Source of the DNA: an uncultured Planctomycetota bacterium | GTDB lineage: Bacteria > Planctomycetota > Planctomycetia > Isosphaerales > Isosphaeraceae | Length of the DNA: 64,000 nucleotides | NCBI GenBank assembly: GCA_963737655.1 | Contig: CAVTTN010000002.1 | Coordinates: 608,001-672,000, forward strand | Direction of reading: 5' to 3' | Shown here: positions 1-64,000 of the stretch, in pieces | How positions within the stretch are numbered: position 1 is the stretch's first letter | How the letters are laid out: the number at the start of each line of letters is the position of its first letter | Position numbers and translations under genes: made by a program | The notes under the pieces: generated by a model | The model's input: only the letters and a program-made list of their open reading frames with translations | What the model was told of the DNA's origin: nothing | Database searches by the model: none

Positions 1-3000
1 AGGCGACCAGCGCCTTGCCCGACGCTCGCCGGATCTGGAACCGGGGCTGGGCCAGCGAACCTTCCGTCTCCACCGCCGCCCGGGCGACCGCCGAGGCCAG
101 CCGCTGCTGCCGGGCCGCATCGGCGGGGTTGGCGGCGGGACGCAGGAGGATCGTCAGGTCGATGATCTCCGGGAGCGTGACGACGCCGCCGAGCCGCTGG
201 ATCTGCTCGCAAAGTTCGTGGCGGAACGAGTTGAGCAGCGGGTCCTTGGCCCATCGGTTCCGGTCCGCCGTGAGCACCTGCCCGACCCGGGCACGGGTGA
301 TCCCAAGGGCGTCGGCGACTTCCGCCTGGCTCGGCCAGTGGGAGGCCGGTTGCGACTCACGGGCCGACACCCCGAGCAGCCCGGCCCGGATGTTCCATTC
401 GCCCTCTTTTTTCGGATTCCGCACCCCGACCGTCCGCTGCTCCAACGCTTCGAGGCTGGGAGGGCCGGTCGCCTCGTCGGCGATCGCCTGATCCTTGGAG
501 CGAGGGGCCGGGGCGTCGGGGAATCGGGCTCGCAACTCGGTGACGAAGCGGATGATCTCCTGCCGGGTCTGGTTCCCGACCCCCCGCATCAGGTGGATCT
601 CCCGGGCCGGGAACGCCAGGAGGTCACGGACGGCGAGCACCTCGGCCCGTTCGAGGGCGTTGCGGGCTCGTGTGGAGATGCCCAGGACGGCGATCGGCGT
701 CCCCAGGTCCGCCTGTTCGAGCGACACGCTCAGTTCGACCTCGTGGCCGGTCGGCGTCTTGATCGTGCGCTGCTCGGCCACCTTGAAGACCTGCTGCCAC
801 GCCCATCGCATCTGGTCGGCGTTGTCGAACCGCTGGCTCGGGTCCCGGTGCAGCCCTTTGCGGAAGAATTCCTCCATCCCGTCCCGGACGCTGGGGTCGA
901 ACTTCTCGGCCTCGATCGCCAGTTCGTCGTCGGTCAGGGCGGGGTCGGACCGGTCCTTGCCCCACTGCGGGAGGATGCCTGCACCCAGGGTCATCTCGTA
1001 CAGAGTCACCGCCGCCGAGTAGCGTTCCGCCGCCAGGTCCCAGCGTCCCGGCTTGCGGTTCTTGAGGAACGGGTCCCTGTAGCCCTCCGTGCCGACGTTG
1101 ATGTTCTCCAGCGGGGCTCGGGCCAGGGAGAAGTCGAACAGGATCAACTGATTCCGCTGCTTGGTCAGCGACCGGATGCCGATGTTGTCGGGCTTGATGT
1201 CCCGGTGGACGACGCCGTGCCGCTCCAGCGAGGCGAGCGCCGAGAGCAGGTCGTCGCCGTATCGGGCGAGCATCTCCAGGCCCGGCACCCCATCGCTGCG
1301 AAGCAGGGCGGCGAGCGTGCGATCGCCCGCCTTTTGCAGGACGAGGACCGTCCTCCCGCCCATCGTCAGTTCGTCCACGAGAGCGACGATGAACTCGCTG
1401 TGGATCGTCCTGAGCGCCTCGGCCTCGTCGTGCAGCCGGTCGTTGTCGGCGTCGGTGAGGGCAACTTTGAGGACGAAATCCTTGTCCTCCTTCTTCACGA
1501 GCAAGGCGATGGCCGTCGCCCCCTGGCCGAGGACCCGCTCGACGACGAATCCATGAGGCAACTGGTCGCCCCGCTTGGCCTGCAAGGGATCGGCGACGAG
1601 GTTCTCGGCGGGGGCAGTCAGTTCATCTTCGACGTCATCGAGCAGGGTGAGGAAATCCTCGACCGAGCCGATGCGGGTGAGCACGTCGGGATGGGTGCTC
1701 CACCGGATCAGTTCTTCGAGCTTCGGCCCGGCACCGTCGAGCACGGCGGAGATGGAGAGGCCCTTCTGCTCCCGCAGGATCTTGGCGAGTTCGGTCGGGG
1801 TGGTTGCCGGTGGCCGGGAGGCGAACAGGTGGAAGGCGATGGCACCCAGCGAGAAGACGTCCGACGCCTCCGTGACCTTGCGGGAGTCCGAGATCGCCTC
1901 GGGCGAGAGGTACACGAGGGCCTGCGACTCGACCAGATCCTCGACGTTCGTGACCCGGCCCGAGGTCGAGGCCGTCTCACGGACGCCGACCTGCCAGTTG
2001 TAGACCTGGAGCTTCGGCATCGCCGAGCCCGCATCGCTGACGAGGATGCTCTGGGGGCACAGCGCCCTGTGGACGACCCGCTTGCGGTGGGCGTATCGGA
2101 TGGCGTCGGCGACCTGCCGCAGCATCTCCAGGCGGTGTCCGGTCGTCAGGTTCGTGCCGTGGAGCTTCAGATAATGATCGAGCCGGACGGCAGCCGGGTC
2201 GAGGTAGCGGAAGAGCAAGGCCGGGCCGTGCTCGTGCTCCTTGTAATCCAGTACGGGCAGGATGCCGGTGTGGTCCAGCGTCTGGATGATCTGGAACTCA
2301 CGGGCGGCTGCCCTCTGGAGCCGTTTCCGGTCCTCCTCGGAGGAGGCTTGGGCCACGGTGTACTGGCGGACCCGGCAGTAGACATTCTCGAAGGAGGCGT
2401 GCTTGGCGAGCCGGTCCTGATAGCCCGGTCCATCGGCGAGCAGGTCGCCCAGAACGTAGTCTCCGACCCGCCTAGACTTCTGGGAGGGGCGGATGCCCGC
2501 CTGATCGACGGCCCTCGCCAGCGCCCGAGACAGCGGGGAGTCGATGGGCGTGCGGAGTTCGGGGTCGATGCCCGGCCCATCCCGGTTGATCAGGGCGGCG
2601 AGGATGCCCTTGCGCTCGGCGTGGTGGGCGTCCGCAGGCCGGTCCTTCAGCAAGACCCGGTTGCGGGCGGGGCCGGTGAGGTCGAATTGGAGGTTGTCCG
2701 CCGAGAGGAACACGAGTGCGTCGAGCCAGGGCAGGCGGAACTTGCTCACGGCGGACTGGGACTTGAGCAAGGAGGACAACGCCTTCGCCTTGCGGTTGGC
2801 GAGCAGGACGGGATTATCCTCGGAGCGGGTACGGCCCTCGTGGGAGCAGGTCCAGGTCGCCGAATCGCCCGAGATCCGGCCCGCCCACGCCTTCGTCTCC
2901 ACGAGCCAGAACCCCTGCTTGGTCAGGACGAGGAGGTCAACCTCGTAGATGGCCCCGTCGTCGGTCTGGAACTCGAAGTTGGACCAGGCCCTGTACGGAT

Positions 3001-3094
3001 CGTGGTCGGGCAGTCCCGTTCGGATGAAGTCCAGGCCACGACGCTCCCACTCGTACTGAGAAGGCGTGATGATGTTCCAGCGGGGGATTTCCAT
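1..3094 (-). CDS. pglW: BREX type 2 (Pgl) serine/threonine kinase PglW, 5' part; runs off the left edge of the window
   Basis: Not in the ORF track (no stop in window). Hand translation from ATG 3094 gives MEIPRWNIITPSQYEWERRGLDFIRTGLPDHDPYRAWSNFEF...YEVDLLVLTKQGFWLVETK (NERD domain), a degenerate kinase (VVHRAL...SDVFSLG), a second kinase (LGQGATA, VLK, VVHRDIKPDN, LFDFSLA) and an RNAP alpha-CTD-like segment (LGISTRARNALERAEVLAVRDLL...MRGVGNQTRQEI). This architecture is diagnostic of PglW. Confidence 0.9.
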   Translation of the reverse strand, partial: MEIPRWNIITPSQYEWERRGLDFIRTGLPDHDPYRAWSNFEFQTDDGAIYEVDLLVLTKQGFWLVETKAWAGRISGDSATWTCSHEGRTRSEDNPVLLANRKAKALSSLLKSQSAVSKFRLPWLDALVFLSADNLQFDLTGPARNRVLLKDRPADAHHAERKGILAALINRDGPGIDPELRTPIDSPLSRALARAVDQAGIRPSQKSRRVGDYVLGDLLADGPGYQDRLAKHASFENVYCRVRQYTVAQASSEEDRKRLQRAAAREFQIIQTLDHTGILPVLDYKEHEHGPALLFRYLDPAAVRLDHYLKLHGTNLTTGHRLEMLRQVADAIRYAHRKRVVHRALCPQSILVSDAGSAMPKLQVYNWQVGVRETASTSGRVTNVEDLVESQALVYLSPEAISDSRKVTEASDVFSLGAIAFHLFASRPPATTPTELAKILREQKGLSISAVLDGAGPKLEELIRWSTHPDVLTRIGSVEDFLTLLDDVEDELTAPAENLVADPLQAKRGDQLPHGFVVERVLGQGATAIALLVKKEDKDFVLKVALTDADNDRLHDEAEALRTIHSEFIVALVDELTMGGRTVLVLQKAGDRTLAALLRSDGVPGLEMLARYGDDLLSALASLERHGVVHRDIKPDNIGIRSLTKQRNQLILFDFSLARAPLENINVGTEGYRDPFLKNRKPGRWDLAAERYSAAVTLYEMTLGAGILPQWGKDRSDPALTDDELAIEAEKFDPSVRDGMEEFFRKGLHRDPSQRFDNADQMRWAWQQVFKVAEQRTIKTPTGHEVELSVSLEQADLGTPIAVLGISTRARNALERAEVLAVRDLLAFPAREIHLMRGVGNQTRQEIIRFVTELRARFPDAPAPRSKDQAIADEATGPPSLEALEQRTVGVRNPKKEGEWNIRAGLLGVSARESQPASHWPSQAEVADALGITRARVGQVLTADRNRWAKDPLLNSFRHELCEQIQRLGGVVTLPEIIDLTILLRPAANPADAARQQRLASAVARAAVETEGSLAQPRFQIRRASGKALVA

Positions 3095-3125
3095 GCTCAA
3101 CTTCGGTCCTACGCCGCCCGGACTG

Positions 3126-3338
3126 TCAGGGCGAGGCGGGTCGATCCTTGGGGACCGTCCGCTCCACCTGGCCCAACATGGAATCGAGGTCTTGCTGCCG
3201 GAAGAGTCGATAGCGATTCACCGGATGGCGGTGCGTCACGATCTTCCCCGCCTTCTCCCAGTTGCGCAGAGTATTCGGGGCGACCCCGAGATACTCGGCT
3301 GCCTCCGAGATCTTGAGATATTCCCGCAACTTAGCCAC
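3126..3338 (-). CDS. Small MerR/excisionase-like helix-turn-helix DNA-binding protein
   Basis: MAKLREYLKISEAAEYLGVAPNTLRNWEKAGKIVTHRHPVNRYRLF. GTG start at 3338 with GGAGG 7 nt upstream; ends 31 nt before pglW. Confidence 0.85.
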   Translation of the reverse strand: MAKLREYLKISEAAEYLGVAPNTLRNWEKAGKIVTHRHPVNRYRLFRQQDLDSMLGQVERTVPKDRPASP

Positions 3339-3366
3339 GCAGGGGCCTCCCAGGGCCACGTCGTTC

Positions 3367-3402
3367 CCTACCAAACCTTACCAAGACCACGACGGGATGC
3401 AA
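3367..3402 (-). promoter_or_regulatory. Putative sigma70-type promoter for HTH-pglW, overlapped by 10-bp-period direct repeats
   Basis: Minus strand TTGCAT-16 nt-TAAGGT with a TGn extension. TACCAA occurs at 3369 and 3379 on the plus strand. Confidence 0.4.
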
Positions 3403-3710
3403 GCCGGTGGCCCCGGACCTGTCCGAGTTAGCGACTTTAAGTTTTAATTTCATGTGTTGATATGCAAAAATCTAAAGAATTTGAACACGGCACGATGGTG
3501 TGAGCTTCCTGCCCATGTATCCCGGTCATCCGGTCTGTCCTGGTACCGAACGAGAGGGTCAGTGGGGAGCGGGTCGCCAAGGTGGTGATCATGTCAATGT
3601 CCATTCCGGGCACGAGCGTCAAACCAATCCAACTGATAGAATCCTGCAAGTCCGACATCTCGGCGAGAGGCGAAGCGGCTTCAATCCATCCAATACAAGC
3701 TGTGGACTCG

Positions 3711-4223
3711 ATGAAAATCCTTTTCCTGCACGGCTGGCACTCGGTCCCCGGCGGGATCAAGCCGAGTCACCTGACTCAGCACGGCCATGAGGTCTTCAAC
3801 CCGCCCCTCGATGACGACGACTTCGGCCAGGCTCTTCGCTATGCCCAATTCGAGTACGACCGCCATCGCCCCGAGGTGATCGTGGGCTCCTCAAGAGGAG
3901 GGGCCGTGGCGATGAATCTCGATTCTGGATCGACCTCGCTCGTGCTCCTCTGCCCGGCGTGGAAACGCTGGGGCACGGCCACAACGGTCAAGCTGGGCAC
4001 CTTGATCCTGCACAGCGAGGCCGACGACGTGATCCCGATCGCCGAGAGCCGGGAACTGGTGCGGGCCAGCGGCCTGCCCGAGTCGGCGCTGATCATCGTG
4101 GGCAACGACCATCGTCTGGCAGACCCCGAGCCACTGGCGGCGATGCTGGCGGCGTGCGAGAGCAAGGACGACCTGATCGACCGCATGGACGCCGTGAAAT
4201 TGCCCTGCATAATTGATGAATAG
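3711..4223 (+). CDS. Small alpha/beta hydrolase (YqiA-like esterase)
   Basis: MKILFLHGWHS..., nucleophile motif VGSSRGG, Asp in HSEADDVIP, His in GNDHRL. Confidence 0.85.
   Translation: MKILFLHGWHSVPGGIKPSHLTQHGHEVFNPPLDDDDFGQALRYAQFEYDRHRPEVIVGSSRGGAVAMNLDSGSTSLVLLCPAWKRWGTATTVKLGTLILHSEADDVIPIAESRELVRASGLPESALIIVGNDHRLADPEPLAAMLAACESKDDLIDRMDAVKLPCIIDE
3973..4160 (+). repeat. Copy 1 of a 188-bp diverged direct repeat (hydrolase 3' end)
   Basis: Aligns without gaps to 5506-5693; about 24 mismatches by hand count. Confidence 0.9.
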
Positions 4224-4252
4224 AATCGACCGGCGTGGTGGAGCGAGAAGGC

Positions 4253-4720
4253 ATGAACGAGCCACAGCCAGTCAATCAATGCGACGACGCCGTCAACTCC
4301 ATCGTGGTGTACCGGGTTATCGGCCTGTTCCTGCTTGCGGTGATCAGCGGATCTTCGGTATTCCTCGTTCACCAGGTTGCGTGGCCGTGGGTTGCGGTGT
4401 CGTTTTTCGTCGGAGCATTTGCTGGGATCTTCGTAGGGTTTAATTTTGGCGTCCATACGCAATTAACCGTGGCAACGATGGCGGTCGTGGCGGGGTTTCT
4501 TGAGGGCGTTTACCGGGGCTGGAAAGCCTACGGGTTGGCCGGGGCCGTACTCGGCGGGCCAGCGGGTCTTCTTGCCAGTGTTGTGTTGATAATGCTTACA
4601 ATTATATTGATGACTGTCGTCGTTATGCTGTGTGGCGGAAATCCATTCGTGAGTGTCCCCGAAGAATCCTCCGGGGGCGGCGTAGGACGACGAGGACGAA
4701 ACAAGAAGACTGGGATAACC
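4253..4720 (+). CDS. Hypothetical membrane protein (about 4 TM), open in frame into the downstream methyltransferase
   Basis: Hydrophobic stretches (VIGLFLLAVISGSSVFLV; VAVSFFVGAFAGIFVGF; LLASVVLIMLTIILMTVVVML) and AT-richer codons. No stop before ATG 4721. Confidence 0.55.
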
Positions 4721-5332
4721 ATGACCGTACCCGACCGCAACACCTTCGAATCCGCATACGCAGGGCAAGCCCCCTGGGATATCGGCAAGCCGCAGCAGGC
4801 ACTCCTGGAGGTGGCGGCACGAGTTCAAGGGTCGATCCTCGACGTCGGATGCGGCACGGGGGAGAACGCCCTCTACTTCGCCGGTCTGGGACGAAAGGTT
4901 ACGGGCATCGACTTCCTCGCCGGGCCGATCGAGAGTGCGAAGCAGAAGGCCATCGAGCGGGGTTTGAAGGCGACGTTCCTCGTCATGGATGCCCTTGCCT
5001 TGACGTCTCTTCCCGAGGTGTATGACTCGGTGATCGACAGCGGCCTGTTCCACGTCTTCGACGATGCGGATCGGCGGCGATACATCCAGGGATTGGCGAC
5101 CATCCTCAGGCCGGGAGGTCGGCTGTTCCTGGTGTGCTTCAGCGACGAGGAGCCCGGCACCCAGGGGCCGAGGAGGGTCACGCAGCAGGAGATCCGGGAT
5201 TCCTTTGCGGACGGCTGGGCCGTGGAAGAGGTCCGGGCGACGAGGTTCGAGGTCGTCCCCGACCTGAAGGACATCTCGTTCAGCGAGGGCGGGCCGAGGG
5301 CGTGGCTCTCGGTGGTCCGGCGGGAGGGCTGA
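4721..5332 (+). CDS. Class I SAM-dependent methyltransferase
   Basis: MTVPDRNTFESAYAGQAPWDIGKPQ, motif I ILDVGCGTGEN, VTGIDF, YDSVIDSGLFHVF, LRPGGRL. Confidence 0.85.
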   Translation: MTVPDRNTFESAYAGQAPWDIGKPQQALLEVAARVQGSILDVGCGTGENALYFAGLGRKVTGIDFLAGPIESAKQKAIERGLKATFLVMDALALTSLPEVYDSVIDSGLFHVFDDADRRRYIQGLATILRPGGRLFLVCFSDEEPGTQGPRRVTQQEIRDSFADGWAVEEVRATRFEVVPDLKDISFSEGGPRAWLSVVRREG

Positions 5333-5505
5333 CTCAAGCACAGGGAAGGCAGACCACCGGCCCTTGGCGACGGGATGCCGCCACGGGCCGGTCTGCACGA
5401 GCACTGCACCTCCTCGAAGGGGCTGGACCTCAGCGGAAGGTTCGTGCGGTGCGAGAAGTGGACGATCGTTTTCATCAAGGGCAAGTACAAGGGCCGGTCT
5501 CTTGA

Positions 5506-5708
5506 GCACGGCCAGGACGGTCCAGCCAGGCACGATCATCCTGCACAGCGAGGCCGACGACCTGATCCCGATCGCCGACAGCCGGGAACTGATGCGGGCC
5601 AGCGGATTGCCCGAGTCGGCCCTGGTCATCGTCGGCAACGACCATCGGCTGGCCGACATCGAGCCTCTGGCGGCGATGCTTGGGTCGTGCGAGGAGGCGC
5701 TCTCCTGA
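5506..5708 (+). pseudogene. Orphan 3' fragment of the alpha/beta hydrolase (repeat copy 2, 5506-5693)
   Basis: TARTVQPGTIILHSEADDLIPIADSRELMRASGLPESALVIVGNDHRLADIEPLAAML; lacks the N-terminal half including the catalytic Ser. Confidence 0.85.
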
Positions 5709-5855
5709 CGGCGATGCAAACATCCGGCAGGGCGGACGCACTCGGCGATAACGGGCCGGGTATGCATCGAGCGACGGCAAAACCCACGAACCATCCCCCG
5801 ATCCTCGGTGTCGAGAGGGGATTACGAGGATGGCGTCACGATCGGGGACGATGCG

Positions 5856-7484
5856 ATGGGATGGCTGCGTCGGATGTTCGGGGGAGGCGATGGCGAGATG
5901 CGTCAGGAACCCCCGTCGATGCCCTGGGACGCTCACCCCTCGATCCTGGAGCACGTCCGTTCTCACGTCCCCGCCGACGGGCCGGGGTTGACCGCCGGGG
6001 GTGAGACGCTACCAGACGAAGACCGGATCGCCCAGGGCTCCAAGATCCGGTGGGCTGCGGGTGCGTTCGACGGGGTGGCGACCCACCACATGGGGACGGG
6101 GGAAGACGAGGAATCCGTCCGCAAGTCGGTGCGACTCGTCGCCGATTACTCCCGGCAGCCGACGGCCATGAACAAGGCCGCTGTCTACAACCACGTCATC
6201 GCCGCACATGTCGTCTCGATCATCGATGCCGTCATCGAGGCGCTGGTGAACAGACCCGGCATCGACCACAGCAGGCTTTACGAACTCGCCCGCTCCTTCG
6301 TCACCGAGGCTCCAGACCGGGAACCGGTCAAGTTCGGGATCGCCATCCTGGGCCTGTTCCGCCAGCCCGAGGACCTGGAACTCTTCCAGACGCTCGGTCG
6401 CCACGACGAATTCACACTCTTCTGCGTCGTCGCCCTCGCCAACGCCCCCGAGGGCCACGATGAGGCCCTATGGACGCTGGCCCGCAACGTCACGGGCTGG
6501 GGACGCATCCATGCGGTGGAGCGTCTCGCCCAGGTCACGGACCCGGCGATCAAGCGGTGGTTGCTCCGGGAGGGCTATCGGAATTCGGTCATGTACGAGT
6601 ACCTCGCAGGGACCTGCGCCAGGGCCGGTGGACTGTCGATCGCCCTGACCGAGGGTCCGGTAGACAGAGAACTGCTGACCTCAGCCGGTGAGATCCTCCA
6701 GGCTTTGATCGCTGGCGGTCCCGCCGAGGGCATCGACGATTACGAGGATGCCCGCCCGGTGATCGAGTCGTACCTGGGCCACATGGCGGCGTCCGCCGAG
6801 ACGGTCGAGGATTTCCTGCACGTCAACTCGATCAGGGGCTTCCTCGGCGAGGGCGAGGCCCGCTGGGCGACTCGCTACGATACCGGGTGGTCCGCCGAGG
6901 TCCGGGACGGGCTCCTCTCGGCTTGCGAGGAAATACTAGGTCGTCCCGAGTGGACGGATCGGGTCCGGGCGGGGTTGTCGAGCGTTGACGAACTGGAGTT
7001 GGCCCACGCCGACCGGGCGGCGAAGGCTTTGGGCATCGACACCTGGGACATCCACTGGCGAAGATTGCAGCGGCGGTCCACCGATCCTGGTCGGTGGTAT
7101 CACGTAATGGCCCTTTGCGATGAGGCCCGCATCGGGGAGGTCGTCGAGTTTGCGGTGGGGAGCCTCGACCTGGCCGGGATTGCGACCGGGCCGGGAGACG
7201 AACTCGGGCTGGGGAGTGGGTTCGAGCCGCATCGGTGCTTGGATTACGTCCTCCAGGAACTCGGACGCTTCCCTGGGGAGGGTGCGACCCTGATCGAAGC
7301 CGGGCTGAGGAGCCCGGTCGTCAGGAACCGCAACATGGCCGTCGCCGCACTCGCCGGTTGGACACGAGGGGAATGGCCGGGCGGTCTCGAAGGGGCCCTG
7401 GAGCAGTCAGCCGGGTGCGAGCCAGACGAAGGCGTGCGGGAGCGGATGCGGCAGGTCTTGAGGGGGGAGGCGTTTTCCCCGTGA
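5856..7484 (+). CDS. Hypothetical alpha-helical (HEAT/ARM-like) protein
   Basis: Long ORF with coding-like codon usage. Helical motifs such as DREPVKFGIAILGL, LGRHDEFTLF, GWGRIHAVERL, LRSPVVRNRNMAVAAL. Confidence 0.75.
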   Translation: MGWLRRMFGGGDGEMRQEPPSMPWDAHPSILEHVRSHVPADGPGLTAGGETLPDEDRIAQGSKIRWAAGAFDGVATHHMGTGEDEESVRKSVRLVADYSRQPTAMNKAAVYNHVIAAHVVSIIDAVIEALVNRPGIDHSRLYELARSFVTEAPDREPVKFGIAILGLFRQPEDLELFQTLGRHDEFTLFCVVALANAPEGHDEALWTLARNVTGWGRIHAVERLAQVTDPAIKRWLLREGYRNSVMYEYLAGTCARAGGLSIALTEGPVDRELLTSAGEILQALIAGGPAEGIDDYEDARPVIESYLGHMAASAETVEDFLHVNSIRGFLGEGEARWATRYDTGWSAEVRDGLLSACEEILGRPEWTDRVRAGLSSVDELELAHADRAAKALGIDTWDIHWRRLQRRSTDPGRWYHVMALCDEARIGEVVEFAVGSLDLAGIATGPGDELGLGSGFEPHRCLDYVLQELGRFPGEGATLIEAGLRSPVVRNRNMAVAALAGWTRGEWPGGLEGALEQSAGCEPDEGVRERMRQVLRGEAFSP

Positions 7485-7724
7485 TGGGGGCTCTCCACCG
7501 CTCGTGGCTTGATCGGACCGCTATGCCCCGTTTATGTATTCCCTCAAGTTCCCATGCCGAGGAAGTTTGAGTATTGGAAAGGTGCTCCCAGGTAGGTCAA
7601 GAGATGGGCGTCGAACCCAGGGGCACCCGGAGCGAGGCATGGTGAACGCCCAACATCCCAAGGGACCGCCGAGTCTGACCCAGAATCCCTGCGTCCATCC
7701 AGAACAAGCGAGCAGGAGACCCTC

Positions 7725-8144
7725 GTGCCGAGAGACCACCATCGCCAAGGGCGGGACAAGGACCTCTTGCGGAGACTGGCGAAAGATCGAGTCGGTCAGC
7801 ATAAAGAGCCTGGTCGCCAGGACTCCGAAGCCCCTCTGGTCGTCGTTTGGCAGGTAGTTAACGACAACGGCAATCCGGTCCAGACTTTCTCCTTCGCCCA
7901 GAAGGACGACGCAGAACACCTCGTAAAGGCCCTGGCGGACCGGCCCGGTGGCCCTTTCACGCTTCGCCAGGCCAAGGTGTCTTCAGAAACCATCGACGAC
8001 CTTCCTCCAGCCGACAAGCTGCCTTCCTGGGGCTCCCGAAGGAGATGTGGGAACGGGCGACCTATCGATCACTCCCCGATTCTCCCGGCCCGATCGTGGG
8101 TTCATCCTCGGGGGAGACAGAGACTCTCCTATTCAGCGTCCTGA
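7725..8144 (+). CDS. Hypothetical protein
   Basis: GTG start after AGGAG. The core WQVVNDNGNPVQTFSFAQKDDAEHLVKAL looks protein-like; 3' end uncertain because it overlaps the next ORF. Confidence 0.4.
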   Translation: MPRDHHRQGRDKDLLRRLAKDRVGQHKEPGRQDSEAPLVVVWQVVNDNGNPVQTFSFAQKDDAEHLVKALADRPGGPFTLRQAKVSSETIDDLPPADKLPSWGSRRRCGNGRPIDHSPILPARSWVHPRGRQRLSYSAS

Positions 8145-8266
8145 GCGGGAACGAGAAGCCGGTTGTCCTCAAGGTCGAGATGAGCCTGGACCAGATGATC
8201 TTCCTGGCGAGCAAGATCATGAACCACGTCGCCAGGATGACCAAAGAGCCCATAATAAGGCGGTGA
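8045..8266 (+). CDS. Small hypothetical protein
   Basis: 73 aa with an amphipathic C-terminal helix (VEMSLDQMIFLASKIMNHVARM). Confidence 0.35.
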   Translation: MWERATYRSLPDSPGPIVGSSSGETETLLFSVLSGNEKPVVLKVEMSLDQMIFLASKIMNHVARMTKEPIIRR

Positions 8267-8891
8267 AGATGATCGGCGGACCGTGCACGCAGAATGAGTT
8301 TGGAAGTCGGGCTGAGGGTCGGATGTTCTCGGGATGAAGTGCTGGCGAAGTTGAAGCGGGTGGTCAACCGGCGACATGGGCGGTCCATCTTGCGGAGTGC
8401 CGCCACGATGCCGATGCTGGGCGTCCAAAAAAGTCTCGTCGAACGAGTCCAACATCTCCGACGGTCGGGGCAAGATGCGCCTCGGCCCTCGCCAGCCGAT
8501 CGGGCTGCGAATTCAACACCGTTGAAGCCGGTCGTCACCTGCTACCATCCTTGCCCGATCAGGGGACCCCGGCCAGCGAAGGCACGAGCAGGAGGAGATG
8601 GAAATCCCTTGCGATTGCTTATGAGTGTCCTGGAAGAATTATTGACTGGACATCTGGTTTTCGGGAGAAAGCGTCTCGCCATCCGGCATCGGCTCGGGGC
8701 ATGGCATCCAGTTCTTGTCGGGCTGGGTGATGGTCGGACACTTCGAGCCGGTCGAGAGTCGTCCTCCCTGGGTTTTGTGAATTCACAAAAAATCCCCTTC
8801 TTCGCCCCACACGCCCTGCGAAACACCGGCAAAGTCCGCAAACTATGGGACGCCCTAAGTTTCGCCGACACAGGGACTTGAAGACGCAAAC

Positions 8892-8920
8892 TTGACAACG
8901 GGAGGGGTTTCTGGAAAGAT
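8892..8920 (+). promoter_or_regulatory. Putative outward-facing promoter just inside the att site
   Basis: TTGACA (8892-8897), 17 nt, AAAGAT (8915-8920), preceded by TGn. Confidence 0.45.
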
Positions 8921-8931
8921 GAGGGCTCGAA

Positions 8932-8973
<42 letters not shown>

Positions 8974-9055
8974 TTTCCGCCAGCCCCGGACTCGATCCGC
9001 CCCGATCCGTCCCCAGCGAGGGGCAAAGCCTCCTCTCCCGGCATCCTCGCTCGTC

Positions 9056-10061
9056 TCAGCCCTTCCCGGAGACGGGCTGACGGAACCCTCGTTCGGTGGT
9101 GTCTTTCGGGTCGGTGGAGACGGGCCCGTCCCTCCAGAGCCAGCGCATCATCTCGGGCATGATCGCCCCGCCGAACTTCTGCCCGTGATTGTTCATCCCC
9201 CACGAATAATTCACGTCGTAGCCCTTCTGCGACAGGGCCTTCATCAGGCGGACGTTCTGGAAGAACCAGTCGCGGGTCTCGTCGTACTCGCCGCCCCGGC
9301 GGAGGCCGCGGTTGTCGTTCCGGCCGTCGCACAGGAAGACGCGAATGGGCTTCTTCTCGGTCGCGAGCACCTTCTCCGGGTAGACGTGCCCGCCTCGGAG
9401 GTTCACGAAGCTGCCCACGTTGCTCAGGACCTTGCGGAAATGATCGGGCGCTCCCACGCGACGGTGAACGCGGCGATCGCGCCCGAGCTTGAGCCGCCGA
9501 TCCCGTGCATCTCGGGGTCCTTCGAGATGTTGTAATCCTTCGCGAGCGCCGGCATGAGCTCCTCGGTGATCACCCGGGCGTACTTGTCGTCGAGCGAGTT
9601 GTACTCGGTGGGCCGGTTGGTGTCGCGATCTCCCCAGTTCCGGGGGGTGGGCTCGGGCTGCTCGGGCCGGCGTCCGGGATTGATGAACACTCCGATCATG
9701 ACCGGGATTTCTCGGCGGTAGATCAGGTTGTCCATCACGTTCTGGGCGCGGATGTCCCCCTTCTCGTCCTTGAACGCCTGGCCGTCCTGATAGACCATCA
9801 GCGCCGCCGGGACGGCCGGGTCATACTGCGCGGGGACGTAGACCCAGTAGGTGTGCTGAGTGCCGGGATAGACCTCGCTCGGCAGGGTGAACGGGCCTCG
9901 GATTTCTCCCTTCGGGACGCCCTCTTGAGGGAGCGAATCGGGCCCCAGGCGATACTGCGAATCGGGGTTCGCGGCCTTCGGGGGAGTCTCCTGGCGCTCG
10001 CCCGAGAGGCGGCCAGGCCCGCCAGTCCGAGACCAACCGCAAGGACCATCGCGTTTCTCAT
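9056..10061 (-). CDS. Secreted enterochelin-esterase-like alpha/beta hydrolase, with two apparent frameshifts
   Basis: Signal peptide [16 protein letters not shown], then [41 protein letters not shown]. Frame changes at about 9993 and 9447 in short G/C runs. Confidence 0.8.
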
Positions 10062-10188
10062 CCGAATCCTCCCCGGGCAAGAACGATCCCCGACCCGCCG
10101 ACCAACCCGGCTGGCGACGCGAATCCCGGACAGGCTGGGGAGCCGCAGTTCGAGGACGAGGCGCCCGTCCCCATCCTGTCCGGGATTC

Positions 10189-11058
10189 TTACTTCTTCAA
10201 CGCCTGATCGACAAACGTGAACAGCGCCTTCGTCCCGGGGTCGTCGGGCACGCCCAGTTGCTCGTTGATCTTGTTGTGGGTCGATTCCCGGGCGGAATAG
10301 ACCGAGACCGGCACGCCCGCCTTCTTCAGCTCGCTGGCCAGCCGTTGGGCCTGGGCGCTGGTGTCGGGATGGTCGCCCACGTGCATGATCAGGAACGGAG
10401 GGATGCCCTTGTCCTTGGCCACGTGGGTCACGGCGGAGAAGTCGCGATGTTTCTCGGGGGTATCGCCGAACTTCTCGCGGTGGCCGAACTTCGCCTGGGG
10501 CTGGCCGTGAACTCGCCGCCGGGTCTCGGCCGTCTCGATGATCGCCGGGACGTCGTAGGTGTCGCCGTCCACCGGCACGCAGCCCTTGAGGATCGCCAGG
10601 GAGAGCCCTTCGGCCTTCAGGTAGCGATCGTCGACGCAAATCAGGGCGGCGAGCTGCGCCCCGGCCGAATGGCCCATCACGAGGATGCGGTCCGGGTCTC
10701 CTCCGAACTCGGCGATGTGGTCGTGGACCCATCGGAGCGAGCGGGCCACGTCCCGGACGATCGTCCCCATGTCCACGTCCGGCAGGAGCCGGTAATCGGT
10801 CGAGACGAACACGAATCCCCGGTCCGTGAACGCCCGGGGCTTGGCCTGGACCTCCGCCTTGTCCCCGGTCTGCCAGCCCCCTCCGTGAATCCAGAAGACG
10901 ACCGGCAAGTTCCTGGCATTCGGAGGCGAGTAAACGTCCAGTCGTTGCCGATCGTGGGCCGGGGAGGCATACGGGATGTCTTTCCGGACGGCCTGCGCGG
11001 TCGCCCCGGCGCCCGTCGCGAGCAAGAGCAGTGGCAGAAGCGGCGTGGCCCGTTTCAC
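10189..11058 (-). CDS. Secreted esterase/lipase (HSL-like alpha/beta hydrolase)
   Basis: Signal peptide, [21 protein letters not shown]. Confidence 0.88.
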
Positions 11059-11083
11059 GGTCGTTGGCCTCCCCGGCTCGTGG

Positions 11084-11680
11084 TCATTTCTCGGTCTTGA
11101 CCCGGATGTTCCGATACTCGACCACGTGGAGCTCCGATTGCAGGGCCAGGGGGCCGCGATCGGGGATCGCCAGGGCCGCTTCCAGGAGCTCGCCGTTGCA
11201 GGTGCAGCGGGCTTTGGAGCCGGTCACGACCACCTCGATCGCGTTCCAGTCCTCGGGCTTGTAGTCCTTCAGCGTCTTGTACGGACCGACCCGGGGATAG
11301 TCGCGGATCTGGAGCTGGTGGGCGAGCGCCTTGTCGCGGAGGTGGATCCCGCTGTTGGCGTCCTTCGAGGCCCGGAATTCGAGGCGGAGCGTGAAATCGC
11401 CGTCGAACGACTCCGGGGTGTCGATCTCCGTCATCTTCGGCGGAGAGTCCTTCGACCCGGTGATGACGAGGACGCCATCCTTCACCGCGAACCGGCCGTC
11501 GTCGGTGGCCGTCTTGCCGGCGAGGTCGGCCTTGCCCAGCCTCCAGCCGGTCAGGTCCTTCCCGTTGAACAGGGAACGAAATCCCGGCTCCTCGGCGCGA
11601 GACGCGGCGAGGAGGACCGTCGAGGCGAGGACCGCGAAGACGGCGGTTCTCGGCGTCGAAAGGTGAGGGGACGGACGCAT
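11084..11680 (-). CDS. DUF1080 (3-keto-disaccharide hydrolase-like) protein
   Basis: [51 protein letters not shown]. Confidence 0.88.
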
Positions 11681-11818
11681 GAGGGAGTTCCTCGCAGGGG
11701 GATCGGCCCGCCGGACGGCTCGTTTATAGGCGAGCGGACCCGGCGGAGCAATCCCGAGGCGAGGAACGGAGGGCGACCGTCGGGCAGTCTCCCGGGGAGT
11801 TGAGGTCTCGGGAAGCGG

Positions 11819-12067
11819 TCAGGCGGTCGGGGCGGGCCCCGGAACATCCAGGATGACGGCCGAAGCCGAAGGCTCGACGGCCTGCGAATCCTCGGCCTCG
11901 CCTGGCGCGGTGCCCGGGGGCTTCGCCTTGCCCTTGGGCGGCTCGGACTGCCGGACGGCGCACTGGGGGTGGACCCCGGCCCGGGAATAGACCTCCTCGT
12001 GGCAGACCGGGCAGCGGACCCGGTTGGAGACGGGCTGGCGAGGAGTGTGATAGGACCTGGGATTCAT
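11819..12067 (-). CDS. Small hypothetical protein with a CPVC...HPQC putative metal site
   Basis: MNPRSYHTPRQPVSNRVRCPVCHEEVYSRAGVHPQCAVRQ. Confidence 0.55.
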   Translation of the reverse strand: MNPRSYHTPRQPVSNRVRCPVCHEEVYSRAGVHPQCAVRQSEPPKGKAKPPGTAPGEAEDSQAVEPSASAVILDVPGPAPTA

Positions 12068-12108
12068 CACGGCCGCCCTCGGGGTGAGAGAACTCGGGAG
12101 GAGACCGG

Positions 12109-12447
12109 TCAGGCCCCTCCGGGAGAGCGACGGGACCGGGCGGGTCGGGCGGTTGCGGCGACCGACGAGTCGACGCGACCCAGAGGTTCCCACACCAGAC
12201 GGACCAGGGCCTCCCCGGTCACCGGGTCGGTCGCGCCCAGGTCGGTCACGGCGGTCAGGGAGACGAGGACGGAGTCGCCCCCCTTGACGAACGACGGCGG
12301 GCCTCCGGCCCGGGAGCTAGTCTGGGCGAAGAGGATCGCCTCGCCCGCGGCCAGCGACTGGCCGGCGGGCAAGGGGACGATGGCCTCGCAGCTCCGGCCC
12401 CTCTCGATGTCGGAGAGCTGGCGCTCGTTGGCCGGATACGTGTTCAT
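12109..12447 (-). CDS. Hypothetical protein
   Basis: MNTYPANERQLSDIERGRSCEAIVPL...; GAGG upstream; collinear with neighbours. Confidence 0.55.
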   Translation of the reverse strand: MNTYPANERQLSDIERGRSCEAIVPLPAGQSLAAGEAILFAQTSSRAGGPPSFVKGGDSVLVSLTAVTDLGATDPVTGEALVRLVWEPLGRVDSSVAATARPARSRRSPGGA

Positions 12448-12535
12448 CGAAGAGGCCGCCTCGGATTGGGGTTCGATCGGGGGACGGCCTCTCGCCGATC
12501 CGTGGCCGGGGGGCCGGGTCGGACGGGAATTCGGA

Positions 12536-12927
12536 TCAATACCGGCCGCCGCCGCCGCCGTAGCCGCCACCGCCGCCGCTCCGGCCGCCGCCGCCGCCGC
12601 CGTAGCCGCCACCGCCGCCGCTCCGGCCGCCGCCGCCGCCGCCGCCGTAGCCGCCGCCGCCGCCACCGCCGCCGCGAGACTCACGGGGCTTGGCCTCGTT
12701 CACCGTCAGGTTCCGGCCGTCGTGGTCCCGGCCGTTGAGGCCGTCGATGGCCGCCTGGGCCTGGGCCTCGGTGTCCATCTCCACGAACCCGAATCCCTTC
12801 GAGCGGTTCGTGTCCCGGTCCACGATGATCTGGGCATCTGCACTGCTCCGAAGGGGGCGAACAACGCCTCCAGGTCGGACTCGTTCATGTTGTAGGTGAG
12901 GTTGCCGACGTACAGCTTCTTGGCCAC
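12536..12927 (-). CDS. RRM RNA-binding protein with Gly-rich tail; apparent frameshift at about 12836
   Basis: MAKKLYVGNL (RNP2) in one frame; DRDTNRSKGFGFVEM (RNP1), NLTVNEAKPRE and GGGGGYGGGGGGRS repeats in the next. Confidence 0.88.
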
Positions 12928-13286
12928 GGAATGCTCCGAACGAAAGGCAGGACGACCCGCGAAGGCGCTTTCTGGGTCGAGGAGAAAGGGGCCTCGTGCG
13001 AGGCCCGAGCGGAAGGAAGGGCGAGAGAGGGGAGCAGGGGACCGGACCGTGAGGAGCCAGCGTTGCCGCTCGGTCGTCGAACCAACCAATCAGAGCATGA
13101 CAAAAACACGGGAAAATTGATAGCCCAATTCCGCTCCGGATTCTCGGAATGGCCCCGCGACGGCCCGACGGCGATGGACAGGCGGGGCGTCCGGGCGTAG
13201 CCTGGGAGGTCCGGGCGGCCCGTCTCGGTCCCCGATCGCCGGGGACAACGCCGATCGCCGGCCCTCTGCGGATCGGCGGCGCCCCG

Positions 13287-13586
13287 ATGCTCGAACCGTC
13301 TGCTCCGGGCCCTCGGCCCGCCCCCAGGGTCCGGGAATCGGCCGAGTTCCGCCGGACCCATTATCGCGTGTACGACGAGGACGGATTCGCCACGTCCTTC
13401 GCGATCACCCCGCCCCAGAACGCCACGCTCGACGCCGTGGCCGAGTATCTCGCCGAGCGGTTCGACGGCCTCGACGGCACCGGGTTCGAGTCGAAAGACC
13501 TCGTCGTCCTGCTCGGCCCGAGGATCGTCGCCGTCGTCCGCAAGGGCCTCGACGGCCGCCCCGAGATCACGAGATTCGCGGAGTGA
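13287..13586 (+). CDS. Hypothetical protein
   Basis: HYRVYDEDGFATSFAITPPQNATLDAVAEYLAERF...LVVLLGPRIVAVVRKG; coding-like codon usage. Confidence 0.55.
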   Translation: MLEPSAPGPRPAPRVRESAEFRRTHYRVYDEDGFATSFAITPPQNATLDAVAEYLAERFDGLDGTGFESKDLVVLLGPRIVAVVRKGLDGRPEITRFAE

Positions 13587-13629
13587 GGATCGCCGAGGCC
13601 GTCTACGCTTCACGTAGGATTCCTCGGGG

Positions 13630-13980
13630 TCATCGGTAGTCGTCCCGGATCGGGTGGAAGACGTCCAGGGCCACGGCCGGGCCGTCGAGGGTCACGACCT
13701 TGTGGAGGACCCCTCCGGGGATCCTCCAGATGTCTCCCGGGTTCACGATCCTCGTGACCCCTCCGACGGTGAATTCCAGCCGTCCCGAGATCAACAGGCC
13801 CATCTGCTCGTGGGGATGGGCGTGCTCCAGGACGACCGAGCCCGGCTCCAGGTGGACGACCGAGAACATCATGCCCTGGCCCGACGTGGTGAGGATCTCC
13901 ACCCCGGGGAAGATCGCGTGGCGAGACCCGGAGCCGGACGGGATGAAATAGGAGGAGGCGTCGAGGTCCCGGTCGGGCAC
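13630..13980 (-). CDS. Cupin domain protein
   Basis: EHAHPHEQMG...GRLEF...PGD.WRIPGGVLH...ALDVFHPIRDDY. Confidence 0.9.
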   Translation of the reverse strand: MPDRDLDASSYFIPSGSGSRHAIFPGVEILTTSGQGMMFSVVHLEPGSVVLEHAHPHEQMGLLISGRLEFTVGGVTRIVNPGDIWRIPGGVLHKVVTLDGPAVALDVFHPIRDDYR

Positions 13981-13981
13981 G

Positions 13982-15676
13982 TCAACGCCTCCTCGATCCG
14001 GATCGGGCGACGATGAAGCCGCCCCACTCGTTGAGGAACGCCTCGCGGGTGACGGCGTCGCCGAAGCAACCGCGGATCACGTCGTCGAGCTTCTCGCCGC
14101 CTTCGAGCATCCCCCGGACGAAGAAGGGGAATTGCGGCCTCATGGCGGTCGCCATCCAGTCGCAAAGGCTGAAGCCCAGGGCGCGGATGGTCTCCGGGGC
14201 GGCGTCTCCGCCGAGGCCCTCGTTCGCCTTGGCGACCCAGCCCAGGCGGTATTGCTCGGCGGCGGTCTCCCCGAGCTTGCGATAGTACGTGCTCCCCCGA
14301 GGATCGGCGCCCGAGGCCAGGTAGGCCCCGAGCCCGTAGACCAGCCAGCGAGGAGGCTTGCCGCCCGCCGTGAGCGCCGAGCCGGCGAGCTGCTCGGTCA
14401 GGAGGCCGGCGAGGGTGCGGTCGGGGCCGTCGGGGGCCTCCTCGGCGGCGGCCTTCTTCGATCGGCTCGACTTTTTCGGGGTCGCCTTGCTGGTCGCCGC
14501 GCCGGCCGGCTCGGCCGCTCCGTTGAGCGGGTCGGCCGCCGCGAGATACGGCTGTTCGACGTCGAGGCGGCCGTGGGCCTCGATCCCCTGCTCGACCTCG
14601 CGGTTCTCGTTGCTGCGGACGAATTCGACGTAGCTGGGCACGTCGTTGAATACGAACAGGCTGATCTTTTCCAGCCCCGAGAGGGAGCCCGACGCCTGGG
14701 GGCCGAGGATCGTCATCAAGGTCCCCCTCTGCTCGTCCAGGCTCTTCAGGAGCTTCTGGGCGCGGTCGGGCGGGAGGTTGCTGAAGAGGAGGAAGTTCTT
14801 GCCGGGGGTGACCGTCGGCTCGGTCTTGGACGAGGCCTTCTTCCATCGTTCGAGGGAGGCGGCCTCGACCTTCTTGTCACGCTCCTCCACGGAGAGCTTG
14901 GCGAGTTCGGACTTGCGGCGGGCCTCGACCGTCGGGGCGATCGATTCCAGGGTCGCCGTCGGCTCCTTGCCGGCGTCGAGCCGGGCGCCGGCCTTGATCC
15001 AGTCCTCGAGCTTGGCGATCGTCTCGGGCGCGAGGTTCGTCTGGCCCGGGGGCATCTTCTGGCCGTCGGCCTCGCCCCGGACCCGGAGGATCAACTGGCT
15101 CTGCTCGGGGTTCCCCGGGACGATCACCTTGCCCTTCTCCGAGCCGTTCATGAGCTTCTGGAAGGTGGTCAGGTCGAACCGTCCCCGGCGCTGCTGGGGG
15201 TTGTGGCAGCGGATGCAATTGCCGACGAGGATCGGGGCGATGTCCCGAGAGAACTTGATCGCCAGGTCATCCTCGGCGGCCGGGGCGTCGGCCCCTTTCT
15301 TGGCCGGGGGGCCGGCCTTGGCCGTGCCTTTCTTGGCCTTCCCCTTGCCCTTGGCGGGCATGGCGCCGTCCTCGGGCTTCTCCTCGGCGTCCATCGCCCC
15401 TCCGACGGGCGACGCGGCCGGGGGCTTGCAGATCGGGCAGGGCTTGAACTTCTGAGCGACGGCGTCGTCGGCCGAGGCGAACTCGACCTTGGTCCGGGCC
15501 GTCAGCTTCTTGGCCGAGGCGCAGGAGGCCCGGTGGTAGACTTTCGCCGACTTGTTGCCGACGATCGCCTCGTCGTCTCCGGCCGGGTCCTGGGCGAACA
15601 GCAGCGCCCCGCCCAGGCTCAGGGCCAGACCGGCCACGAACCCAACCCACCTCGGACCCCGCCGCGCCTCGATCAT
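13982..15676 (-). CDS. Secreted protein: Ada-like metal-binding domain, planctomycete cytochrome c domain and C-terminal helical domain
   Basis: Signal peptide; VGNKSAKVYHRASC...FKPCPICKP; FSRDIAPILVGNCIRCHN...IVPGNPEQSQL...MPP...DWIKAGA. Confidence 0.8.
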   Translation of the reverse strand: MIEARRGPRWVGFVAGLALSLGGALLFAQDPAGDDEAIVGNKSAKVYHRASCASAKKLTARTKVEFASADDAVAQKFKPCPICKPPAASPVGGAMDAEEKPEDGAMPAKGKGKAKKGTAKAGPPAKKGADAPAAEDDLAIKFSRDIAPILVGNCIRCHNPQQRRGRFDLTTFQKLMNGSEKGKVIVPGNPEQSQLILRVRGEADGQKMPPGQTNLAPETIAKLEDWIKAGARLDAGKEPTATLESIAPTVEARRKSELAKLSVEERDKKVEAASLERWKKASSKTEPTVTPGKNFLLFSNLPPDRAQKLLKSLDEQRGTLMTILGPQASGSLSGLEKISLFVFNDVPSYVEFVRSNENREVEQGIEAHGRLDVEQPYLAAADPLNGAAEPAGAATSKATPKKSSRSKKAAAEEAPDGPDRTLAGLLTEQLAGSALTAGGKPPRWLVYGLGAYLASGADPRGSTYYRKLGETAAEQYRLGWVAKANEGLGGDAAPETIRALGFSLCDWMATAMRPQFPFFVRGMLEGGEKLDDVIRGCFGDAVTREAFLNEWGGFIVARSGSRRR

Positions 15677-15838
15677 GGCCTCGTCCCCCGGGTTCCTGCA
15701 CGATTGGATGCCGTCATTGTCACCGGGACGGCCCCATTTCGCAAGGGCGTAGGGTGGAGGAAATCCCCCCGGGGCCTCGGGCGAGCGCAACCCGCCTCGT
15801 TCCGGGTCCGGATCGCGACCGAAGGGACGAGCCCGCCC

Positions 15839-16939
15839 CTAGGGGCGAACCACCAGGGGCGCCTCGCCGACCGCCTCCCGGCCCGAGACGAGGTCCTTCT
15901 GGACGAGTCTCAACCGATACGAGCCGGGGGGAAGCTCGGGCGGGACGGTCAGGCGGTAATTCACGAAGAAGTCGCGGCGGCGACGGCGGCATTCGTCCTC
16001 GGCGATGCCCAGGTCTCGCGACCAGGCCGGCTCGCCGCCGGCCTGCGGGACGATCGCCACCGTCGTGGCCATTCGAGACCGGACCAGCTCGCCCGACGGC
16101 TCGACGGCCAGGCCCTCCACCTCGCAATAGAGGATCGCCTCAACGCCGGGGCGGATGGCTTCGACGGGGAGCGGCACCACGTTGCCGAAATTGACCACCT
16201 TGCGACAGAGCCGCAGGTCGGCCACGGCGAATTCCGGCTCGATCGGGGCCGGCGGGGCCTCGGGTTCCGACTTCGGCGGCTCGGAGGAGCCCTCGGCCAG
16301 GGCCGACAGGACCGTTTTCCACAACGACGAGTCGCCGGTCTCCGCCAAACAAAGCAGCAACCGCTCGCGGGCCGCCCAGAGCTCGGCGTCGGGCCCGCCC
16401 TCTCGGGATTTGTCTCGGGCGGTGGCGATCAGGCGGGCGATGTCCGCCCTCCAGGCCGCCGACGGGTCGGGGGGCGGCTCGGCGACGGCCGGAACGTCCG
16501 AATCGCGTAAAGATCCGTCTTTCCGCCCGGCATCCGTCTCTTCCGTTTCTTTACGCGGAGTTTCCGCTTCCGCCGGAGGGGCCTCGGGAGGCGAGGGCGG
16601 GGGGATCGGCGATTCGCCGAGGATGGCACGCTGGACCTCGGCGTCCCGCGCGGCGGCGGCGTCGAGGATGGGCGTCGGGGGCAGGGGCGGGGGCGCCGTC
16701 GCCTTCGGCGGGCGCATCGCCTCCTCGTCGCTGATCGGCCGGAGGGGGGGCAGGGGAGGGAGCGGGACGGACTCGGCGGAGTCCGCCGCCATCGCGACCG
16801 ACGGAGCGGCCGGGCCAGCCGGCGAGGCGCCATCGAGGCTCGCCCGACGGGCCGGCAGCCACCGGCACCCGGCCATCGAGGCCACCATCGCCAGGGCCAA
16901 GCCCAGCGCGGACCGTTGGATCCGGCGCCCTTTCGCCAT
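15839..16939 (-). CDS. Hypothetical lipoprotein with Pro-rich linker and C-terminal beta-sandwich
   Basis: Lipobox MAGC; LRLCRKVVNFG...ILYCEVEG...RRDFFVNYRLTVPPELPPGSYRLRL. Confidence 0.7.
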   Translation of the reverse strand: MAKGRRIQRSALGLALAMVASMAGCRWLPARRASLDGASPAGPAAPSVAMAADSAESVPLPPLPPLRPISDEEAMRPPKATAPPPLPPTPILDAAAARDAEVQRAILGESPIPPPSPPEAPPAEAETPRKETEETDAGRKDGSLRDSDVPAVAEPPPDPSAAWRADIARLIATARDKSREGGPDAELWAARERLLLCLAETGDSSLWKTVLSALAEGSSEPPKSEPEAPPAPIEPEFAVADLRLCRKVVNFGNVVPLPVEAIRPGVEAILYCEVEGLAVEPSGELVRSRMATTVAIVPQAGGEPAWSRDLGIAEDECRRRRRDFFVNYRLTVPPELPPGSYRLRLVQKDLVSGREAVGEAPLVVRP

Positions 16940-17078
16940 CGAACCCCCTCGGAAGTGCCTCGCCTCGACACCCGCGTGACCCTCGTCCCGGTCGGCGGGG
17001 TCCTCTCGAAGTGCGTCGCGACGGAATACCCCAATCGGCCGATCGCGGCAATGGGACTTGTCCCGCGCGCGGCCCGGA

Positions 17079-18005
17079 TCATGGCCCGGGTCGGTCGCTC
17101 GCCAGGGTCGCGAGCCGGAGGGCAAGCCGCGATCGGGCCTCGCGATCGAGCCGATCGAGCCGGCGGGCCTCGTTCAGGCCGATCCGGGCGAATCGGAGCG
17201 TGGTCCCCGGTCGGGCCTGGCCGAGGCGGTCCAGATCGGCCGAGATCACGTGGGCCACGACGGGATACCCGCCCATCGTCCCGCAGGCCGGGCCGAGGAG
17301 GATCGGCCTTCCTCCGGCGATCTGGACCGCGCCGAACCCCACCGGGGCCGACAGCCGGGACGGGTCGGCCCGGACCTCGATCCGGGGCCCTTCGAGCCTC
17401 AGACCCACCCGGTCGGACTCACTCTCGACGACGAAATCGCCCACTTCGAGGCTCCCGGAGACGACGGCCGAGGCATCCGGCCCCTCGACCACGCGAATCG
17501 GGCCGCCGCCCGGGTCGGGGACGACGACATCCCGAAGGCGACGGATCGGCGTCCCTCCCGGATTGGCCGGGAGGACGGTGCCGGGCGTCAGGGCGTCCTC
17601 GCTCGATCGGCTCCCCAGGATTGCTTCGCTCGTCCAGCCTCCCCGGACGGCCAGAAAGAGCCTCGCCCCCGAGGCCGAGCCGCCGATTTCGAGCCGATCC
17701 CCGGCGAGGAGGCCGATCGTCTGGGGAATTCGCAAGGGGATCGCCCGGCCGGCCGCGGTCTCGACCCTTGCGACCATCGGGGCCCCGGCCAGGGCGAGGG
17801 CCAGCGGGATCTCGGCAAGGAATCGGCCTCCCAGGAGGCAGAATTCGACGACCGCGGCCCCGGGGGGGTTGCCGATCAGGGCGTTCGCCACGGCCGCGGA
17901 GAGCCGATCGAAAACGCCCGAAGTGGGGACGCCCGAGTGCCGGAACCCCAGCCGGCCGAGGTCCTGGATCGTGGCCCTCGGGCCGATCGTCAGGATTCGG
18001 AGCAT
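17079..18005 (-). CDS. pxpC: 5-oxoprolinase subunit C (allophanate hydrolase subunit 2 family)
   Basis: TIQDLGRLGFRHSGVPTSGVFD, ANALIGN, GSRS, SDRVGLRL, GAVQI, TMGGYP. Confidence 0.88.
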   Translation of the reverse strand: MLRILTIGPRATIQDLGRLGFRHSGVPTSGVFDRLSAAVANALIGNPPGAAVVEFCLLGGRFLAEIPLALALAGAPMVARVETAAGRAIPLRIPQTIGLLAGDRLEIGGSASGARLFLAVRGGWTSEAILGSRSSEDALTPGTVLPANPGGTPIRRLRDVVVPDPGGGPIRVVEGPDASAVVSGSLEVGDFVVESESDRVGLRLEGPRIEVRADPSRLSAPVGFGAVQIAGGRPILLGPACGTMGGYPVVAHVISADLDRLGQARPGTTLRFARIGLNEARRLDRLDREARSRLALRLATLASDRPGP

Positions 18006-18709
18006 GGTTCGGCGAAGCTCCGGGGGGCGATCCCGAGCGTCCTGAGCGTGGAGAGGACGAGGTCCGCCAGGGCGACCGAATGGGGGTTGTCGCCGTGGAG
18101 GCAAATCGTCTCGATCCCCCGACTCACGAGCCGGGCGACCTGATCGGCGATCTCGGCCGGGTCGTCCAGGACGGCCCCGGGCTGGTCCCTCGGCACCAGC
18201 CGGCCGTCGGGCGAGTAGCGGCGATCGGCGAAGCCCTCGCCGACGAATCGGACCCCCTGGAGGGCGGCCTCGGCCTCGACGGCCCCTCCGGGGAGGCCAA
18301 GGACCGGCAAACCCAGCTCTTTCGCCGCCTCCACGACGGCTCTCGCCACGTCTGGATCGCGCTGGGCCCGGTTGTAGAGGGCGCCGTGGGGCTTCAGGAA
18401 CGCGATTTCCACGCCCTGCGGCTCGGCGATCGTCTTTATATGACCGACCGAGGCGACGATCAGCCCCCGGACGTCCGGCTCGTCGCGGTCTCGGCGTCCG
18501 AACCCTTCGCGGTCGGGATAGCCGGGATGGGCGCCGACGGCCACCCGTCGGGCCTTCGCTTCTTGCAACGAGGCGGCGATGGTGTCATCGTCGCCGGCGT
18601 AGCCTCCGCAGCAGAGGCTCGCCGAGGTCACCCGGGCGAGCAACGGGACGTCCCAGGGGCAGCCTTCGCCGAGGTCGGCGTTGAGGTCGATCGAGGCGGA
18701 GGCGGGCAT
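17990..18709 (-). CDS. pxpA: 5-oxoprolinase subunit A (LamB/YcsF family)
   Basis: IDLNADLGEG, VGAHPGYPDREGFGRR, LKPHGALYN, EGFADRRY, TICLHGD. Confidence 0.92.
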   Translation of the reverse strand: MPASASIDLNADLGEGCPWDVPLLARVTSASLCCGGYAGDDDTIAASLQEAKARRVAVGAHPGYPDREGFGRRDRDEPDVRGLIVASVGHIKTIAEPQGVEIAFLKPHGALYNRAQRDPDVARAVVEAAKELGLPVLGLPGGAVEAEAALQGVRFVGEGFADRRYSPDGRLVPRDQPGAVLDDPAEIADQVARLVSRGIETICLHGDNPHSVALADLVLSTLRTLGIAPRSFAEPCSES

Positions 18710-18712
18710 CGG

Positions 18713-19995
18713 TCAGTCCTCGCCTTCGAGTTCCAAAACGCCGTCTTCCACCATCCGCCGGGCCTGGTCTTCCAGCTTCCCCCGGATCGCGTCGAGGTTC
18801 GCCGGGAGCGAGCCGGCGGAGATCTCGCGGAGGGTCCGGAGAGCGGCCGTCGGCTTCTGGCGGTCTCGGAGGAGGACCTGGGCGAGCTTCAGCTTCATCC
18901 GGGGGGCGGCGGAGGAGTCCGGGTACTTCCGGCAGAAATCCCTCATCAACGGGATCGACGCGGCCTCCGCCTTCCTCGCGTGACATTCCTTGATCAGCGC
19001 GAGGGCGTCGGATTCCGACGGCCAGTTGGGCAGGACGCGGGCCGATTTGTCGAAGGCCGAGACCGCTCCGTCGAAATCCTCGGACTCGATCAATCGGCGG
19101 ACCTTGGCGACGGCCTTCGCCGCGCGTTCCTCGTCGGTCGGGACCTCGGCGTCCGCCTCCGCCCGGCGGGCCCGCCGGGCGTCGTTCTTCTTCTGGCGGT
19201 CGAGCCGTTGTTCGCGGAGGGTCCAGTCCTTCGCGAGCCGCTTTCGCTGCTTCCAGAGCGACAGGACGTCCCACCCTTCGCAATCGACGAGGTTCGCCTT
19301 GAGCATGGCCCAGCCGATCGCCGCGCCCCCGACCGCCCCGGAGAGCTTCGCCACCTCGGCCACCACGTCGAGGCCGCCGATCCGGTGGGCCCCGGTGAAC
19401 CCGTGGATGGCGAGGAACAGCAACTGTTCGCCGATGTAAAAGGCCGCCACCGTCGTGTAAGGCAGCTCCAGTTGATGGACGGACACGCGGAACCCGAACA
19501 TGAAGATCCAGGTGCAGCTGAGCTCGTTCCTCGGGCCCAGACCATGCAGATCGCCAGCAGCCCAAACACGATGCTCGCCGCGCCGGACGACGTCCCCTCC
19601 AGCCCCGACCTCAGCAAGACGATCTGCGTGAGCGCCGAGCTCGCGACCCCGATGGCGAGGTAGATCAGGGAATACCGGAGCATCCCCAGCTTCCCCTCGA
19701 CCACGATCCCGAAGGCCCAGAGGAAGACCATGTTGCCGATCAGAGAGCCGATCCCCGGATGGACGAAGTTCGACGTGACCCACTGGAGGGGGTGCAACCC
19801 GTCGCCCAGGGTCAGCGCGTAGCGGTCGAACGTCGAGCCCGCCGAGGGCTCGTCCAGGTCCTCCTCGGCGGAGCTCCGGGCACGGTCGGCCCAGAGGATG
19901 CCGAAGAAGCACGCCAGGTTCAGGACGATCAGGGCCACGGTGGCCTTGGGCCAGTGGTAGAGCGGAGCATCGGTCCCGGTCGGGATGATGAGCAT
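18713..19995 (-). CDS. Rhomboid-family intramembrane protease with C-terminal TPR-like domain; apparent frameshift at about 19534
   Basis: MLIIPTGTDAPLYHWPKAT, QWVTSNFVH..LIGNMVFLWAFGIVVEGKLG, GAASIVFGL. The C-terminal frame continues PRNELSC... into a helical region. Catalytic Ser/His positions look degenerate. Confidence 0.75.
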
Positions 19996-20165
19996 CCGAC
20001 GTTCCTCCTCGCCGATCGATGTCCTCTCGGGCCAGCCGCCTACTATACTGGCCTTCGCGGTCCCCGATCAGGGGATTCGGGGAGATCGGGGCGAGATTTC
20101 GTCGTCAGGAACCGCATCCTTGTCCCCACTCCCCGGCCGGGGACGAGATTTGCTGCCGCTCGATC

Positions 20166-20828
20166 TCACCGAGCCTCTCGCAGGAGCCCGCCGAGAAGGC
20201 GTTCGAAATCGTCGCGGCCGATCGGCTCGAACCGAAGACGGTCCCCGGATCGGATCGGGAAGAGGCCGAGGCGGAGGTCGGCGATTTGCAGGGGGGTCCG
20301 GCCGAGGAGGTGCCATCCTCCGGGGGAATTTCTGGGATAAATGCCCGTCTGCCGGCCCGCGATCGCCACCGAGCCCGCGGGCACCCTCGGCCGCGGGGAC
20401 TCCCGGCGAGCGAGCCCCTGCAGTTCCGGGGGGAGGTCGCCGGCATAGGGAAAACCGGGCTGGAACCCCACCGCCATCACGTCGTAATCCTTCGAGGCGT
20501 GGAGCGCGATCAGGCGATCCACGCTCATCCCCAATCGGCCGGCGATCTCGGCGAGGTCGTCGCCGTCGTAGAGGACGGGAATTCGATGGAGAGTGCCCGC
20601 GGAGACCTCGGCGGCCGTCGGCTCGACCCCTCGCAGGCGTCCACCGATCCCCTCAACGTCGTCGGCGTCGGGTTCGAGGAACACGCCCACGGATCGGTAG
20701 GCGAGGACGTGCTCAAGAACTCCCGGGACGGGGTGCGCCCGGAGCCCCGAGGCCCAGGCTCGGGCGAGGGCCTCGGTCTCGAACCGGGCGAGGAACGCGC
20801 GATCTCCGAGGGGGGCGAGGTCGATCAT
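20166..20828 (-). CDS. pxpB: 5-oxoprolinase subunit B (allophanate hydrolase subunit 1 / KipI family)
   Basis: PLGDRAFL, IPVLYDGDDL, GFQPGFPY, RRESPRPRVPAGSVAIAGRQTGIYP.NSPGGWHLLGRT. Confidence 0.92.
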   Translation of the reverse strand: MIDLAPLGDRAFLARFETEALARAWASGLRAHPVPGVLEHVLAYRSVGVFLEPDADDVEGIGGRLRGVEPTAAEVSAGTLHRIPVLYDGDDLAEIAGRLGMSVDRLIALHASKDYDVMAVGFQPGFPYAGDLPPELQGLARRESPRPRVPAGSVAIAGRQTGIYPRNSPGGWHLLGRTPLQIADLRLGLFPIRSGDRLRFEPIGRDDFERLLGGLLREAR

Positions 20829-21415
20829 CCGTCGCTCGGAGACGGCCACCAGGGCGGGGGGGCGTCGAAGTATCGGGGATCGTCCAGGCCGAAGGCGTCG
20901 GCCACCCGGTTGAAGAAGGCGAAGAGGGCCGTGATGTAGACGGCCTCGGCGATCTGAGGGTCGGTCCAGCCGACGTCTCGGAGGGTCTCGACGTCCTCAT
21001 CGGTGGTCTTGTAGGCGTGTTTCGTGACTTTCTCGGCGAACCGCAACAGGGCGCGCTCGGGCTCGGTGATCGGGGCCGCTTCGATATCGGCGGCCGCGAG
21101 GCACTTGTGGACCTCGGCGATGGGTTCCTGCAACTGCAGGAAGAAGGCATGCGCCCCGGTTCAGTAAGGGCACCGATTCAGGGCCGAGACCAACGTGGCG
21201 ATCATTTCCTTCTGGCGGTACGCGAGATGCCCGTCACCAAAGTGGACGCGGTCGGACATGGCGACGACGTCCCGGAAGAAATCGGGGCGAAGGCTGAAGC
21301 ACTTGAGGATGCCGGGGACTTCCGGTCGGCCGGGGTTGGCGGCGAGCCACTCGCGGTAGGCGAGCGCGGCGTCTCCCGAGGCATCGTCCTCGCGGACCCA
21401 GCGAATCCTGGCCAT
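20825..21415 (-). CDS. AhpD/carboxymuconolactone decarboxylase family peroxidase-related protein with in-frame TGA (candidate selenoprotein, CxxU)
   Basis: ORFs 21161..21415 and 20825..21133 share one frame. Read-through gives KEMIATLVSALNRCPY-(TGA)-TGAHAFFL...ERALLRFAEKVT...DVETLRDVGWTDPQIAEAVYITALFAFFNRVADAFG, a complete AhpD-like protein. Confidence 0.82.
21125..21142 (-). promoter_or_regulatory. Candidate bacterial SECIS hairpin
   Basis: mRNA UUCCUGC-AGUU-GCAGGAA: perfect 7-bp stem, apical loop starting 26 nt after the UGA, with G at loop position 2 followed by U. Confidence 0.6.
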
Positions 21416-21494
21416 CGCCGTCCCCCTCGCTTTACAATGACCGATTGAGGCCGATCGGCCCCGATCCTATCGCGAACCGAGCCGGAGGGGAATC

Positions 21495-22652
21495 ATGGTC
21501 TTCCTGACGCTCGCCCTGGTCCTCGGAGCCGGCCCCGGCACCGAACCGGCGGCCGACTCCGTGACTCTTCGAGACGGCTCGACCGTCCTGGGCCAGTTGA
21601 TCGAGCCGTCGCCCCGGGGGAAGGTCAACCTGGTGGTCCGCCGCTCCTGGGCGGAGAAAGCCCTTCCCGCGAAGCTCAAGGCATGGGAGGCCGCCGAGAC
21701 GCCCACGACCCGCCGGGCCGTGATGGAGAGGCTGCGGCGGCTCGAAGCCTGGTCGCGAGACCGCGCGGCCTCGCCGATCGCCGAGGACGAGATCGCCCGA
21801 TGGCTCCCCGAGGAGATCCGCCGGGTCAAGGACTCGCAAGAGAAGCCGCCGTTGATGGTCGTGAGCCTCAATCGGGCGGACGTCCGCCACATGACCCGTC
21901 GCCCGGCCGACGTGGCGAGGATGCTCCGCCAGGGCTGGCGGGCGAAGTTCGACGACGCCGAGACCAAGCCTCTCGAAGCGCTCAAGAGCGCCCTGGAAGG
22001 CCGCGGGTTCGCCCTGACCGACGTCGATCCCGCCCCCATCGACGCGATGCTGCCGATCCCGATCGAGACCGAGCCCCACTGGCGGGCCAGGCGAGCGGCC
22101 ACCGAGGTCGCCCACGAGCCGGGCCTGAAGTTCCTGAGGACTCGCGGCCTCCTCCTGCCCGAATCGGCCAACGGCGGGGGCATCGACGGCGCGGCCCTGG
22201 GCAAGATCATGAACAACCTGCTCAACGACGGGCCGGCCGAAGATCCTCTGTCCGAGAAAGGGCGGGAGATCGCCGCTCGGGGCCGGGTCGGGATGCTCGT
22301 CACCCGGCTCGACACGGCCGAGGACCTCTCCGGGGTCTCGGTGAACATCACCCTGTACGCCCGGATCTCGGCCGACCGCTGGGAGCCCGCCGCCAGCCGG
22401 AGCGTCCAGGTGAAGGCGGATGAAGCCGCCCTGGCCGATGCGGGCAACATCGCCGCCGACCCCCAGGTCTCGGCCGTGTTCAAGACCGTCGAAGGGCTCG
22501 GGCTGGCCGTCCCCGATTCGTTGAAGCAGAAGAGCCTGGCGGTGGGATCGGCCACGCAAAAGGCCCTCGGAGGCGCGAGGACCGCCATCCAGCCGGACCT
22601 GGACTCGCTGGAGATCTCGCTGGCGGAACCCGTCCGCCGCGACCCGAAATGA
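21495..22652 (+). CDS. Secreted hypothetical protein
   Basis: Signal peptide followed by ADSVTLRDGSTVLGQL; GGAGG RBS. Confidence 0.75.
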   Translation: MVFLTLALVLGAGPGTEPAADSVTLRDGSTVLGQLIEPSPRGKVNLVVRRSWAEKALPAKLKAWEAAETPTTRRAVMERLRRLEAWSRDRAASPIAEDEIARWLPEEIRRVKDSQEKPPLMVVSLNRADVRHMTRRPADVARMLRQGWRAKFDDAETKPLEALKSALEGRGFALTDVDPAPIDAMLPIPIETEPHWRARRAATEVAHEPGLKFLRTRGLLLPESANGGGIDGAALGKIMNNLLNDGPAEDPLSEKGREIAARGRVGMLVTRLDTAEDLSGVSVNITLYARISADRWEPAASRSVQVKADEAALADAGNIAADPQVSAVFKTVEGLGLAVPDSLKQKSLAVGSATQKALGGARTAIQPDLDSLEISLAEPVRRDPK

Positions 22653-22659
22653 GCTCGAG

Positions 22660-24237
22660 CTACGGAGCGGACGCCCGATCGAGCCGGTATTCGCGGAGGT
22701 CCAGGCCCGGGAACGAGACGAACCGCGTGGACGGCCGATACGCGCCGATCCTCTCGGGAAACGGATGCTCCCGGCGCCCGTTGCGAAGGCCGGTCGCCGC
22801 CCAGACGCGGTCGGGGACGCCCGGAGCGTCGGCCCGGTCGGCGACCTGGGAAAGACGATCGAGAACCGAAACATTCGGCGAGAGGTAATACGAGGCAGTG
22901 ATCGCTTCCAGGTTCCGGACCCCCTCGGAAGGGAGCACCAGGACCGTCTCTCCGGGCCGAAGCCAGGCCGAGGCGCCTCGCCAGTCGGCCTTGGGATGAG
23001 TTTCCAGGGCATCGCGGACGCTCGTGACGATCATCAAGGCCGAGAGGCCCGAAACCAGGCCCCATCGCGGCCATTTCGACAAGCGAGCCAGGCCCGCCGC
23101 CAGCAGGATCAGGTAAGCCGGCGCCGTGAAGATCGTGTAGCGGCTCGGCCCAAAAATCGGCTGGCGGAGCGAGGCATAGCCGAAGAGGAGCAGGGGGGCC
23201 GTCGCCAGCCAGAGGAGCAACAGGAGCGAGGCCGACCGATCAACACCCTCCCCCCCGCTTCGGGGGAGAAAGGGCCTTGCGAGGAACTCCCGCCATCGTC
23301 GGCCGATCATGCCGAATCCGATCAGCCCGAGACACCCCGCCAGGACGATCGAATTGCCCCCGGTAAAGGCAATCGGCATCCCAATCAAGTATTTGAGCTT
23401 CAGGAACTCCCGGCCGACCACGTACTCGGGCTCATGGTCGAAGAACCGGCCGATCCAGGGGCCGACCGCAACGACCAAAACCACCAGCACGCCCAACCAC
23501 CCCCGCCACCGCGCCCGGAACCCTCGAACATCGAGGAGGACGGCCATCCCCATCGCCGGGAGCATCAGCAGGGCCAGGGGATGGCAGGCGATCATCGCGA
23601 CCAGGACCACGGCGAGCGCCGACCAGTCCCCCAGGCCTCCCTCATCCCGAGCCTTCCGCAAGAGCAACCATCCGACCGTGGTCAGGAGGACGAGGAGGGC
23701 GTACATCCTCGTCTCTCGCGAGTAGATCACCAGCAACGGCGAGATCGCCACCAGCCAGCTCGCCAGGAGGGCCGTCCGGCGGTCGAACAGGCGGCGGCCC
23801 AACGCATAGACGGCTCCCACCGTCAGCACGCCTGCCAGGGCGCTCAGCAACCTCGCCGAGAACTCCGACGGGCCGAACAGTCGGACCCACCCTTGAAGGA
23901 TCAACGGATGAAGAGGCGCCCGGGAGGCGTCAATCTCGGACATCAGGCGGAGCAAGGCCGACGGGTTGGCGGTCCGGGCCAGTCGGATCGTGACGACCTC
24001 GTCGTACCAGAAGCTCCCTCGCCCGAGCCGAACGAGCCGGAGGGCCGCGGCGACCGCCACGATCCCGAGGAGCCGCAGGCGATCGGCCCCATTGTGAGGT
24101 TGAGCCTCGCCGGGGGTCTCGCTATCCTGAGAGGCCCGGGGGCTGTCCCCCTCGGCGGCCTTCGACGACGATGAGAACAGGGGCGATCCGATGGGTCTTT
24201 TCTCGGGCAAGACGGGCTTGGTCCTCGGGGTCGCCAA
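22660..24237 (-). CDS. Membrane glycosyltransferase, GT39/PMT-like; true start probably downstream of 24237
   Basis: SFWYDE, PLHPLIL..W..LFG.SEFSARLLS, YSRETRMYAL, KADWRGA; many TM segments. The ORF-track start overlaps fabI. Confidence 0.8.
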   Translation of the reverse strand: MATPRTKPVLPEKRPIGSPLFSSSSKAAEGDSPRASQDSETPGEAQPHNGADRLRLLGIVAVAAALRLVRLGRGSFWYDEVVTIRLARTANPSALLRLMSEIDASRAPLHPLILQGWVRLFGPSEFSARLLSALAGVLTVGAVYALGRRLFDRRTALLASWLVAISPLLVIYSRETRMYALLVLLTTVGWLLLRKARDEGGLGDWSALAVVLVAMIACHPLALLMLPAMGMAVLLDVRGFRARWRGWLGVLVVLVVAVGPWIGRFFDHEPEYVVGREFLKLKYLIGMPIAFTGGNSIVLAGCLGLIGFGMIGRRWREFLARPFLPRSGGEGVDRSASLLLLLWLATAPLLLFGYASLRQPIFGPSRYTIFTAPAYLILLAAGLARLSKWPRWGLVSGLSALMIVTSVRDALETHPKADWRGASAWLRPGETVLVLPSEGVRNLEAITASYYLSPNVSVLDRLSQVADRADAPGVPDRVWAATGLRNGRREHPFPERIGAYRPSTRFVSFPGLDLREYRLDRASAP

Positions 24238-24997
24238 CGACTATAGCATCGCCTGGGCCATCAGCCAGAAGATCCTGGCCGAAGGCGGGGAGATCGGCTT
24301 CACCCACCTCCCCGGCGAGAAGATGGAGAGGCGCGTCCGGCGGACCGTCCCGGCCGAGTCGAAGCTCATCACCCCGTGCGACGTCTCGAAGGACGAGGAG
24401 GTCGCGCGGGTCTTCGCCGAGGCGAAATCGACCTACGGCAAGCTCGACTTTGTCCTCCACTCGATCGCCTTCGCCCCGATTGAGGACCTCCGCAACCCGT
24501 TCGTGAAGACCAGCCGCGAGGGGTTCAAGCTGGCGATGGACATCTCGGTTTTCTCCCTGGCGATCGTCGCCCGCCACGCGGCGGAGGTCATGCCCGACGG
24601 CGGCTCGATCGCCACGATGACGTATTATGGCGGCGAGAAGGTGGTCTCGGGCTACAACCTGATGGGCGTCTGCAAGGCGGCCCTCGACTCGGCGGTCAAG
24701 TACCTCGCCTACGACCTCGGGCCTCAGAAGATCCGAGTGAACGGCCTCTCCGCGGGCCCGGTCAAGACGCTGGCGGCCTCGGCGGTCGGCGATTCGGACA
24801 AGCTCGCCGGGCTTTATGAAGCCGTCTCGCCCATGCAGAGGAACGTGATGAGGGAGGAAGTCGGCTCGGCCGGGATGTTCCTCCTGTCGGACCTGGCCAG
24901 CGGGATCACGGGAGAGATCCTCCACGTCGATTGCGGATACAACGCGATGGGGTCGCCGGGCCGGGCGATCGAGGCGGCGAAAGAGGGGAAGGTTTGA
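24191..24997 (+). CDS. fabI: Enoyl-ACP reductase
   Basis: LVLGVANDYSIAWAI, LDFVLHSIAFAP, MTYYGGEKVVSGYNLMGVCKAALDS, VNGLSAGPVKTLAA, ITGEILHVDCGY. Confidence 0.95.
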   Translation: MGLFSGKTGLVLGVANDYSIAWAISQKILAEGGEIGFTHLPGEKMERRVRRTVPAESKLITPCDVSKDEEVARVFAEAKSTYGKLDFVLHSIAFAPIEDLRNPFVKTSREGFKLAMDISVFSLAIVARHAAEVMPDGGSIATMTYYGGEKVVSGYNLMGVCKAALDSAVKYLAYDLGPQKIRVNGLSAGPVKTLAASAVGDSDKLAGLYEAVSPMQRNVMREEVGSAGMFLLSDLASGITGEILHVDCGYNAMGSPGRAIEAAKEGKV

Positions 24998-25010
24998 GGC
25001 GGCGTCTTTC

Positions 25011-25421
25011 ATGACTCGCGTCGGCATCGGGTTGATCCGTCGGGGGGATCGCTTCTTGATCCGCCGCCGGCCTTCGTTGCCGGGGTCGCCGATGCCGGGG
25101 CTCTGGGAGTTTCCCGGGGGGAAGTGCGAGGCCGGGGAATCGCCCGAATCGGCCGTGGTCCGCGAGTGTCGGGAGGAGACGGGCCTGGCCGTCTCCCCGA
25201 AATCGCTCCGCCGGAGGGTCGAGCACGTCTATCCCCACGGGCACGTCGAGCTTTATTATTTCGACTGCGAGCCCGACGATCCGGCGATCGAGCCGGACCC
25301 TTCCGGCGGGTTCGCGTGGGTCGCGGCCTCGGAGCTTCCCGGCCTGGCCTTTCCCGAGGCCAACGGGCCGGTCCTCCGAGAGCTGGCCGAGGCGTTCGGT
25401 CGCGGTTCGTCGGGAAAATAA
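25011..25421 (+). CDS. NUDIX hydrolase, MutT-like
   Basis: LWEFPGGKCEAGESPESAVVRECREETGL; FPEAN. Confidence 0.9.
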   Translation: MTRVGIGLIRRGDRFLIRRRPSLPGSPMPGLWEFPGGKCEAGESPESAVVRECREETGLAVSPKSLRRRVEHVYPHGHVELYYFDCEPDDPAIEPDPSGGFAWVAASELPGLAFPEANGPVLRELAEAFGRGSSGK

Positions 25422-25430
25422 GGGGGCGGC

Positions 25431-26069
25431 ATGAGCGCGCCGGTTCGGATGGCCCTGGCGCTCGGCCCATTGGCGGCGTATTTCTTCGTCCTGGGCGTCT
25501 GGCAATCGGGCCGGCGACCCCGGGTCGTCTCGGGGTCGCTCGACTTCGCGCTCCTTTCGGCCGGGCTGGGCTGCCTCGTCGCATTCGGCCCGGTGGGGGA
25601 GTGGGCGGTCGGCCTGGCGTTCCGCGGTCCGAGCCTCTGGGCATGGCTGGCGATGGCGTCGCTGGTGATCCTGGCCACGCTGATCGGCCTGCCCCGCGCG
25701 TCCCGGAGGCTGGTGGTCTATCACGTCCGGGCCGAGGACCTCGAACGGGCCGTCGGCCAGGCGATGGAGGGGATCTCGGGGCCGGTCGAGCGGACGCTCC
25801 ACGGCTTCGAGGCCCGCGGCGAAGGCCGAGGGGTGACGGTCGAGGCCCGGCTGCGCTCCGGGGTCGTGGAGGGGCACGGGGTCCGGCCCGAGGCGCTCAT
25901 CGCCTCGCTTCTCCGCGAGCTGCCCGCGCGATTGGGCAAGGCCTCTCCGCCGGCGACCTCGCTCGGGGCCGTCCTGTTCGCCCTGGCCACGGTCACGATG
26001 GGCCTCGGCCTGATCCTGGGCCGGTGGCCCCAGTACCGCGCCATCCTGGAGAGGATCGTGGGCCGGTGA
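25431..26069 (+). CDS. Hypothetical membrane protein
   Basis: LALGPLAAYFF...RRPRVVSGSLDFALL...LVVYHV; several TM helices. Confidence 0.75.
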   Translation: MSAPVRMALALGPLAAYFFVLGVWQSGRRPRVVSGSLDFALLSAGLGCLVAFGPVGEWAVGLAFRGPSLWAWLAMASLVILATLIGLPRASRRLVVYHVRAEDLERAVGQAMEGISGPVERTLHGFEARGEGRGVTVEARLRSGVVEGHGVRPEALIASLLRELPARLGKASPPATSLGAVLFALATVTMGLGLILGRWPQYRAILERIVGR

Positions 26070-26127
26070 TCTCGATGAAGACCGATCGCCAGGAGCGCCT
26101 CGGGCGCTCCTGGCGGCCCTTCGGCGA

Positions 26128-26736
26128 TCAGGGCGAAGCGGGGGCGGGCAGCTTCAACTCGCGGTCCAGGACGTTGTCCACGAGGCCGTAATCCCGGGCC
26201 TCCTCGGGGGACATGAAGCGGTCGCGGTCGGTGTCCTCCTCGAGCTTCTCGAGGGACTGGCCGGTGTGCTTGCGGTAGATCTCGTTGAGCTGCCGCTTCA
26301 TCCGCAGGAATTCCTCGGCGTGGATGGCGATGTCGGTGGCGGTGCCTTCCATCCCGGCGAGGGGCTGGTGGATCATGATCCGGCCGTGGGGCAGGGCGTT
26401 CCTCTTCCCCTTCGCCCCGGCGGCGAGGAGGAGCGAACCCATGCTCGCGCACTGGCCGATGCAATACGTGGCGACGTCGCAGGGGACGTACTGCATGGTG
26501 TCATAGATGGCCATCCCGGCGGTCACGCTGCCGCCCGGGCTGTTGATGTAGAGGTGGATGTCGGCCTTGTCGTCCTGGTGGGCGAGGACCAGCATCTGGG
26601 CGACGATCACGTTGGAGACGGCGTCGTCGATAGCCGAGCCGAGGATGATGATCCGGTCCTGGAGCAGGCGGGAATAGATATCCATCGCCCGCTCTTCGCG
26701 GCCGCTCTTCTCGACGACGATCGGGATCAGGGGCAT
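26128..26736 (-). CDS. clpP: ATP-dependent Clp protease proteolytic subunit
   Basis: [46 protein letters not shown]. Confidence 0.96.
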
Positions 26737-26785
26737 GGAAGTCCTCCGAAGGGGCGGGGCCGCGTTCAGATCGTGTCGAAAGCCT

Positions 26786-26805
26786 GGCGGGTTGCGCCGC
26801 CCTAC
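26786..26805 (-). repeat. GTAG-type REP-like palindrome
   Basis: Minus strand GTAG-GGCGG-CGCAAC-CCGCC, between the two clpP genes. Confidence 0.55.
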
Positions 26806-26806
26806 G

Positions 26807-27442
26807 TTACGCCGACGGCTCGCCCTTCTTGGACTCGGCCGAGGGGATGTGGCCGACGACTTCATCGACGAGGCCGTATTCCTTGGCCTGGAGGGCGGTC
26901 AAGTAGCGGTCGCGCTCGGTGTCCTTGGCCACTCGCTCGATCGGCTGGCCGGTGTGCTTGGCGAGGATCTCGTTGATCACGTGGCGGCTCTTGATGATCT
27001 CCTCGGCCTGGATCTCGATGTCCGAGACCTGGCCGCCGACCTGCCCGTAGGGCTGGTGGATCATGACCTTGGAGTGGGGCAGGGAGTAGCGCCGTCCCTT
27101 CGCCCCTCCGGCCAGGAGGACCGCCGCCCCGGAGGCCGCCATGCCGATGCAGTAGGTGGAGATCTGGCAGTCGATGAACTGCATGGTGTCGTACAGGGCC
27201 AGCGTGGCCGAGACGCTGCCACCGGGGCTGTTGATGTAGAAGCTGATCCCCTGCGAGCGATTCTCGTACTGGAGGAACAGCAGCTTCATGACCGCCTCGC
27301 TCGCCGAGGCGTCGGAAATCGGGCCCAGGAGGAAGATGATCCGGTTCTCCAGGAGGAGGTCGCCGAGGGTCATCTGCCGTTGCCGGGCGTAGTCGCGATA
27401 GCGCTGGAGCCGAGGCTCGGAGATCGGATGGTCGAAGGTCAT
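26807..27442 (-). CDS. clpP: Second Clp protease proteolytic subunit
   Basis: [43 protein letters not shown]. Confidence 0.94.
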
Positions 27443-27677
27443 CGGTCGGTCCTCTGCTCGCTCGGACGCGCCGCCCGGCCTCCGGGGTTGGCCGCCGGGC
27501 GCGATCATTATAGGACGGAGGGGGCCGCCGGGCGAGATCTCCGGCCGGGCCGCGTCCCCGGGGGAGGGGCCGTCGCAAGACACGGCCGGGTGGCTCGGGT
27601 TCCGTCGTCGGAATCCGTGCCACCCGGAGGGCATTCCAGAAGGGCCGGGGCCCCCGGGGCCGACGGCTGGCGGGCTC

Positions 27678-29162
27678 TCAGGCCGAGGGTTCGGCGGCCT
27701 CGGCCGGCGCGGTCTCGGCCGGCTCCTCGAGGGCGGGCACGGCCATCTCGTCGAGCGTCTCGACGGCCCCCTCTTCCTCCTGGGGCATCGTCTCTTCCTC
27801 GTACTTCACGAATTCGAGGATGCGGTCGATCGTCTTGCGTTCGAGGATCTGGGTGGCCAGGCCCTCGCCCAGCCCGTCTTTCTCGATCCGGGCCCGGACC
27901 CGCCTGGGGGTCTCGTCGGTCCGGAGCGCGATCGAATAGATCTCGGCCTCGACGTCCGCCTCCTCGACCTTGATCCCCTCCTCCTCGGCGATCTTCGACA
28001 GGAGGAAGAACTCCTTGAGGTTGCGGAGGGTGAACTCGTGGGCGTTGGCGCGGACCTCGGCCTCCCTCGCGCGGATCTCGACCTCGGTCATGCCGGCCTG
28101 GCGCATCTCCTCGACCTGGCGGCGGAGGTTGGAGCGCTCCTGGCGGGCGACGAGGTCCGTGGGGAGGTCGAACGGCGCCTGCGACGAGAGCTGATCCATG
28201 ATCTGGCGGCGGATCGCCTGCCTCTGCTGGAACGCGACCCGGCGTTCGAGGACCTCGCGGAGGGCCTGGCGGAGTTCGTCCTCGGTCTCGAAGCCGATCC
28301 GGTCGAGGAACTCGCGGTTCACCTCCGGCAGGCGGAGCGTCTTGAGGTCGTGGACGACGATCGTCACGCCGATCTTCTGCCCCCGGAGGGCGGGATCGGG
28401 CGAGGCGGAGCCCACCAAAGCGTCGGCGTCCCGCGAGTCCCCGGGCCGGGCTCCCACCAAGACCCCGGCGAGGTCCGGCACCCGGCCGTCCTGGAACCGG
28501 AGCTCCGGCTGGAGCCGGAACTGGATCTCCTTGGCCTGATTCAGGGCGATGCCGTCCTTGTGGAACCGGAGGTCGGCGGTGATGTAGTCGCCGATCTCGG
28601 CCCCGCCCTCGAACTTCGGGACGATCTGGGCGTAGCGCTCCAGGAACGTCTTGAGCTGGACCTCCACGTCCACGTCGGTGATCTCGCGGACCGGCCTCTT
28701 GACCGAGAGGGCCTTGTAGGCGGGCGTGGGGAAGTCGGGCTGGACTTCCACGTCCATCTCGAAGGTCATCGGCCCCTCCTCGGGGATCTCGATGGCCTCC
28801 AGGTCGAGGTTGGGCTGGGTGATCGCGTTGAGCTTGTAATCCTCGTCCAGTTGCTCCAGGGTCGCCATCAGCAGGGTGCTCTTGACCTGCCCGGCGACCT
28901 CCTTGCGGAACTTCTTCTGGATCAGGGACTTCGGAGCACGGCCGGGCCGGAACCCGGGCACGGCCGCTTCCTTCTTGACGCTGCCGAGCGACTCGGCGAA
29001 CTGACGATCGACCTCGGCGCGAGCGATCGCGACCTTGAGGTGCTTCTTGCAGGGGCCGGCGTCGGTGATCTGGACGTCCAGGTCGAGCTTCGGCTTGGTC
29101 GCGACGGCCTCTTCGCCACCCTCGGGGGTGATCTCGGCCTGTTCCTCTTCCCCGGTGCTCAT
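27678..29162 (-). CDS. tig: Trigger factor
   Basis: Signature VPGFRPGRAP; directly upstream of clpP-clpP. Confidence 0.95.
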   Translation of the reverse strand: MSTGEEEQAEITPEGGEEAVATKPKLDLDVQITDAGPCKKHLKVAIARAEVDRQFAESLGSVKKEAAVPGFRPGRAPKSLIQKKFRKEVAGQVKSTLLMATLEQLDEDYKLNAITQPNLDLEAIEIPEEGPMTFEMDVEVQPDFPTPAYKALSVKRPVREITDVDVEVQLKTFLERYAQIVPKFEGGAEIGDYITADLRFHKDGIALNQAKEIQFRLQPELRFQDGRVPDLAGVLVGARPGDSRDADALVGSASPDPALRGQKIGVTIVVHDLKTLRLPEVNREFLDRIGFETEDELRQALREVLERRVAFQQRQAIRRQIMDQLSSQAPFDLPTDLVARQERSNLRRQVEEMRQAGMTEVEIRAREAEVRANAHEFTLRNLKEFFLLSKIAEEEGIKVEEADVEAEIYSIALRTDETPRRVRARIEKDGLGEGLATQILERKTIDRILEFVKYEEETMPQEEEGAVETLDEMAVPALEEPAETAPAEAAEPSA

Positions 29163-29289
29163 CGACGGCGTTCCTTCAAGCAAAAACGGGCCGGGCGGCC
29201 CCAGCCGCCACCACGCACCCGCGGCGCTTGAGCGATCGCCGCCCGACCGGAGTTATCGCGAACGTCTCTCGCCTCGTCGGCAAGAAGAA

Positions 29290-29364
29290 TGGAGCGGGAG
29301 ATGGGATTTGAACCCACGACAACCACGTTGGCAACGTGGCGCTCTACCCCTGAGCTACTCCCGC
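29290..29364 (-). tRNA. tRNA-Gly(GCC)
   Basis: GCGGGAGTAGCTCAGGGGTAGAGCGCCACGTTGCCAACGTGGTTGTCGTGGGTTCAAATCCCATCTCCCGCTCCA; full cloverleaf with encoded CCA. Confidence 0.97.
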
Positions 29365-29403
29365 CAGGGCGACCCCTTTGGCATGGGTCGTGGAGCAAGA
29401 GTC

Positions 29404-29431
29404 AGTATAGGGACGCCCCGAGGGATTGCAA
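29404..29431 (-). promoter_or_regulatory. Putative sigma70 promoter for tRNA-Gly and tig
   Basis: Minus strand TTGCAA-16 nt-TATACT. Confidence 0.55.
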
Positions 29432-29582
29432 GCGGCTTCCCCGGAAAAATCGCGACGCCGGGCCGCCCAGCCCGCCGAAATCGTTTGCGATCCGGGGTTT
29501 GACCGGATAGCCTAGGGGGAGAGGTGCCGCCCCGATGCGGGCGATTCGCCTGGAGGGTCGGTGCGCGCGAGGATCTTGAATC

Positions 29583-30177
29583 ATGGGTTTCCAGTTAGTC
29601 ATCGTTCAGGGACGCAGCGCCAGTCAGATCCTCAAGGTCGGCGCCGGCGTGATGACCGTCGGCCGGCAGCAGGACTGCCAGCTCCGGATCGCCTCCTCGC
29701 AGGTCAGCCGGAAGCATTGCCAGCTCTTCGAGAAGAAGGGCCTCCTTCTGGTCAAGGACCTGGGTAGCTCCAACGGCACGCTGGTCAACGGCAAGAAGAT
29801 CGCCGATCAACGGGTCCTGGAACCGGGCGATGAGCTGACCGTCGGTTCGGTCAAGTTTCGGGTCGAACGGCTCGAAGACACGGTCCTGATGCCCGGAGCC
29901 GTCAGCCCCAGCGCGGCGACCAAGCCCGGCGACACCGCGATCGCCCAGCCGATCACCGGCGAGAGCGAGATCATCGACCTGAGCGAGGAGGAAGACGACG
30001 AGGAGCCGACCAGCCACACCGCTCCGACCAGGACCACGGCCTCTCCCCGATCGGCCAAGGCCGCTCCCGCTCCCCCCGGAGCCCAAAGAGGACGAGGATG
30101 AGGCCATCGAGATTTCCGAGGACGCGGCGGCCGACTACTTGCTGAACATCGAGCTCGACGACGAGGACAAGCTCTGA
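29583..30177 (+). CDS. FHA domain protein with acidic tail; apparent frameshift in C-run at about 30075
   Basis: VGRQQDC, VSRKHC, KDLGSSNGTLVNG. An alternative frame continues EPKEDEDEAIEISEDAAADYLLNIELDDEDKL to TGA 30177. Confidence 0.85.
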
Positions 30178-30411
30178 GCCGACCGGCCTTCCCGACCCCT
30201 TCTTCGACATTTTTTCGCAAAACCACTCCAAATCTGCCACACCGTTGACAAAACCTCGTCTCGGCTATAAATAACAATAGCAGACACGGCCCGCGGCGCG
30301 GCTGGCCCCCCCTTGGTCCGGACGATGGTTTCCGTCCGACTCCCACGATCGCGCCGTTGGGTCTCGATGACCCGGCCGTGTTCGTGTCTGTGGATCGAAG
30401 GACTCTCCCCG

Positions 30412-31176
30412 ATGGCTCGCCGCAAGAATCAACCCGACTCGGTCCGCGTGAAATGCTTCCTCTCGGAGAGGCTCCGCCAGATCCGGGTCGAGCTCTACGG
30501 CGAGCGGGGAGGGTCGGAGATGGCCCGTCGGCTCTCCCTGCCGATCCGCACCTGGTACAATTATGAATCGGGCGTGACCGTGCCGGCCGAAGTGATGCTC
30601 CGGTTCGTGGAGTTGACCAACGCGGAGCCGATGTGGCTCCTCCATGGGAAGGGCCCGAAGTTCCGGGCCGCGGCGGCCCCGGCCGGGGGGGACTCGGTCG
30701 AGGCCCTCCTCCGAACGGCCTTGCTGCGGCTGGAGGCCCAGGGGCCCGACACCAACGGATCGGCCGCCCGCGACTCGGATGAGAACGACTTGATCCGGGT
30801 CGATGGCGCCGACCACGAGCGGATCACCAACGAGGCCGGGCCGCGCTACCAGGCCGCCCACCGCGAATGGCTGGCCGCCCATCGCGATTGCCGCTCGTTG
30901 CGGATCGAGGGGGACGCCATGGCCCCGGTCGTGGCCGATGGCGCGTTCGTCGCCTATTCCGAGGACGAGGATGACCTCGGCGACCTCACGGGCAACCTCG
31001 TCGTCGCCTGGGTCGAAGGCAAGCCGATCGTCCGATGGTTCGAGCTCTCCGGCCGGTTCGCGGTCCTCCGCGCCGAGAACCCCGCCTGCGAGCCGGCCAC
31101 GGTCCTGATCGACCTGGACGGCCCCGCCTCGGCGCGCCGAGTCCGCAAGGTCCTCTGGATCTCGACGCCCCACTGA
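30412..31176 (+). CDS. XRE-type HTH plus S24-like domain transcriptional regulator
   Basis: LSERLRQIR...MARRLSLPIRTWYNYESG...EPMWLLHGKG; LRIEGDAMAPVVADGAFV...LRAENP...VRKVLW. Confidence 0.82.
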   Translation: MARRKNQPDSVRVKCFLSERLRQIRVELYGERGGSEMARRLSLPIRTWYNYESGVTVPAEVMLRFVELTNAEPMWLLHGKGPKFRAAAAPAGGDSVEALLRTALLRLEAQGPDTNGSAARDSDENDLIRVDGADHERITNEAGPRYQAAHREWLAAHRDCRSLRIEGDAMAPVVADGAFVAYSEDEDDLGDLTGNLVVAWVEGKPIVRWFELSGRFAVLRAENPACEPATVLIDLDGPASARRVRKVLWISTPH

Positions 31177-31207
31177 TCCGGCCCGAGCCGATCGCGGAGA
31201 GCCGCAC

Positions 31208-31519
31208 TCACCAGCCGGGACAGGCATCCAGGCACGGCAAGATCAGGATCTTGCCGTCTCCCATCCGCCCGGTCCGGGCCTGACCCACGATCGCCCGGAT
31301 CGCGGCCGGGGCGTCCTCGTCGCGCACGAAGACGCTAATCTCAACCTTGGGCAAGTACGCCAGGTTGAACTCGCTGCCAAGATAACGATGAAGCCGGCTC
31401 TTCTGCCGCCCGTAACCCATCGCCTCGCGAACGGTCCCGGCCAGGACGTCCACATCGGCCAGGGCTTCCAGGACCCCTTGCGCTCGGAACGGCTTGATCA
31501 GGGCGATGAGCTGTACCAC
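31208..31519 (-). CDS. PII-family signalling protein (atypical, short)
   Basis: IKPFR, GYGRQK, LPKVEI, ARTGRMGDGKILI. Confidence 0.88.
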   Translation of the reverse strand: MVQLIALIKPFRAQGVLEALADVDVLAGTVREAMGYGRQKSRLHRYLGSEFNLAYLPKVEISVFVRDEDAPAAIRAIVGQARTGRMGDGKILILPCLDACPGW

Positions 31520-31677
31520 GACGAGCCTCGGGTGGGTCGGTCCGGGAGAAGTCCGCGGTCCGCGGTCCGCAGATCAAGGACGAGTCCCGAGGCCCTTGAC
31601 AATGCCCCGGGTCCGCCCCAAATTGGGGAAAGACCCCGGCTTCCGGCCGGGCGACCGAAGACGGCCCGAGGTGCCCC

Positions 31678-32451
31678 ATGAAGCGGTTCACGGCGATGCT
31701 CCTGACCTCCACCGCGGTGATCGCCGGATGCGGCGTGAAGGCCTACGAGATCCGCATGGAGCGGACTCTGGAGCAGAAGAAGTACGAGCAGAAGGTCAAT
31801 ACCTACCTGAACGCGGCGCCCAAGGACAAGGCCTTCGGCGAGAATAACGTGTGGGTCCGCTCGCCCAAGCCGATGGTGGAAGGGTCGTTCATGCTGTCCA
31901 ACCCCACCCCGGCGATGTGGGACCTGGCCGCGAGCTTCCAGGGCGCCCCGCCGCCCCCCAAGCAGGCCAACGAGAACGCTCCGCCCCCGGCCGCCCTGCC
32001 GCCGATGAAGCTCCACGTCCTGGCCCGGGCCAAGCCCAAGCCCGCCAAGAAGGGCGCCCCGGCCCCCGACCCCGCCAAGGCCGGTCGGGGCGACTTCACC
32101 GCCGACGTCAAGGCCCTCCTGGCCAACGACTTCGGCGCTGCCGACGGCAAGACGACCGACGAGGTCACCAAGCACTCGCAGAACCGCTTCAAGAGGCTGA
32201 TCTTCCAGTCTCCCACCAACGGCGACAACATCGAGGTCTACTTCTACGATTACAATAAGAAGGAAATGGAAGTCGCCCTGATCTTCGACATCCCGCCGGC
32301 CGTGAAGAAGGTCCCGATGGGCAGCCAGGCGGTGGAATTCTGCCTCGATGCCTTCGCCGCCGGCCGGAAGGCGCGAGCGTTGTTCAACGGCGGGTCCGCC
32401 GAGGAGGCCGGAGGATCGCCCGCCAAGGCGACCGAAGGGCCGGCGTTCTAG
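31678..32451 (+). CDS. Hypothetical lipoprotein
   Basis: MKRFTAMLLTSTAVIAGC lipobox; GAGGT RBS. Confidence 0.78.
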   Translation: MKRFTAMLLTSTAVIAGCGVKAYEIRMERTLEQKKYEQKVNTYLNAAPKDKAFGENNVWVRSPKPMVEGSFMLSNPTPAMWDLAASFQGAPPPPKQANENAPPPAALPPMKLHVLARAKPKPAKKGAPAPDPAKAGRGDFTADVKALLANDFGAADGKTTDEVTKHSQNRFKRLIFQSPTNGDNIEVYFYDYNKKEMEVALIFDIPPAVKKVPMGSQAVEFCLDAFAAGRKARALFNGGSAEEAGGSPAKATEGPAF

Positions 32452-32597
32452 GCGCGATCGCCCGGGCGGTCCGAGGATCGAACGACCCTTCCCTCGATTC
32501 CGATGGCCCGGGCGTTCTGGTAGGATGGATCCCGGCGACCGCGCCGGTTCGCCCTTCGAGATCGCCGGCCGGCTCTGCCTCCAGGGACTTCGCCTCG

Positions 32598-33341
32598 ATG
32601 AATGGATACAGCCTCGACGCCGACGACGTGTTCGTGAACGTGAACCTCAACACCGTGATGGACCTTCCCGAGGGCCGCGATACCGTCCTCCACTACTTCG
32701 AGCAGATGAAGAAGGCGTACCCCGAGTTGAGGAACCTCTCGACTCGCGAGGGGGGCGATATCGTCCTCGAAGGGGACAAGGATCGCCCGAGTTACCGCTG
32801 GCTCGCCCTGGAGGCCCGGCGGCTCTGCTCGGGCCACGTGAACCCCGAGGCCCTGGAAGACGCCTACGCCCAGCACGAATTGATGCTGGAAGTCGCCCCC
32901 CACCTGCTGACCATCAGCGTCCTGGACTGCGAGGCCCTGGACGTCATGTACGGGTTCGACTTCACTTATGAAGGCAACCACGACGAGATCGTGGCCGAGG
33001 CGCTGGGGCTGGGGCCGTCGCTCGAATCGTTGCTGGAAGTCCCCGGCGCCCGCGTCCTCCACTTCGAGCCGTCGATGACCCTGGCCCTGGAAGAGACCTG
33101 CCGGCTCCAGTGCCGCCTGTCGATCGAGACCCGGACCAACGCCTTCCAGGTCCGCACCGGCGAGTACCCGGACGAGCAGATCAGCGTCTATTTCACCGTC
33201 CGCCAGCACTGGGGGACCGGCTCGGACCGCTCGTTCGTCGATTCCTTCCGCCGCCAGAGGGAGATCGGCGAGGAGATCGTCATGGAGCGGATCATCCCCA
33301 GGATCGTCCGGCCCCTGGCCCGAGCGATCGCCTCCCGCTGA
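32598..33341 (+). CDS. Hypothetical protein
   Basis: 247-aa ORF with strong coding codon bias and globular composition. Confidence 0.78.
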   Translation: MNGYSLDADDVFVNVNLNTVMDLPEGRDTVLHYFEQMKKAYPELRNLSTREGGDIVLEGDKDRPSYRWLALEARRLCSGHVNPEALEDAYAQHELMLEVAPHLLTISVLDCEALDVMYGFDFTYEGNHDEIVAEALGLGPSLESLLEVPGARVLHFEPSMTLALEETCRLQCRLSIETRTNAFQVRTGEYPDEQISVYFTVRQHWGTGSDRSFVDSFRRQREIGEEIVMERIIPRIVRPLARAIASR

Positions 33342-33364
33342 CTTTTTTCGGAAGAGGCGAGCCG

Positions 33365-34621
33365 ATGCCCCGTCTCAGCGCGTTCGCTCGCGACCTGAAG
33401 GCCGAGACGGCGTTCACCGTCCTGGCCCTCGCGCGGTCGTTGAAGGCCCGGGGCAAGGACGTCGTGGAGCTGGAGATCGGCGATAGCCCGTTCCCGACGA
33501 CCCCTCACGCCAAGGCCGCCGGGATCGCCGCCATCGAAGCCAACCACACCGGCTACGGCCCGAGCCTCGGCCTCCCCGCCTTCCGAGAGGCCGCCGCCCG
33601 GTCGCTCCGCGAGGAGTTCGGACTGGACGTGACGGCCGAGAACATCGTCGCCGGCTCGGGCGCGAAGCCGTTCGAGCAGTTCTTCGCCGAAGCCTTCCTG
33701 GAGCCCGGCGATGGCGTCCTGATCTTCGGCCCGCAGTTCCCGACCTACGCCCCGAACCTCCAGAGGCGAGGGGCCCGGCCCGTGACGGTCCCTCTGCGAC
33801 CCGAGCACGCCTTCCGCCCTCGGGCCGAGGACGTGGCCCGGTTCCTCGCCACCGACCCGAAGCCCCGGGCCGTCTTCCTCAACTCGCCGCACAACCCGAC
33901 CGGAGGCGTGGCCACCCGGGACGACCTGCGGGCCATCGCCAACGTCGTCCGGGGCACGGACCTCATGGTCTTCTCCGACGAGCCGTACTGCCACATGGTC
34001 TGGGACGGTCGGCATGAGTCGATCCTGGCCGAACCCGGGATGATCGACCATGTGGTCTCGGCCTTCACCTTCAGCAAGTCCTACAGCATGAGCGGATGGC
34101 GGATCGGCTTCGCGGCGGCCCATCCCGAGGTCGTCCGGGCCATCGGGACGATGATCAACACCACCGCCTCCTGCTCCCCTCCGTTCGTCCAGATCGCCGC
34201 GACGGCCGCCCTCGAACGGGACTCGGCCACTCGCGATGACTACATGGCCAGGTTCCGCCGCAAGGTGGATTTCCTGGCCGACGGCCTCTCGCGGATCGAG
34301 GGCATCTCCGTGGTGAAGCCGGCCGGGACGTTCTACGTCTTCCCCGACGTCCGGCCGATCTGCCGGAGGCTCGGGCTGACGTCGATGGGCGTGGCCCTCT
34401 TCCTCCTCGACGGCGCCGACGACGAGTTCGGCGTCGCCTGCCTCGGAGGCGAGTCGTTCGGCCCCGAAGGGGCAGGGTTCTTGCGGTTCAGTTGTGCCGA
34501 GGGTGACGAGCGGATCGCCCAGGCCCTCGCCTTCCTGCCCGACGCCTTGACCCGCCGCGACCGAGCGGCCCGGTTCGCCTTGGCCCACCCCCATCTCGCG
34601 ATGAAGCCGGGAGAATTGTAG
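33365..34621 (+). CDS. PLP-dependent aminotransferase, class I/II
   Basis: LEIGDSPF, YGPSLGLPAFR, LNSPHNPTGG, SDEPY, FSKSYSMSGWRIG, GFLRFS. Confidence 0.92.
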   Translation: MPRLSAFARDLKAETAFTVLALARSLKARGKDVVELEIGDSPFPTTPHAKAAGIAAIEANHTGYGPSLGLPAFREAAARSLREEFGLDVTAENIVAGSGAKPFEQFFAEAFLEPGDGVLIFGPQFPTYAPNLQRRGARPVTVPLRPEHAFRPRAEDVARFLATDPKPRAVFLNSPHNPTGGVATRDDLRAIANVVRGTDLMVFSDEPYCHMVWDGRHESILAEPGMIDHVVSAFTFSKSYSMSGWRIGFAAAHPEVVRAIGTMINTTASCSPPFVQIAATAALERDSATRDDYMARFRRKVDFLADGLSRIEGISVVKPAGTFYVFPDVRPICRRLGLTSMGVALFLLDGADDEFGVACLGGESFGPEGAGFLRFSCAEGDERIAQALAFLPDALTRRDRAARFALAHPHLAMKPGEL

Positions 34622-34643
34622 GGTCCGCAATCGCGGACCCTAC
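34618..34643. repeat. GTAG-type REP-like palindrome between convergent genes (possible bidirectional terminator)
   Basis: GTAGGGTCCGC-AATC-GCGGACCCTAC, perfect 11-bp stem. Confidence 0.75.
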
Positions 34644-34653
34644 GAAGACCCGT

Positions 34654-36129
34654 TCATGGCGCCTTCGGAATGTTGTTCATGGTGTAATAAGCTTCCTTGT
34701 GGAGCAGAGGGAGGCCCGAGGCGGACTTCACTCCGTCGAGATGGAGTTCGTGGACGTGCCCTTCCTCCAGCTTGTCCACCACCAGGCGGACGGACTTGCC
34801 GTCGGCCGAGACCTCGGCCTTCGCGATCTTCGGCTGGGTCTGATCGACCTCGGGGCTGCCGTAGCTGGCCTGATAAATATAGGTGTACGTTTCCATTTTG
34901 TAGGACTTGGGATCGCCGGCCGTCCCGGGATCGACGGGCTCGGTGAACTTGAGCTCGAAGCCGTCGGGCCGGGCGCTCATCGAGAGCACTTCGAACGGGG
35001 TTTTCCCCGTCCAGACGATCCGTTCGAGGCCCCATTCCTTGGAGCCTCGCGAGCCCCACCCGCGGTTGGTCTCGCCGACGAACATCGAGCCGTCCTTGCC
35101 GAACAGGTTCGGCACGCAGCCGCACTGGAGGCCCTGGCGGAACGGGAAGCAGGCCCCTTGATAGCGGCCGTCCACCTTCTCCAGGAACACGCGCATCTGC
35201 ATGCTCGCGAGCTGGTCGCCCACGAAGAGCTGGTCGGTGAACGGGCCGAACTTGCCGCCGGAGCGGTCGCAGGCGATCCCGGCGGCCGACTGGCCCATCT
35301 TGGGATAGGGGAAATAGACGGCGGGCGCCCTGAGCTTGGGGATCCTCTTGACCTCGACGGCCATCCGGGAGCCGGACTTCGGGCTCTCCGGCACCTGGCC
35401 GAGCTCGGGGGCCTGGTCATACCAGCGGTGGCCGTCGGGGTGGCCGACGAATGCGCCGGGTTCGAGGTATTTGATCGAGCAGGCGCCGTTCCACGGCCCC
35501 TGGTTCTCGGCATAGAACATGTCCCCGGCCGCGTTCATCCCCATGCCCCCGGGGGAGCGGAGGCCGGAGGTCGTCGGGATCGCCTTGCCCTCGGGGGTGA
35601 TCCTCAGGGCCCAGCCCCGGAACTTCGCCTCGCTGGTGAACGACCCGGTCAGGCAGAGGGCGACCCAGAGGTTGCCGTCCCGATCGAACTTCGAGCAGAA
35701 CGCGTATTCATGATAGTCGCCGGTGATCCCCCACGAGTCGCAGAACGTCTCGAACAGGTCGGCGCGGCCGTCGCCGTCCTCGTCCTTGATCCGGGAGACC
35801 TCGCCGCGTTGGGTCACATAAAGCCAGCCGTCGCGATAGGCGAGGCCGAGGATCTCGTGCATCCCGGAGGCGAACAGCTTGAACTTCGAGTCCTTCGCCG
35901 GGTCGTCGGCATAGGGGTTGGAGACCAGGTAGATCTCCCCCCGGCGGGTGCCCACGGCCAGGGTGTCGCCGGGCATCCATTCCAGGGCCCCGGCCTCCAG
36001 GACCACGTCCTTGGGCGGGGCGAAGGTGAGGACCTTGTAATAGTCCTCCTCCTTCGGGTCGGCCGCGAGTGCGGCCGGGGCGAAGATCAGGGCGGCCAGG
36101 GCCGCGATCAGCTTGGGGCCGTTCTTCAT
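34654..36129 (-). CDS. Secreted beta-propeller protein (glucose/sorbosone dehydrogenase-like), likely partner of the adjacent cytochrome c
   Basis: Signal peptide, [62 protein letters not shown]. Confidence 0.8.
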
Positions 36130-36417
36130 GGGAGATGGGTCTCGAATATCGACCCCTCGGAGGCCGAGGGTTCGCAGGGTTCGTGTTGGGTTCGTCCGGT
36201 TCGGATTCCGCACCTCGCTGTTTCCCGAAGTCCTGATCTATCAGCCCTTTGGGGAAACCGCGACTGGGCTTTTCGGAAATCTGAGGATTGGAAAATCTCG
36301 GGATTCTCGGCCGAGGTCGCCGCGATCGTCGCGAGATCGGAGGGGCACGGCCAGGTCCGGCGTCCCGAAGTCATCATCGAATGATTCCGTCTCGCCGATC
36401 GTCCCTGACGGCGGACT

Positions 36418-39179
36418 TCACCACCGATACGTCTGAGTCAACCGGGCCGAGTCTCCCTCGAATTTCACCGGGACGAGCAGCTCGGCCTTGCCGCCGACTT
36501 GCCGGACGAACGGCTTGGCTCCGCCTTCGACCTTCGTGGCCCATTCGCCGTCTACGAGGTAGGAACCGTCGGGTTTGGCCTCGATCTTGTTCCCGGAGGC
36601 GGCGCGGAAGTAGAAATTCGGGCGCCGCCGGGGGCGGTCAGGGCGATGGTTCGTTTCAGGGAGGCCGATTCCTTCGCCGAGCTCGGTTTCACGGCGTCGG
36701 GCGTGTCCTCGACCTTCACCGGGCCGACTTCGTAGAGGAATGTGGGGCGGCGTTCTTTCGAGAGGCGATAGCCTCGGAAGCGGAAGCCGTTGAACTTCGC
36801 CAGGAAGCTCGGCCAGGGCTCGGTCTCGCTCTTCAGGGTGGCGAAGCTCGGGCCGTCGGCCATGGCGACGATGTTGTCGCCCATCGGCGGCTGGAACCCC
36901 TCGCCTCGGCCGGTCCAGTGTTTGGAGGCGTCCATGAACCCGCCCTGCCAGATCAGGGCGATCCGGCCCTGGTTGGCGTCGAACGCGAGGTTCGCCCCCT
37001 CGGGATAGCCGACGCCGATCCCCCGGGTGCCGGCCCCCTCGATGAACGCCCGGTAGATCACCGCTTCCTTCTCCGCGATCAGGGGGATCGGCGATCGGCC
37101 GATGCCGAAGGGCACGGTGGCGCGGTCGCCGTCGGAGAGATATTGCCAGACGGCCTCGATTTGCTTGCGGGAGTCGCCGTCGAGGATGTCGGGCAGGGCG
37201 CTCTCGGGGTTCGGCCACGACGAGGGCATCCGCGTCCCGGGCCGGTAGGCTTGCGGGTTGATCACGTAGGGGACGAACCAATCGTGGCGGAGCCTCCGGG
37301 TCATGATCGTGAGGTCCAGCGCCGGGATGCCCTGCGACTTGATCCCCCGGAAGTTGTGGCACTGGACGCACCCGAACGCCTGGGTCCCCACCAGATGCCG
37401 GCCCGTCGCCTTGATCTTCTTCTCCGGCTGGGAGAGCTCCACGGGGGGCACCGGCGCGAGCGGGTCGGCCGTCTCGAACGCCTTCGCGAGCCCTCCGACG
37501 TTCCCTCCGCCGAATTTCGGCATCCTCGTGAGCATGTAAGGACGATCCTTGGCCCCATCATTCAACACATGAGCGAGCCATTCGGCCGTGAGCTTGCCGC
37601 CCACCCCGTTGAGGTGAGGGGGGATCGTCCCTTCGTCGCCCAGGTCCTGATAGGTCGTCTGGAACGAGGCCCGCCGAGCCTCCTCGACGCCCCCGATCCC
37701 GCCCCTCTGGTGGCAGGCGTAGCAGTTGAAGGCGGTCATCGTCCGCGAGATGGTGGTCGGGACGTCGGGCGGGGCCGGGGCCCTGGCCAGGGCCCCAAGG
37801 GCCGAGCCGATCGCGGCCCTCTGGCGGTCGTCCAGCGAGTAGTTGGCGGAGGACTTCGTCGGATTCGGCGCGAGGCAGCCGGAATCGATTTTCAGGGTGG
37901 CGAGCCCGGCGGTGGTGAGCGTCGATTCGATCTTCTTGCCGTCCTTCACGAGCTGATGGCACGAGGCGCAGCCGATCGATGCGAACAGCTCCCGGCCCTT
38001 CTTCGCGAGCTCGGGGTCGGGCGTCAGTTGGTCTTTCGGGTCGGTCTCCTCCTTTGGACGCTGCTCGCGGAGCGAGACCATCGGCTCGATCGACCGCCGG
38101 CCGACGTTCCGGGTCTCGAGATCCACCGAGAGATCGGCGCCGGCCCCTCCGTTGAAGAACCCGACGACGACCTTGTGGGTCCCCCTGGCCAGCCGGACCG
38201 ATTTCGAGGAGGTTTGCGGGGGGTGGATGCCGTCATTGTCCACCACGAGCTTGTCGTCGATCCAGAGCTTCGCGCCGTCGTCGGACGTGACGTGGAAGGT
38301 GTACCGATCGTCGCGGTCGAGGTGGAGGAAGCCCTCGAAACGCAGGGCCGAGTTGTTCACTCGCGAGGCGAGGCTCAGGTCGAGGCCGATCGATTCGCCC
38401 TGCTTGACGGGTTGCAGGGTGTCGAGGTCCGGGAGCTTCTCCCAGTCCCCTTCGTAGGCGCGGAAGGCGAAATTCGGGCGGCCCTGGGCCTTCGAGTCCT
38501 TCAGGAGGTAATTCGCGAGGGCGAACGCCTCGTCTCCCTGGAGGTTCAGCGAGGGCATCCGTCCCGAGGGGCGGGCCTGATGGGGGTCGGCGAGGAAGGC
38601 GCGGAGGCTGCCCACGGTGTACTTGGCGGCGAGGTCGGGCAGGGGGGCCGAGGTGGCCAGAGGGGCCGAGTCCCCCTCGCGGGGGCCGTGGCAGGCGAGG
38701 CAGCCGACGTGCTCATAGAGCGCCCGGCCCGCATCGATCGCCCGGCGATCGACGGCCGAATCGCTCGGCGCCCCGGTCGAGGCGAGGAAGTGGACGAGGG
38801 CTTCCACGGCGTCGGCCCGCTCCTGGCCTTCGAGCCGGCCGAGGACGTCCGGCATGGTCGTCCCGGGCTTCGCGGCCGACGGCCCGGCGAGGAACGCCCG
38901 GAGGAACCCGGGCTTGACCCGCGACCCCACGGCGTCGAGCACCGGGGCCTGCTTCTTGAGCAACTGGGCGTCCTGGCCGGCGTCCGACCGGTGGCAGGAC
39001 GTGCAATTGAGCTCGCCCAGCAGGAGCAGGCCGCCGGCGACGGCGTCCGATCCGGCCTCCGAGTGGAATCGTTCGAATCCGGGCACGGCGGGGCGGCGAG
39101 GCTCGGCAGAGGAGGCGATCGGGACGAGGACGGCGAGCAGCGCGAAGGGCGCGAGGATGCGCCGGCAGGCAAGAGTCAT
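36418..39179 (-). CDS. Multi-heme c-type cytochrome with PA14 domain; apparent frameshift at about 36621
   Basis: CxxCH motifs CTSCH, CLACH, CASCH, CYACH, CVQCH; PA14 motif YTFHVTSDDGAKLWID..VVDNDGIH. Confidence 0.85.
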
Positions 39180-39444
39180 CCCGGAGGGTCTCCCGGAGGG
39201 GAATTCGAGCGGTTCCGCCGATTGGACCACGGACGCCGGACGTAAGCAATCCACCGTCGCTCCCGCCGCGGGGACGGTCGGATTTCTTCCTGCCGGACGG
39301 GGGGACGGGCGGCTCCCTCCGCGAAAGTGAATAGCCCTGGGTTCGCGGCCGATCGCGATTGACCGATCGGGCCGATCGGGCTACCTTCGGCGGCCCGCGC
39401 GAGGCCGCCCGGCTTCGACCCGCCACCGGAGAGGGACAGCCCAG

Positions 39445-40179
39445 ATGAGGTGGACTCTTGCGATCGTGGCCGGGGCCGTGGGGTTCGGGGCCGGGTGCGG
39501 CTCGACGAAGATGACCAGCACCCCCAGGACCGGCACGGAGATGCTCCTGCTGACCAACGCCTGGGACGAAGCCGTCCGCAAGGTCGATTTCCGCCCGCTG
39601 GCCGGCGTGCCGGTCTATCTCGATCCCCAGTACGTCGCCGCCGTCGATCAGGGTTGGGTCGTCTCCAGCCTCCGCCAGGCCATGCTCTCGCAGGGCGTCC
39701 TGCTCAAGAGCAAGCCGGAGCAGGCGCAGTGGATCGTCGAGGCGCGGGTCGGCGCGTACGGGACGGACGATTACAGCCTGCTGGTGGGCGTCCCCCAGAC
39801 GACGATTCCTTCGACGCTCCCGGGCATCCCCTCGGGCACGATCCCCGAGATCCCCCTGATCAAGCGGTCCGACCAGCACGCGCTGGCCAAGCTCGCGCTC
39901 TTCGCCTACGACCGGACCAGCGGCGGAGTGGTCTGGGAATCGGGGACGGCCCTGGCCACCTCGAACGCGAAGGATACGTTCGTCGGCGGGATCGGCCCGA
40001 TCCAGGGCGGGACGATCCGCAAGAAGAACCGCTGGATCGGCGTGAACCTGCCGATGCTCTCGGACCCCGAGCCGGTCGCCGCGCCCGATGGGCCGAGCCG
40101 ATCGTCGAAGGCCACGGGGCCGACGCCGATGGGCCTGCCCGATTCGGCCTCGGACCTCCGCTCCTTCCGGCCCGAGTAG
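39445..40179 (+). CDS. Lipoprotein, DUF6655-like
   Basis: GAGC lipobox, PRTGTEMLLLTNAWD, VEARVGAYGTD, AKLALFAYDRTSG. Confidence 0.7.
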   Translation: MRWTLAIVAGAVGFGAGCGSTKMTSTPRTGTEMLLLTNAWDEAVRKVDFRPLAGVPVYLDPQYVAAVDQGWVVSSLRQAMLSQGVLLKSKPEQAQWIVEARVGAYGTDDYSLLVGVPQTTIPSTLPGIPSGTIPEIPLIKRSDQHALAKLALFAYDRTSGGVVWESGTALATSNAKDTFVGGIGPIQGGTIRKKNRWIGVNLPMLSDPEPVAAPDGPSRSSKATGPTPMGLPDSASDLRSFRPE

Positions 40180-40320
40180 GGCGGGGGCGATCGGCCCTCG
40201 TCCATCGCGGGGAATGCGTGCGGCGGCCCGCCCCGGCCCTACGGGATCGGGCCCCGATCTGGTAGAATCCTTCCGGCCTTCGCGGGCCGAGACGGGACGC
40301 ACGCCGCATCGGAGCCTCGC

Positions 40321-40850
40321 ATGCTGCCCGAGCCGATCGAACTTCGCGACTACATCCGCGACATCCCGGACTTCCCCAAGCCGGGCATCCTGTTCAAGGA
40401 CATCACGCCCCTCCTCGGCCATCCCGAGGCGTTCCGAGACGCCGTGGACCGGCTGGCCCGGGCCTTCGCCGACCAGAGGCTCGACGCGATCGCCGCGGCC
40501 GAGGCCCGAGGTTTCATCTTCGGGGCCCCCTGGCCCTGGCCTTGAACGTCGGCTTCGTGCCGATCCGCAAGCCGGGCAAGCTGCCCTACGCCACGATCGC
40601 GATGGAGTACCAGCTCGAATACGGGAGCGACCGGCTGGAGGTCCACAGCGACGCCCTGAAGCCCGGCGCCCGGGTCCTCCTGCTCGACGACGTCCTGGCG
40701 ACCGGGGGGACGATGCGGGCCTGCATCGACCTGATCGAGCAGGCCGGGGCGGAGGTCGCCGCCTGCGCCTTCGTCCTGGAGCTGGACGTCCTCAAGGGCC
40801 GGGAGAAGCTCGCCCCCCACGAGGTCTTCAGCCTGCTCCGCTACGCGTAG
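40321..40850 (+). CDS. apt: Adenine phosphoribosyltransferase; apparent frameshift in C-run 40526-40530
   Basis: [53 protein letters not shown]. Confidence 0.93.
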
Positions 40851-40893
40851 GGTGCATGCAATGCACCGTCGAGTCGGGCGGGTGAAACCCGCC
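40847..40893 (+). repeat. Two tandem REP-like hairpins between convergent apt and bamA
   Basis: GTAG-GGTGCAT-GCA-ATGCACC (40847-40867) and GTCG-GGCGGGT-GAA-ACCCGCC (40873-40893). Confidence 0.65.
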
Positions 40894-40949
40894 AACAGGC
40901 GGTGGCCGAAGGCCGCCCACCGATCAGGACGGGCCTGCGTGAGGTCGGC

Positions 40950-43769
40950 TCACCAGAACGCCCCGATGAAGAAGGTGAAGACCTTCGTGTGGTCGTCCGG
41001 CCCCTTGGCCACGGGGAAGGCCAGGTCGAACGCGAGGGGCAGGGGGCCGAACATCTGCTGGGGCAGATAGATCCGCAGGCCCGTTCCCACCGCGGCGCGG
41101 AACGTGGTGAAGCTGTACCCGGGCTCGACCGTCCCGAAGTCGCAGAACACCACCTGCTGGAGCTTGTCGCTGGCGATCCAGGGGAACTGGTACTCGACCG
41201 AGCCGATCGCCGTCATCAGGCCGCCGACGTTCACCCCGAGCTCGTGGGGGCCGACGCCGCGATAGCTGAAACCTCGCATGCTGCGGAAATCGCCGGCATA
41301 GAACCGTTCATAGATCGGAGTGTCGCGGCCGGTGACGCCGTAGAAGCCTCGGAGGGTCACGAATCGCTTGCCCGATCCGTCCGGCCGGCTCCCCAACGTG
41401 ATGTATTGCCGGCCTTCCACCGTGATCTTCGGGAACGTGAAGTTCCCCCAGCCCTGCTCGAAGGCGAATTCCAGGTACTGGCCGGCCGTCGAGGCGAACG
41501 GGTCGTTCCGGTTGTCGAATCGCAGGGTCGGGCGGATCGTCGCCAGGGTCGTGTGGCCGTTGACCGCCAGCAAGTCGGCCGGCGCGGGGTAGTTGAAGCC
41601 GTGGACGTTCACGTCCTCGATCCGGAACGCCACGTCGGCATAGGTCCTCGTGCCGAACTGGCGGCCCAGCGAGAACCGGCCGCCGGCGCGATCCTCGGTC
41701 CAGTCGGTGTAGAACCGACGGAAGGTGTAGGCCGACATCCCCAGGCCGATCGGCAGGTTGAAGAGGTACGGGTTGCGGAAGGTGATCTGGGCCCGGTTGA
41801 TCTGGGTGCCGGGGGACAGCTCGATCCGCAAATCCTGCCCGGCCCCTCGGAAGGCGCCCCCGCTGAAGAGGTCGCGGAACGACTTGGGGACGGCCTTGTA
41901 GTCGAAATTCCCCTCGTGGAGGATGAAGTTCGCGAACAGGCCGCCGTAGCTGGACGCCCCCACGCCGAACATGAACTGGCCGGTGGCCGTCTCATCCACG
42001 CTGGTCACGATGTCGGCGAACGAGCGATTGGCGAATGGCTCCTGGCGATCGGGGCCGACGTCCGTGGCGTTCATCCCGGGGATGCTGGGGAACGTGCCCG
42101 GGGGCTCGCGATTGCCCAGGGGGGGCGTGCGGTCGGCCGGGGCATTCGGGTTGAAGGGGCCGACACCGGCCGGAGGCGCGGCGGGAGCGGCCCCCGGCGC
42201 GGCCCCGAGGGGAGGAGGGCCGGGGGCGTCGATCGCCGGGATCTGGAAGTCGGGCGGAGGCTCGGCGATCGGCGCGAGGCTCGCCGGGCCGTCTCCCAGG
42301 GCCGGGCCTTCGGGCGCCTGCCGGGCCACCCTCGCCGCCGGCCTGTCGTCGCCGGAGGGGTTCTGGAGCCGCGTCCTCAAGACGTCGTTGTCGGCGAACT
42401 GCGCCTGGACCCCGCCTCCATACGGCTCGGCCCCGGACCTCTGGTTGATGATGTCGATCGTCAGGGGCTTGCCCATCTGGGGGTCCATCGCGAAGTAGCG
42501 GAGGTTCCCCAGCCTCTTCTTGAAGATGTCGATCCGGTTCGAGTCCAGGGGCTGGCCCGGGATCAGGCCGGCCATGACCGCCTCTCGGCGGATCACCCGG
42601 TCCTGGGTCCGGCCGTTCCCCTTGATGATGATCCGGCCGAGGGTATACGGAGCCCCTTCCTCGATCGTGTAGACCAGATCGATCTTGCCCGGGAACTCGG
42701 TTTGGTCGAGGTACTCGTGCTGGACTACCACGTTCGCCGCGATGCAACCGATGGCGCCGTACTTCGACTTGACGAGCTTCTCGTCCACCTCGCGGAGGCT
42801 CTCGCTGAACGGGGCGTCCTTCTGGAGCTTCATGCCCTCCATCAGCTTCTCGGTCTTGAGCTGCTCGTTCCCGGAGAAGCGGATCGAGCGCACCTTGTAC
42901 TGCACGCCTTCCCAGATCACGAAGGTGACGGTCCGGGAGCCGACGTCGGCCCCGGGACGGACGACCGGCGTGACCTTGGCCTCCAGGAAGCCCTGGCCCT
43001 CGTAGTACTCCAGCAACTTCTTGCGGTCGTCGGCCAGCTCCTCGGGGCTGAACTTCTTGGGGACGAGGCCCATCAACCTCGGGCCGCTCTGGACCTTGGT
43101 CTCCAGGACGCCGTCGGAGATGAAGTCGTTGCCCTCGAAGGTCACGGCCGTGACCCGGCACTTCGGGCCTTCGAAGATCTCGTAGATCGCCTTGCGGCTG
43201 TTCGGCTTGCTGCCTTCGATCAGGCGGACCTGGGCCAGGTCGTAGCCCTTCTCCTCGTACATCCTCTGGATCGACTGGGCGGCCAGGAGCGACTTGACGT
43301 GGTCGGCCCGGGCGCCCTTCTTGATCCCGGTGTTCTGCTCGACGTCCTTGACCTTGAGCTTGGTCATCCCGCGGAACTCGACCTCGCGGAGGATCGGGGC
43401 CTCCTGGACGGTGAAGATCAGCTTCACGCCCGAGTGGTCGGGATCGGGCTTGGTGAACGGGCGGATGTCGCTGAACCAGCCCTTCTTGGTCAGGGCCTGG
43501 AGGTCGTCCTCGACGACCAGGGGGTCGAAGTCGCGCCCGACCTTGGACTTCAAGAGGGCGAGGACCGCCTCCTCCTTGACCGTCTCCAGGCCCTCGAACG
43601 TAATCTGAGTGATCGGCCCGGTGGGCGGACCTTTGGGCCGGAGCGGGGCCTGGGCGCGGACGGCCTGGATCGGCGAGCCGACGGCCACCACCAGCGCGAG
43701 GGCCGCGATCGCGGCGATCGGCCGGGCGAGCCATCGTCCCGCCGGGGCCATCCTGGCCGCCGTCGGCAT
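40950..43769 (-). CDS. bamA: Outer membrane protein assembly factor BamA/Omp85
   Basis: POTRA repeats (ITFEGL, VEFRGM, VTFEGN, IRFSGN, IIIKGNGRTQDRVIRRE), ERFYAG...MRGF, GTGLRI, C-terminal FFIGAFW. Start is one of 43790/43769/43751. Confidence 0.92.
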   Translation of the reverse strand: MPTAARMAPAGRWLARPIAAIAALALVVAVGSPIQAVRAQAPLRPKGPPTGPITQITFEGLETVKEEAVLALLKSKVGRDFDPLVVEDDLQALTKKGWFSDIRPFTKPDPDHSGVKLIFTVQEAPILREVEFRGMTKLKVKDVEQNTGIKKGARADHVKSLLAAQSIQRMYEEKGYDLAQVRLIEGSKPNSRKAIYEIFEGPKCRVTAVTFEGNDFISDGVLETKVQSGPRLMGLVPKKFSPEELADDRKKLLEYYEGQGFLEAKVTPVVRPGADVGSRTVTFVIWEGVQYKVRSIRFSGNEQLKTEKLMEGMKLQKDAPFSESLREVDEKLVKSKYGAIGCIAANVVVQHEYLDQTEFPGKIDLVYTIEEGAPYTLGRIIIKGNGRTQDRVIRREAVMAGLIPGQPLDSNRIDIFKKRLGNLRYFAMDPQMGKPLTIDIINQRSGAEPYGGGVQAQFADNDVLRTRLQNPSGDDRPAARVARQAPEGPALGDGPASLAPIAEPPPDFQIPAIDAPGPPPLGAAPGAAPAAPPAGVGPFNPNAPADRTPPLGNREPPGTFPSIPGMNATDVGPDRQEPFANRSFADIVTSVDETATGQFMFGVGASSYGGLFANFILHEGNFDYKAVPKSFRDLFSGGAFRGAGQDLRIELSPGTQINRAQITFRNPYLFNLPIGLGMSAYTFRRFYTDWTEDRAGGRFSLGRQFGTRTYADVAFRIEDVNVHGFNYPAPADLLAVNGHTTLATIRPTLRFDNRNDPFASTAGQYLEFAFEQGWGNFTFPKITVEGRQYITLGSRPDGSGKRFVTLRGFYGVTGRDTPIYERFYAGDFRSMRGFSYRGVGPHELGVNVGGLMTAIGSVEYQFPWIASDKLQQVVFCDFGTVEPGYSFTTFRAAVGTGLRIYLPQQMFGPLPLAFDLAFPVAKGPDDHTKVFTFFIGAFW

Positions 43770-44088
43770 GTCCAGTCCTGATCGTGCCATGGGGGGTCCG
43801 TCCCGAACGAAGGGGCCCCGCGCGAGCGGCGGCCTCGACCGCTCGCCCCGAAGGGCGAACAAGGGCGGGGGCCTCGCCGAGGGCGGGCGCGGGGCAACGT
43901 CTCCGATCGACGAAACCCCCGTCCCTGGGGGAGTCGCCGCGAGGCCCACGTGATAGGTGCGGGCCTTGTACCGGAGATAAAGGGACCGTGCAAGTCCGGA
44001 TGTTCCCGACTCCGGACCCGCAACGTCACTTCCCGCGCGCGCTCGGCCGCCGAGCCAACGCTAGGGCTCCGGTTCCCGGACGCGGCGG

Positions 44089-45102
44089 TCAGCGAGGCAC
44101 GGTCGCTACCCCGACGTTCTGCGGGGGGCGAGCCGGCTCGGCCCGGTCCGCGGCCTGGTGGCCCCGGGCGATCCCCACGGCGATCCGCCGGACCGCCTCG
44201 CGAAGAGTCGCCGGGCCGAGGACCTCCGCCTCCCCCGCCAGGGCCAGGACCCGGCCGATCATCGCGCGTTCGTCGGTGAGCGGGACCGTCAGGAGGTAGG
44301 CCGAATCCCCGGAATCCTCCAGGCGCTGCAAGGGATGCCACGGGGCATCGCGGAGGTCCTGCGCGACCCGGGCGGAGACCCGCAACCGGGCCTCGCCCAG
44401 AGGCCGGGACCGGACCGAGGCCGGACCCGTCGCCGGGGCGGCCGGCTCCTCCAGGATCGACGCGCGGAGGATCGTCGCGATCCGGAACGAGGCGGTCCGG
44501 CGATGGTGGCTCGAACGGCCGACGAGGACCGGGCCGGCCCCGTCGAGTTTCAGGGCCGTCGGGCTGACCTTGGTGACCCGGCACTCCGGGTCGTCCGGGT
44601 CATCGACCTCCAGACGGACCTGAACCTGTCGAGCCACGGCCTGGACCACGGCCGCGAAGACGGCCGATCGCCCCGAATCCGAACCGCCCCGGGCCGGCCC
44701 CTCCACCTTCTGGGCCAGGGCCAGGGCCTTGCGGCGAAGCTCCTCGGGCAGGCCGAGGCAGACCTTCTCCACGGCCCCCCGGGCCCGGTCCGCCCAGGCC
44801 GCTTCGGGGCCTCTCCACGACCGGGACGAGGCCAGGACCAGCGCCAGGGCCTCGTCTTCTTCAAGCCGGGGAGGGTCGAGGAAGAACCCCGGCCCGAGCT
44901 CGTACCCCTGGCGGTCGGCGCGGAACTCGACCGGAACCCCCGCCATCGCCAGGGCGCCCAGGTCTCGATAGATCGTCCGGCGGCTGACCTCACACCCCCG
45001 GGCCAGCTCCCCGGCGTCGGGAAATCGGCCGGATCGGAGTCGCACGATGATCTGAATCAGCCGGGCCAGCTGCGACCGGCACGACGGAGCCTGTCCCTTC
45101 AC
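44089..45102 (-). CDS. HTH-WYL domain transcriptional regulator (YafY/PafB-like)
   Basis: ELARGCEVSRRTIYRDL, GYEL, KVSPTAL, SFRIATI, WHPLQRL, AEVLGPATLRE; GGAGG RBS. Confidence 0.85.
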   Translation of the reverse strand: MKGQAPSCRSQLARLIQIIVRLRSGRFPDAGELARGCEVSRRTIYRDLGALAMAGVPVEFRADRQGYELGPGFFLDPPRLEEDEALALVLASSRSWRGPEAAWADRARGAVEKVCLGLPEELRRKALALAQKVEGPARGGSDSGRSAVFAAVVQAVARQVQVRLEVDDPDDPECRVTKVSPTALKLDGAGPVLVGRSSHHRRTASFRIATILRASILEEPAAPATGPASVRSRPLGEARLRVSARVAQDLRDAPWHPLQRLEDSGDSAYLLTVPLTDERAMIGRVLALAGEAEVLGPATLREAVRRIAVGIARGHQAADRAEPARPPQNVGVATVPR

Positions 45103-45258
45103 GACGAACCTCCCGCGGTCCCGACACCCCGATCCCAACCTAAGGCGCCGGAGACGATCCGCGAACGACTCATCGCCCCGCCCGTTCGATTTTCGCGGCG
45201 ACGGCCACCGTAAGGCCGATCCCCCGACCGACTTCCCCCGTTTTCGGGGACCGATGGG

Positions 45259-45287
45259 TTGACAATCGGGGGCCTGTCCGCTATCCT
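45259..45287 (+). promoter_or_regulatory. sigma70 promoter of tRNA-Phe
   Basis: TTGACA-17 nt-TATCCT, 17 nt before the tRNA. Confidence 0.7.
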
Positions 45288-45304
45288 CACATTCGTTCAT
45301 GCGA

Positions 45305-45377
<73 letters not shown>

Positions 45378-45392
45378 TTGCCCGTCTCGCGC

Positions 45393-46991
45393 TCATTTCT
45401 TCGCGTCGTCCGCATCCTCGTCCATCGACCCGGGCAAGACGCGGTCTCTCGCCTTGTAGAGCGGGAGGTAGCGGTAGTAGACCTCCAGCGTGAGCAGGGA
45501 CATGGCCGTGGTGTAGTGCCGACCGGCCTCGCCCCCCCAGCGATCGGTCTTCGGCTTGTTCGGGTCCCAACTGCCCCGGTCGCAGCCCCGTCCGCCGACC
45601 TGGATGCTGATCAATCCGTTGCGAATCCTCGGGTTCCACTCCTTCCACGCGAGGTTCTGCATGTTGTGGAGGAGCTGGGTGGCGTAGTACCAGTAATAGA
45701 TGTTCCGCTCCTCGTCCTTGAGGAGGTGGTTCGAGACCGCCTTCACGCCGGCCGAGAGCTCGGGCATCTCGCGGGGCCAGCCGAGGTACTGCCGAACCAA
45801 AAGGGCCTCGGCGCTCATCACCGGGGACTTGGCCCCGCCGGGCTGATAGCCATACGACCCCTTCTTCGTGTCGGTGGCGGCCTTGTCCAGGTAGGTTGAC
45901 GCCTTCTTGAAGACCTCCCCGGGCACCTTCAGGCCCGAGAGCTGCGCGCTTCGCAGCGCGAGCATGGCCCAGCCGAAGACGCTGGTGTCTCCCTGCTCCA
46001 TGGGGTTGTAGCGCCAGCCTCCGTCGTCGGGGCTCTGGCAGCGGACGAGGAAGTTCACGGCCTTCTGCGCCGGATCGTGGAGCCGGTCCTCGTGGGTCAG
46101 GCCGTAGGCTTCGCAGAGCGTCATCGTCCCGATGGCGTGGGAATAGATCCGGGTGTTCGAGCCGCCTCCGGTGAAGAGTTCGCCGTCCTCTTTCTGGACG
46201 TTCAGGAGCCAGTCGAGGCCGCGCTTGACCGTCGCCTGGTATCGGCCCGGAGTGATGTGGTTCTGCCCGGCGCCGAGCATGGGGAGCAGGGCCAACCCGG
46301 TGGCGGCGACGTCGGATTCGGCGTGGCCGCTCTGAGGGCATCCCGAGCCCTTGCACTGCGGGTGATGGTCCAGGCTCCAACTGCCGTCCTTTCGCTGATG
46401 GCGGGCGAGCCAGTCCAGCCCGAGCTCCACGGCCTTCTCGGATTCGACCGTCCCGCCCTCGCGGCGGACGAGCTTCGCCCTCTCGGCGCTCGAACGGCCC
46501 GAGAACGGGACGGCCGGCTCGGCGATCTTGAGGTTCCCCGGCCCGAGGGACTTCTTGAGCGACGCTTCGGCCGAGGCGATCGGGGGAGGGGCGAGGATTC
46601 CGCTCCCGTCACCGATCGGCAGGAACGACTCGGGGACGGCGAAGATTTCGGACTTCTCGTCCGGATGGGCCGAGAACGAAGGCGGCTCGGGCGTCTGGGC
46701 CGTGGTGAACGTGTCGCCGGCCTTCTCGGCGGGCGCGGCGGCGATCACGTCCTCGACGAGCTGGTTCGCGGGCAGCGAGGTATCGAACTTCGGCCCCTGC
46801 AAGCGGCCGTCGTCGGTGGCCACATACACGAACACCCCGAGAACGACGAGCAGGGCCGAATGGAATACCAGGCTCACGCCCCACGGAGTCAGCCACCGCA
46901 GCCACTCGGGCGTGTCCCGATCGAGCCGGCGGAGGAACCGGCGGACCCGATATCGGACGACCCGGAGCGCTCGCGGACCTCGGCGTCTCAT
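45393..46991 (-). CDS. Prenyltransferase/squalene oxidase repeat protein with N-terminal membrane anchor
   Basis: WGVSLVFH, GLDWLARHQRKDGSW, ATGLALL..LGAG, YSHAIGT, GGWRY, YYWYYATQ, RGSWDP, LTLEVYYRYLPLY. Confidence 0.88.
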   Translation of the reverse strand: MRRRGPRALRVVRYRVRRFLRRLDRDTPEWLRWLTPWGVSLVFHSALLVVLGVFVYVATDDGRLQGPKFDTSLPANQLVEDVIAAAPAEKAGDTFTTAQTPEPPSFSAHPDEKSEIFAVPESFLPIGDGSGILAPPPIASAEASLKKSLGPGNLKIAEPAVPFSGRSSAERAKLVRREGGTVESEKAVELGLDWLARHQRKDGSWSLDHHPQCKGSGCPQSGHAESDVAATGLALLPMLGAGQNHITPGRYQATVKRGLDWLLNVQKEDGELFTGGGSNTRIYSHAIGTMTLCEAYGLTHEDRLHDPAQKAVNFLVRCQSPDDGGWRYNPMEQGDTSVFGWAMLALRSAQLSGLKVPGEVFKKASTYLDKAATDTKKGSYGYQPGGAKSPVMSAEALLVRQYLGWPREMPELSAGVKAVSNHLLKDEERNIYYWYYATQLLHNMQNLAWKEWNPRIRNGLISIQVGGRGCDRGSWDPNKPKTDRWGGEAGRHYTTAMSLLTLEVYYRYLPLYKARDRVLPGSMDEDADDAKK

Positions 46992-47098
46992 GAGGCAAAC
47001 CCCGTCGGAAAGGGACGTGGACGGGTGGAACCTGCATCCATCATACGAGATCGGCGCCGGGAATCCACCGGGGAACGGCGAGTCTCCGTCGATCGCAC

Positions 47099-49787
47099 TC
47101 AGGCATTCGGGTCGATCCGCTCGACCTCCGCGAAACCCAGCCGTTCCAGGGGCCCGGCCACCGTCTCGGCGTCGGCGACGACGACCGCGAGGAACGATTC
47201 GGGCCGGATGTGCCGGCTCGCGGCCTCGACCATGGAAGAAATGGTCACGGCCGAGAGCCTCTCGGCCAGGTGGGCGTGATCGTCGGGCGGGAGGTCGTGG
47301 AGGAAGAGGCCGGCGTATCGCGAGACCAAAGCGCCGGGGGTCTCGAAGTGGCGGGCCTGGCCTTCGATCAGGGCCCTTCGGGCGTCGTCGAGCCTCGGTG
47401 GGGGTCGGGGGCCGGTCGTTCAGCAGGGCCTCGGCCTCGGCGACGAGGTCCGCGATCGCCTCGGCCAGCCGGTCGGCCTGCAAGGAGGCCGCGATCGAGA
47501 ACGGCCCGGGGCCTCTCCGGGAGTCGAAGCTGGAGCGGATCCCGTAGGTGAAGCCCTTTTCCTCGCGGAGCTTGGCGTTCAACCGCGACGTGAACATGCC
47601 GCCGAGGATCTGATTGAACAGCATCAGGGCGTCGTGGTCCTCGTGACGCCGAGGAGGGCCGGCGTGCCCCACGCGGACGACCGCCTGAGGGGCCCCGGGC
47701 CGGTCGATCAGGAGGAGCCTCCGGCCGTCGCGGCGAGGCGCCTCGGGGACGGCCGGAGGCGGTCCTCCCGCCTCGGACCAGCCGGAGAGCCGGGCTTCGA
47801 GCGAGTCGGCCAGGCGATCGGGATCGACGTCGCCGGCCACGACGAACGCGGCGCGGTCGGGCCGGTACTGGCTCCGGTGGAACCGCTTGAGGTCGTCTCG
47901 CGAGAGCTTCGCGACCGTCGATTCGTCGCCATCGACGGGCGTTCGATAGGGGTGATCGGCGCCGTAGACGGCCCGGATCAACCCCCGATACGCCAGGGAG
48001 TCGGCGCTGTCGCGCTCGGCCTTCAAGGAGGCGAGCGTCTGGCCCATAATCCGGGCGAACTCGGGCTCCGGGAACGTGGGTCGCAAGAGGATTTCGACGG
48101 CGAGTTCGAGGGAGCGGTCGAGGTGGGGCGACAGGCACTGGAGGGTCACGTACGAGCCGTCCCAGCCGCAGTTGGTCGAGAGGTTCGTGCCCATGTTCTC
48201 GGCGGCGAGGGCGAGGTCGGCGGCGGAGAAGTGTTCGGTGCCCTCGTCCATCATGTTGGCGGTCAGGCTGGCGAGCCCGGCCGAATCCGGGCCGTGGGCC
48301 GAGGCGCCGGCGGTCACCACGGCCGAGGCCGCGACGATCGGCAGGTCTCGGCGGGGGATGATCCACAGCGAGGCCCCGTTCTTCAGCGTCCGGATCTCGG
48401 GCCTCGGCGCGAGGAAGGCCGAGGCGGGCGCCGGCCCGGGGCGGATCGAGCGATCCACGGGCGGGGCCGTCGATCTCGCCTTCCGGCCGAGGACCGAGAC
48501 CTCGACCCGGGGCTTCCGCCCGGTGTCCGAAGGCCCGGCGTGGATCTGCCGGGCGGCCGTGAGGACGTCGGCGGCGGAGACGTCCTGGAAGCGGAGGAAG
48601 TCCGTCGTGATCCGCCCCGGATCGCCGAGGAACGTGTTGTAGGCGTTCAGCCGATCGGCCACCCCGCCGAACCCGCCGACGTTGTCCAGGGCATACACGA
48701 ACCCGGCGAGCCGGCCATTGCGGACGCGCTCCAGCTCGTCCTCGGTCACCCCTCGTTCGGAGATGTCGGCGAGCTCGGCGTCGAGGAGGTCGCGGGCCTC
48801 GTCGATCGATCGGCCGGGCCGGAGGGTCGCGACGAGTCCGAACGTCCCGGCGAGCTCTCGGGAGGCGTGATAGGCCGTCACGTCCTGGGCGATCTGGCGA
48901 TCCATCACCAGGGACCGGAACAGGCGGCTCGAACGCCCCCGGGCCAGGACGTCGGCCAGGAGGGCCAGGGGGGCGTCCATCGGGTCGAACTGGGGGACCG
49001 TCGGCCAGCAGAGGTAGAGCCGATCGAGCTCGACGCGGTCGCGGATCGTCAGCACGCGATCGGCGGTCAACAGGGGCTCGCCGGGCTGGGACCAGGCGAC
49101 GGGCAGGGCCTTCGTCCCGCCGGGGATCGGGCCGAAGTACTTCTCCGCCAGGGAGAAGGCGTGGTCCTCGTCGATGTCGCCGACGAGGGCGAGGCTGGCG
49201 TTGCCCGGGACGTAATATCGGCCGAAGAACGCCTCGATGTCGTCGCGAGAGGCCCGCTCGACGTCTTCCATCGCGCCGATGGTCAGCCAGCTATAGGGAT
49301 GGTCGGGAGGATAGAGCGCCTCGGCCAGGATTTTCCAGACCTGTCCATAGGGCCGATTGGCGTAATTCTGGCGATATTCGTTCTTGACCACGTCCTTCTG
49401 GACGCGGATCTTCTCGTCGGAAAGGGCCGGGATCAGGTGGCCCATCCGGTCGCTCTCCATCGCCACGGCGAGCTCGACGTGGGCGGAGGGGAGATCGACG
49501 AAATAATTCGTGCGATCGGTGGAGGTCGAGCCGTTCACGCTCGCCCCGAGCCTCTGGAGGGGCTTGAAGAAGTCGCCCGGGTAGTGCTCGGAGCCCTCGA
49601 ACATGAGGTGCTCGAAGAGGTGGGCGAAACCTCTCTGGGTCCGTTCCTCGTTCTTGGAGCCGACGTGATACCAGAGGTTCACGGCGACGATCGGGAGCCT
49701 CCCGGAGCGGAGGGCCAGGACGTCGAGTCCGTTGCTCAGGGTGGTCTTGCGATACGGGAGGTCGGGCAGGCGAATGGAGGGGTTCAT
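47099..49787 (-). CDS. M16 family zinc metallopeptidase; apparent frameshift at about 47394
   Basis: LSNGL, WYHVGSKNE, FAHLFEHLMF (HxxEH), SRLNAKLREEKGFTYG. The true C-terminus is in ORF 47099..47329. Confidence 0.9.
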
Positions 49788-50097
49788 CCGGGTCTTCGGC
49801 GGGGCGAGGAGAGGAGGGGGACGGGACGATCGTCCCACCTTAACCGAACCCGGGGCCGGTTCGCCACGGAGGCGCGGACGGGTGCATCTCGTCCCCCGTC
49901 CACGCCTCCAACGAGTCATGAAGGACCCCTTTGACATCGGGGCCCCGGCGACGGGATAATGAGACGCTTCGATCGGACGAGTCTTCGGTCGTGCCCGTCG
50001 GTTCGTGGGGCCCTCGGCCCCGATCCCCCCAGCGTTCGGGCCGCGGCCGGGCCGGCAGGACGGTCGGCTCGGCGGCCATCGACATAAAGGCCGGCTC

Positions 50098-51249
50098 GTG
50101 AACTGGGAAGACGTGATCGTCGACGCCTCGGCCTCGGATACCGGGATGCGTCGGGCCAATAATCAGGACAGTTTCGCCGTGGTCCGGGCTTCCACCAAGG
50201 AGACCTGGGCCTCCCGGGGCCACCTCTTCATGGTCGCCGACGGCATGGGCGCGCACGCCGCCGGGGAGCTGGCCAGCAAGATGGCCTGCGACAATATCCC
50301 CCACAATTATCGCAAATCCAAGACCGGGACGCCGACCGAGAGCCTGATCAAGGCGTATCGCGAGGTCGGCGCCCAGATCCACGCCAAGGCCACGGCCAAT
50401 AAAGACTTCCACGGGATGGGGACGACCTGCTCGACGCTCGTCTTCCTGCCCGAAGGCGCCCTGATCGCCCACGTGGGGGACTCGCGGGTCTATCGGATCC
50501 GGGATGGCCGGATCGATCAGCTCTCGTTCGACCACAGCCTGGTCTGGGAGCTCGTCCGCCAGAGGCATCTGACGCTCGAACAGGCCGGCAAGAACGTGCC
50601 GAGGAACGTGATCACCCGGAGCCTCGGCCCCGACCCGACCGTCGAGGTGGACATCGAGGGGCCGTTGCCCCTGGTGCCGGGAGACGTCTTCCTGCTCTGT
50701 TCCGACGGCCTTTCGGGCCCGGTGACCGACCCCGAGATCGGCGCCCTGGCCGGGAACTTCCACCCCGAGGCCGCCGCCCGCTACCTGATCGGCCTGGCGA
50801 ACCTCCGGGGAGGGCAGGACAATATCACCTGCCTGATCTGCCGGATCGGCGAATGGGTCGAGCCCGGCTCCGCCCCGGCCGACGGCCCGGCCGACCCGAA
50901 GAAGGGCAAGCCCAAGGGCTCGCTCTTCTCCAGCCTCTTCGGGTCGATCAAGGGCCGATCGGCGCCCCCTCCGGTGGAAGAGCGCGTTTATCAGACCTTC
51001 CCCTGCCCGCTGGACGTCCCCCTCCTGGCGAAGATGGCCGACATCGTCCGCAACGCCCAGGCCAACGGCGTCGATCAGGCGTGGAAGGCGGACTGGGCCG
51101 AGCTCGCCGCCATCCGCAAGAAGGCCGAGGAATGCCGCCAGAGCGGGAACCTCCGAGGCGCCATCGGCCAGCTCGCCGAGGCCATCGACCTCCTCGGCCT
51201 GGCCGCCCGCAACCACAAGAAGGAGCACGGGCCGATCGGGGCGTCATAG
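50098..51249 (+). CDS. PP2C/PPM-family Ser/Thr protein phosphatase
   Basis: SDTGMRRANNQD, VADGMG, GMGTT, HVGDSRVY, NVITRSLG, LLCSDGL, GGQDNIT. Confidence 0.92.
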   Translation: MNWEDVIVDASASDTGMRRANNQDSFAVVRASTKETWASRGHLFMVADGMGAHAAGELASKMACDNIPHNYRKSKTGTPTESLIKAYREVGAQIHAKATANKDFHGMGTTCSTLVFLPEGALIAHVGDSRVYRIRDGRIDQLSFDHSLVWELVRQRHLTLEQAGKNVPRNVITRSLGPDPTVEVDIEGPLPLVPGDVFLLCSDGLSGPVTDPEIGALAGNFHPEAAARYLIGLANLRGGQDNITCLICRIGEWVEPGSAPADGPADPKKGKPKGSLFSSLFGSIKGRSAPPPVEERVYQTFPCPLDVPLLAKMADIVRNAQANGVDQAWKADWAELAAIRKKAEECRQSGNLRGAIGQLAEAIDLLGLAARNHKKEHGPIGAS

Positions 51250-51310
51250 AGTCCGATACCGGTCCGTTCCACCGAGTGCGCCCCTGCCGGCCGATCCTGC
51301 GGAACCTCCC

Positions 51311-52501
51311 ATGCCCGACTCGCCCCGACCTTCGGACGACACCCTCTGCGCCCGGCCGCCCGAACCCTCGGAATCGGCGTCGGTTCCGCTGTCGCCGCCG
51401 ATCCACCTGAGCGCCGTCTACCGGATCCGCGGGCTGGACCAGATCGACGCGCTTTACGAAGGGCGGGAGCCGGGCTTCACCTATCGGAGGGACGGCGACG
51501 TCAACTCCGACCTCCTCGCGCAAAAGCTCGCCGAGCTGGAGAGGGCCGAGGCCGCCCTCGTGTGCGCCTCGGGGATGGGGGCCGAGGCCGCGCTGTTCCT
51601 CGCCGGGCTGGACGGCGGCGATGAGATATTGCTCTCCCACGAACTTTACGGCAAGACGGGCGTCCTGGTCGCCCGCGAACTGTCCCGGTTCGGCGTGACC
51701 CATCGGTCCTTCGACGCCACCCGGCCCGAGACGCTCCGCGAGGTCCTCTCGCCGAAGACGCGGATGGTGTTCGTCGAGACGATCTCGAACCCTCTGGTGA
51801 GGGTGGCCGACCTGCCCGGCCTGGCCGAGGTCGCGGGATCGGCCGGGGTGCCTCTGGCCGTCGATAACACCTTCTCTCCCCTGATCTGCCGGCCGATCGA
51901 GCTCGGGGCCTCGGCCGTGACGCACTCCTTGACGAAGCTGATCGGCGGCCACAGCGATCTGATCCTCGGCCTGCTCGCCGGATCAAGAGCCCTGATCGAC
52001 CGGGCCCGGGCGGTCTCCTCGGCGTTCGGGCTGATGGGCAACCCGTTTGAAAGCTGGCTGGCGATGCGAGGGGTGGCGAGCCTCGGATTGAGGTCCGCGA
52101 GGGCCTGCGCCTCGGCCCTGAGCGTCTCCGAGAGGCTGGCGGGCCATCCGGCCGTGACGACGGTCCACTATCCCGGTCTGGCGACCCATCTCGACCACGA
52201 CCGCGCGAAACGGCTCCTCCGAGGCGGATTCGGCACGATCGCGACGATCGACCTGGGCACCCGCGCGAGGGCCGACGCCTTCATCCGAGGGCTGACGCAC
52301 ATCCCCTTCGCCCCGAGCCTGGGGGACGCCACCACCACCCTGAGCCACCCGGCCACGACCAGCCACCGCAACCAATCGGCCGAGCAATGGGCCCGCCAGG
52401 GGATCACCCCCGGCCTCGTCCGCCTCTCCTTCGGCCTGGAGGACCCGGACGACCTCTACCGAGAGATGGCCGAGGCGCTCGGGCCTCTCGGCTCGAACTG
52501 A
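51311..52501 (+). CDS. Trans-sulfuration PLP enzyme (cystathionine gamma-synthase/lyase family)
   Basis: ASGMGA, ETISNP, VDNTF, HSLTKLIGGHSD, SLGD, HPATTSH, LVRLSFGLE. Confidence 0.9.
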   Translation: MPDSPRPSDDTLCARPPEPSESASVPLSPPIHLSAVYRIRGLDQIDALYEGREPGFTYRRDGDVNSDLLAQKLAELERAEAALVCASGMGAEAALFLAGLDGGDEILLSHELYGKTGVLVARELSRFGVTHRSFDATRPETLREVLSPKTRMVFVETISNPLVRVADLPGLAEVAGSAGVPLAVDNTFSPLICRPIELGASAVTHSLTKLIGGHSDLILGLLAGSRALIDRARAVSSAFGLMGNPFESWLAMRGVASLGLRSARACASALSVSERLAGHPAVTTVHYPGLATHLDHDRAKRLLRGGFGTIATIDLGTRARADAFIRGLTHIPFAPSLGDATTTLSHPATTSHRNQSAEQWARQGITPGLVRLSFGLEDPDDLYREMAEALGPLGSN

Positions 52502-52633
52502 CGACCGGGCTCGGTCCCGAGAATCGTTCCAGACGGCACCCTCCTGGACCGATCCTGAGAACGAGGGGTCTGCCGGCCGGGCGGTCGCACGTCGGTAGGA
52601 TGGGCGGATCGCGCGCCGACGGGGGGCGGACGG

Positions 52634-53608
52634 ATGGGGTGGGCCTCAAGGATCGCTCTGATCCCGATCCTCCTGGCGATCGGCGGGACGGCCCTGGCCC
52701 AGGGCGAAGGGGGTCGGGGGCCCGCCGATTCCGGGAGTCCGAACGCCTCGAACTCGCCCTCGGGCGGTCGCCCTGATCCGGATTCGGCGAGCCTTTCCCC
52801 CCTGGAGAGGCTCTGGAAGCGCCTGCTGGTCCCCCTCTCGCACGAGGACGACCCGGACGGCCCGATCAATACCGACCGCCCGACCTTCACTCCGGCCAAT
52901 ACGGTGGTGCCGAACGGGCGGTTCCAGGTCGAATCGGGATACACGTACACCCATGATTTGACCCGATCGTCCCGGACCGACATCCACGACTTCCCCGAGC
53001 TGGCCGTCCGCGTCGGGATCGCCGATCGCGTGGAATTCCGCACGTTCTGGCTCGGGCAGAACTACCAGAGAGTCGTCAGCCGAACCGGCGGGCCGACCCA
53101 GGCCATCAACGGCCCGAGCGACATGGAGATCGGCTTCAAGACCCAGTTGATCCCGGCGGACAAGGACCGGACCTGGCTCCCCACGACGGCCCTGATCACC
53201 TCGATCATGGCGCCCACGGGCGGCGCGTCGCCCTACTCGTCCCAGACGGTCAATCCGTACATCAATCTGATGTACGGCTGGAGCCTCACGGACAAGCTCA
53301 CCCTGGCCGGGAGCACCGGCTACCTCGCCTCCAGGACCCGCGGCTCGGGCGGCCCGGCCGACAGCTTCGAGAGGTACAACCAGTCCCTCGTGGCGTTCCT
53401 CTCGGCGACCGAGAAAACGACGTTCTTCTACGAGTGGTACGCCTTCTTCTACACCAACGCCGCCGACAACCGCCCGAACCACTTCATGGATGGCGGGTTG
53501 CTCTATCATCCCACGCCGAACACTCAGATTGACGTCCGGGCCGGGTTCGGGCTGGGAGACCGGCCGAGCGACCTCTTCACCGGCGCCGGGTTCTCCGTGA
53601 GGTTCTGA
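52634..53608 (+). CDS. Outer-membrane beta-barrel 'transporter' (MetA-pathway-of-phenol-degradation-like)
   Basis: Signal peptide, INTDRPTFT..NTVVP.GRFQVESGY, DMEIGFK, QIDVRAGFGL, terminal GFSVRF. Confidence 0.8.
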   Translation: MGWASRIALIPILLAIGGTALAQGEGGRGPADSGSPNASNSPSGGRPDPDSASLSPLERLWKRLLVPLSHEDDPDGPINTDRPTFTPANTVVPNGRFQVESGYTYTHDLTRSSRTDIHDFPELAVRVGIADRVEFRTFWLGQNYQRVVSRTGGPTQAINGPSDMEIGFKTQLIPADKDRTWLPTTALITSIMAPTGGASPYSSQTVNPYINLMYGWSLTDKLTLAGSTGYLASRTRGSGGPADSFERYNQSLVAFLSATEKTTFFYEWYAFFYTNAADNRPNHFMDGGLLYHPTPNTQIDVRAGFGLGDRPSDLFTGAGFSVRF

Positions 53609-53844
53609 GGCGGGGAAGGGCAGGGGAGGCCAGGGCGGACCGATCTCCGCTCGGGCGATTCGGGCCGGATGGGGCTGCCCTGAGGGGGTCCGATCCGGTA
53701 GGCTCGGGTGGGGGCGTCGGGGGCGATGGCCGCCCCCGGTCGGGATCGGCGGCTGCCCATCGCGCGAAGCACGCACCTCGGGTCGATGACGGCCGGGTCC
53801 TCGCGCCCGGAGGCGCATCGATCCCCCTCGAAGGGAGAGCGACG

Positions 53845-54570
53845 ATGGCAGTGGCACCGCCCCAGGACATGTCGCCGCCGGGCTGGGAATACCTTCTCAG
53901 GTTCACCAAGGAGCACGAAGGGCCGGCCTTCTTCATGTACAACAACTGGCCGCTCAAGACCGACAAGCAGGACGTGACCTGCGGGATCGGCTTCCGCCTG
54001 GAGAACCGCGAGATCGCCGGGGGGGACACGATCCGCAACCTGTTCCGCGTGAAGGCGACCGGGGTGGTCCCGTCCGGCGACCTCATGAAGGCGGAATTCG
54101 ATCGCGTGGCGCTGATCCCGAGGACGGCCACGAACCTCTATTCGGCCTACCGCGACACGTCCGACTACGCGATGGACGAGGACGCGACCTGGGAGCACAT
54201 GAGGGCGCTGATGCGGGGCAAGTTCGAGGGGCAGCGCGGGGTCGCCTCCGCCGGGTTCCTCGCCCACTTCAAGGAGATGCCCGCCCAGGCGCAGATCGCC
54301 CTGGTCAGCTACAATTACGGCTGGTCGATCGAGAAATCGCCGAGCCTTTGCCGGATCCTCAACGCCGACCCGATGGATTTCCTGGGGGCGATGGCCCAGG
54401 TCGTCCAGGCGAAGGATAATCCCGAGCTCGCCGCCAAGAACCTCGCCCACCAGACGTTGATGTGGAACGCCGCCCAGATCGTCAAGAGGAAGGGCACCCC
54501 CGACGCCCCGGACTGGAACCAGATCCCCGACGGCTACAAGCCGCCGGCCCGGATGCCGGCCGCCCCCTGA
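53845..54570 (+). CDS. Hypothetical protein resembling T4-lysozyme/GH24 muramidase
   Basis: KEHEG...MY...VTCGIG and [26 protein letters not shown]. Confidence 0.6.
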
Positions 54571-54734
54571 TCGGGTCGCCGGGCCCGGAGGCCGAGGATT
54601 CCCGGAGGATCGGGGTGCCAAGGGGCGGGGCCGATCCGGTACTCTCGGGGGACCTCGTCCCGGGCGGGGCGGCCCCGATCGTGGGACTCTCCGGGCCGCC
54701 CTCCGGGACCGTCTCCATCCTGAGGATGACCGTC

Positions 54735-55229
54735 ATGGCCCGACCGCGCGTCTTTTTCGACATCAGCATCGACGGCAAGCCCGCCGGCCGGATCGCCTTC
54801 GAGCTCTTCGACGACATCGTCCCCAAGACGGCCGAGAACTTCCGCGCCCTGGCCACGGGCGAACCGGGCTTCGGCTACAAGGGGTCGTCGTTCCATCGGG
54901 TGATCCCCCAGTTCATGCTCCAGGGGGGCGACTTCACCAACCACAACGGCACCGGAGGCAAGTCGATCTACGGGACGAAGTTCGCCGACGAGAACTTCCA
55001 GCTCAAGCACGACCGGCCGTTCCTGCTCTCGATGGCCAACGCCGGCCCGAACACCAACGGCTCGCAGTTCTTCATCACGACGGTGCCCACCCCCTGGCTC
55101 GACGGCAAGCACGTCGTCTTCGGCGAGGTCGTCGAGGGCTCGGACCTGGTCAAGCTGATCGAGGCCCGGGGCTCCTCCAGCGGGAAGACTCAGGGGAAAA
55201 TCACGATCGAGGACGCCGGGGCGCTCTAA
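54735..55229 (+). CDS. ppiA: Cyclophilin-type peptidyl-prolyl isomerase
   Basis: [54 protein letters not shown]. Confidence 0.93.
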
Positions 55230-55386
55230 TCGCGTAGTCCGGTCGGGAATCGTCCGCCCGTTCCTCGTTTCTTCTTGAAACTCGCGGCTCGGGCGCGCAA
55301 TCTTGGTCGATGCGGGTCGGGCATCGCGGCCCGACCCGCGGGCATCTCGCCATCCCGTCACGTCCCTCGACCGGAGGACCCGAACC

Positions 55387-55488
55387 GTGGGCGACAAGGC
55401 GCCGAAAGACAAGGCCAAGCAGAAGAAGATCACCGACACGAAGAAGGCCGCGCCCAAGGCCAACGCGGCGAAGACGGAGAAGAAGTGA
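55387..55488 (+). CDS. Candidate 33-aa lysine-rich small protein
   Basis: GGAGG at 55373-55377, GTG start, MGDKAPKDKAKQKKITDTKKAAPKANAAKTEKK; codons almost all end in G/C. Confidence 0.6.
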   Translation: MGDKAPKDKAKQKKITDTKKAAPKANAAKTEKK

Positions 55489-55582
55489 CGAGGGTTCGAA
55501 CCCTCGATCCCGGCCAGGGTGGGCCGTCCGGTCCGATTGCCGACGGCAGATCGGGCGGCCCGCCTCCGGAACCAACCTGGTC

Positions 55583-57106
55583 TCAGGACGGCCCCGCGGT
55601 GCCCCGCCCCGCCCGAGCGAGGCTCCGGGCCGCCAGGCCGAGCAAGAACGGGTGGCCGGGAACGGCCAGCCCGGGGTCGGCCAGCTCCTGGGCCACCCGG
55701 AGCGCGGCCTCGGCCAGCCAGGGATGCCCCGAGGCGCCCCAGACGGCCGAGGTCCACAGGAGCATCCGCCGATACGTCTCCAGGCGCCCCTGGAGCCGGT
55801 GCTCGAACAGGTAGCGGAACGCCCCGGAGTCCAGCTCGGGGTCCGGCGGCGAGTCTCCGTCGCGGAGCCGGATCTCCTCGGCCAGCGCCCCGGCCAGGTC
55901 GGAGTCGTCGAAGAGGTCGGGAAGCGCCTCCAGGACGGCCTCGGCTCGCGAGGCCATGGGGTCGGCCGAGGCCGTCTCCCCGGTCCTCGTCGCGGCGTCG
56001 GCCAGGATCGGCGCCGGGCGGAATCCCGGGCCGACGCTCCTCTCGATCCAGAACGGAAGGGCCGGGCCCGCGGCCTCCGAGCCCAGCCACAGGGCCCCGC
56101 TCAGGAGCATCCGGGCCAGGTCGTCGGCGCCGGTCGCGGCGGAGGGACCGAGCTTCTCCCGGAGGCCGTCGAACAGCCCTCGCGCCCGATCGAACCCGTC
56201 GAAAATCCCGCCGAGGACATCGGTCACGCCCCGGGTCACGTCGCAAACGAACGACGCGACGACCCATTCCCCCCGGTCTTCGCTGAGGAACAGGATCGGC
56301 CCCCGCCCGTCGCGGTCAAGCCCGCCGACGGCGCTGCCTCGGACCGTGGGCGAAGGTCGATCCGGGCCGTTCCTCCAGGCCGAGACCGCGTCCTCGGCCG
56401 ATTCGCCAAGCCGGTCCCGGGCGATCGCCCGGAGCCTCGCGTCGGGATGGTCGGCGGCGATGGCCGCCCAGGCGAGGCGACCGTCGTCGGAATCGCCGAT
56501 CGGCCCGGACAGGGCCTCGATCGCGGCCGATCGGCAGACGTCATCCGCGGCGAAGCTCAGGAGCCGGAGCAGCCGCGAGACGCCCGGCCCCGATCCCTCG
56601 TCGCCCAGGCCGGTGATGATCTCGCGCCGCACTTCCGGCTCGATCGCCCCGAGCCCGCCCAGGGCCACCCAGGTCGATTCCGGGTCGTCCTCGATCTGCG
56701 AGGCGAGCTCGCCGAAGGGCTCGTCGGAGGAGATCAAGTCCTCGATTTCCGCGAGGCGGTCGAGCAATTCGGGCCGGGCCTCGATCCGCCCCGAACCTTC
56801 GAGGACGCCCAGGGCCTCCCACGCCCGATCGGCGTCCAGGTCCGGCTGGCTCACCAGGCCGTCGGCCAGCGCCTCGAACAACCCGGGGTCGGCCAGCGAC
56901 TCGACCAGGCGGACCAGGGCCTCGAAGTCCCCGCCGGAGAGATCGGCCAATCGCGGGCCGATCGCCTCGATCAGAATACCCCGATCAAACCCGCCGACGA
57001 GTCGATCGAGCGTCCCGGCCCGGGTCGCCTCGTCCCACTCGGGATGGTCCCTGAGCGCGTCGAGCAAGGCCGAGGCGGCGGTCATTTCGCGACGATCGAG
57101 GCTCAT
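55583..57106 (-). CDS. Hypothetical HEAT-repeat-like protein
   Basis: 507-aa acidic, helical ORF. Confidence 0.7.
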   Translation of the reverse strand: MSLDRREMTAASALLDALRDHPEWDEATRAGTLDRLVGGFDRGILIEAIGPRLADLSGGDFEALVRLVESLADPGLFEALADGLVSQPDLDADRAWEALGVLEGSGRIEARPELLDRLAEIEDLISSDEPFGELASQIEDDPESTWVALGGLGAIEPEVRREIITGLGDEGSGPGVSRLLRLLSFAADDVCRSAAIEALSGPIGDSDDGRLAWAAIAADHPDARLRAIARDRLGESAEDAVSAWRNGPDRPSPTVRGSAVGGLDRDGRGPILFLSEDRGEWVVASFVCDVTRGVTDVLGGIFDGFDRARGLFDGLREKLGPSAATGADDLARMLLSGALWLGSEAAGPALPFWIERSVGPGFRPAPILADAATRTGETASADPMASRAEAVLEALPDLFDDSDLAGALAEEIRLRDGDSPPDPELDSGAFRYLFEHRLQGRLETYRRMLLWTSAVWGASGHPWLAEAALRVAQELADPGLAVPGHPFLLGLAARSLARAGRGTAGPS

Positions 57107-57271
57107 GGTCGGGCCTTGCCGAGGCCTGGAAGCGATCTCATCCCAGGCCCTCCAGGCTGACAGACCGCCGGCCCGGCTTCAAGGGCGCCCGGGGGATTGA
57201 CGATTCGGAGGATCGCGGGTCTGTTGAGCGGAGAGATGTCCTGACGCCGAATCCCGGTCGGGGGGGAGACG

Positions 57272-57859
57272 ATGGACGAGACCTCGGGATCAGCCCTTCT
57301 CGACAGGATGTTGAGGGCCGTGGAAAAGGTGCGCGATCGTCTGACCAGGTCGACCTCGGCCCTGGACGCCGCGGGCGTGGCCTATGCCGTGATCGGCGGG
57401 AACGCCGTCGCGGTGTGGGTGGCGACGATCGACGAGGCGGCCGTCCGCAACACTCAGGACGTGGACATCCTGATTCGTCGCGAGGATCTCGACGGCGCAG
57501 AGGCCGCGCTGGCCGCCGCGGGGTTCATCCGTCGCCACGTCGCTGGGATCGACCTGTTTCTTGACGGGCCCACGGCCAAGGACCGGGACGCCGTCCACGT
57601 CATCTTCGCCGGGGAGAAGGTGAGGCAAGAGTACTCCGATCCGGCGCCCGACGTGACGGAGGTCGAGAGGCCCGGGGATTTCGCCGTCCTCTCGTTGCCG
57701 GCCCTGGTGAGGATGAAGCTGACTTCGTTCCGGGACAAGAATCGGACCCACCTCCGCGATTTCCTGGGCGTCGGACTCCTCGATTCGTCCTGGATCGCCA
57801 GGTTGCCGGACGAGCTGGGCACCCGTCTGCAAATGCTGATCGACACCCCCGACGGGTAA
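57272..57859 (+). CDS. Nucleotidyltransferase-family protein
   Basis: YAVIGGNAV...RNTQDVDIL (GG/DxD motif), LVRMKLTSFRDK. Confidence 0.8.
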   Translation: MDETSGSALLDRMLRAVEKVRDRLTRSTSALDAAGVAYAVIGGNAVAVWVATIDEAAVRNTQDVDILIRREDLDGAEAALAAAGFIRRHVAGIDLFLDGPTAKDRDAVHVIFAGEKVRQEYSDPAPDVTEVERPGDFAVLSLPALVRMKLTSFRDKNRTHLRDFLGVGLLDSSWIARLPDELGTRLQMLIDTPDG

Positions 57860-57869
57860 CGGGGCGCCC

Positions 57870-58475
57870 TCAATCCCCGTCGCGGAGGTCGATCGGCGTC
57901 AACACGCCTTCGCCGGTGTCGAGCAGGCCGCATCGGCCGTCGCAGACCGCCCCGAGGCCGATCAGGTATCGCTCGTCCGGGTCGAGCCGGAGCGGGTCGA
58001 AGCGGTTCCAGTTCACCGGGCCGGCCGGGGTGTGGGCCGACCATCGGTGGTGGTGGCCGTGGAGCATCAGGCGGTGGGGGGCCGCGGCGAAGCTCCGTTC
58101 GGGAGGCTGGTCCCCCTGCGAGGACCAGAGGTCGGCCAGGTCCTCGGGGTTGAGGAACGGCTCGATGTGACAGATCAGAACGTCCTCGAACTCCATCCGG
58201 GGTCGGAGGGTGGCGAAAAAGGCCAGGCACTCGGCGGAGAACCGCTCGCGGGCCCGGGGCGACGGCTCCCCGCAGAGCCCGTAATCGTGGTTGCCCCACA
58301 CGCCCTCGACGTTCGCCTCGCCCATGATCCGGGCGGCGGCCTCCACGTTCGACCCGGTCTCGAACAGGTCGCCGAGGAAGAGGATGCGATCGACCTGCTC
58401 GCGACGGAACCGGGCCAGGGCCGCCTCCAGGAATTCCAGGTCCTCGTGGACGTCGGCGATCAGCCCGTACTTCAT
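57870..58475 (-). CDS. Calcineurin-like metallophosphoesterase
   Basis: IADVHE, LGDL, GNHD, HGHHH; ATGA overlap with the helicase stop. Confidence 0.88.
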   Translation of the reverse strand: MKYGLIADVHEDLEFLEAALARFRREQVDRILFLGDLFETGSNVEAAARIMGEANVEGVWGNHDYGLCGEPSPRARERFSAECLAFFATLRPRMEFEDVLICHIEPFLNPEDLADLWSSQGDQPPERSFAAAPHRLMLHGHHHRWSAHTPAGPVNWNRFDPLRLDPDERYLIGLGAVCDGRCGLLDTGEGVLTPIDLRDGD

Positions 58476-60515
58476 GAATTCGAGCCTTTCGGCGGGGGGA
58501 TCGACCAGCCGAGGTCTTCCGGCGCTTCCACCGTGGCCGTCTCGTACAGGGACGCGTCGATCTCGGCGAGGAATCGGCTGGGAGACGTGACGATCGTGGG
58601 CCCTCGGCCGCCTCGGGAGACCGTCAGGGGATAGGTCATCGTGAGCTCGTCCATCGCCCGGGTCACGGCGACGTAGAAAATCCGCCGCTCTTCCTCGTCG
58701 CCGCCCGGTTCCATCAACGCGCGGGCCGAGGGGAAGCCGTCCTCGATCAAGCGGGGGACGAACACCCGCGACCACTCCAGCCCCTTGGCCTGGTGGATCG
58801 TGCTGAGGACCAGGACGCCCTCGTCCGACTCCTCGGCGCCCAGGGTGTCCACGCCGTACACGTCTCCGGCGAGGAGGAGGTCGGCGATCAGGCGTTCGAG
58901 GCTGTCATACTTCGCCGCGAGGACGCCGAGCTGCTCGATGTCGGCCAGGCGGTTGTCGGGCCGTTCGTAGCGGGAACGGACGGTCGCCGGATAGCCGCCC
59001 TGCAAGATGGCGGCGATCGCGGAGGCCGGCTCGGACTCGGGCCTCGCCGCCTGGACCTTCCTCAGGTCGCTCACGAACCCGGCGAAGAAGCCCTTGCCCT
59101 TGGGGGGGACGACCGCCATGACCTCCGCCGTCGCGAGGCTGGCCATCGGGTCGGCCGAGCCGGCGAGCTTCGCGTAAACGGCCGACGCCTTCGCCGGCCC
59201 CACTCCCGGAAGGAGCAGCAGCAGACGCCTCCACGCCGCTTCGTCCCGGGGATTGGCGATCACCCGGAGGAACGCCAAAACGTCCTTGATGTGGGCCTGC
59301 TCGAAGAACCTCAGGCCGCTGCGGACCGTGTACGGGATGCCCCGGGCCACGAGCTCGGCCTGCAGGAGGATGCTGTCGTGATGATTTCGATACAAAACGG
59401 CCATCCGGGACAGGCCGATGCCCTCGTCCCGGGCTTCCAGGATGAGTTGGCAGATCGAGCTCGGCCTCCTCATAGGCGTCCTGGGTGGGGATCGCGACGG
59501 GGAGGAGGCCATCGGGCCGGGCCGAGACGAGCGTCTTGGGGAATCCGCTCGCATTGTGAACGATCGAGGCATTGGTGAACGCGACGATCTGCGGGGTCGA
59601 GCGGTAATTGATCTCCAACCGGAAGATCCGGGCCGACGGGTTCCGCTCGGGGAACTTGAGGATGTTGTCGTAATTCGCCCCCCGGAAGCGGTAGATCGAC
59701 TGGGCGTCGTCGCCCACGGCCGTGAGGTTGCCGGGCCCGGCCTTCGCGATCGTCTCCACCAGCTCGATCTGGATCGTGTTCGTGTCCTGCATCTCATCGA
59801 CGAGGAGGTGAGCGAACTTGCGGCCGTGCTCGGCCAGGTGCGAGGGGGACTCGCTCAGGAGCCGGCCCCACTGGCCCAGGAGGTCGTCGTAGTCCATGCA
59901 GTTGGCCTCGCGCTTCCTCTGGGCGTAGCGGGACGCGGCGGCCTCGATCTTCGGGAGCCATTCGGTCAGGTTCGGCGACCGCTCGGCGACGACCTCGGCC
60001 AGCGTCTTCCTCACGTTGAACGCGTAGCTGATCAGGTGGCCGACGGCGGCCGGCTTCGGGGCCATCGAGCCGGTGCCGATCATCCCGGCGTCGTCCATCG
60101 CAAGCCGGATGAGGTCGGACTGGTCCTCGCCGTCGAGGATCGTGAAGTTCGGGCCGAACCCCAGGGCCTCGGCCGAGCGTCTCAGGATGCGATTGCCGAT
60201 GTGATGGAACGTCCCGGCCCACACGCGGGCGGCCTCGGGGCCGATCAGCGATTCGAGCCGGGAGACCATCTCGCGAGACGCCCTCCTCGTGAACGTCACC
60301 AGCAAGATCGACTCGGCCGGGACCCCTCGGGCGATCAGGTAGGCCACGCGGTAGGTGATGACCCGCGTCTTGCCCGACCCCGGCCCGGCCAGGATCAGGT
60401 TGTAGCCGTCGGGCGCGGTGGCGGCCTCGCGCTGGGGGGCGTTCAGGTCGCGCTCGAACGCCTCGCGGAGCCGGGACTCGGCCGGCTTCCTCTGGAGCTG
60501 GATCTTCCTCGCCAT
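58472..60515 (-). CDS. UvrD/PcrA-family ATP-dependent DNA helicase; apparent frameshift at about 59456
   Basis: AGPGSGKT, TFTRRA, VDEMQDTN, VGDDAQSIYRFRGA, NYRSTPQI, STIHQAKGLEW, EERRIFYVAVTRA. Confidence 0.92.
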
Positions 60516-60623
60516 GACGCCGACTCGACTCTGGGGTTCACCGACCGATTCGCGACCGTTATAGTACCCCGCGCGACCGGCCCGTCTCTACCGGCTCGCT
60601 CGGCGCAGGGAGGCGCACGTACA

Positions 60624-61427
60624 ATGGCCACGATGGAATCCGAACCGTCCACCACGGTGATCCGCGACCCGAGCGTCTACCTCGTCGGCCGCCAGGCGAT
60701 CGACGAGGACGGCCTGGCGCGGTTCCTCGCCGACGAGGGCGTGACCCGCTGGACCACGGACACCGAGGAGGCCGGCGAGACCCTCGTCGAGGTGGCGGGG
60801 AGGCTCTGCTACAAGTCCTACGCCCGCCCCCGGCCCGGCGGCAACTCGGCGTACATCGGCCACATCCTGGAGGTCGGCCACGGCTCCGTCCTGGAGCACG
60901 CCGTCTTCAACTTCATCATCACCGGGGTCAGCCGATCCTTCACTCATGAACTCGTCCGTCACAGGGCCGGATTTGGATACTCCCAGCTCAGCCAACGTTT
61001 CGTGGACGAGTCCACCACGGCGTTCGTTGAGCCCGACCCGATCGCCGAGGACCCGAAGCTCCACGCGATCTGGCTCGACGCCGTGACGGCGACCCAGAAG
61101 GCATATAAGGCCCTGGCCGACGGGTTGGTCGAGCGATTCTCGGGGATCGAGGACCGGACGCTCCGGAGGAAGAAGGCGCGCGAGGCGGCCCGGTCGGTCC
61201 TGCCCAACGCGACGGAGACCCAGATCTTCGTGACGGGCAACGCCCGGGCGCTCCGGCACTTCATCGAGATGAGGGGCGACGCCGCCGCCGATGCCGAGAT
61301 CCGCAAGGTCGCCCTGGCGATGCTCCGCATCCTCCGCGAGGAGAGCCCGAACCTCTTCGGCGATTACCGCCTGATCGACCTGCCCGAAGGGGGCCAGGCG
61401 GCCGACACGCCGTTCCGCAAGGTCTGA
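60624..61427 (+). CDS. thyX: Flavin-dependent thymidylate synthase
   Basis: GHGSVLEH, SRSFTHELVRHR...SQLSQRF, REAARSVLPNATET, NARALRHFIEMR. Confidence 0.95.
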   Translation: MATMESEPSTTVIRDPSVYLVGRQAIDEDGLARFLADEGVTRWTTDTEEAGETLVEVAGRLCYKSYARPRPGGNSAYIGHILEVGHGSVLEHAVFNFIITGVSRSFTHELVRHRAGFGYSQLSQRFVDESTTAFVEPDPIAEDPKLHAIWLDAVTATQKAYKALADGLVERFSGIEDRTLRRKKAREAARSVLPNATETQIFVTGNARALRHFIEMRGDAAADAEIRKVALAMLRILREESPNLFGDYRLIDLPEGGQAADTPFRKV

Positions 61428-61438
61428 ATCGGAAGGGC

Positions 61439-61465
61439 ATCGGACCGCGGAATCCGCGGTCCGAT
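61439..61465. terminator. GC-rich hairpin between convergent genes (possible bidirectional terminator)
   Basis: ATCGGACCGCGG-AAT-CCGCGGTCCGAT; no U-tract. Confidence 0.5.
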
Positions 61466-61500
61466 CCCCGTTCGGAGCGTCGCCAGGCCGTCCCGAATGC

Positions 61501-64000
61501 TCAGACGGGGCGGTTCCCGGCGATCTGGTGCAAGGCCAGGTCGTGGGCGTGGTGCCCCTTCTTGCGGTGAAGCGGGGTCGTCGGCGAAAGCGTCGAGTCC
61601 GCGGAGGTCGGCGGGGTCAGCGTCGCGGCCTTCACGGTCGGCGAGGAGTCCGGGGCTTCGACCAGGCTCGGAGATGCGCCCGAGACCTGGCCACGCCCAC
61701 GGACCACCGCCGGCACCGGGATGCCCAGCCCGTTGGGCACGCCGAAGGGATAGACCTTCGCGCCCCCTCCACTATAGGAGATGTAGAAGGTCGAGCTCGG
61801 CGGGTCGTACACGGCGATCTCGCTCTTGCCGTCGCCGTCGTAATCGGCCGGGATCGGCAGGTCCTTGCCGTTGGGCACGCCGAACTGGAAGACCTTCGCG
61901 CCCCCGCTGCTATAAGAGATGTAGTAGGTGACGCTGGGCGGGTCGAAGACGGCGATGTCGGTCTTGCCGTCGCCGTCGTAGTCCCCGGCGATCGGCAGGT
62001 CGTTGCCGGCCGGGTTGCCGAACTGGAAGACCTTGGCCCCGCCTCCGGAATAGGAGATGTAGAAGGTGGCGCTGGGCGGGTCGTACACCGCAATGTCGGT
62101 CTTACCGTCGCCGTCGTAGTCGCCGGGGATCGGGATGTCGTGGCCGTTGGGGTTGCCGAACTGGAAGACCTTGGCGCCTCCGCTGCTGTAGCTGATGTAG
62201 AATGTCACCGTCGTGGGGTCGAAGACGGCGAAATCCGTCTTGCCGTCGCCGTCGTAGTCGCCGATCACCGGGATGCATTTGCCGTTGGGGATGCCGAACG
62301 GATAGACCTTGGCCCCCCCGCCGGAGTAGCCGACGTAGAACGTGGAGCTCGGCGGGTCGTACACGGCGGTGTCGGTCTTGCCGTCGCCGTCGTAGTCGCC
62401 GTAGAGCGGGATGTCCTGGCCGTTGGGCACGCCGAACTGGAAGACCTTCGCCCCGCCTCCACTATAAGAGATGTAGTACGTGACGGTCGCGGGGTCGAAG
62501 ACGGCGATGTCGCTCCGGCCGTCGCCGTCGAAGTCGCCCGGGACGGTCTTCTTCTGGACGGTCCCCCCGCCGCCGCCACCACCTCCGCCGCCGCCACCAC
62601 CCCCGCCACCGCCGCCGCCGCCACCACCGCCGCCGGTGGAGGGAGGCGTGTAGCTCGCCAGGGCGACGAAGTTATTGGAGGCCTGGGACGAGGTCAACGT
62701 GGTGGTGCCGAACGTGGCGGGCGAAGCGTAGCCACCGTAGACGGCGAGCGTCCCGGACGAGTTGATGGCCAGGCCGGTCGGCCCGTCCAGGCCGGTCCCT
62801 CCGGCGGTGACCGGGGAGTCGATCGTGCCGTCGCTCTCGACCCGAGCCAGGAGCAGGTCGCTATCGCCGGCGCTGGTCAGGGAGACGCCGCCGACCCGGG
62901 CCGACCCGAGGAACCCCGTGGCGACGAACGCCGCCCCCGAGGGGGTCAGCACCACGCTGGGGATGTCGGCCGAGGTCCCCGGGTCGTTCACGCCGAGGTC
63001 TCTCGCGAAGAGCAGTCCGCCGGCGGAGTTCAGCTCGGCGACGAAGATCCCGGCGGTGTTGAGCGTCGAGAGGACTTGCGAGCCGATCGTGGCCGTCCCC
63101 TGGAACCGTCCGGCGATCGCGGCCAGGCCGTCGGGGTTGACCGAGACCGAATACACCACGTCGTTGTCGCTCCCCCCGTAACTCTGGGCGAACAGGGGGG
63201 TCCCCGAGGGGGAGAACTTGGCCAGGAAGCCGTCGGTCCCGCCGGCGCTGGTCAGGGTGATCGCCGAGGCCCCGGAGCCAACGGTCAGCTTCCCGAGATA
63301 GAAGCCCGCGGCATAGATGTCGCCGGCGCTATCCATGGCCACGGAATTGACCTGCGAGGATTGGCCGGCCGCCGGCAGGGGCTGGGCAAGCACGAACGAC
63401 CCGGAGGGGTTGAGCTTGGCGATGAAGCCCTCGACATCCGAGGTGCTGGTGATCGACGTCGAACCGAAGGCGACGGTCCCCGAGATCAACCCGCCGATGA
63501 CCGCGTCCCCCGCGCTATCCACGGCGATCGACAGCCCGCGATTGATCGTCAGGACCGACGGATCGCTCGGTCCGGTCGAACTGGAGACGTAGCTGCCCGA
63601 GCCGAAGTTGCCGGAGGCGTCCAGCTTCAAGACGAAGACGTCCAGATGGCCGTAGGCCTGGAGGACATGGGTCCCCGGGGCGGACGGATCGAAGTCGAGC
63701 TTCCCGGAGTAGATGCCCGTCACATACACGTTGCCCGCGCCGTCCACGGCGACGTCTTCCCCCTCGGATTGCCCACTCCCCCCAGACTCGTCGCCATAGG
63801 TGCGGGACCAGATCAGGTTGCCCGTGGGGCCGAACTTCGCGACGAAGATATCGGTCTTGCCCTGGCTGGCCGGCCCGAGCGTCGAGGTTCCGGTGTAGGC
63901 GCCGGTGACGTAGGTGTCGCCCGCGGAGTCCACGGTCACCCCGGTCGGATAGGACGCGACGCTCGCCCCGAGACTGAAGCTCGTCGTGAAGTCGATGGCC
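61501..64000 (-). CDS. Large secreted/surface protein: SBBP-like beta-propeller repeats, poly-Gly linker and FG-GAP/VCBS repeats; 5' end outside the window
   Basis: VAVDGAGNVYVTG and DIFVAKF repeats, 24 consecutive Gly, six GDYDGDGKTD repeats. Confidence 0.88.
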   Translation of the reverse strand, partial: AIDFTTSFSLGASVASYPTGVTVDSAGDTYVTGAYTGTSTLGPASQGKTDIFVAKFGPTGNLIWSRTYGDESGGSGQSEGEDVAVDGAGNVYVTGIYSGKLDFDPSAPGTHVLQAYGHLDVFVLKLDASGNFGSGSYVSSSTGPSDPSVLTINRGLSIAVDSAGDAVIGGLISGTVAFGSTSITSTSDVEGFIAKLNPSGSFVLAQPLPAAGQSSQVNSVAMDSAGDIYAAGFYLGKLTVGSGASAITLTSAGGTDGFLAKFSPSGTPLFAQSYGGSDNDVVYSVSVNPDGLAAIAGRFQGTATIGSQVLSTLNTAGIFVAELNSAGGLLFARDLGVNDPGTSADIPSVVLTPSGAAFVATGFLGSARVGGVSLTSAGDSDLLLARVESDGTIDSPVTAGGTGLDGPTGLAINSSGTLAVYGGYASPATFGTTTLTSSQASNNFVALASYTPPSTGGGGGGGGGGGGGGGGGGGGGGGGTVQKKTVPGDFDGDGRSDIAVFDPATVTYYISYSGGGAKVFQFGVPNGQDIPLYGDYDGDGKTDTAVYDPPSSTFYVGYSGGGAKVYPFGIPNGKCIPVIGDYDGDGKTDFAVFDPTTVTFYISYSSGGAKVFQFGNPNGHDIPIPGDYDGDGKTDIAVYDPPSATFYISYSGGGAKVFQFGNPAGNDLPIAGDYDGDGKTDIAVFDPPSVTYYISYSSGGAKVFQFGVPNGKDLPIPADYDGDGKSEIAVYDPPSSTFYISYSGGGAKVYPFGVPNGLGIPVPAVVRGRGQVSGASPSLVEAPDSSPTVKAATLTPPTSADSTLSPTTPLHRKKGHHAHDLALHQIAGNRPV
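61715..62545 (-). repeat. Six intragenic 138-bp (46-aa) FG-GAP-like tandem repeats
   Basis: GTCGCCGTCG recurs at about 61831, 61969, 62107, 62245, 62383 and 62521. Confidence 0.9.

Follow-up and report, generated by a model that had tools for sequence, protein, structure and literature searches.

A probable AhpD-like selenoprotein gene in an uncultured planctomycete whose assembly likely lacks the piece carrying tRNA-Sec

RESULTS AND DISCUSSION

An AhpD-like gene with an in-frame TGA

The window, a stretch of 64,000 nucleotides from the assembly of an uncultured planctomycete of the family Isosphaeraceae (GCA_963737655.1, contig CAVTTN010000002.1, positions 608,001 to 672,000), carries on its reverse strand a gene for an AhpD-like protein that is interrupted by a TGA codon (Table 1). 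The first-pass annotation of this DNA had described two open reading frame fragments that share one frame and are parted only by this TGA. Translation from 21415 to 20825 of the reverse strand gives exactly such a single frame, made of 84 amino acids, the TGA, a further 111 amino acids, and a stop (196 amino acids in total). The internal TGA lies within the motif ALNRCPY*TGAH, and its assignment to the second Cys of the AhpD/CMD motif (NRCPY-U-TGAH) is correct. The part of the frame after the TGA contains no Met. In the interval from −20 to +30 around this codon, none of 17 loci with the same TGA has an SD-like motif (0/17), so that neither an ATG nor an SD-like motif speaks for a separate second gene. 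Ordinary genes in this genome end at TGA, and so does the AhpD-like gene itself.

Table 1 Features of the AhpD-like locus (window positions) and intron-bearing tRNA genes elsewhere in the genome (positions on contig C2)
Feature	Position	Strand	Basis
AhpD-like (TIGR01926 / PF02627 CMD) gene, probable selenoprotein of 196 aa, motif C82-P-Y-U85-T-G-A-H89	20825..21415	−	Frame, profiles, fold
Codon 85, TGA, inferred selenocysteine codon	21161..21163	−	TGA in 17/17 close genomic matches; Cys in 94/120 database homologues
Ribosome-binding site, purine-rich, 5 bases ahead of the ATG at 21415	21421..21428	−	Read from sequence
SECIS-like hairpin UUCCUGC-AGUU-GCAGGAA, 7-bp stem, 4-nt loop AGUU at 21135-21132	21125..21142	−	Fold, conservation
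PF02682 (CT_C_D) gene, downstream; its ATG overlaps the AhpD-like stop by 4 bases	20166..20828	−	Profile match
Intron-bearing tRNA genes: CAT (Ile2-like) and the apparently only Lys(TTT)	C2:3573862-3574193, C2:3626925-3627297	+	

Behind the AhpD-like gene, positions 17079 to 20828 of the reverse strand hold genes that match PF02682, PF03746, and PF02626, which we take to be pxpB-, pxpA-, and pxpC-like, respectively. A frame-shifted rhomboid gene (PF01694, about 18713-19995) lies between the presumed pxpB- and pxpA-like genes here, and in at least five relatives the pxpA-like gene is found close behind the pxpB-like one. Of 12 same-family loci, 11 have the PF02682 gene next to the AhpD-like gene; none of the five loci from other families does (0/5). 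Shared descent accounts for this pairing as well as function does. A literature search found no publication that treats AhpD, selenocysteine, and oxoprolinase together. The first-pass annotation had also held that the other lesions of the window are indels; the two frame-shifted neighbors covered here fit this claim. Elsewhere in the window (12536-13089, reverse strand), a gene that, judged by eye, encodes an RRM-like small RNA-binding protein ending in a Gly-rich tail is broken into two frames, probably by an assembly indel.

Cys and TGA alternate at one column, and the TGA form follows selB

Among the best 120 of 655 database homologues, the alignment column of codon 85 holds Cys in 94 proteins and W in 26. 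The W is most likely a TGA translated with a code in which TGA stands for Trp. For the main W group, 326 metagenome loci were confirmed, and the best 80 of these, near copies of one clade, all have TGA, and not TGG, in the DNA. Moreover, the database protein P0016, which is of the W form, is nearly the same as the protein of locus L031, whose DNA has TGA. W-form entries (P0016, P0070, P0120, and others) would thus mark unannotated selenoprotein genes. With a Cys-type query, 18 genome loci were retrieved, of which 17 have TGC or TGT at this column and one gave no alignment.

The panel comprised 41 genomes (this genome and 40 relatives). Matches at E <= 1e-20 occur in 17 of them, in each case with TGA at column 85. 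The first-pass annotation had expected homologues to alternate between Cys and TGA at this position, and both are indeed found there. The gene selB is present in 27 of the 41 genomes, among which are all 17 closely matching ones, and the same threshold yields no match in any of the 14 selB-negative genomes, although these counts are not independent because the genomes are kin (many are incomplete, too). A search with the family model gave 24 matches over the cut-off; 21 of them contain TGA and come, without exception, from selB-positive genomes, whereas two of the three that are free of TGA come from selB-negative genomes. For these family-model matches, the position of the TGA was confirmed for G002, G010, and G028 but not for G008, G017, and G023. 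One family match with a TGA in a selB-negative genome (G005) was set aside, as its CxxC is intact and the TGA lies elsewhere. The panel also contains more distant AhpD-like CxxU genes (L277, L278, and L279, from G002, G010, and G028); in G028 two lie within 6 kb.

In a quick tree, the gene studied here groups with its TGA-containing counterparts from G001 and G003. Eight Cys proteins are nested among the TGA forms of this quick tree, which hints at Sec-to-Cys changes.

A conserved SECIS-like hairpin follows the TGA

The perfect hairpin that the first-pass annotation had placed behind the TGA, with its loop 26 nt downstream, was recovered where it was said to be (Table 1); counted from the TGA, the loop begins at base 26. 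The rules for bacterial SECIS elements set out in the legend to Fig. 2 of PMC13188914 call for a loop of 3-9 nt, an upper stem of 4-16 bp, a G in the first two loop bases, a spacing of 16-37 nt, and an MFE of <= −7.5. The hairpin here conforms to these rules as the legend gives them, with a loop of 4 nt, a stem of 7 bp, a spacing of +26, and −22.8 kcal/mol for 60 nt. For this 60-nt fold, z = −1.96, and 8 of 200 shuffles were equally stable. Of the 150302 TGA triplets in the genome, 2438 (1.6%) have, 16-37 nt downstream, a perfect 7-bp stem whose loop carries a G among its first two bases; at 25 of the 150302, the spacing and loop size are exactly those seen here. By itself, the hairpin is modest evidence for a SECIS element.

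Comparison across genomes adds to this evidence. The loop starts at +26 in 17 of 17 TGA loci, with the loop sequence AGUU in 16 and GGUC in one, and from this conservation it follows that the hairpin is more than chance. Codons 92-96, in the hairpin, are nearly frozen (TTC in 17/17, CAG in 16/16, and TTG in 16/16); at Leu columns outside the hairpin, the top codon is used in 33-57% of rows. Phe-168, far from the hairpin, is also encoded by TTC in 16/16. Two loci with TTG at codon 93 also have CAA at codon 96, so that the base pair is kept. Covariation is weak: in an analysis of 15 of the 17 loci there is one double change, a level that 39 of 500 shuffles also reached. A loose SECIS test is passed by 17/17 and 80/80 of the TGA loci in genomes and metagenomes, respectively, but also by 9/17 Cys-form loci.

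Family, fold, and active-site residues

The read-through protein scores 101 bits against TIGR01926, above the cut-off of 81.8, and also matches PF02627. Two related families of AhpD-like selenoproteins are matched only weakly, and the protein is a member of neither: the scores are 63.5 bits against a cut-off of 175 for NF041238 (AhpD_rel_CFYUT, a 357-position model) and 29.1 against a cut-off of 310 for NF053654 (YciW-related (seleno)protein). A fold predicted with a 96-sequence alignment has a pLDDT of 95.6 across the TGA, and its similarity to 2prr and 6k40 (TM 0.80) points to an AhpD-like fold; a single-sequence fold (pLDDT 44.6) was discarded. The solved Cys-form structures 2prr, 6k40, 2oyo, 3c1l, and 2pfx have the all-helical fold in common with the model (TM 0.78-0.80) but are only 24-31% identical to it, and they have a second Cys where the protein here would have Sec.

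All five relay residues of the two-helix motif (Glu, Cys, Tyr/His, Cys, and His) have counterparts in the protein, namely E70, C82, Y84, U85, and H89, and E70, Y84, and H89 are invariant among the 96 aligned sequences. In PA0269 (2o4d), for which a proton relay of Glu36, Cys48, Tyr50, Cys51, and His55 is described in PMC3141380, the spacing E-x11-C-x-Y-C-x3-H is the same as here. The AhpD of Mycobacterium tuberculosis (1knc and 1gu9) shares the two-helix catalytic motif (its Glu118, Cys130, His132, Cys133, and His137). However, its overall similarity to the model is low (TM just 0.47-0.52), Tyr here stands for its His132, and ahpC is absent among the scanned neighbors of the gene here.

AhpD-like CxxU selenoproteins have been reported before. 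A report from 2005 gives 27 sequences (PMC1088965), and one from 2008 gives 299 sequences under “AhpD-like 1” and COG2128 (PMC2398784). In Table 1 of a 2026 review (PMC13188914), the entry “AhpD-like protein, TIGR01926, CxxU” stands under “Predicted with high confidence,” among families not experimentally verified. BSepDB has a page for the AhpD-like family and includes planctomycetes among the genomes screened (PMC13326102), and full Sec gene sets have been published for planctomycetes such as I. pallida (PMC4807772). The gene here has the CxxU position, a SECIS-like hairpin after the UGA, and Cys homologues in common with the TIGR01926 family, and it passes the model cut-off. It does not differ from the known family in kind; what distinguishes this member is that it comes from a planctomycete clade and stands before a gene that we take to be pxpB-like. 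The gene is, then, part of an already described, predicted selenoprotein family.

The genome has selA, selB, and selD, and the assembly has no recognizable tRNA-Sec gene

The first-pass annotation had proposed that, should the genome lack selABCD, another route for reading UGA would be needed. In a profile search, selA (506 bits), selB (302 bits), and selD (341 bits) all score over their cut-offs. The frames of selA and selB are open, and that of selD contains one in-frame TGA (CAG*AGK), which has a hairpin of its own. Directly before selD lies another CxxU gene (YCAL*GYE; C2 about 3220300-3221800, reverse strand), which is presumably SelW/Rdx-like. The proposal of another route consequently falls away for selA, selB, and selD, which are present and intact; selC alone is absent from the assembly, and from an assembly that is without other essential genes.

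Searches of the assembly with Rfam, ARAGORN, BLAST, and profiles, both whole and in halves, revealed no tRNA-Sec gene; the BLAST queries and profiles were built from the tRNA-Sec genes of 20 relatives. The best Rfam match to tRNA-Sec (49.5 bits, cut-off 47) is tRNA-Leu(TAA), and BLAST and the profiles matched nothing but chance sites and other tRNAs. When its thresholds were lowered or introns were allowed, ARAGORN gave hundreds of chance calls, and a low-threshold call near a site suggested by synteny with G016 is coding-like sequence. Half-profiles were tried because two other tRNA genes of this genome contain introns (Table 1); their best scores, 12.8 and 16.1 bits, compare with 27-72 bits for true halves. 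The inserts of these two genes lie in the anticodon loop, measure about 260 and 300 nt, and look by eye like group I introns. An Rfam scan of the selA, selB, and selD loci yielded nothing relevant. A tRNA-Sec gene is present in 25 of 26 selB-positive relatives, including 3/3 from the same genus, and the one exception is a genome that is 79% complete. The position of selC varies among the relatives, with no conserved site, and no tRNA lies in this genome beside the gene that flanks selC in G002. An odd tRNA-like gene was noticed at C2:52385-52469 (reverse strand), which scores 39.5 bits on the Rfam tRNA model. Its D and T arms are normal and its CCA end is encoded; the anticodon arm is long and irregular and shows no clear anticodon.

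Essential genes are also missing from the assembly

The assembly is rated 87.7% complete. The ends of its main contig (7.6 Mb) do not overlap, and the contig stops right after what looks by eye like an integrase gene. In about 1.3 Mb of the relative G002, 839 genes were called, of which 265 have no good DNA match in this genome and, of these, 247 have no good protein match either. Several of the 146 that were scanned, out of the 247, belong to the core set, including rpsB, tsf, pyrH, and frr. Matches to rpsB were found in all 14 control genomes and in no part of this one, and tsf, pyrH, frr, trpD, rph, and argB have no tblastn match in it. In a DNA search for the initiator tRNA, variants were recovered from G001 and G002 and none from this genome or G003; a first search pattern had matched a coding region, and a second is invalid alone because it missed all four genomes of the genus. 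A cell cannot do without rpsB, tsf, pyrH, frr, or an initiator tRNA. The absence of such core genes therefore means that DNA is missing from the assembly and that the gap is real. We conclude that the absence of tRNA-Sec likely reflects a missing piece of the assembly and not a new decoding route, and other claims of absence for this genome should be treated cautiously. Long intergenic inverted repeats with AT-rich centers, possibly miniature mobile elements, were also seen on C2 at about 101200-101330 and 381330-381560.

Alternative readings of the TGA

The strain could have lost selC recently, in which case the selenoprotein gene would be orphaned and its UGA would now just terminate translation. 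We consider such a loss very unlikely. The failure to find selC, the lack of a tRNA at the site that corresponds to the flank of selC in G002, and the variable position of selC among relatives all agree with it. Against these observations stand an assembly that is not closed and is without essential genes, the undecayed state of selA, selB, selD, and three TGA genes, and the retention of selC in the selB-positive relatives, the sole exception being the incomplete genome mentioned above.

Even less probable is that UGA is read by another route, be it a non-canonical tRNA-Sec, a UCA tRNA that inserts Cys or Trp, or the odd tRNA-like gene on C2. Just as improbable is the fuller version, in which an organism truly without canonical tRNA-Sec keeps selA, selB, and selD intact, along with three or more UGA-recoded genes, and reads UGA by an unrecognized tRNA, for example, the product of C2:52385-52469. 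Such a route would account for the failure to find a canonical selC, for the one unexplained tRNA-like gene with its long anticodon arm, and for the W in 26 of the 120 database homologues. Yet the W entries are TGA codons in the DNA, consistent with translation under a TGA = W code, and TGA terminates ordinary genes here, the AhpD-like gene too. The search for a tRNA-like element with a UCA anticodon came up empty, a generic scan having given one hit that lies in coding-like sequence, and the gene at C2:52385-52469 has no UCA loop. Moreover, selB and the SECIS-like hairpin are present. Finally, a sequencing error or nonsense mutation (TGC or TGT to TGA), or two separate small genes, can be dismissed, although frame-shift errors do occur nearby in the assembly. 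Conservation of the TGA already refutes this reading: the codon recurs in 16 further genomes, each assembled independently, and, in a related clade, in all 80 of the metagenome loci examined (the best of 326). Besides, the TGA falls in the middle of the catalytic motif, and the second half has neither a Met nor, in any of the 17 loci, an SD-like motif near the TGA.

A predicted selenoprotein and its possible function

The first-pass annotation had called the gene a selenoprotein gene, and this proposal is supported by the alternation of Cys and TGA, the hairpin, the presence of selA, selB, and selD, the linkage to selB, and the lack of a start for a second gene. The internal stop almost certainly encodes selenocysteine. 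Very probably, the locus is one gene for a 196-amino-acid AhpD-like planctomycete selenoprotein, with UGA read as Sec and with the tRNA-Sec gene in DNA that is missing from the assembly.

We envision that SelB would bind the hairpin and bring Sec-tRNA(Sec) to the UGA, as in the established bacterial pathway outlined in PMC13188914, the tRNA-Sec being encoded in the absent DNA. Under the same pathway, when selenium is scarce the UGA would stop translation and leave an 84-amino-acid fragment that lacks the catalytic helix. The analogy to M. tuberculosis AhpD and PA0269 suggests that E70, C82, Y84, U85, and H89 may form a proton relay. By the same analogy, the C82/U85 pair would cycle between a reduced and a selenenyl-sulfide state, reducing peroxide or the disulfide of a partner, and Sec would supply the more reactive atom of the pair. 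On this likeness, the protein may have a peroxidase or AhpC-reducing activity.

Nothing here should surprise a selenoprotein specialist, and the main value of the finding is for annotation: as the first-pass annotation anticipated, gene callers split the AhpD-like gene, or they render its TGA as Trp. For the family, which is only predicted so far, the clade contains both Sec and Cys forms that are close to each other (about 60% identical) and could be compared directly, and the conserved neighbor, presumably pxpB-like, is a lead to the role of the AhpD-like selenoprotein.
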